DNA of 29,004 bases from Candidatus Thorarchaeota archaeon (GCA_016840855.1 JAEORO010000075.1:1-29004); one strand, 5' to 3'; shown: positions 1-29,004, counted from the stretch's first letter. Notes: a model not told the origin generated them from the sequence alone. Translations and numbers: made by a program.

Positions 1-104
1 AGAATCCACATCCAACACTCACAACATCGAGCACAGCAACCTTTCTCCTTAGGTGGAGGAGGTTGTTGATAGCCATAATCTCCAGGCATTGGGATCTCAG
101 TCAT
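1..104 (-). CDS. Partial (5' end only) Pro/Gln- then Cys-rich protein, CYSTM-like N-terminus
   Basis: Manual translation from ATG at 104: MTEIPMPGDYGYQQPPPPKEKGCCARCCECWMWI..., open to the window edge. SD-like GAGTGA lies just upstream. Not in the ORF track. Confidence 0.7.
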   Translation of the reverse strand, partial: MTEIPMPGDYGYQQPPPPKEKGCCARCCECWMWI

Positions 105-260
105 TTTAATCACTCAAGATGGTAACAGGTACTTGATGATACTGGGCAATCTGCTTATGAGGATTATCAGTTTATAGGCGCAGAGGTTTTAAGGGCTCAA
201 ATAGTAGGTTCGTTACGAATTGTGACAGATTCGTAGGCACGCGAATAGAGGTTAGGTGTT

Positions 261-1739
261 TTGACAGAGGAGAACAAAGTCTACACCATTTTCGACAGAC
301 CATGGGGACTCCGGATGATAGGTGTCACCCAGATGACGTTCGGAATATTCGGTCTTCTTGCTTCTATTGGGATATTCATAGCTACAATTTTAGAAGCTTT
401 AGGATCAATAGGTTATGTATACGCATTATTACTGTTCGGAGGCGTTGCGTTCCCATGTCTTGTCATTGGGAATTATGTCGATGATCTCAGAAGATGGGCA
501 GTCGCTGCTCAAATTCTCTATAGTCTAATCGCAGTTAGTCTGTGTGCTTATTTCCTATATGTGCAAGGCTTATCCTATTATTGGAGTTTTCCAATATTTG
601 GTATACCAGACTTTGGTATAGCTATCGGTAATATTGCAGCATTCATTGTTATTACTCAGACTTTGATAGTTCTTTACTTACTTTTCCGGTGGAGTGCAGT
701 TGTACCTCCGCCTGGAGTGTCAGTTGAAAGGGACAGAAAAAGGGCTAGATTAATTGAATCTGGATTGATGCCATCGCCATTAGAACCTTCATTGGTAGCA
801 CCAGATGGAGTAACAGCGCTCACTCCAGAGGAAGAACAGAAGATACTAGATATCAGAAAAGTTGTTACTGAGGAAGGGATGGCAATTCTTTGCTCCAATT
901 GCAATGGAGCAACACCCCTAACGAAAGTGGAGAAAAATAACACAGTCCATTGCGATTATTGTGGAGTCGTGCTAGGTGTAAGTAGTGTGTTCGTGCCCTG
1001 TAAGAACCATAATGAGTATCTTGCAGCAACAACCTGTAATGTGTGTGGGGAGCACTTTTGTAGACAATGCTTGACAGTTCAAGAACCTCCAGTTGATGAA
1101 AAATGGGAAGGATCAGCAGTCTATCTTTGTAGAAAGTGCTTCGAGGGACGATACCGTCCAGCAGTAACAACAGCATCCTTGGTAATACCAATCGATCAAT
1201 TGTTCTCAACTGCTGGTAGTAGATTCTCAAAAGTAGGACAGATGTATAGCAGTTTCCTAGGGGCTTATGGAAATGGGATGAAGCATCTCTGGAGACTACC
1301 ACTTGAGCTTCTTGCGAGCATTGGTAAGTCTGGAGGTGGCGGAAATGATAATTGTGTAGGAGCATTGCTTTTGATCGTCATCATAATTATCGCGATTCCG
1401 ATTATTGCCGGGGTTCTCATGCTGCTGGGTGCTATCATAATTATACCAATATTGTTCTATGCTGGACTTATTGCTGTAACAGTAGAAGCAGTCAAAATAA
1501 TCAGTAGAACTGATTTCATTTCAGTTGACAATGCTCGAGTGAAGAGCATTCACTCCCGCCGCAAACCGAAGGTCATTGAATCAAAACTCCGACCATCAGT
1601 GCGTGTTTGGGATAATGAGTTTAGAAGAGCATCAATTGACCAACAGAGAATAAGACAGAAGTATGAAGAAGAACGGCGAAGACGTGAGAGATTTAGACAA
1701 GCCAGATCTGATTCATTCTGGAGGTCTAATTATGACTGA
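261..1739 (+). CDS. Membrane protein: ~4 TM, zinc ribbon + B-box-like zinc finger, long hydrophobic segment, Arg-rich tail
   Basis: 492 aa, TTG start after GAGG/AGGTG. Ribbon CSNC...CDYC. B-box-like CKNH-x7-CNVC-x4-CRQC...CRKC. N- and C-terminal hydrophobic segments. Confidence 0.85.
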   Translation: MTEENKVYTIFDRPWGLRMIGVTQMTFGIFGLLASIGIFIATILEALGSIGYVYALLLFGGVAFPCLVIGNYVDDLRRWAVAAQILYSLIAVSLCAYFLYVQGLSYYWSFPIFGIPDFGIAIGNIAAFIVITQTLIVLYLLFRWSAVVPPPGVSVERDRKRARLIESGLMPSPLEPSLVAPDGVTALTPEEEQKILDIRKVVTEEGMAILCSNCNGATPLTKVEKNNTVHCDYCGVVLGVSSVFVPCKNHNEYLAATTCNVCGEHFCRQCLTVQEPPVDEKWEGSAVYLCRKCFEGRYRPAVTTASLVIPIDQLFSTAGSRFSKVGQMYSSFLGAYGNGMKHLWRLPLELLASIGKSGGGGNDNCVGALLLIVIIIIAIPIIAGVLMLLGAIIIIPILFYAGLIAVTVEAVKIISRTDFISVDNARVKSIHSRRKPKVIESKLRPSVRVWDNEFRRASIDQQRIRQKYEEERRRRERFRQARSDSFWRSNYD

Positions 1740-2583
1740 AGTTGCACAAGAACAAATCATGTGTCCTGTTTGTGGTGGACCAGTCAAGGTTGACCTTAAG
1801 GACAAGGTCAATCGATGTGAGTACTGTGCAAGTCCAGTCCTTGGACCAAGTCAGAGTAGAGATTGTGTCAATCATCCAAAGATCCTGGCAAAAGAAGTAT
1901 GTCACGTTTGTGGAGATTTAGTATGCGAGGACTGTATGCAAAAGCGAGTTGGAGAGTATGGAGGGAAATTACTCACAATCGTAAACTGTGAGAAGCCAAC
2001 TTGTATTGCAGAGAGCGAGTGGGCAAAACCATTGAATGAGGAGTATCAGAAACTTATCAACATGGATTGGGCTGATAGAATTGACAATATTATTCTCCGC
2101 GTAACTGGTCTGGGAGCTGTCATCATGATGATTTTCGAGCTCATTTTCTTTCTTGGAGTGATGTTCTTTCAATTCCTCACCCCCTGGAGCATTCCTCCAA
2201 TCTCTGTGAGAATCTCATCTTCGATTGTCATTGGAGATATCATAATGATCCCCGCAACGATTCTAGTACTTAGTATACTTGGTAATTTACTATCAGCAAT
2301 TCTGTTACAATCAGCTCTACAAGTATACGTGCATGATAGACAACTCGGAGCTGGTATCACTCTGTTAGTGATAATTGTGATTGAGGTGGCTTATCTGTTG
2401 TTCAGAGGATTGTACTTTGGCCTTTTGACGCTACCAAATCCATATTTCCTCCCAATCATGATTGCAGCATTTCTATTTGGAACGATTCTTGTCTTCGTAG
2501 GATCATTAATGGCAATTTATGTAGGTAACAAGAAACGAGTCCAGTTCAAGAATGCACGAGAGAAACTTCATCTTTCTACATAA
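1732..2583 (+). CDS. Membrane protein: N-terminal zinc ribbon + B-box-like finger followed by ~4 TM
   Basis: Start revised from 1663 to ATG 1732 (SD GGAGGT at 1720-1725; 8-bp overlap with the upstream gene). CPVC...CEYC, then CVNH-x7-CHVC-x4-CEDC...CEKPTC, then four hydrophobic helices. Confidence 0.85.
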   Translation: MTEVAQEQIMCPVCGGPVKVDLKDKVNRCEYCASPVLGPSQSRDCVNHPKILAKEVCHVCGDLVCEDCMQKRVGEYGGKLLTIVNCEKPTCIAESEWAKPLNEEYQKLINMDWADRIDNIILRVTGLGAVIMMIFELIFFLGVMFFQFLTPWSIPPISVRISSSIVIGDIIMIPATILVLSILGNLLSAILLQSALQVYVHDRQLGAGITLLVIIVIEVAYLLFRGLYFGLLTLPNPYFLPIMIAAFLFGTILVFVGSLMAIYVGNKKRVQFKNAREKLHLST

Positions 2584-2622
2584 TTCGATATGGTAAGACT
2601 TGAAGGAAGATTATGAAGCAAA

Positions 2623-4377
2623 TCAGTCTGGCACCTCAAACAGATCAATCAGTCTGAATCTGTCAACATCAACTAGTCCTAAATCAGTAATCTTGAGCTT
2701 AGGAATCACTGGGAGGGAGAGAAAGGCCATTGCCATGAAAGGCTCTGCTAAGGGAGTACCTAGCTCATGTGCTGCGTTCTTCAAATCTGTGAGTCTCTGA
2801 CTTACATGTTCTATGGGTTGGTCAGACATCAATCCTGCAATAGGTAACGGCAACGACTCAATCATCTTTCCATCCTTCGCAAGTGCAATTCCTCCCTGCA
2901 TCCTAACGATTTGAATTGCAGCGTGGATGAGATCTTTATCATTAGTAGCGACAGCTACGATATTATGTGAATCATGGGCAATGGATGAAACCATGGCACC
3001 TTCTTTAATGCCCATTCCTTTAACAAATCCAACCGCTCTTGGTTCAGATGCATTATGTCGTTCAATTATAACTACCTTAGAAATGTCCCGATCAATATCT
3101 GGTACGACTAGTCCATCTTTCACCTTAGGTTCTTCTATCAAACGTTCTGTGATGATTTGGTCAGGAATCATACCAATTACATTCATCCTTTCTCCTCGTA
3201 CCTTCACCTGAAAGTCTTCTGGTTCAAGGTAGTGGATGTTGACAGAACGCCTCAACCGCGGTGGCTTTTCGATCCCAAAATCCTCCACCATACTACCGTT
3301 CTTCGCAACGAGAACACCTTGTTTGTAGACAAGTTCTACATTGATTTTTTCAATGGAATCTAAAACGACAAGGTCAGCGAGATATCCTGGTGCGACAGCT
3401 CCAATATACTGAAGCCCATAATGTCTCGCAGGTGAGAGTGTAGCTACTTTTATTGCTAGAACTGGGTCAACACCCAACCCAATTGCATCACGAACCATGC
3501 TATCGATGTGACCTTTTGTCACCAAATCGAGAGTATTTCTATCATCAGTAACAAAACTACAAAACTCTGCAGTATGTGGTTGAATTAGTGAAGCCAGCGC
3601 ATTCAGATTCTTTGCAGTAGAACCTTCACGAATGTGGATGTGCATTCCTCGAGAGAGTTTCCTCTTTGCTTCTTCAATATCAACACATTCATGTTCAGAT
3701 GTGATTCTTGCAGCTGCATATGCATTAAGATCCAAGCCTTTTAGTGCAGGTGCATGACCATCAATGCGTTTGCCCATACTAAGGGCGACTTGTATTTTCT
3801 CCAGTATCGAGGGATCCCTATAGATGACACCAGGGTAGTTCATTGCTTCGGCGAGTCCTAACACATAATGTTCAGTCATTAGTGGTTTGATGTCAAGAAA
3901 ATCAAGAGCTACGCCATTAGTTTCAAGGTCGGTTGATGGCACACAGGACGGTAGCATCATATAGAACTCGAGAGGACCACCACGCATGCTTTTACTCATG
4001 TAGAGTATTCCTTCCATTCCCAGTACATTTGCTATCTCATGGGGATCTGCAACAACAGCACCAGTTCCATGAGGCACAACAGCTCTCGCGTACTGGATTG
4101 GCATCACCATAGAAGACTCAACATGTACATGACCATCGATGAACGAGGAACATACATATTTTCCCTCTAAGTCAACAACCTCATTTCCGACATATTCCCC
4201 AATCCCTGCAATATATGACCCATGAATTGCAATATCACCTGCAACTATTTCCCCAGTGAAGACATTCACTACATTAGCGTTCTTTAGTACTAAGTCTGCG
4301 CGTGTCCTTCCTGAGGCTACATCTATCATCTGATCAAGTGGGTAGTCTTCAGAACGTGATAGAAACATCTCTCTCAC
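2623..4377 (-). CDS. ade: Adenine deaminase (amidohydrolase superfamily)
   Basis: 584 aa. Motifs IDGHVHVESSM, DPHEIANVLG, GLAEAMNYPGV, IDGHAP, HEC, IREGSTAKNL, VTDD and SIAHDSHN are typical of Ade. Confidence 0.96.
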   Translation of the reverse strand: MREMFLSRSEDYPLDQMIDVASGRTRADLVLKNANVVNVFTGEIVAGDIAIHGSYIAGIGEYVGNEVVDLEGKYVCSSFIDGHVHVESSMVMPIQYARAVVPHGTGAVVADPHEIANVLGMEGILYMSKSMRGGPLEFYMMLPSCVPSTDLETNGVALDFLDIKPLMTEHYVLGLAEAMNYPGVIYRDPSILEKIQVALSMGKRIDGHAPALKGLDLNAYAAARITSEHECVDIEEAKRKLSRGMHIHIREGSTAKNLNALASLIQPHTAEFCSFVTDDRNTLDLVTKGHIDSMVRDAIGLGVDPVLAIKVATLSPARHYGLQYIGAVAPGYLADLVVLDSIEKINVELVYKQGVLVAKNGSMVEDFGIEKPPRLRRSVNIHYLEPEDFQVKVRGERMNVIGMIPDQIITERLIEEPKVKDGLVVPDIDRDISKVVIIERHNASEPRAVGFVKGMGIKEGAMVSSIAHDSHNIVAVATNDKDLIHAAIQIVRMQGGIALAKDGKMIESLPLPIAGLMSDQPIEHVSQRLTDLKNAAHELGTPLAEPFMAMAFLSLPVIPKLKITDLGLVDVDRFRLIDLFEVPD

Positions 4378-4422
4378 TCCATATGCCCTATGCGTCGGTA
4401 ATGAAAAGGGTTTCCTATGAAC

Positions 4423-5181
4423 TCACTTTGTAGCAACTACAACAAGTCTCGTTGCTTCATTATCATAGTTTCTACCATCAAGCCCACCATAAACCCTGAC
4501 ACTAGAGAATCCGACATCTTCAAGCATTTTTTTGATTTCAGTTCCTGAATATATCCAGTGGGTTACATCCCATCTGTGGACAATGCCATTCCGTTCAATG
4601 AAAATCCACGTATTATGCATCTTACTCCAATTTTCAATAGCTTGCCTTTCCTCAAGCATAAAACCGTGTGGCCATTCTGACCAGCTCTGTCGCAGGAATA
4701 TTCTAGAAAGTATTTCCTTTCCTGTAGTTTCAAGGATGAATCTTCCACCAGCTCGAAGTGAGGAATAGATATTTCGAAGAACATGCACCTGTTCTTCATG
4801 ATCTTCAAAGTAACTAAAAGACGTGAACATGCTCAATACTATATCGAAAGAATTCTTTCGATGGAATGTTCGCATATCATCAAGGACAAATTCGATGTGG
4901 AGATTCTCCTCCTCAGCGGCTTTCTTTGCTCTTACAAGATATGGTTTAGTCCTATCAACCCCAACTACATTGTGCCCTCTGCGAGCAAATTCTAATGAAT
5001 GGCGACCAATACCACAACAAAGGTCCAGAATTGTTTCATCGTTCTGAATCTTGCATAGAGATTTGATAGCATCAACTTCATCTGTGGTGAAAGCTATTCT
5101 AGCTTCCGTGAACATCACTGGTTCCATGATTTCCCATAACTTATCATCCTCGTACCAACTGATGGAAGTATCGTCTGTCAT
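4423..5181 (-). CDS. Class I SAM-dependent methyltransferase
   Basis: Motif I ILDLCCGIGRH, then GVD, DMR, FD..LSMFTSFSYF and L.AGGRFILE. Confidence 0.92.
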   Translation of the reverse strand: MTDDTSISWYEDDKLWEIMEPVMFTEARIAFTTDEVDAIKSLCKIQNDETILDLCCGIGRHSLEFARRGHNVVGVDRTKPYLVRAKKAAEEENLHIEFVLDDMRTFHRKNSFDIVLSMFTSFSYFEDHEEQVHVLRNIYSSLRAGGRFILETTGKEILSRIFLRQSWSEWPHGFMLEERQAIENWSKMHNTWIFIERNGIVHRWDVTHWIYSGTEIKKMLEDVGFSSVRVYGGLDGRNYDNEATRLVVVATK

Positions 5182-5249
5182 TGCTCCAAGTCACCAGTTT
5201 GAAGTCTTCATTACTTCAATATGAACTAATGGACAAAAGGGTTTACCTT

Positions 5250-5293
5250 AAAAAAAGAGAGAATCATCGGTCTCTCTCATTTTGAGACCGATG
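5250..5293 (-). terminator. Hairpin plus T-tract terminator of the 772-aa surface-protein gene
   Basis: Perfect 10-bp stem CATCGGTCTC (5265-5274) / GAGACCGATG (5284-5293), followed on the minus strand by a pyrimidine run ending in T7 (5256-5250), just after the stop at 5304. Confidence 0.75.
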
Positions 5294-5303
5294 TTCAGAA
5301 TTC

Positions 5304-7622
5304 CTATTTCTTGAATTTCTTAACATAGACTATGTAGACAACAACTATGACTCCAACTCCAACTGCAGCTGGAATAGCAATTGCGCCTAGCAATGCAAGG
5401 ATGTCCGGACCAAGAGGAGTGATTTGTTCAACAGCCAAATGATGGGTGTCCATAGGTGTTATCTTCACCCAGAGTTTTCCATCAGCCACTTGATCACGTG
5501 TTACCTGTAGCTCCAAGAATGTTACATGAGAGATGGCACCGAACTGGAATCCCAAATCACTCGTTGAACCAATTATGTAGTCATTAAGATCACTCCAACC
5601 CATCCAGTGGGCTCGACCATCAACAAGACTATATAACTCTGCACTGAAGCCTGAAGCATCTGCAGTTAGTATTGACACATTGTACCAAGTCCCTGGTGTT
5701 GTGTTCAGCATTAGTCCATGACTTTCTACTGGACGTCCTGGGAGTGGCAATGAGAAGTTGTACAACGCCGTAGCACTGACATCGAGGTTTTGAATATTGA
5801 TGTAAAGGTCATTTGTTCTATCGGTCCACTGCATGGTAAAGTTCACAGTATAGTCATGGTAGTTATTAGATGCTCCTTGTGTATTGTTAGCGACATTATA
5901 CGCGCAGATTCCAACAATTGCTGGGCCGTTGTACCATTGTTGTCCCATATAGTTGAATGTGTCATTGTTCCAGATAGAGGGATGCGGCAAAATCTGAGAA
6001 CCATCCCAGCGGTTTGCAAGATTTGTGCTGGTGGTGTACAAAACGTTGCCAGAGGTGTCAGAGATTGAAACTTCAACACCGACGGTGATATTGTCAGGAT
6101 TGGTTAGAATCAATGTCAAATTGTACAAGTGGAAGAATGTTGTATCAACGAAGAATCCGCCAACATCATTGAACCCAGCAGATGTCGCGTCGACGACTGG
6201 GCCCAGGTTAAACTCGACCCACTCATTTACATTGTTTGCAATCGACATCTCGATGAAGTATTCGCCCGCTGGCAGATAGTACTCATTTGCAGGTGCAAGA
6301 GTACTAGCAAAAGAGAGTCCCCAATCATTCCTATAACCATCCTCATAGACACCCGTCAGATAGACAGATAGTTCACCACCAGTCGCTGTGGAATTCACTC
6401 GCAAAATGGAGGGTTCATCAAGATCTAGTGTATAGGCTCGAGAAACTCTTCCACCAATGTAGTTCTCAAACTGGAACTCATGGTTTAACGGGATAGCTCC
6501 TTGACTGTTGGTTTGATGGTACAATGTGTATGCAATGTTATCACCACCGATAACAGTCACATAGTATGGTCCACCTCTGAAGAAATATTCTCCAACAGAT
6601 GGTGTATAAACTGCATCTTGGTAACGCATTCCACCGTAATAGTAGTGTGACCACTCTGCGCTTGTGAACAGGATGGCGGCTGATTGAGTCGTCACAAAAG
6701 CCACCTCTGGGTAGTTGAAAGCATATGTCAAAGATGCAACGTCCCCAGGAGAGTCGACTTTGTAGGTATGAACTGTAGGTGCTAATTCTTGGTGGACCCA
6801 GCTGCCAGTGTCATCCCTTGAGATTAATTCTCCAGTCGGTAGCTCGCCAGTGACGATATTCTCAGCAGCGATTGACTGTGGTGAAACTGCAACAGGTAGG
6901 AAATCAAATAGAGCAAAGGTCCCTACCGATGTAAATGCTTGCAGAATGATATAATGAGTCATAGAAGGTGAAGGCTTGAATGGAAGGGTCCAGATATCAC
7001 CATCTGAACCACCATACTCAGTGATGTAACGACCTTCTTGATCATACACAAGTATGCTCCATGAAACACCATCCTGCCTACAATCAACAGTCAGATGAAC
7101 GAACTCTTCGTTACCGACACCCAGTGTGCCAAAATACGTGTATCCAGCATCAGCAAGCACTGGAGTGTGTTGTCCGAAAGCGAGTCCGAATGTTCGTGTT
7201 TCCAATGTGGTATTCACAACATGCTCGCTTCCATCAGATGCTTCAAAGTCGAAAAAGTCTGGCAGTAATGTCGGATTACCAAATGGACCAGTGCCCCACC
7301 CATTGAACGACATCCAATTGAAGGGTGGATTTGTACCGTCAGATAAGCTACCAGTACCTGGATTCCAGCCTGTGGCGTCATATCTATTTGCTCTATAATC
7401 CAGATCTTCATTCAGATGCATCGTGCTTCTTGAAACCCAAGCTAATGGATCTGGCTCAACATATATGTATGTATGATTGTTGGCGTCAGATCTAAAGCCT
7501 TGATTATATGATTCTATTTTGATATTTGTCTGAAGTGCGGATACCGGGGCGGCAAGTGCTCCGATGAGAAAGATCATCGAAATGGCTAACCCTAGTACCA
7601 TCTTCATTGAGACGTGCTTCAT
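5304..7622 (-). CDS. Secreted, C-terminally membrane-anchored beta-rich surface (glyco)protein
   Basis: 772 aa. Signal peptide (MKHVSMKMVLGLAISMIFLIGALAAPVSA), many N-x-S/T sequons, C-terminal TM plus KKFKK. SD GAGGTGAGGA. Confidence 0.85.
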   Translation of the reverse strand: MKHVSMKMVLGLAISMIFLIGALAAPVSALQTNIKIESYNQGFRSDANNHTYIYVEPDPLAWVSRSTMHLNEDLDYRANRYDATGWNPGTGSLSDGTNPPFNWMSFNGWGTGPFGNPTLLPDFFDFEASDGSEHVVNTTLETRTFGLAFGQHTPVLADAGYTYFGTLGVGNEEFVHLTVDCRQDGVSWSILVYDQEGRYITEYGGSDGDIWTLPFKPSPSMTHYIILQAFTSVGTFALFDFLPVAVSPQSIAAENIVTGELPTGELISRDDTGSWVHQELAPTVHTYKVDSPGDVASLTYAFNYPEVAFVTTQSAAILFTSAEWSHYYYGGMRYQDAVYTPSVGEYFFRGGPYYVTVIGGDNIAYTLYHQTNSQGAIPLNHEFQFENYIGGRVSRAYTLDLDEPSILRVNSTATGGELSVYLTGVYEDGYRNDWGLSFASTLAPANEYYLPAGEYFIEMSIANNVNEWVEFNLGPVVDATSAGFNDVGGFFVDTTFFHLYNLTLILTNPDNITVGVEVSISDTSGNVLYTTSTNLANRWDGSQILPHPSIWNNDTFNYMGQQWYNGPAIVGICAYNVANNTQGASNNYHDYTVNFTMQWTDRTNDLYINIQNLDVSATALYNFSLPLPGRPVESHGLMLNTTPGTWYNVSILTADASGFSAELYSLVDGRAHWMGWSDLNDYIIGSTSDLGFQFGAISHVTFLELQVTRDQVADGKLWVKITPMDTHHLAVEQITPLGPDILALLGAIAIPAAVGVGVIVVVYIVYVKKFKK

Positions 7623-7867
7623 GGCACATCCTCACCTCATAATTGTCTAGTTTCATTCTTTTATGAACTCATTTAGTTCAAACTATATCTAATAATTCAA
7701 TCCAAAAGATGATGCAAAGTAATTGCACCTCATGGAATCAGTTCTAAATGGTCGATTGGTTTCCTTCTATGCTTCATTATTGTTTTTCTATGCAATCACC
7801 TTTTATTCTAGCAATGTAGAGCGAAATATCAAGTATAATAATTCAGAGTTAGGAGTCCATCCAAAAA

Positions 7868-8494
7868 ATGCTGATTCGAAGAGACTCAAAGAGTATAGCG
7901 ATATTTGCAATCTTTACCTCAATTATCATTGCTCTTGAGGTGTTTCCCATCGTTGGGCTAACCGATCTCTATACACCTGTTCCCGGTTTTACTATTGATT
8001 GGACAGGCATTCCAATCATGATTATTTTTCTAGGACTTGGAATATTTCTTTCTGTCTTCTCAATCGGCATTATGTGGATCTCCATCGCATACAGGAACCC
8101 TACGGGTGCGGCGTTCAAAGGTCTCTCAGAGCTTTTTACTTTGTTAGGCTTGATTGTTGCAAAACTAGCAATGAGAAATCGCGATATCGATTGGAAATGG
8201 GCTACTGCAGTGTATCTACTATCAGGGTGCGCTTTCCGCTCGATAGGGATGTACTTTGGTAATATTTTGTTGTTTACAGTTTTTGGATACTGGCCTTTTG
8301 AAACTGCAATTGTAATTTCAGTTGCCTATATTCCTTGGAATATTCTTCAAGCTACAATCAACGTGCTTGGTGGCATTCTTCTCTATAGAATGATTCCTGA
8401 GAGCCTCGCCATGCAAGCAGGCTTAGGAAAATATTGGTCAATGAAATCAGACAAGTACGAAGAGATATCACCAGATGAGCTTGAGGAAAAATGA
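7868..8494 (+). CDS. ECF transporter S-component-like membrane protein
   Basis: 208 aa, ~6 TM. The N-terminal IAIFAIFTSIIIALE, the IDWTGIP motif and the C-terminal IPWNILQATIN pattern resemble archaeal S components. Substrate unknown. Confidence 0.75.
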   Translation: MLIRRDSKSIAIFAIFTSIIIALEVFPIVGLTDLYTPVPGFTIDWTGIPIMIIFLGLGIFLSVFSIGIMWISIAYRNPTGAAFKGLSELFTLLGLIVAKLAMRNRDIDWKWATAVYLLSGCAFRSIGMYFGNILLFTVFGYWPFETAIVISVAYIPWNILQATINVLGGILLYRMIPESLAMQAGLGKYWSMKSDKYEEISPDELEEK

Positions 8495-9249
8495 TGAATA
8501 TCAAAATTATCGAATTAATCCCTCTATTAGACTTCCCAATTGTTCGAGTCGGAGATAAGATTTCTGAACTGATTCTTTCAGCAATACAGAAAAACAAAAC
8601 AACACTCATCCTTGGTGACATCATTGTAGTGACTCATTCAATTATTTCAATCGCAGAAGGAAAATTATACAATATTGATGAAATCAATGTTTCAGATAGA
8701 GCGCTCGAGATTGCAGAAAAATTTGGACAATTACCAGAAAAAGTGGAAGCAGCATTGCTCGAAGCAGGTGAAGTCCTTAGTGAGGATCCTGTTTTTATCA
8801 CTAGAACTAGGCAAGGAATCATAACAGATTTTTCAGGCATAGATGAAAGTAATGCCCCTCAAGACACACTCATTGCACTTCCTGATAATCCCGATGATTC
8901 AGCAAAAATGATTAGTGATTCACTAACTGAATCAAACGGGTTTAGAATACCTGTCATAATAACTGATACTCATGGTAGACCTTGGAGGAAGGGTGCAGTC
9001 AATATAGCTATTGGAATCGCAGGTATGTCACCTTATACTCATAATGCTGGGAAAGCAGACATCTTTGGACATGAGCTACATAGCTCACTTGTGTGTGTAG
9101 CTGATGAAATAGCAAGTTCAGCTGAGCTTGTAATGGGACAAGCAAATGAAGGTGTTCCAGTAGTTGTCGTTCGGGGTATAGAGTTCAAAGAGGATAATGG
9201 TTCAGCTTCTCAGATTATTCGTCCAAATTCTGAGAACCTCTTTTCTTAG
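8491..9249 (+). CDS. cofE: Coenzyme F420-0:gamma-glutamyl ligase
   Basis: 252 aa. Motifs GIDESN, LPDNPD.SA, IITDTHGRPWRKG, DIFGHEL and ADEIASSAELVMGQANEGVPVVVVRG. Overlaps the upstream gene (ATGA). Confidence 0.9.
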   Translation: MMNIKIIELIPLLDFPIVRVGDKISELILSAIQKNKTTLILGDIIVVTHSIISIAEGKLYNIDEINVSDRALEIAEKFGQLPEKVEAALLEAGEVLSEDPVFITRTRQGIITDFSGIDESNAPQDTLIALPDNPDDSAKMISDSLTESNGFRIPVIITDTHGRPWRKGAVNIAIGIAGMSPYTHNAGKADIFGHELHSSLVCVADEIASSAELVMGQANEGVPVVVVRGIEFKEDNGSASQIIRPNSENLFS

Positions 9250-11516
9250 TCTATTATTGTAACTCGTCGTCTTTCAACTAATATGATGATAACTGCAAGA
9301 ATACCAATAAGCCCTCCTGCGATACCAAAAAGGACAAGCTCATTTATCCAGGAGTCTATCGGGATTGTGCGTGATGGTATTGTATGATTAACTATTGGAA
9401 AATTATCTTGATCATCCTCGTCAATAATGTATGGACCGTCCCCAGAATAATCTGACCACCAATTCCCTGTATCAATCTGGTCGTCCCAATGGTTTGAAGT
9501 GCCACTACAAATTGCATTAGGATTGTTATAAGCAAAGACATTATCGTAAATCTCATTCCGATGAGAGGTGAGATCAAGACAAATCCCGACCCCTGTATTG
9601 TTATAGACTTCATTCCTAGTTATAATGCAATCTGATGAACTATTCAGAAGAATTCCTCTGGTATTCCAGTAGATATTGTTGCCTTTGATATTACAAATAT
9701 CTGAATCTCCTAGAAAAATAGCATCTTCATTTTCAGAAATATCTACGTTCAAGATTGTGCTATTTGGACTGTTGGTAAGTACAATCCCTTCATTATTCTC
9801 CCAAATTAAACCATTGAAAATCCGGATGTCAATAGACCATCCTGAAGCAATTCCCTTGAGATTATTTCTGAAATAGCATCCTGATAGCACAACTGTTTCA
9901 GAGTGCCAAATTATAGATGCAGCCCAATTGTTATCATATCCCAACAGACTCAGTATGAGGATGTCAGTAGAATACTGTACGTTAATTCCAATTGTGTTGT
10001 TATGAAAACTGACATCGCCAATCTCACAACCTTGGCAACCAATAAGAACTAAGGCTGACGCCATTCCGGGATCATGGAATTCATTCCAATATCGATCAGA
10101 AATAATTCCATAGTAATTACCACCAGTCAAAATGACATCATTACAAAGGATGAGGATAACTTGACCATAATCTTCTCCTTGAAGAACAGATCCATCTAGC
10201 TGTGTAAAGAAACCGATTGGCTTGTTATTAACAGTGTTATTCAAAAATCGAATTGTGCTAAATTCCCAGCTATCATATTCCTCAATAACAGGATAAACGC
10301 CACCGTGGTCAAATGAGTTGTTAACAATATCACAATTCGAAAAGGGTCCTTCAGGAACTCCCCAATTGGAATATGTGCCGAAGGCGAATCCATATCGACT
10401 ACTAGTGACAGAGTTGAAAGATACATTGAATCCGGTTGCTCCTTGTAAATAGAGACCTAGTCCCACTCGATTGATATTATTCAAAAAGATCTCAGAGTCA
10501 TGACCACCGTACATAGCGATTCCTGTTTCGTAAATTCCATTGAAGCCATCTATTATGTTATCGAAAACTTTGGTGCTGTTAGTCTGAACCATTTCAATTG
10601 CTACAAAATTACCACCAAGGACATTATTCTTGATTGTGCAATTGTTTGCAGAGAGCATGATTCCAATAGTGCAAGACGAAACATTGTTGTATTCAACAAT
10701 ATTTTTTTCGCCATCGACACCTATACCAAAAATATTGAAAGTAGAAACCATATTCTTTCTAATAGTAAGGCATTCTCCTCCTAAAATCCAGATGCCTTGA
10801 TACGCAGAGAAATAGGTACCAAGATGACCTGTAAAAGAATTTTCTATTACTTGGATATCAAAACTATTCCATATCATTATGCCCGAGTTTGTTATGTTTT
10901 TAAATCCATTGAGAGAAATCGTACAATTCCTGCAACCGGTTAGAGAAAATCCAATATCACAGGGTTCGTACCCCTGGTTATTTTTCGATATTATTGTAGA
11001 GTTGCTGTGAGATATGCTGATGGCATGGTATGAAGCTCTTAAGGTATTATCAGTGATATTGCAATCAGTAAGACGAAATCCTACAATTGCTCCAAGACCA
11101 TCAACAATCTGGTTTCCAACGATAACTCCATTACTCACGTTTGAGAGGGTAATCGGACAAATAGGATGGGTCTGTGTATAATCATAAACAGGTGATGTAA
11201 AATAACAATTTTTGATAGCGAAATGGCTAGTTGTGTTCATTATCCAAATGCATGTTGAATTTGAGGTTGTTATGTTTAGATTTTCAATGAGGTAGGGATT
11301 TGTTTCTGATCCATTACCAGGCCATGCCTGTATTTCAAAATCTGTGTCAGATGTGATATTGAACGGTTCATGAATAGTATACGAAAAGCAATTCTGTTTC
11401 ACTAAAAGGGGAGCTTTTTGAATTTCGTTGATTTGTAAATCAGGTATTTGAGATATGAAGGAGAAGCTAATTATAACTAGAATAAAAGACACCACAGCAC
11501 GATGCAATATTCCCAA
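9246..11516 (-). CDS. Membrane-anchored right-handed parallel beta-helix (NosD/PbH1) repeat protein
   Basis: 756 aa. N-terminal hydrophobic signal, WPGNGSETNPYLIENLNI, many N.I..N...GI.L repeats, GNWWSDY, C-terminal TM. SD AAGGAGGAG before the TTG. Confidence 0.9.
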   Translation of the reverse strand: MGILHRAVVSFILVIISFSFISQIPDLQINEIQKAPLLVKQNCFSYTIHEPFNITSDTDFEIQAWPGNGSETNPYLIENLNITTSNSTCIWIMNTTSHFAIKNCYFTSPVYDYTQTHPICPITLSNVSNGVIVGNQIVDGLGAIVGFRLTDCNITDNTLRASYHAISISHSNSTIISKNNQGYEPCDIGFSLTGCRNCTISLNGFKNITNSGIMIWNSFDIQVIENSFTGHLGTYFSAYQGIWILGGECLTIRKNMVSTFNIFGIGVDGEKNIVEYNNVSSCTIGIMLSANNCTIKNNVLGGNFVAIEMVQTNSTKVFDNIIDGFNGIYETGIAMYGGHDSEIFLNNINRVGLGLYLQGATGFNVSFNSVTSSRYGFAFGTYSNWGVPEGPFSNCDIVNNSFDHGGVYPVIEEYDSWEFSTIRFLNNTVNNKPIGFFTQLDGSVLQGEDYGQVILILCNDVILTGGNYYGIISDRYWNEFHDPGMASALVLIGCQGCEIGDVSFHNNTIGINVQYSTDILILSLLGYDNNWAASIIWHSETVVLSGCYFRNNLKGIASGWSIDIRIFNGLIWENNEGIVLTNSPNSTILNVDISENEDAIFLGDSDICNIKGNNIYWNTRGILLNSSSDCIITRNEVYNNTGVGICLDLTSHRNEIYDNVFAYNNPNAICSGTSNHWDDQIDTGNWWSDYSGDGPYIIDEDDQDNFPIVNHTIPSRTIPIDSWINELVLFGIAGGLIGILAVIIILVERRRVTIID

Positions 11517-11575
11517 AACTACTCCTCCTTAGGGACAGTATTTACTCTGCGTGAAAGAATTTGAAGTTTGACACA

Positions 11576-13423
11576 TCAAAGAGATCTGTCGAAAAACTCA
11601 GCAAGACGCTTTAGCAACGCTTTTTCATTTTTTTCTCGGATGATTCCATGTCCCTCATCATCAAAGACTAACTTCTCATATTGGATTTTATTTGAATCCA
11701 GTCTTTTTTCAACCTCTGCTACATTTGCTTTCGTTACATTTGGGTCTCTGAGGCCTTGCACAATCAAGAGTTTGCCACGAATATTTTGCACATAGTTGAT
11801 TGGAGACCTCTCCTGATACTTTTCTGGCACATCACTGGGAGAACCTCCTAGCATCTCTTCAGAGTAAGGTCTCAAATCAGGTCGTGTTGTTTCATAGTCA
11901 ACAGTCAAATCAGTCATTCCACAAATTGGTGCAGCTGCTGCGATTATATCAGGTGGAAACTGGGTGATTGCAAGCCAACTCATGTAACCACCATAACTAG
12001 TTCCGTAGACTCCAATTTTGCCTGGAAAGGCGAATCCATGCTCTATCATGTGCTCAATTCCTGTTCTGATATCTTCTTTGTCGAAACCGCCCCATCCATC
12101 CTTCTTAATGAGTTCTCGAAAATAGACACCATATCCTGTGGATCCTCGGTAGTTGGGATCCAGAACATTGTAACCTAGTGAACAAAAGTATTGAATTTCA
12201 GGATTAAACGCATCCTCCGAATGTGCTGTGGGACCACCATGAACTGTCACAATTGTTTTTCCATTGTAGTCTCGAGCTTGATACAACCAACCATGAATCG
12301 GTGTTTTGTCATCAGAAACCCATTTCAACTCCTCAGCCGGAGTTAATTCTTCTGGTCTAATTGAAGTATAGCCCAGCATGTTTGTAATAAGTATGAATTT
12401 TGATGGATCTAATTCATTCACATTGAATCGCACAATATCAGATGGGCGAGTTGAACTATAGAATAAACCTAGCCAATCTCCATTTCCGATATTGGTAATT
12501 GGCCATAGGTTCCCACGTGGTGGGGTAATGTTTTGGACTATTTCAGTATCAAGATCAAGTAGAGTCGGTTTCGTTCGAGCATTGTTCTCCTCTGCCAAAA
12601 CGACATGATTAGTGTATCTTGGTGCATCCGCTGAGCTGTATTTTCCGCCCTCTGTAGGTTTGGACAACCACTTAATTTTGGCAGATGATATATCATAGAG
12701 ACCTATACCAACATAGTCATGGCGAACTCCCTCGAGTGTGTCTGTGTCGAAAAGAACTCTTCCATCAAATGTCCAGTCTGCGTTCACCTTGGCTGTTGGA
12801 CCAAAATTGAGAATCTCTCGGTCTTCATTACCATCTACAGATGCTATCCACCACTGGTCGCCAGAGGGATCTTCATCTGCGCGATTATAAAGCACGTACC
12901 TACCATTTGGGTCAATAGAGGGCATGACATAGGTGGGCTTGTCTGGTCGAGCAATGATTTTCTTAGAGTTGGATTCAAGATCTTGAATAACAATCCTAAA
13001 GGTCTCGGTTTCTTTCTTGGTATCATAATCATAATTTATTGAATAAGCAATGAAGTCGCCCCTTGGACCGAATTGGCCTCCACGCATGAAGAAATTTGGA
13101 TCCACTTCAGTCACTGGATCAAGATGACCTGGCTCATCGAGAAAAACTCTATAGAGGGTGACTCTTTCATTTCTTGCTTTATCTTCGCCAATCAAAAGAG
13201 ACTTTGAATCAGGTGCCCAATCTTTCACCACTGTGACTTCAGGAGTCTTTGTGAGCGGAATTAGATCTCCAGAACCATCGATAGACTTCAAAAATACATC
13301 ATAGTTCTCTTGAATCTTATTAATTGAAAGTGCAAGATATTTCTTATCAGGAGAAACCTCAACCGCTGAAATCTCTGGGAGACTCATTAATGAATCAAAA
13401 TCGAGAACTCTATCTGAAGGCAT
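11576..13423 (-). CDS. S9 family (prolyl oligopeptidase/acylaminoacyl) peptidase
   Basis: N-terminal beta-propeller-like repeats. VHGGP, PNYRGSTGYG, nucleophile GTSYGG, QGLRDPNV (Asp) and DEGHG (His). Confidence 0.95.
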   Translation of the reverse strand: MPSDRVLDFDSLMSLPEISAVEVSPDKKYLALSINKIQENYDVFLKSIDGSGDLIPLTKTPEVTVVKDWAPDSKSLLIGEDKARNERVTLYRVFLDEPGHLDPVTEVDPNFFMRGGQFGPRGDFIAYSINYDYDTKKETETFRIVIQDLESNSKKIIARPDKPTYVMPSIDPNGRYVLYNRADEDPSGDQWWIASVDGNEDREILNFGPTAKVNADWTFDGRVLFDTDTLEGVRHDYVGIGLYDISSAKIKWLSKPTEGGKYSSADAPRYTNHVVLAEENNARTKPTLLDLDTEIVQNITPPRGNLWPITNIGNGDWLGLFYSSTRPSDIVRFNVNELDPSKFILITNMLGYTSIRPEELTPAEELKWVSDDKTPIHGWLYQARDYNGKTIVTVHGGPTAHSEDAFNPEIQYFCSLGYNVLDPNYRGSTGYGVYFRELIKKDGWGGFDKEDIRTGIEHMIEHGFAFPGKIGVYGTSYGGYMSWLAITQFPPDIIAAAAPICGMTDLTVDYETTRPDLRPYSEEMLGGSPSDVPEKYQERSPINYVQNIRGKLLIVQGLRDPNVTKANVAEVEKRLDSNKIQYEKLVFDDEGHGIIREKNEKALLKRLAEFFDRSL

Positions 13424-13467
13424 GAATGAACAATGTTGAACGAGGTTTTACATCTTTTTACTTGTCC

Positions 13468-14166
13468 CTAGACATAAAATCGAAATCCGAATAGTTGAAT
13501 GAAGAGAAGGAATCCAATGATAACAAGAATTGCTCCAACTAAGACCTCAATCTTTCGTGCCTGATTGCTTATGGTCGAAGCCATCCTCATTCTTGCTTCT
13601 CCAGTTGCTATTGATATTAAGAAGTAGGGTATTGAAATTGCTATGGATAGGGTAATGAACAGAATGCCAATAGTAATCAGATTTGATTCTACTCCGAACA
13701 AAGCAACTGCTCCTAGAATAGCAGGACTTGAACACGGAGCAGCCAGAAGAGAGTAGCTCAAGCCAACAATGTATACACTCAACAGATTTGTCGGAGCTGT
13801 TGGCTGTGTTCTCAAACTAAGAGAAGGAAGTTGAAGTTTCATTTGTAGTTTCGATGATATCATTACTATTCCTAAAAACAGAATAACCAGTCCAAGTGTG
13901 GACTGAAATTCAATGTAATATTCTATGAAAAAACTACCAACAAACCCGGCTATAACCACAAACAATGCTAGTGAACTTAGAATTCCAAGAACAAGAACAG
14001 AGGTCACCAATACACTTCTGCGTCTACTGTCTGCAGATTGAAGGCTATTAATTAGAAAAAGTGGAAGAAGAGGAAACAAGCATGGTGAAATAGCAATAAA
14101 TAGACCGGAGCCAAACATTCCCGCAAGCTTCGCTAGGAGCAAACCAAGTTCAATAGTGCCCTGCAC
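13468..14166 (-). CDS. ccdA: CcdA/DsbD-type transmembrane thiol-disulfide electron transporter
   Basis: 232 aa, ~6 TM, with paired SPCLFPLLP and APCSSP cysteine motifs. Confidence 0.9.
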   Translation of the reverse strand: MQGTIELGLLLAKLAGMFGSGLFIAISPCLFPLLPLFLINSLQSADSRRRSVLVTSVLVLGILSSLALFVVIAGFVGSFFIEYYIEFQSTLGLVILFLGIVMISSKLQMKLQLPSLSLRTQPTAPTNLLSVYIVGLSYSLLAAPCSSPAILGAVALFGVESNLITIGILFITLSIAISIPYFLISIATGEARMRMASTISNQARKIEVLVGAILVIIGFLLFIQLFGFRFYV

Positions 14167-14181
14167 TCCACAACACTCCCG

Positions 14182-14730
14182 CTACTGAATTAGTCCAACA
14201 GTACTGGATATGCTCTCAACAGACCAAAGCCCAACATGGAAATATCTGAAGTATCCATTAGCGTCGATCAGAACCATTGAAGGAATTGATGATATGCTAA
14301 AATAATACAGGAATTTTCCATCATCAACTCCATGGGCCCATGCAAGATCTTCTTCAAGCTTGTAATTTGCTATCATCGATGCTGTTTCGGATGAATCCAC
14401 CGTCAATGATATGATGATTAGCGAATCTCCAAGACTATCATAGACAGTTTCGAGATATCCATTTTGTATTGCACAAGATGAACACCATATCGCCATCAAA
14501 TCAACAAGCACAACATGCCCTTCGAGGTCACTGAGAGAGAGAGTTGTGTCATCAGACATTTCGAACTCCCAAGTATCTGGTACTTTCACGCCTAGTTCCA
14601 ACAAGTCTGTATCTCTCGTAGTTATAGATAATTCATACTCAGGAAAAATAAGGAAGGCAGTTCCTGCTACGATACCAGCAACCACAATAATTAGTGTTAC
14701 ACCTACAACTGCAAGTTTCTTTGGTTTCAT
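14182..14730 (-). CDS. Membrane-anchored TlpA/ResA-like thioredoxin-fold redoxin
   Basis: N-terminal TM, LSDLEGHVVLVDLMAIWCSSC (CxxC), IP..VLIDANG. Adjacent to ccdA. Confidence 0.88.
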   Translation of the reverse strand: MKPKKLAVVGVTLIIVVAGIVAGTAFLIFPEYELSITTRDTDLLELGVKVPDTWEFEMSDDTTLSLSDLEGHVVLVDLMAIWCSSCAIQNGYLETVYDSLGDSLIIISLTVDSSETASMIANYKLEEDLAWAHGVDDGKFLYYFSISSIPSMVLIDANGYFRYFHVGLWSVESISSTVGLIQ

Positions 14731-14855
14731 CGTAGAACAACACTTGGCATGTTTGTTTTTTTAAGATGTTCATACAATTTAAAACGTTTGTGCAATGAAC
14801 ACGCACAACCGAAGATGGATTGAACTTGTTCGTTTTGACAATCAAGACTTTAAAC

Positions 14856-15197
14856 TCATGAATTTTCCTTTCTAAAGAAACTCTTTGCTTTAGAACGTAG
14901 AATATAACTCCACGGAATGGTCATATTCTGATCTGAAATAGAAAGAGAGTATCGACTAACTCGAATCAGTTTCCTTCTAGAGCTAATTGTCCTTGGTCGG
15001 GACAGGTTAGAAATTATCTGAAGGTTGTTGGTAGGAGCATCAGCTCTCCAACATGGAAGGTTCAAATGACTTTTACCCCAACCAGTACTTTTGAAGTCCG
15101 CTAATATAGACCGACCTTTATTGGAACACAAACACCACCAATTCCCAACAAATTGAAAAGAGTCAGTACAATAGTAGCAATTCTGGCAACCTTTCGT
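14856..15197 (-). CDS. Small Cys-rich protein (113 aa) with apparent ACG start, or a start-lost pseudogene
   Basis: The frame of the 91-aa track ORF stays open upstream to a TAG at 15236-15234. SD GGAGG (15209-15205) lies 7 nt before ACG AAA GGT TGC at 15197, giving (M)KGCQNCYYCTDSFQFVGNWWCLCSN...LPCW. TATA-like TATTTA at about 15240-15235. Confidence 0.6.
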   Translation of the reverse strand, partial: TKGCQNCYYCTDSFQFVGNWWCLCSNKGRSILADFKSTGWGKSHLNLPCWRADAPTNNLQIISNLSRPRTISSRRKLIRVSRYSLSISDQNMTIPWSYILRSKAKSFFRKENS

Positions 15198-15277
15198 ATG
15201 GCTCCCTCCAGATTGTGCGTTCCAGTAATGAAGCTAAATATCTCTTGTGTGTGAGGATGAATGAGCAAGAAACCCAG

Positions 15278-15295
15278 AAAAAAAAGCGACGTCGC
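15278..15295 (-). terminator. Probable terminator of the PadR/small-protein operon
   Basis: Palindrome GCGACGTCGC (15286-15295) followed on the minus strand by T8, about 20 bp after the stop at 15314. Confidence 0.6.
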
Positions 15296-15313
15296 CACTA
15301 TGTTTCTTGAAGA

Positions 15314-15517
15314 TTATGCTTCCTGGGCATCTCCTTTCTCAAGTTCTTGGATTTTCTCATCAATATGCTTGATTTGGTCCTCAAGTCTTGACTTGAAAGC
15401 CTCTAGCCTTTTGATTCTGGTCCCTTTGCTTTCTTCATAAGGTGCGCATCCAAATGAATACATAAACGGGCCCATAAAGTGACTGTAGTATCTATGATCT
15501 CCATGTTCTCGGCACAT
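15314..15517 (-). CDS. Small DUF5320-like protein (Cys/His-containing N-terminus, C-terminal coiled coil)
   Basis: 67 aa starting 3 bp after the PadR stop. Helix RIKRLEAFKSRLEDQIKHIDEKIQELE. SD-like GGAGGTGA lies within the PadR 3' end. Confidence 0.8.
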   Translation of the reverse strand: MCREHGDHRYYSHFMGPFMYSFGCAPYEESKGTRIKRLEAFKSRLEDQIKHIDEKIQELEKGDAQEA

Positions 15518-15520
15518 CTC

Positions 15521-16099
15521 TCACTCTTCACCTCCGTTCCCTTTTTCTGAGCTCTTCATTTCTTCGAGTTGAGTATTTACCCAGTCTAATTCTTGCTTCA
15601 GGTATGAACGATACTGTTTTAGGAATTCGAGATGCTTGTGAGAGCAACGGCCAGATTCACATCTGGCTTTCATGGCTGCAAATCCAATTGGGCTACGTTC
15701 ACGGACGGTCCAGTCCAATAGAGGCGCAGCCGCCTTCTCTCCAGCTTGACTTGCCAAAAAACGCCAAATCCTACCTTGGGCACCCCACTCTGAATCAAGA
15801 TTCTGGAGTGCTAGAGATAGAATTTTTCGTCCCTTTGTAGTAAGTTCATATTCAACAGTATCTGGTCCATCTTCCTGTAAGACATGAGTTCCTTGGATTA
15901 ATCCTTTTTCGACAAGTCTATGAAGTGCAGGATAAACTGTCCCACTTTTGACTCTTATCGGACCTAGACGATCACCCAGTTTCTGAATAATGACATATCC
16001 ATGAGCTGGATTATCTTTTAGGATTGCTAGAATGAGCACCTGGACAGGGCTGAGTCTTGTCCCGTGGGGTTTATGTCTTCCCATGCCACTAAACGCCAT
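15521..16099 (-). CDS. PadR-family transcriptional regulator with extended C-terminal Cys/His motif and coiled coil
   Basis: ILAIL...PAHGYVI, SGTVYPALHRLVEKGLI and YELTTKGR form the PadR wHTH signature. C-terminal CESGRCSHKH plus a heptad helix. Confidence 0.92.
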   Translation of the reverse strand: MAFSGMGRHKPHGTRLSPVQVLILAILKDNPAHGYVIIQKLGDRLGPIRVKSGTVYPALHRLVEKGLIQGTHVLQEDGPDTVEYELTTKGRKILSLALQNLDSEWGAQGRIWRFLASQAGEKAAAPLLDWTVRERSPIGFAAMKARCESGRCSHKHLEFLKQYRSYLKQELDWVNTQLEEMKSSEKGNGGEE

Positions 16100-16157
16100 A
16101 TGTAGACACCTACTTATGTAGAGCTCTATATATATTATGTAGAGGTCTACATATAAA
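16100..16157. promoter_or_regulatory. Three tandem 16-bp palindromic operators plus TATA box of the PadR gene
   Basis: ATGTAGACACCTACTT (16100-16115), ATGTAGAGCTCTATAT (16116-16131) and ATGTAGAGGTCTACAT (16137-16152). Minus-strand TTTATA at 16157-16152. Confidence 0.85.
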
Positions 16158-16255
16158 TCTTGAGAATCTAACTAAGTTTACTAAGACATCATTTGTACGC
16201 TAAGAAGAGCTGTTTCTAGTGTTAGAGAAATGGCGGAGATATAGAGCATTGAGAG

Positions 16256-16924
16256 CTAACGATGATTAATTTCTGCATGTAGAAAAGACTCGCTCTGCAA
16301 ACCTTCAAAATCAAGTTCAGTCTGAATTGATGGGCTCCATGGGGAGGAGAGATATGTGATAGCATGAGGCCTGGATTTCTTGTCGACATTGACATATCCT
16401 TTCTTGATCAATTCTTTCACAAGCTTTCGAACAACAGATTTCTTTTCTCCCGTATCTTCAACGAGCTGGTCATATTCAGTTTTGCGATGCCTTTGAATTA
16501 CCTTAAGGAGTTTGAATTCGGGAATAGTATCTATTGTAACTCGCAAGAGCTCGTTTTCACGTCGCAATGCATTTTCGTCGCCAGAAAGGAAACGACTTAT
16601 TTCGTTTCGGAGGTCATTTATCTCTTCGACGAAAGAAAGCCGTTCAGATTCATATCGAGCAATAACACCATTGGATGCGTGTACTAGCTCAGAGCTCAAG
16701 TCATTGCCTAAGCCATCAATAGCTTCTCGTGAAGCCATACGAAACTCTCTGATGATTCCAATAATGTCCTCGGTTTCTAATAGCTTGTCATCCACCAAAG
16801 ATTCTATCTGCGAGAAATAAGCGTCAAGCCGTTTGGCCCAAATATCACGAATCTCTTGAAGAACTCCCGCAATCCGAAGAGTAATCCGTGCTGTATTATC
16901 ATCAGCAGTTGTCATATGTGTCAC
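16256..16924 (-). CDS. Helical/coiled-coil protein with C-terminal winged-helix domain
   Basis: 222 aa (ATG at 16915 is an alternative start). EEINDLRNEI...LRRENELLR coil, then wHTH-like LLKVI...YDQLVEDTG...VRKLVKELIKKGYV. Confidence 0.8.
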   Translation of the reverse strand: MTHMTTADDNTARITLRIAGVLQEIRDIWAKRLDAYFSQIESLVDDKLLETEDIIGIIREFRMASREAIDGLGNDLSSELVHASNGVIARYESERLSFVEEINDLRNEISRFLSGDENALRRENELLRVTIDTIPEFKLLKVIQRHRKTEYDQLVEDTGEKKSVVRKLVKELIKKGYVNVDKKSRPHAITYLSSPWSPSIQTELDFEGLQSESFLHAEINHR

Positions 16925-16985
16925 AAATAATCAATTGCAATATCTAAGATTAGAGCTAGTGTCACCGTGGTATGACCAAGACTTC

Positions 16986-17822
16986 TCAGATGTCTACCCA
17001 GAATATTCTATCTTTAATCTCTTCTATGGTATTTGGCCAAAGGTTGTATGATAGTTCTACCTTGGCCATCAGAGGTACAGTTTCGTCAATCAAGAATGAC
17101 TCAAGACCATGGCAGTAGTATAATGGTGTAATATCAACCGTCTTCATTTGATTCTCGGTTAGATCTAGCCATAGGAGGTTGTGACATTCCATTAACGGAC
17201 TCAAATCTATTTTGAGTATGCCTGCAGCCCTTAGCCAAAGACCCTCTAATTCTTGGCAACCTTTTAGTGGAGAAATATCCAATTCATCAAGTTTATTGCC
17301 TTCCAAAAAGAGCTCCTGTAGATTCAAGCAATTAGACAGTGGTTCAAGATCAATATCGTACAGCTCATTATTATCAAATCGTAGAAAACGTAGCGCTGTA
17401 CATTTTCTCATGGGTGATAAATCAATTTGATGAAAATCATTTGATTGAAGATTGAGTTCTTGGAGTTTTAGACATGTCATTAAAGGGGACAAATCAATCC
17501 GCTGGAGTTTGTTTATTTCAAGAGAAAGCGTGTCAAGATTTGAACAGAACTCAAGACCAGTCAGGTCGATAGAGGAAATAAGATTAGAACCAAGTAGAAG
17601 TTTCTCTAGACTTGGACAATCTTTGAGCGGCTGTAAATCTATTGATCTAATAAGATTGGCTGAAAGGTTGATATCTCTAAGAGTCTTGCATTGTTTTAAT
17701 TGTGAAAGGTCTATCTCAACTATTTTTCGCCCTGACAAGTCGATTTCTGTGACATCATCGTGAGTTTGAAAGTAAAGTTCCACGCCATTTTCAATTTTGA
17801 AGGTTATATGTATTTCAGCCAT
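16986..17822 (-). CDS. Leucine-rich repeat protein
   Basis: About 10 regular 22-aa repeats of the form IDLSPL..C..L..L.L..N.L. Confidence 0.95.
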   Translation of the reverse strand: MAEIHITFKIENGVELYFQTHDDVTEIDLSGRKIVEIDLSQLKQCKTLRDINLSANLIRSIDLQPLKDCPSLEKLLLGSNLISSIDLTGLEFCSNLDTLSLEINKLQRIDLSPLMTCLKLQELNLQSNDFHQIDLSPMRKCTALRFLRFDNNELYDIDLEPLSNCLNLQELFLEGNKLDELDISPLKGCQELEGLWLRAAGILKIDLSPLMECHNLLWLDLTENQMKTVDITPLYYCHGLESFLIDETVPLMAKVELSYNLWPNTIEEIKDRIFWVDI

Positions 17823-17896
17823 ACGATAGTCTTCCGGCCTATCTTTCGTATTTGTTTTTCTATCATTCTGCTAATAAATCGTTAAGTATTATGCAT

Positions 17897-18631
17897 TCAG
17901 ACTGGTGTGGACGTTTCTGAAGCCTCATGCGACCATTGGACATCGTTTAATCTTTCGTTGATAGGGTCCGGGAAATAAGGAAGATGCTTTAGTTTATGAT
18001 TTGCTATGAGAACAACATCGTCATCTACTAAGAATGATTCTAAATTCTCAAAGTGAAATAGCACTGAGATATCAATAGTCTGAAATGAGTTATCATTAAG
18101 ATGAATATAGCGAAGGTCTCTAGATCGATTCAAAGGACGAATATCAATTTCTCGAAGCATATTGCCAGAGAGGATTAGATATTGTAGTTTGGATAGTTCA
18201 GCTAATGGGCTAAGATCTAGTTCTCTAAGCCTATTATTAGAAATATACAGCCATCGCAAATCTCGACAATTTCTTAGGGGGGCAATATCAATTTCAGTCA
18301 GCAGATTATCTGAAAGCTCTAGAGCCTGAAGAAATGAACATTGAGATAGTGGACTAAGATCAATGTGATTAAGTTCATTTGATGTTATGCTCAGAATTTT
18401 CAAGCTCGAACAATAAGCGAGAGGAGCGAGATCAATTTCAGTTAGTAGATTTGAGTTCAAACCAAGTTTCTCAAGGTTTGGACAATGACCCAAAGGTTCG
18501 AGACTGATGGATTTTATACTCGTATCTGACAGGTCTATCTCAGTAAAATGGTCATCTTTTTCAACCTGATACTTTTCTCCATCTGATGCTACATACCTTA
18601 GGGTGAACCTGGTCACCAACATCCTCTCCAT
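17897..18631 (-). CDS. Leucine-rich repeat protein (tandem paralogue)
   Basis: About 8 repeats of 22 aa. Shares the TEIDLS N-cap and LESFL.D..V.L.A C-cap with 16986..17822. Confidence 0.95.
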   Translation of the reverse strand: MERMLVTRFTLRYVASDGEKYQVEKDDHFTEIDLSDTSIKSISLEPLGHCPNLEKLGLNSNLLTEIDLAPLAYCSSLKILSITSNELNHIDLSPLSQCSFLQALELSDNLLTEIDIAPLRNCRDLRWLYISNNRLRELDLSPLAELSKLQYLILSGNMLREIDIRPLNRSRDLRYIHLNDNSFQTIDISVLFHFENLESFLVDDDVVLIANHKLKHLPYFPDPINERLNDVQWSHEASETSTPV

Positions 18632-18737
18632 TATTACCTGTAAATCTGTCCTGATTTCTTTTATGCTTATGTCAAAGAACCATAATAAAGGTCACTCGAA
18701 AGAGGAATCATCCACCTATAAAACAAATTTTCAACTA

Positions 18738-19286
18738 TTACCGATCAAGATGAGCCCACGGGAGTGGATCAGGAATCGTTTGGATAAAGCGTCTTATTAT
18801 CTCTCGAATACCATCAGGATTATGAACACCATCAAAGACAAGAGCTGGTTCATCCTCATCCTCAGAAGTGAAAATCTCAACATCGCCCATGCCCACTTTA
18901 CGTTCATCAGGCGGGCCAGAGCTTGTCAGCATAGAAATCTCGTCATAAAACACTCTCTTTGTCTTTCTCGAAAAGACCCCTTTTCTCACTCTAACATTCC
19001 ATGTAGTAATAATATAGAGTGTAAACCAACGTCGACTTTCAGCCCAAGCCACTAGGAATATACCAAACACCATTGCGCCTACACTTAACCACCAAGATTC
19101 TAAATCATAACCTATCCCCCCATATGATGTGACGATCATGAATCCTGTTCCTACAATAAACACAACTGTGCCTAATACATAATAGAAGATGAAAGATGCA
19201 CGCTTCGGGTAGAAGATGCTTACTAACCTCTCTCTTTGGTTTGCAGGGAATGGTTCTTCTGGATTAGGCTCAGTCATTAGGCTCAC
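18738..19286 (-). CDS. Two-TM protein with bacterial-type PH domain (bPH_2/DUF304-like)
   Basis: Two TM helices, then YIITTWNVRVRKGVFSRKT...YDEI...GMGDVEIFTS...LVFDGVHNP. Alternative start at ATG 19277. Confidence 0.85.
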   Translation of the reverse strand: MSLMTEPNPEEPFPANQRERLVSIFYPKRASFIFYYVLGTVVFIVGTGFMIVTSYGGIGYDLESWWLSVGAMVFGIFLVAWAESRRWFTLYIITTWNVRVRKGVFSRKTKRVFYDEISMLTSSGPPDERKVGMGDVEIFTSEDEDEPALVFDGVHNPDGIREIIRRFIQTIPDPLPWAHLDR

Positions 19287-19390
19287 TGCCGTGCTTCAGT
19301 TTAAGCAACTTATGAACATGTCGAAAACTCAGAACCCAGTAAAGCTCGACGACGAGCTTAGCAGGAAAATTTCTTCTACATTTAACTGTA

Positions 19391-19792
19391 CTAAGCTGGA
19401 TAGATGTCCCACAAAGTGTCACAAGCATGCACAACATGACCAACGAGGGTTCTAATCTCATCTCCTGTAAGGTCTGTATCATTGGTTTCAGCGATGACAA
19501 TAATGTCATCATCATCATCAATCGCAAATTTCACACCATTGGCTTTCCAAGATTCTTTCAGCATATCATAAGCGAGTTTCATTCTCTTGGTTTCCTCAAC
19601 CTCATAGAAGTTAGTAAATGGTGCGACAACGTAAGCCCATGTTTCATCCTTGTTGGTGACAATCTTAATCTTAAGATCCTCAAAGTGGTCTGTCTTCCAC
19701 CTCATCATTAAGACATTATCTTCGCGCGTGTATTTGATATCAACAGAATCAAGCAATGAAGCAATATGGTCTACAATACTCAGTGTGAGCAC
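19391..19792 (-). CDS. YbjN/CesT-Tir (T3SS-chaperone-like) fold protein
   Basis: 133-aa acidic protein. L..DMLKESWKANGVKFAIDDDDDIIV...LTGDEIRTLV pattern. SD GAGGTG region at the start. Confidence 0.75.
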   Translation of the reverse strand: MLTLSIVDHIASLLDSVDIKYTREDNVLMMRWKTDHFEDLKIKIVTNKDETWAYVVAPFTNFYEVEETKRMKLAYDMLKESWKANGVKFAIDDDDDIIVIAETNDTDLTGDEIRTLVGHVVHACDTLWDIYPA

Positions 19793-19866
19793 CTCTATGG
19801 TGCGATGCCTATTGTTCCATATTAAGCTGTCTAGGGCATTTCGTTATCCCTAAAAAAAGATAAATA

Positions 19867-19900
19867 TATATCGTGCCACATACTATATCGTCTTACGTAA
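19867..19900. promoter_or_regulatory. Candidate PadR operator repeats
   Basis: TATATCGT at 19867-19874 and 19884-19891 (17-bp period), between an AT-rich TATA-like stretch and the PadR start. Confidence 0.5.
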
Positions 19901-19922
19901 TAACACTGGAGTTGTAAGATTC

Positions 19923-20300
19923 TTGACAAGTGCTAGTGACAATGTTGGTCCTGAAATTGAATACGAACGATGGTCACTGGAAATTCGAAGAGGTGCCCTC
20001 TCTTTGGCAATTCTGGCAATTATCTTGGATGGCGAATCTTATGGATATGATATCATGAAGAAACTTGGTCAGGAAGAGTATGATGCATTACAACTCGAAC
20101 CGAGTACAACATATCCTCTCCTGCGTCGATTGGAGAGAAGAGGTATCCTTGAGGGACGGTGGTCAGATGTATCCGGAAAAAGAAGAAGGCTGTATTATGT
20201 CACAAGAGAGGGTAGAAGAATTTTGAGGCGAATGGTGAAGAGCTGGCAGAGCTTGAACGATCAATTGTTGCGTTTGATAGAGGAGGCAGGTATCTCATGA
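19923..20300 (+). CDS. PadR-family regulator (short subfamily-2 type)
   Basis: RRGALSLAILAII...SYGYDI, STTYPLLRRLERRG, W......RRRLYYVTREGR...W. Confidence 0.95.
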   Translation: MTSASDNVGPEIEYERWSLEIRRGALSLAILAIILDGESYGYDIMKKLGQEEYDALQLEPSTTYPLLRRLERRGILEGRWSDVSGKRRRLYYVTREGRRILRRMVKSWQSLNDQLLRLIEEAGIS

Positions 20301-22120
20301 CTGGAAACCCAAATGAAATCATTGAAGAGTATCTAAAGCTTGTTTACGAACACTTGCCTGAATCAATCTCAGAGGATGTGATTACGGAACTTAGAACCTA
20401 TATGGTCGAAACAGCGCGAGATTTTGGGAATGGCGAAATTACAATTCAATCAGCAAAAAAAGTCGTGGCACAATTTGGAGCTCCAAGCGAAGTAGCAAAT
20501 GAATACAAATACTCAATGCTCCCTGAAGCAGTTCCTGAAGATGCTGGAGATTCTTCAAGTGCTGAAGCCATTCCTTCTATAATTAGTGAGCCGGAAGATA
20601 AGATTGAAAAGTACAGACCAAAGGAAGGGTCACCTAAATCATTCTTAGAATTCTTCTTTCAAGGAGTATCTATTGCACTTCTATGGCTGCTACTTGTTGT
20701 TATTGGTTCAACTTTACTAGGACCTGTCTGGTTATACCCCAGTTCAATAATCACACTCTTTTTCCAAGTGTTGATTGTGACTTTTGGAATAGGTTTTCTA
20801 ACTTACAGTCTTAAACGACAAAAGAGGACACTTTGGACATATAGCTACCCTGAGTGGTCATTCCTTCAGAAGTGGTTAACACTCCCAGAAAATATAATCA
20901 AAGAACCCTCCAACATACTCCTTGCATTTGATATTCTTGGTTCAATAATTGGGATAGGATTGTACTTTTTCTCTTCCAATTTTGCCCCAAGTCCTTACTA
21001 CATTCCTATAATTGGGCTTCCAGTTTGTTTTGCTTTCGTAGCTAAGATTTACAATAGTGGAAAACGCATTACCATACTTGATACCACACGCTATATCAGA
21101 AGAGAAGTTGTAACAACATTTACTTGTCTACTACTCATCAATAGTTCACTCATCTGGATCATCTCTTACTACTTGGTTGTAAATAATCTACTCACTTTTC
21201 TCCTTTGGTTGTATTCGATATTATGGGGGCCAGTACTTCTATTTCAGCTCGTAATTAATAGTGGGGAACTCTGGTGGGAAGTAGAGTCCATTGAAGTAGC
21301 AGCTACTCCAGTTCAAAAGCTGGTGCTTGCACACAGTATCAAAAATATTGTAGGGTCAACAATTCTAAGGATGATTGGTTGGATCGCATTGCTAACCATG
21401 ATTCTAACATATTTCTTGATGATATCAGTTAGAGCTACATCTCCATGGTATGCTCCACTTTTTATAGCAGTCTTCTTTGGACCTATCTTCTTAACCCCAA
21501 TTATTCTATATTTTGTCTTTCGTTATTGGAGAGTTAGCATTGGTGCATCCAAATCAGTCTTTGGAGAACGTTCAAGATTGGAAGCATTAGGAGATATTGC
21601 AATCTCAATTGCAGCATTTTTTGGAATAATGAATAGTATTTCATTTTGGCTTTTTTCAAATGGTTTGTTGGATCAATATTCTTTTGTATTTCATGATCTT
21701 GGCGCATTAGGAGCGCTACATACTACAGTGGCGTATGTTTCCTCTGATCTACTCTTTGTCATTGCTCTAATCCTTCGTATTACCGGTGATTTCTTAGAAT
21801 TTAGCAAGAAAAGAAAGTCATCCGCGATTTCCTTTATGATAGTGTCAAGTAGAATTCTGATTGTTGGTATCTCACTTCGAGCTGGTGTAGACATTCTAGC
21901 ATACTACCCTGTGCTTTTTCCATATTTACTACTTCCAGGTTTTCTACTTCTTGTAGTCTTGATAGCCTTTCAGAGTGAAACTTCAAGTTTGAAACAAAGA
22001 GAAATGAGGTCTAGTAATTCGAAAGAACATACGCAGCAGCGATTCCCGAATCGTGAGATAGTAAAAACTTCTGATACTGCTAAAGGTAAATATCAGGAAG
22101 GTCAGTTTCCTAGTAACTAA
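20297..22120 (+). CDS. HAAS-domain (DUF1700-like) polytopic membrane protein
   Basis: The N-terminal IIEEYLKLV...L.....DVITELRTY...VVAQFGAPSEVANEY is the HAAS pattern. About 12 hydrophobic segments. ATGA overlap with PadR. Confidence 0.85.
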   Translation: MTGNPNEIIEEYLKLVYEHLPESISEDVITELRTYMVETARDFGNGEITIQSAKKVVAQFGAPSEVANEYKYSMLPEAVPEDAGDSSSAEAIPSIISEPEDKIEKYRPKEGSPKSFLEFFFQGVSIALLWLLLVVIGSTLLGPVWLYPSSIITLFFQVLIVTFGIGFLTYSLKRQKRTLWTYSYPEWSFLQKWLTLPENIIKEPSNILLAFDILGSIIGIGLYFFSSNFAPSPYYIPIIGLPVCFAFVAKIYNSGKRITILDTTRYIRREVVTTFTCLLLINSSLIWIISYYLVVNNLLTFLLWLYSILWGPVLLFQLVINSGELWWEVESIEVAATPVQKLVLAHSIKNIVGSTILRMIGWIALLTMILTYFLMISVRATSPWYAPLFIAVFFGPIFLTPIILYFVFRYWRVSIGASKSVFGERSRLEALGDIAISIAAFFGIMNSISFWLFSNGLLDQYSFVFHDLGALGALHTTVAYVSSDLLFVIALILRITGDFLEFSKKRKSSAISFMIVSSRILIVGISLRAGVDILAYYPVLFPYLLLPGFLLLVVLIAFQSETSSLKQREMRSSNSKEHTQQRFPNREIVKTSDTAKGKYQEGQFPSN

Positions 22121-22213
22121 AGTTGCTCAAGTTTATTTGCCTTCATGAGTATAGCTACTCAAGTGGCCAGTAGTAGGGTCTACATCGCATTCCGAGGAGT
22201 CAATGGATAGAAG

Positions 22214-23170
22214 ATGCAGGATGTTGTGGCAATCGCGGCATTACTAAGAGAGGTTTCATTTGGAATACTGATAGCTGGACTGTTCTATACATTTGGTATG
22301 TTTGCTTTGGGGAGGGTTTTTTCTGCATTATCTGAACATGGTGCCGCCGAACATGATGTAGACCATGATGTTGATCATGACGTGGACCATGATGTTGACC
22401 ATGACATTGATCATGATGTGGATCATGACATTGGTCACGATGTCGAACACGACTTTGATCATGGATATGATGTAGACCATGGAGTAGCCATACATGATTT
22501 GGACCATGAACTCGATCACGAGTTAGATCATGGAGATCTAGACCACGAGTTAGATCATGGAGATCTAGACCACGATATCGAACATGATATGGACCATGAT
22601 GTAGGTCATGATGCTGAACACGATGTAGAGCATCACGTAGAACATGACCATGAAATCGATACGGAACATGATGCTCCAGTAGACAAATCAGGATTCTTCG
22701 AAGCTGAGCGGGGCGCTCCTATGGGTGTAACAATTGGTACATCTCTCGTGACATTTGGATTTCTAGGTTCACTTCTCTATTACGAAGGAATTATGCTCCC
22801 TCTGGTTGGTAAGATAGCCATTCACTTGTTGGGAGTGGCAGCCATTGTCTACAGTGTTCGGACTGTTCTCCGAAAAGCCTTTGTCGAGTCTGGATTTAGA
22901 ATCGAACCAAGACATATTGTTGGTAGAGAGGTTGAGGCTGTATCTACAGTGAGTGATGGATTTGGTGAGGTCCGGTTAGAGACTGAGATGGGACTTCGTC
23001 GTTTTCATGCTAGACCATTTCAGAAAGGAGTCATATTCCAAAAAGGGACTGACCTATATGTAGTGTCAGCAGATGATAAATTCGTGTACGTGGATCCACG
23101 AAAAGATGTTGTAAAGTGGCTACAGAAGCAGAGTAAGAAACCGGATGACGAAAAACATCCCAAAAAGTGA
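22214..23170 (+). CDS. NfeD-like (YuaF/YqiJ-type) flotillin partner with long His/Asp repeat
   Basis: TM, HD tract, two TMs, then an OB-fold-like C-terminus (IVGREVEAV....GFGEVRLE...HAR......KGTDLYVV). Lies upstream of an SPFH gene. Confidence 0.85.
   Translation: MQDVVAIAALLREVSFGILIAGLFYTFGMFALGRVFSALSEHGAAEHDVDHDVDHDVDHDVDHDIDHDVDHDIGHDVEHDFDHGYDVDHGVAIHDLDHELDHELDHGDLDHELDHGDLDHDIEHDMDHDVGHDAEHDVEHHVEHDHEIDTEHDAPVDKSGFFEAERGAPMGVTIGTSLVTFGFLGSLLYYEGIMLPLVGKIAIHLLGVAAIVYSVRTVLRKAFVESGFRIEPRHIVGREVEAVSTVSDGFGEVRLETEMGLRRFHARPFQKGVIFQKGTDLYVVSADDKFVYVDPRKDVVKWLQKQSKKPDDEKHPKK
22334..22672 (+). repeat. Coding His/Asp tetrapeptide repeat with an exact 27-bp tandem duplication
   Basis: 113 codons of (D/E)-H-(D/E/G)-hydrophobic units containing 28 His. 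CACGAGTTAGATCATGGAGATCTAGAC occurs at 22517-22543 and 22544-22570. Confidence 0.95.
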
Positions 23171-23186
23171 CGAATCTCTGCACACA

Positions 23187-23378
23187 TTTATATCTCCTCA
23201 AAACAAAGAGTACACAAGTGCGTTCGTAGGAAGGCCACAAACTGTCGGAGAGAGACATGTTGAGAGTGGAGTTCACAGACACTCAGGTCAGTGCAACGAA
23301 GCAAAAGTGTTGATCTCACGATGAAAAGATGGGACCCACGAGGGCATGTTCACAGATGATATGTGAGAAGGATAACAG
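23187..23378 (+). promoter_or_regulatory. Internal promoter and long leader of the flotillin gene
   Basis: TTTATA at 23187-23192, about 190 bp before the ATG. Several short hairpins lie in between. Confidence 0.45.
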
Positions 23379-24713
23379 ATGCAAGCAAGTATAATGGACT
23401 GGTTCGCGAGTAATCCCGCAGTCTCATTAGGTCTATTGTTGATAATGGTCATACTTCTGCTAGTGATATACATTAGAAAGTATGTTCGGATATTTGACCC
23501 AAACATCTTCTATGTTCACTTGAGGCGCGGCAAAGCCATCAAGCAGGGCGAGGGTGGCATGGTAATTCGAATTCCTTTCTTTGATCGTATTCTCGCAGTT
23601 GATAGGACTGTACAGCAGTTGAATATCTCAGCTGAGTCAGTTCTTTCGAAAGAGAAGCAGAAGATTCGATTGAGTGCTGTTCTGCAGTGGCAGGCTGAAA
23701 ATGCTATTGCCACCATTAACAACGTGACATGGAAGGAGATTCCAAGCAGACTAACAGCTATCATCGAGTCAGTCATACGTACCGCTTGTGCGCAACTATC
23801 AGTTGAATCAATTCTGGAAGAGCGTCAGTTAATTATTGAAGCAATTAAAAAAGAGCTGATAGACATCGTTTCAGAATGGGGTCTGAAAGTAGTAACGGTC
23901 GAATTGGTCGATGTCACAGTTGTTAATGAATCATTCTTGAGAGATATGTCGAAACCTCGTGAAGCCGAAATGCATCGACTAGCACAGATTGCTCTTATCG
24001 AAGCGGATCAAGCAACGGGTACCAGAGATATTGAGAGAAGTAAAGTTCTTCGTGAGCAAGAGATTGCACGTGACAAGTTGATAGGTGTACAAGAACAGTC
24101 ACAACTCCGGGATATCCAAGAGGCTGAGAAGCAGCGTGAGCAGAGTGTTCTTGAGATTGCACTTCAGAAAGACTTGATGCAAAAGAAATACGAGAAACAA
24201 CAAGCCGAGGTTGAAGCTGCAAAGGATCTTGAAGTCGCAAAACTTGGAGCTGAAGCTGAGAAACAGCGTAAGATCAAGGAAGAGGTTGAGGTCCAGGCTC
24301 AAAGGATTATGCAGGAAGCTAAGGCTGAAGCCGAGAAGATTAGCATGGTTGCTGAGGCTGAAGCTGGCCAGATTCTGAAAGTCACAAGTGCTCAAGCTGA
24401 AGGTATCAAAAAGACTCTTGAAGCTGCTCGAGATTACTCACCCCAAGCTTTCGCCAGAGACTTCCTACAAATACTACCTGAGATTTACAGACAAATAGAG
24501 ATCGGAGATGTCACACTATTCGGAGGCGCTGGCGGAACAGGAGTAGAGGGAGAGGAAGGTGCAGGTGGAGCTCAAGCTTTCCAAGTTTTTGGTAATGTCT
24601 TGTTGCCTATGATGCTTATTGCACGAATGATGGGCTTTGACTTCAAGGGCCTCATGAAAGATGCTCTAGGCGACATGGCTTCCACTGACGAAGAATCAAA
24701 GAAGTCAAAATAG
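23379..24713 (+). CDS. SPFH/Band-7 protein with flotillin-like coiled coil
   Basis: N-terminal TM. Band-7 core (IPFFDRI...SAESVLSKEKQ...VIRT....LSVESILEER...WGLKV). EA-rich AEAEA coil. FLQILPEI C-terminal motif. Confidence 0.93.
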   Translation: MQASIMDWFASNPAVSLGLLLIMVILLLVIYIRKYVRIFDPNIFYVHLRRGKAIKQGEGGMVIRIPFFDRILAVDRTVQQLNISAESVLSKEKQKIRLSAVLQWQAENAIATINNVTWKEIPSRLTAIIESVIRTACAQLSVESILEERQLIIEAIKKELIDIVSEWGLKVVTVELVDVTVVNESFLRDMSKPREAEMHRLAQIALIEADQATGTRDIERSKVLREQEIARDKLIGVQEQSQLRDIQEAEKQREQSVLEIALQKDLMQKKYEKQQAEVEAAKDLEVAKLGAEAEKQRKIKEEVEVQAQRIMQEAKAEAEKISMVAEAEAGQILKVTSAQAEGIKKTLEAARDYSPQAFARDFLQILPEIYRQIEIGDVTLFGGAGGTGVEGEEGAGGAQAFQVFGNVLLPMMLIARMMGFDFKGLMKDALGDMASTDEESKKSK

Positions 24714-24722
24714 AGTTAATCC

Positions 24723-24790
24723 GGGGCGTATCATCGCCCCTGTGATTATTCCATTGAGGCTGCCAAGACGAGCCTCTTTGGGATTTTTTT
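24723..24790 (+). terminator. Two hairpins plus T-tract between convergent flotillin and tusA
   Basis: GGGGCG/CGCCCC (24723-24740), GAGGCT/AGCCTC (24756-24776) and T7 at 24784-24790. Confidence 0.65.
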
Positions 24791-24792
24791 AA

Positions 24793-25032
24793 TTATTTTA
24801 AACGTTTGATATACCAGATTAGCTTGTCGCCTTCTTCAATAAGCTCTACGATCTCATTGCCTGTCCTAGAGGACCATGCTGGAAAGTCTTTTTTTGTTCC
24901 AACATCCGTGGCAATTACTTTCAAGATCTCACCAATGTTTACCTCTTGAATTTCTTTCTTGGTCTTTAAAATTGGCATTGGGCATCTAAGTCCGCTTGCA
25001 TCGAATTCTCTGGCTACTTGATGGTCTGTCAT
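24793..25032 (-). CDS. tusA: TusA/SirA-family sulfur carrier
   Basis: DASGLRCPMPILKTKK, GEILKVIATD, DFPAW...GN. Confidence 0.93.
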   Translation of the reverse strand: MTDHQVAREFDASGLRCPMPILKTKKEIQEVNIGEILKVIATDVGTKKDFPAWSSRTGNEIVELIEEGDKLIWYIKRLK

Positions 25033-25113
25033 GATTCAATCAACCTGTTCCGATTTTTATTCAGATTTATGCATTCCTATAGAACAATTGCGAGAGCAGC
25101 AAAAGCGACGTAT

Positions 25114-25593
25114 TTACTTGCCATTTACTGGAATCGAAGTAGCAAAGGCATCCACCTTCTTCTGCCAGCCTTCTTCAAGAGGACCCTTTATCCCTAGCAC
25201 GTAGACTCTCGCCTCTGCTACTTTTTTGAGTCCCTTGTCTAACAGAATTTCTCTTATGGTTGGAAGAACCTTCTGACAAGCCCCTTCTTCAGTGGAAACC
25301 TTACCAGTCTTTTTATCTGGCTGCGGTGCCATCTCCGTGGTCAGAATTGCACATCTTGTGCCGGGAGTCAAATCGATTTTCTCCAAGAATTTTCGAATTT
25401 CTTTGACAGGTTTGCCGAAGCGTCCAGGCGAGCTGAACACATATATATCAGCAGGTAGAATCTCTTTTGGCTTGATTTTTTTGACATGATGGATGTTCAC
25501 AGTGACATCCTTCGCCATCATAATTTTCTTAAACTCCTCAGCAACCTGAACTCCGTTCCCATATTTAGAAGCGTGAAAGTATTCTATTATCAT
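25114..25593 (-). CDS. Flavodoxin-like protein
   Basis: Phosphate loop HASKYGNG, VFSSPGRFG, and a C-terminal KGPLEEG typical of this subfamily. Confidence 0.85.
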   Translation of the reverse strand: MIIEYFHASKYGNGVQVAEEFKKIMMAKDVTVNIHHVKKIKPKEILPADIYVFSSPGRFGKPVKEIRKFLEKIDLTPGTRCAILTTEMAPQPDKKTGKVSTEEGACQKVLPTIREILLDKGLKKVAEARVYVLGIKGPLEEGWQKKVDAFATSIPVNGK

Positions 25594-25620
25594 TATTCAA
25601 TATCCACATCCATTTTCAAT

Positions 25621-26460
25621 TTATTCTGAAACGAGCCCAAATCCCGCTTGCATGAGCTCAGAAAGTCTGGCGAGGAACCGGGTTGCGGGAGCTCCAAGAG
25701 ATATCTCCTCATCGAACATCACGGTCATGTTAAGGAATTCACCTAGCTCAGCTGGATTAGCATAGTTTCTAGGTTTTGTAGAGATGCCCCCCAACGCGAA
25801 CACAACAGAGTGTAGACCAATTGGGATGGCCCATCCTCCACCTTTTCCAAACATACCTACTGCAGTGACGGCAACGGTGCCCATGAGGTGTTTCCTCAGA
25901 AACGGGTCGGACCTGATTCGTCTCCAGTATATCTTCCTCAGAAACTCTGGCAATCGAGAGAAGATTCTAACAGACGCAGGCGGTTTCTCATCAGCTTCGC
26001 GTTCCCCACTTATTTCACCCTTCTGGGCTTGACGGATTTCATTATGGATCTGCCTGAAGCTCTTCTCATTTGCTTTCCTTACACAGTAGCTGGTCGCGAA
26101 TCTTTGTGCTTCCACTTGTCGTTCAATAATCATACCAACATCGACATCATCGAAGACAATCAATCTCTTCTTGCCTTTTTTCATAGCTTGGACTTCTTTA
26201 TGCTCACTGATAGCTTGTCCAACGCACTTGATCACCCAACCAGTGAAAGACAGCTTCTCTCCTGTCCTAGCGTCATTCTCTGAGATGAATTTTCTTGCAT
26301 CAGTAACATCAATCTCAACAAGCCCATAGATTCGATGCTTTGGTGCTAAATTATTGAGAAGTTCTACAGGTCTTGTCGATTTTCGGATTATTTCCCTGTA
26401 GGGCGAATCACCTTCTCTTTCTTTTGGTTCATCGCCTAAGTTCTGTCTTCGCGCAGCCAT
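25621..26460 (-). CDS. Stand-alone 2-oxo-acid dehydrogenase E2 catalytic-domain homologue with degenerate active site
   Basis: VEIDVT, LSFTGWVIK, GTVAVTAVGMFG and GAPATRFL motifs. No lipoyl domain. DHxxxDG reads DEEISLG. Confidence 0.85.
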   Translation of the reverse strand: MAARRQNLGDEPKEREGDSPYREIIRKSTRPVELLNNLAPKHRIYGLVEIDVTDARKFISENDARTGEKLSFTGWVIKCVGQAISEHKEVQAMKKGKKRLIVFDDVDVGMIIERQVEAQRFATSYCVRKANEKSFRQIHNEIRQAQKGEISGEREADEKPPASVRIFSRLPEFLRKIYWRRIRSDPFLRKHLMGTVAVTAVGMFGKGGGWAIPIGLHSVVFALGGISTKPRNYANPAELGEFLNMTVMFDEEISLGAPATRFLARLSELMQAGFGLVSE

Positions 26461-26592
26461 AAATAAAGAACCTCAATTCCAGCTGAGAACAATTGAAGCG
26501 CTTAAGCACTTCATTTCATCAACAACAATTAGAGATATAGAAAAAGGAATATTAAAGGTATACGAATCACTGACTACTGAAGGTGAATCGAA

Positions 26593-27795
26593 TTGACTAA
26601 AACCAGTGAAATTTCAGGTTTCGCCAAACCTGAGTTTGAGGCTGTTCGAGAAGCATTTGTTGAGAACTTCGAACTCCGTAATGAGCTTGGTGCTGCTTGT
26701 TGCATTTATCACCGAGGAGAAAAAGTAGTCGACCTGTGGGGCGGCATCAGGAATGAAGCTACTGGAGAGCCTTGGGAAGAAGATACCATGGTACTCGTTT
26801 GGTCAACCACGAAGGGATTATCAGCTCTTGCGATGGCGCTTGCGCACTCGCACGGATTATTTGACTACGATGAGCCTGTTTCAAAGTATTGGCCAGAGTT
26901 TGCCCAACATGGTAAGGAAAATATCACCGTTCGACAATTATTCGCACATCAATCTGGATTAGTTGCATTCGATGAACTGGGTGATAAGGAAGTCGTGGCT
27001 GACCTCAACCGCTTAGCAGTGGTCCTAGCAAAACAAAAACCAGCTTGGGAGCCGGGGACACGACATGGATACCATGCCCTAACTCTAGGATTCTACCAGA
27101 GTGAGCTTTTACGCCATGTTGACCCCAAGGGTCGTAGCCTAGGACAATATTTTCAGGATGAAATCGCTACCCCGCTAGGTCTTGACTTCTACATTCGACT
27201 TCCTGAAGATATTCCGAATTCTAGACTTGCTGTTCTAAGTGCACCAAAATTTGGCCTTTCAGCTATGCGCACTGCGCCGGTCAGGTTCATTCTTGCAGCG
27301 ATTAATCCGCGATCAATGGCTCGTCGTGCGTTAGTGGGAACTGAGTTTTGTCTGGACGAAAATCGTATCTATGCTCGAAATTATGAGGTTCCTTCTGGAG
27401 GAGGAGTTGGAACAGCTCGTGCAATCGCTCATGCATACGGTGTCTTCGCAGCAGGCGGAAAGGAGCTTGGTATCAGAGAGGACACACTCGAAAAACTAAA
27501 GGCACCACCAGTAGTGCCCTCGAAAGGATTTCGAGATGTAGCTTTGAAAACAGATACGTGTTACTCTCTTGGTTTTTCGAGGTCTCTTCCAAAAGACCCA
27601 TTCGGTTCTCCTAGCGCATATGGTATGCCTGGTACTGGAGGTTCATTCGGTTTCGCGGATCCAAAATATGAATTAGGATATGGATATGTTCTGAATGGAT
27701 TTGGAACTTCATTTCCAACAGACCCAAGAAGCGATGCTCTAGTTGCTGCAATGTATCACTCCATTGGTGTGACCGACTTACACCAGGAATTTTGA
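26593..27795 (+). CDS. Beta-lactamase-like serine hydrolase (class C/family VIII esterase type)
   Basis: VVDLWGG, SxxK (WSTTKG), YWPEF, LFAHQSGL, PAWEPGTRHGYHA, GTGGSFGFADP. SD AGGTGA. Confidence 0.95.
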   Translation: MTKTSEISGFAKPEFEAVREAFVENFELRNELGAACCIYHRGEKVVDLWGGIRNEATGEPWEEDTMVLVWSTTKGLSALAMALAHSHGLFDYDEPVSKYWPEFAQHGKENITVRQLFAHQSGLVAFDELGDKEVVADLNRLAVVLAKQKPAWEPGTRHGYHALTLGFYQSELLRHVDPKGRSLGQYFQDEIATPLGLDFYIRLPEDIPNSRLAVLSAPKFGLSAMRTAPVRFILAAINPRSMARRALVGTEFCLDENRIYARNYEVPSGGGVGTARAIAHAYGVFAAGGKELGIREDTLEKLKAPPVVPSKGFRDVALKTDTCYSLGFSRSLPKDPFGSPSAYGMPGTGGSFGFADPKYELGYGYVLNGFGTSFPTDPRSDALVAAMYHSIGVTDLHQEF

Positions 27796-27830
27796 GAGAG
27801 ACCCCTAGCTGGCATTTGGCGGGATTGGAA

Positions 27831-28496
27831 ATGGCAGAAAATAGAACCATGTTGAAAAAGTTCTTACTCGCATGTGGTTTCCTCTCATCGCTCCTCTATG
27901 TCTGTACGGACATATTCGGAGGGTTATTTTGGGGGAACTACGATTTTACCTCTCAATATATCAGTGAGCTAGGTGCCATTGGGTCTCCCTCTAGACCATT
28001 CGTCATTCCACTTTATGTCATGTATGAGGTTTTAGTAGCTGCGTTCGGATTAGGCATCTGGAATTATTCATATAGGAATTCCGTCATACATTTCTTAGGA
28101 TGCATTCTAATCGGGTACATGTTCATTGGTTTAATTGGATTGTTTTTCCCAATGAATCCATATGAACCCGGGACTTCACTCACTAATGTCGTACATCAAA
28201 TTTTTGCAGGTGTGACTATAATCTTCATTCTGTTATCAATAGTAATTGCAGCAACAGCAATGGGAAAGCAATTTCGTTTCTTTTCGATTGGAGTAGTCTT
28301 CGTATATCTTGTTCTTGGTGCTCTACCATTCTTGGGTGTTGCTCAGGTTGAGGCTGGTGAGCCAACGCCTTGGGTCGGACTTGTAGAGCGAATCATGGTT
28401 TATGGGTACATGCTTTGGGTGGCTGTGCTATCCATTGATCTTTTGCGCGTAGATAAAGAGTCAAGGCAGATTGCTAAATGGAACCTGAACCCTTGA
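27831..28496 (+). CDS. DUF998-like membrane protein
   Basis: Y....QYISELGAIGSP, FFPM, TNVVH and WVGLVERI motifs; ~6 TM. Start revised to ATG 27831 (or 27849). Confidence 0.82.
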   Translation: MAENRTMLKKFLLACGFLSSLLYVCTDIFGGLFWGNYDFTSQYISELGAIGSPSRPFVIPLYVMYEVLVAAFGLGIWNYSYRNSVIHFLGCILIGYMFIGLIGLFFPMNPYEPGTSLTNVVHQIFAGVTIIFILLSIVIAATAMGKQFRFFSIGVVFVYLVLGALPFLGVAQVEAGEPTPWVGLVERIMVYGYMLWVAVLSIDLLRVDKESRQIAKWNLNP

Positions 28497-28545
28497 GTCA
28501 GCTAAGACTTCTCTGAATTGGATATTCATTAGTCTATTGCATGAG

Positions 28546-28998
28546 CTAGGCATTTTTATTGCCAAATAGCTCCTTTCCTGAAATCGCGGATGCGAGTATA
28601 ATCAGGGTAGTCATTAGGATGTAAGCCATATATGGGATGTTGAAACCAAGTACGGGAAAAGTCTGAACAAGCTCCATGACGCAGATAATGACAGAACTGA
28701 TCGTAGCGAGAATCCATCCCTCTCTCGAGTCGTTCCAGAATATCAAGTAGACCATGTATAGAATGAATAGCTCCACAATCAGAACAGCAATCCCCATCAT
28801 ACGGATGTGCTCTGAGAATAGGTATGCCAAATTAGGGTACATACTAATCAACTCTTCCCAAGTTAGCTCGCTGAATGCGAGATCATCAAGAAGCAACGAG
28901 CCCATAATGAAATAGGTTGCGTAGATCGTGATATGAATCACGACTGTGAATGCCCGAAAGAAAAGGGCAACCTTGTTGGAGACTGTTGATCGGTCCAT
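28546..28998 (-). CDS. Hypothetical 4-TM membrane protein
   Basis: 150 aa with four hydrophobic segments and no recognisable motif. Confidence 0.7.
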   Translation of the reverse strand: MDRSTVSNKVALFFRAFTVVIHITIYATYFIMGSLLLDDLAFSELTWEELISMYPNLAYLFSEHIRMMGIAVLIVELFILYMVYLIFWNDSREGWILATISSVIICVMELVQTFPVLGFNIPYMAYILMTTLIILASAISGKELFGNKNA

Positions 28999-29004
28999 TT
29001 TTCG

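Follow-up and report, generated by a model that had tools for sequence, protein, structure and literature searches.

The locus at 18738-24713 is best explained as a composite of separable units, in which a core pair of genes for an NfeD-like and a flotillin-like protein is accompanied by a divergent unit and by an optional cassette, encoding PadR and HAAS proteins, that would regulate itself. We give this reading a probability of about 0.55. Gene identities, folds, synteny, cassette presence or absence and motif distribution are observations, and all functions assigned to the locus are predictions. The initial annotation is partly supported, but its central idea, that a membrane HAAS sensor controls PadR and thereby a flotillin scaffold, is not supported by the tests made.

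Locus organization and source

Six ORFs lie at 18738-24713 of the window, which is the whole 29,004-nucleotide stretch of DNA analysed. On the minus strand are genes for a 2TM-bPH protein (bPH_2; 18738..19286, 182 aa) and, divergent from padR, a CesT/YbjN-fold protein (19391..19792, 133 aa). On the plus strand follow padR (19923..20300, 125 aa, TTG start), which encodes a member of a winged-helix repressor family, the gene for a 607 aa HAAS membrane protein (20297..22120), an NfeD-like gene of the YuaF/YqiJ type (nfeD; 22214..23170, 318 aa) and a gene for a flotillin-like SPFH protein (flot; 23379..24713, 444 aa). The ORF check of the window gave coordinates identical to those first annotated and confirmed that the two gene sets diverge from an intergenic region of 130 nt (19793-19922). 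The PadR, bPH_2 and Band_7 assignments exceed their Pfam cut-offs. The spacing from the HAAS gene to nfeD is 93 nt and the spacer between nfeD and flot is ~200 nt. The arrangement is more than chance, because it recurs in relatives.

The Asgard origin suggested for the window is supported: the source names of homologues are Candidatus Thorarchaeota, and two genes of the genome (3.36 Mb, 92% complete) exceed the Pfam cut-off for Snf7. The locus was also described as lacking PspA, and this holds well beyond it. PspA_IM30 has no match in the genome, nor is it over the cut-off in any of the 87 genomes sampled from the order, in a search that matched 9 of 14 control genomes.

The NfeD-like and flotillin-like core

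The NfeD-like/flotillin pair is the constant core across the 87 genomes of the order. An NfeD-like gene lies upstream of flot in 32/32 flotillin loci fetched from the order, either next to it or separated from it by one to a few genes, and the two occur together in three of four more distant genomes of the phylum. Orthologues of flot were found in 12 of the 17 genera of the order (identity 78-99%), and 6 of the 11 genera examined carry the pair without bPH, CesT-like or PadR-HAAS genes.

The flotillin-like protein matches Band_7 (PF01145; 79 bits against a Pfam cut-off of 23.6, 6.1e-22). It has an N-terminal hydrophobic segment at aa 14-32 (hydropathy scan), an SPFH domain at aa 40-206 and, beyond this, a long helical region rich in Glu, Ala and Lys. 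Searches of PDB sequences with phmmer returned stomatin, aligned to no more than the SPFH part (2e-12), and flotillin-1, which covers aa 58-371 (1.5e-8). Pfam Flot (PF15975) was not detected in the protein at E<=0.01, and the NCBIfam FloT model scored 31 bits against a cut-off of 700, so the apparent likeness to flotillin proper is confined to the architecture and the flotillin-1 match. A proposed relevance to eukaryotic membrane microdomains found no specific support. Published work already reports NfeD2/flotillin-like pairs to be widespread among bacteria and archaea (PMC2636767, PMC11237479).

The partner has no Pfam or NCBIfam match to NfeD (PF01957) even at E up to 10, and a genome-wide search found two other NfeD genes and not this one. 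Its AF2 model comprises TM1, a disordered Asp/His-rich repeat (aa ~45-165), TM2, TM3 and a C-terminal all-beta, OB-like barrel (aa ~230-298); the repeat DNA consists of tandem units of 12, 24 and 27 nt at 22352-22600. The closest structure to the model is 3cp0 (Foldseek E 2.8e-4; VIA Z 12.2, rmsd 1.4, 63 aligned), followed in VIA by 3wwv PH1510-C (Z 10.3), YuaF 2k14 (Z 9.2) and 2exd (Z 7.7). It is thus the predicted fold, with soluble domains of NfeD proteins as best matches, that identifies the protein as NfeD-like, and the label stands without Pfam support.

By analogy with solved SPFH-NfeD cages, the two proteins would presumably assemble into a scaffold attached to the membrane, with the NfeD beta-barrel touching the SPFH ring. 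The odd number of TM segments would place the Asp/His repeat loop on the side of the beta-barrel, and the loop would be cytoplasmic if the barrel is. In B. subtilis yuaF-floT (yuaG) and E. coli yqiJ-yqiK (Hinderhofer et al. 2009, PMC2636767), a 3-TM NfeD-barrel protein likewise precedes a flotillin-like SPFH protein. Unlike those pairs, the one described here has a ~120-residue Asp/His repeat between TM1 and TM2 of the NfeD-like partner, separate conserved TATA-like elements with a ~200-nt spacer, and proteins that escape the Pfam models for NfeD and Flot.

The PadR-HAAS cassette

The PadR protein matches its family at 62.9 bits (PF03551; Pfam cut-off 27, 2.7e-17), the family profile retrieves 41 PadR structures from the PDB at E<=1e-5, and orthologues within the genus are 78-90% identical. 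The start of the HAAS gene overlaps the padR stop by 4 nt, and each of the three HAAS genes in this genome directly follows a PadR gene. For this copy the HAAS assignment is borderline by score (PF22564; 22.1 bits against a cut-off of 27, and 26.5 to 27.1 bits in a six-frame search); the GxP motif (G61-A62-P63) and the pairing with PadR speak for it. Ravi et al. 2024 (PMC11237479) describe HAAS-PadR dyads, in which a HAAS gene always neighbours a standalone PadR-like gene, and a conserved GxP motif in the third helix of HAAS. Among 52 scanned representatives of the family, 49 match HAAS at E<=1e-3 and 31 score at or above 27 bits. The domain (aa 1-75) is cytoplasmic, and in its GxP region F60, G61 and P63 do not vary among 18 sequences, and A62 hardly does. 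Beyond it lie an acidic linker and ~12 TM segments with short outer loops (TM scan). This 12-TM domain has no Pfam match, and the protein family has only 82 representatives among 1.84 billion proteins. Across 17 relatives the median identity is 68% in the HAAS domain and 25% in the TM region.

A complex of PadR with HAAS, which the initial annotation had proposed for modelling, scored 0.70, the best of three controls reaching 0.11. The score is the model's own confidence; values at this level were obtained for 116 of 157 solved complexes and for 2 of 215 mismatched pairs, counts that are a rough guide here, since the alignments were our own and PadR was entered as two copies. Runs share at least 73% of contacts, the partner pLDDT is at least 78, and a sequence search of the PDB found no HAAS-like chain. 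The modelled interface joins PadR residues 41-45, 59-72 and 86-89 to HAAS residues 28-39 and 59-74, which suggests that the GxP region contacts the DNA-reading helix of PadR. We predict that the cytoplasmic HAAS domain grips the recognition helix and wing of PadR through this region, so that the state of the membrane part would determine the share of PadR left free for DNA.

PadR-HAAS is a separable cassette, in which padR and a translationally coupled HAAS-12TM gene are wedged between the divergent unit and the core. It is linked to the NfeD-flotillin pair in many relatives: within the genus, 12 of the 16 loci that could be resolved carry the cassette and four congeners lack it, and all 3 loci fetched from a second genus have it. 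In one of these (G069) exactly window positions 19868-22087 are missing, a clean loss of 2,220 bp with the rest of the locus intact, and since the TATA-like element is still there, as are the final ~33 nt of the HAAS frame, this gap is a deletion. In contigs of two runs from two studies, position 19841 is connected to 22118 through 29 nucleotides of different sequence. PadR-HAAS occurs in unrelated contexts in G011, G020, G077 and G082, with PadR 80-84% identical, and the g25 genomes G080 and G077 have a flotillin locus without it, the G077 pair lying on another contig. Between the locus lineages of the two genera PadR identity is 61-62%, and the PadR tree is compatible with either an ancestral association with the locus or two separate origins. 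The cassette is flanked by neither repeats nor an integrase. Other inserts found in the same place encode a secreted beta-propeller-like protein, an IS transposase, a STAND NTPase, a histidine kinase and a solute-binding protein.

The arrangement resembles other HAAS-PadR dyads, such as Listeria lltR-lmo0600-lmo0601, in having a standalone PadR and, after it, a membrane protein whose N-terminal HAAS/DUF1700 domain contains GxP (lmo0600 is a DUF1700 multi-TM protein; PMC6624303), and autoregulation is a likely further likeness. It differs from them in that HAAS is fused to an uncharacterised 12-TM domain, rather than to PspC, LiaF or Toastrack, and in that the cassette adjoins nfeD-flot.

Candidate operator and promoter elements

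The candidate PadR operator (19868..19899, plus strand) consists of tandem boxes, ATATCGTGCCACATA and ATATCGTCTTACGTA, directly 3' of a TATA-like ATAAATAT upstream of padR; the consensus of the tandem motif is ATATCGT-N3-ACRTA. ATATCGTNNNACRTA has only two exact matches in the 3.36-Mb genome, both at padR, and with one mismatch the motif has 19 matches against 34 for a reversed control pattern. Of the 16 loci in which the region upstream of padR is visible, 14 carry the motif; the exceptions are G054, which has palindromic variants such as ATATCGTTAAACGATAT, and G055, whose contig breaks off at padR. It travels with padR wherever padR lies, and was not found in cassette-less loci or in the upstream regions of nfeD and flot. 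This distribution points to the boxes as a putative PadR operator.

Both core genes have TATA-like elements on the plus strand, at 22137..22144 (GTTTATTT, ~70 nt upstream of nfeD) and at 23185..23192 (ATTTATAT, ~190 nt upstream of flot). The nfeD block, CTCA(A/G)GTTTATTTGCCTTCA..GAGTATAGCTAC, is conserved whether or not a locus carries PadR-HAAS; the flot block, GCGCAG(G/A)TTTATA(T/A)CCCCTCA...ACAAGTGCG, is kept in 11/11 aligned loci, and the blocks before both genes are retained in the cassette-less G002, G006 and G020. Judged by conservation, these elements are candidate promoters, and each core gene would be driven by its own.

PadR would repress its own promoter via the tandem boxes, which overlap the expected transcription start. 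The main output would be the cassette itself, as in Listeria LltR-Lmo0600, with at most partial read-through into nfeD, 93 nt downstream. Regulation of PadR-HAAS by itself is most likely, and control of flotillin could come only from read-through.

An unlikely alternative, close to the initial annotation, makes PadR-HAAS a dedicated sensor and regulator of the flotillin scaffold in a PspA-independent envelope stress response. Membrane stress at the 12-TM part would lead HAAS to capture PadR, the padR promoter would fire, and one long padR-HAAS-nfeD transcript, perhaps also including flot, would raise scaffold output. The genes do share strand and order, they are linked in two genera, and no run of five or more T lies in the short stretch between HAAS and nfeD, so read-through into nfeD may be substantial. 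There are also precedents. In a Listeria repressor mutant, lltR-lmo0600-lmo0601 was derepressed 100- to 150-fold and the next gene, partly induced by read-through, 12.7-fold (PMC6624303). In Dokdonia donghaensis (ANH61663.1) PadR-HAAS lies a few genes from CesT-PspA-YqiJ/YuaF-flotillin, according to a supplementary table of Ravi et al.; no discussion of this link was found in main-text passages of that paper, and Dokdonia, unlike the organism described here, is a bacterium with PspA. The motif, however, is unique to the padR promoter, the independent TATA-like elements persist where the cassette is missing, and the nfeD-flot pair is kept without it in the four congeners, one via recent deletion, and in the two g25 genomes. 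Some genomes have an extra gene of ~2 kb, in part of them on the opposite strand, that separates nfeD from flot or HAAS from nfeD; a single transcript would be interrupted there. These points, together with the unrelated contexts in which PadR-HAAS occurs, speak against HAAS controlling flotillin through PadR. The position of PadR-HAAS beside nfeD-flot, in the same orientation, in two genera with rather different PadR-HAAS lineages, together with the combination seen in Dokdonia, nevertheless argues for a tighter functional tie than a self-contained cassette would have, and a second, different PadR recognition site might exist.

The divergent unit

The divergent unit of the composite locus would comprise the genes for the CesT/YbjN-fold and 2TM-bPH proteins, then those for two LRR proteins and a winged-helix protein. 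The bPH protein matches bPH_2 (PF03703; 36.7 bits against a Pfam cut-off of 22, 5e-9) and has hydrophobic segments at aa 33-51 and 62-80 (hydropathy scan). The CesT-like protein scored below the cut-off for YbjN (PF10722; E=0.1, 13.3 bits against 22), and the YbjN/CesT-like label, which has no Pfam support, is confirmed by the predicted fold alone. The model (pLDDT 90) has an alpha-beta3-alpha-beta2-alpha fold, for which Foldseek gives 29 matches at E<=1e-3; every match listed, and all of the best 20 rows in VIA (Z 10.4 to 14.6), are of CesT/YbjN fold, including type III secretion chaperones, YbjN, AmyR and DR_1245. The top VIA match is BacA (8q8o; Z 14.6, rmsd 2.3, 124 aligned). We found 169 homologues, with at least 67% identity among the 120 matches listed; those that carry a source name are all from Asgard MAGs, mostly Thorarchaeota.

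A divergent bPH gene lies beside the NfeD-like/flot pair in five genera, in three of which the CesT-like gene is also present. Beyond the bPH gene, a minus-strand array (15521..18631) has a gene order conserved within the genus. As assigned with Pfam, it holds two LRR protein genes (17897-18631 and 16986-17822), a gene for a 222 aa coiled-coil and winged-helix protein (16256-16924) and a second, longer PadR gene (15521-16099). Outside this genus, the winged-helix and bPH genes adjoin the NfeD-like/flot pair in two more genera. Membership of this array in the system is uncertain.

The gain, loss and relocation of PadR-HAAS, the variable inserts in the same place and the genera that have the pair alone would fit a mobile, self-contained PadR-HAAS that landed in a permissive divergent intergenic region, with bPH, CesT-like and LRR genes as mere neighbours of a housekeeping NfeD-flotillin pair, but we think this improbable in view of the recurrence of bPH in five genera and of PadR-HAAS in the same slot in two, the lack of flanking repeats or integrase, the BacA match (the Pseudomonas bacA operon also encodes a short NfeD, PA14_16160, and an SPFH protein, PA14_16180; PMC13086221), and the description of CesT/Tir with YqiJ/YuaF and flotillin as a recurrent association (PMC11237479).

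The composite locus has its closest counterparts in the P. aeruginosa BAC cluster (bacA-F) and the CesT/Tir-PspA operons of Ravi et al., which share with it CesT/YbjN-fold, short NfeD-type and SPFH genes; the BAC operon order is bacA, pspA-like bacB, short nfeD, SPFH. In contrast to these, PspA is absent at the locus and order-wide, the CesT-like gene shares the divergent strand with a 2TM-bPH gene, an AAA+ ATPase is missing, and the organism is an archaeon with putative TATA-type promoters, not sigma-54. Abbreviated operons of flotillin and YqiJ/YuaF without PspA are described by Ravi et al. 2024 in bacteria and archaea (PMC11237479). Loss of BacA raises BacB, BacC and BacD 7- to 13-fold (PMC10948618). 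The CesT-like protein, as the structural counterpart of BacA, is probably a chaperone or regulator of membrane partners. Every part of the locus is of a known kind, and the combination is new: a flotillin pair with CesT-like and bPH genes and an optional PadR-HAAS cassette.

Gene content and protein families

The six genes described in the initial annotation are open reading frames at exactly its coordinates, and its overall observation is confirmed. The minus strand encodes a 2TM-bPH protein (18738-19286; Pfam bPH_2 above cut-off) and a 133-aa protein with the predicted CesT/YbjN fold (19391-19792). Divergent from these, on the plus strand, are padR (19923-20300; TTG start, Pfam PadR above cut-off), the gene for a 607-aa HAAS-domain membrane protein (20297-22120), whose own ATG overlaps the padR stop by 4 nt, nfeD, encoding an NfeD-like membrane protein of 318 aa assigned by predicted fold (22214-23170), and flot, encoding an SPFH (flotillin-like) protein of 444 aa (23379-24713; Pfam Band_7 above cut-off). 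The family names originally given to PadR, bPH and Band_7 hold by Pfam, and those of the NfeD-like and YbjN-like proteins hold by predicted fold but lack significant Pfam or NCBIfam support. Sequence searches with the latter two proteins recovered only close Thorarchaeota-type relatives without Pfam domains, and PDB sequence searches gave nothing useful. These two labels were checked by predicted structure.

The model of the NfeD-like protein has a confident first TM segment, a disordered Asp/His repeat (aa 41-166), two further TM segments and a C-terminal beta domain whose best structural matches, by both Foldseek and VIA, are NfeD soluble domains. The closest is 3cp0 (Foldseek E 2.8e-4, TM 0.85 on target; VIA Z 12.2, rmsd 1.4, 63 aligned), and VIA also recovered PH1510-C (3wwv, Z 10.3), YuaF (2k14, Z 9.2) and 2exd (Z 7.7). 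The 133-aa protein is modelled at pLDDT 90 and adopts an alpha-beta3-alpha-beta2-alpha fold, as do YbjN proteins and type III secretion chaperones. It has 29 Foldseek matches at E<=1e-3, and its best 20 VIA matches are all of this fold, led by the Pseudomonas aeruginosa protein BacA (8q8o; Z 14.6, rmsd 2.3, 124 aligned).

Tandem repeats of 12, 24 and 27 nt (22352-22600) encode the Asp/His-rich loop of the NfeD-like protein. The loop differs greatly in length between orthologues, whose sizes run from 245 to 358 aa. In genome G002 the gene is split into two overlapping frames inside the repeat (L032:5877-7005), which may reflect a frameshift or an assembly error.

The 607-aa protein scores 22.1 bits against Pfam HAAS (cut-off 27), and 26.5 to 27.1 bits in a six-frame search. 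The same model is matched at E<=1e-3 by 49 of 52 relatives of the protein, and in 18 sequences the GxP motif that defines HAAS (G61-A62-P63) varies little or not at all. Each of the three HAAS genes in this genome lies directly 3' of a PadR gene. At the family level, sequence comparison thereby supports the HAAS identity. By hydropathy, the cytoplasmic HAAS domain and a linker are followed by 12 TM segments, with positively charged loops on the presumed cytoplasmic side; three of the six outer loops have just 8-9 residues. This layout suggests that the 12-TM part could be a sensor of the membrane itself. No usable match to the 12-TM part was found in the protein atlas.

Absence of PspA from the lineage

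The sources of close homologues are named Candidatus Thorarchaeota, and the genome itself comprises 3.36 Mb in 259 contigs (92% complete). We identified two Snf7 genes above the Pfam cut-off in it and no PspA_IM30 match. Among the 87 genomes of the order none has PspA_IM30 above the Pfam cut-off (6 have weak matches of ~20-23 bits), compared with 9 of 14 control genomes. The locus was thus rightly described as lacking PspA, and the absence is a trait of the lineage, not of the flotillin locus. The genome also encodes four Band_7 genes and, elsewhere (contigs C99 and C86), two canonical NfeD genes.

Conservation of the locus across the order

We searched every one of the order's 87 genomes, which belong to 17 genera, for the HAAS protein and the flotillin-like protein, and compared the ORFs of 36 fetched regions with the proteins of the window and with Pfam. 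NfeD-like and flotillin-like genes occur together in every fetched flotillin locus, with nfeD upstream of flot and one to a few genes intervening in some genomes. The pair is also present in three of four more distant genomes of the phylum; in the fourth, a RING-finger protein takes that place.

Neighbourhood conservation, which the initial annotation proposed as a check, is partial for PadR-HAAS. In the genus of the window (28 genomes), 12 loci carry padR and the HAAS gene as a cassette between the CesT-like gene and nfeD, nine of them complete (G000, G009, G012, G013, G015, G016, G017, G023, G024) and three cut by a contig end (G004, G014, G021), and the pair likewise accompanies nfeD-flot in all three fetched loci of a second genus, g22. 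Four congeners lack the cassette (G002, G006, G020, G069), and there the CesT-like gene is directly divergent from nfeD. Contig ends prevent a call in five loci (G001, G018, G019, G022, G068), and in 7 of the 28 genomes no flotillin orthologue was found at E<=1e-25.

The g22 loci, which have no CesT-like gene, consist of winged-helix and bPH genes divergent from genes for PadR, HAAS (837-882 aa), a ~635-aa secreted protein, NfeD-like and flotillin-like proteins; in one of the three the contig stops at padR and the bPH position falls outside it. In genus g25, winged-helix, LRR, bPH and metallo-beta-lactamase-fold genes diverge from the NfeD-like/flotillin pair, and PadR-HAAS pairs (PadR 80-81% identical) are sited away from it. 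The g23 locus has bPH and CesT-like genes divergent from the pair, and in g18 the order CesT-like, bPH, LRR diverges from STAND NTPase, NfeD-like, flotillin. Six further genera have the pair alone. The constant part is NfeD-flotillin, often with bPH, and PadR-HAAS is the optional part.

Other genes near the locus are conserved or variable to differing degrees. On the minus strand 3' of bPH (15521-18631), two LRR proteins, a 222-aa coiled-coil and winged-helix protein and a longer second PadR (192 aa) are encoded in an order conserved across the genus; two other genera likewise have the winged-helix protein and bPH beside the flotillin pair. TusA, flavodoxin-like and 2-oxoacid dehydrogenase acyltransferase-like genes (24793-26460, minus strand) converge on flot, and TusA follows flot in 14 of 15 complete genus loci, G015 having an intervening TPR gene. 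The proteins of a secreted family (~630-700 aa) begin with a signal-like segment, continue with beta-propeller-like repeats and end in a TM anchor that has a basic tail; the family has no Pfam match and no copy in the window. In two genera its members (20-62% identical) occupy the gap between nfeD and flot or that between HAAS and nfeD, in either orientation (minus strand, L041:4909-7017, L044:5309-7294, L045:4851-6797, L051:7045-8979, L052:1132-3087 and L049:6353-8290; plus strand, L048:7218-9098 and L050:6629-8536). One locus of the second genus (G055) has an IS-type DDE transposase gene (DDE_Tnp_1; L049:2369-3283) between nfeD and flot, and two shorter paralogues of the secreted protein. 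Genes beside or between nfeD and flot in other genera encode a STAND-type P-loop NTPase (L057:4877-7039, G048), a response-regulator/PAS histidine kinase (L060:1997-4189, G066) and a family-5 solute-binding protein (L058:3543-5438, G046).

The PadR-HAAS cassette as a separable unit

The cassette-less genome G069 encodes a flotillin-like protein 99% identical to that of the window and aligns continuously with 19391-19867 (92%) and 22088-22661 (88%), so that exactly 19868-22087 is missing. Because padR's TATA-like element and the final ~33 nt of the HAAS reading frame are still present in G069, we conclude that the cassette was lost by deletion. For G002, G006 and G020 the alignment breaks near 19837 and again at 22112-22125. 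In two public runs, each from a different study, contigs connect 19841 to 22118 through 29 other nucleotides; these contigs leave gaps in places, which carry no information. Thus, cassette-plus and cassette-minus forms both occur in nature, and the sample types in which they are found are the same.

PadR-HAAS pairs in unrelated contexts were identified in G011 and G020 (PadR 82-84% identical). A PadR tree of 17 sequences, with the window's second PadR as an outgroup on a very long branch, recovers a clade of pairs sited in other contexts (support 95/100) and a g22 clade (93/100). It leaves the in-locus sequences of the genus unresolved and does not decide between one ancestral association and two acquisitions. 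Two more dyads in the window's own genome, with HAAS proteins of 148 and 372 aa, are at G000:C257:84134-84930 (L009:1118-1914) and G000:C153:1635-3118 (L010:583-2066); one adjoins an MFS transporter gene.

Candidate operator and TATA-like elements

Directly after a TATA-like element at 19858-19865, ATAAATAT, upstream of padR are two tandem boxes, ATATCGTGCCACATA (19868-19882) and ATATCGTCTTACGTA (19885-19899), which together span 32 bp. Exact matches to their pattern, ATATCGTNNNACRTA, occur in the whole genome only as these two boxes, and one mismatch adds 19 matches (34 for the reversed control pattern). The element lies upstream of padR in the genus and g22 as well as in pairs sited elsewhere, at times with an inverted third copy; in G054 it forms a perfect palindrome, ATATCGTTAAACGATAT. 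No fetched locus has it upstream of nfeD or flot, and it is absent from cassette-less loci except for three isolated single matches away from padR (G051, G066, G077). Because it co-migrates with padR, we call it a candidate PadR operator.

Conserved blocks with TATA-like cores lie ~70 nt upstream of nfeD (GTTTATTT, core at 22137-22144) and ~190 nt upstream of flot (ATTTATAT, core at 23185-23192), and both are retained in cassette-less loci. The interval from the latter element to the flot start (23193-23378, ~190 nt) contains conserved blocks ACAAGTGCG, CTGAGAGAGA and GGTGGAGT. This leader has no consensus RNA fold across 11 loci, and no Rfam family was found at E<=0.1 in 15000-26000, leader included.

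Self-regulation is the most likely role of the cassette. The sequence evidence does not support a direct control of flotillin by PadR; it is at most possible that the flotillin pair is raised via read-through from the padR promoter.

Predicted contact between HAAS and PadR

Modelling of the PadR-HAAS complex had been suggested in the initial annotation. With two PadR copies and HAAS residues 1-95 the score is 0.70, whereas the highest-scoring of three controls has 0.11, and the model supports binding of HAAS to PadR. Of 157 solved complexes 116 attain this score, as do 2 of 215 mismatched pairs; these counts hold only roughly here, because the alignments were our own and PadR was entered in two copies. 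Separate runs share at least 73% of contacts, with partner pLDDT of at least 78. A sequence search of the PDB returned no HAAS-like chain, and the result is thus unlikely to be recall of a solved complex.

In the model, HAAS residues 28-39 and 59-74 (the GxP region) face PadR residues 41-45, 59-72 and 86-89, which correspond to helix 2, the recognition helix EPSTTYPLLRRLE and the wing. In a Listeria repressor, the equivalent Leu/Arg residues are described as the operator recognition site (PMC6624303). If the model is right, HAAS-bound PadR would be unable to read DNA and, since the interface falls on the DNA-reading face, HAAS would be a membrane-tethered anti-repressor. Across 17 relatives the median identity is 68% for the HAAS domain and 25% for the 12-TM region, and PadR is 78-90% identical within the genus. 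These values would fit a docking module that is conserved and sits on a membrane part that changes quickly.

Relation to known systems

The NfeD2-flotillin pair, the CesT/YbjN-like partner and the HAAS-PadR dyad have each already been described in bacteria. Hinderhofer et al. (2009; PMC2636767) describe flotillin-like SPFH2 genes that share operons with NfeD homologues of weak conservation, YuaF and YqiJ among them. The HAAS-PadR dyad was defined by Ravi et al. (2024; PMC11237479), who also report CesT/Tir-PspA operons encoding a YqiJ/YuaF protein together with a TM-band-7-flotillin protein, and shortened operons of bacteria and archaea from which PspA is missing. Their supplementary table has a Dokdonia neighbourhood with PadR-HAAS a few genes from CesT-PspA-YqiJ/YuaF-flotillin; the term 'bPH' does not occur in the main text and one supplement. 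The Pseudomonas BAC operon begins with BacA and the PspA-like BacB (PMC10948618) and includes a short NfeD and the SPFH protein PaFlo3 (PMC13086221). The studied PadR-HAAS (DUF1700) example, lltR-lmo0600-lmo0601 of Listeria, is mainly self-regulating (PMC6624303). SPFH-like baskets beneath the membrane of another Asgard archaeon are described in a preprint (10.1101/2025.11.06.686947). Our literature search found no paper on both Thorarchaeota and flotillin and, among the matches listed, only Ravi et al. treat PadR-HAAS together with flotillin.

Interpretation

This locus of an Asgard lineage combines known modules in a new way: its NfeD2/flotillin-like core is constant, a divergent bPH gene is frequent and in some genera accompanied by a CesT-like gene, and the PadR-HAAS cassette is optional. 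The suggested link to eukaryotic membrane microdomains finds no specific support. It is unlikely, with a probability of roughly one in six, that HAAS-12TM/PadR is the dedicated membrane-state sensor of a flotillin/NfeD repair scaffold in PspA-less Thorarchaeia. Under such a scheme, stress would make the GxP groove of HAAS clamp the DNA-reading helix and wing of PadR; the padR promoter would then fire, and read-through would lift expression of nfeD (and flot). The CesT-like protein would chaperone the Asp/His-rich NfeD loop or the flotillin tail.

Modules known from bacteria are found here together in an Asgard lineage without PspA, and its natural cassette-plus and cassette-minus populations would allow nfeD and flot expression to be compared. 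Were the HAAS protein such a sensor, there would be an Asgard envelope-stress response resting on flotillin in place of PspA, and a membrane-tethered anti-repressor mechanism could hold for HAAS-PadR pairs generally.
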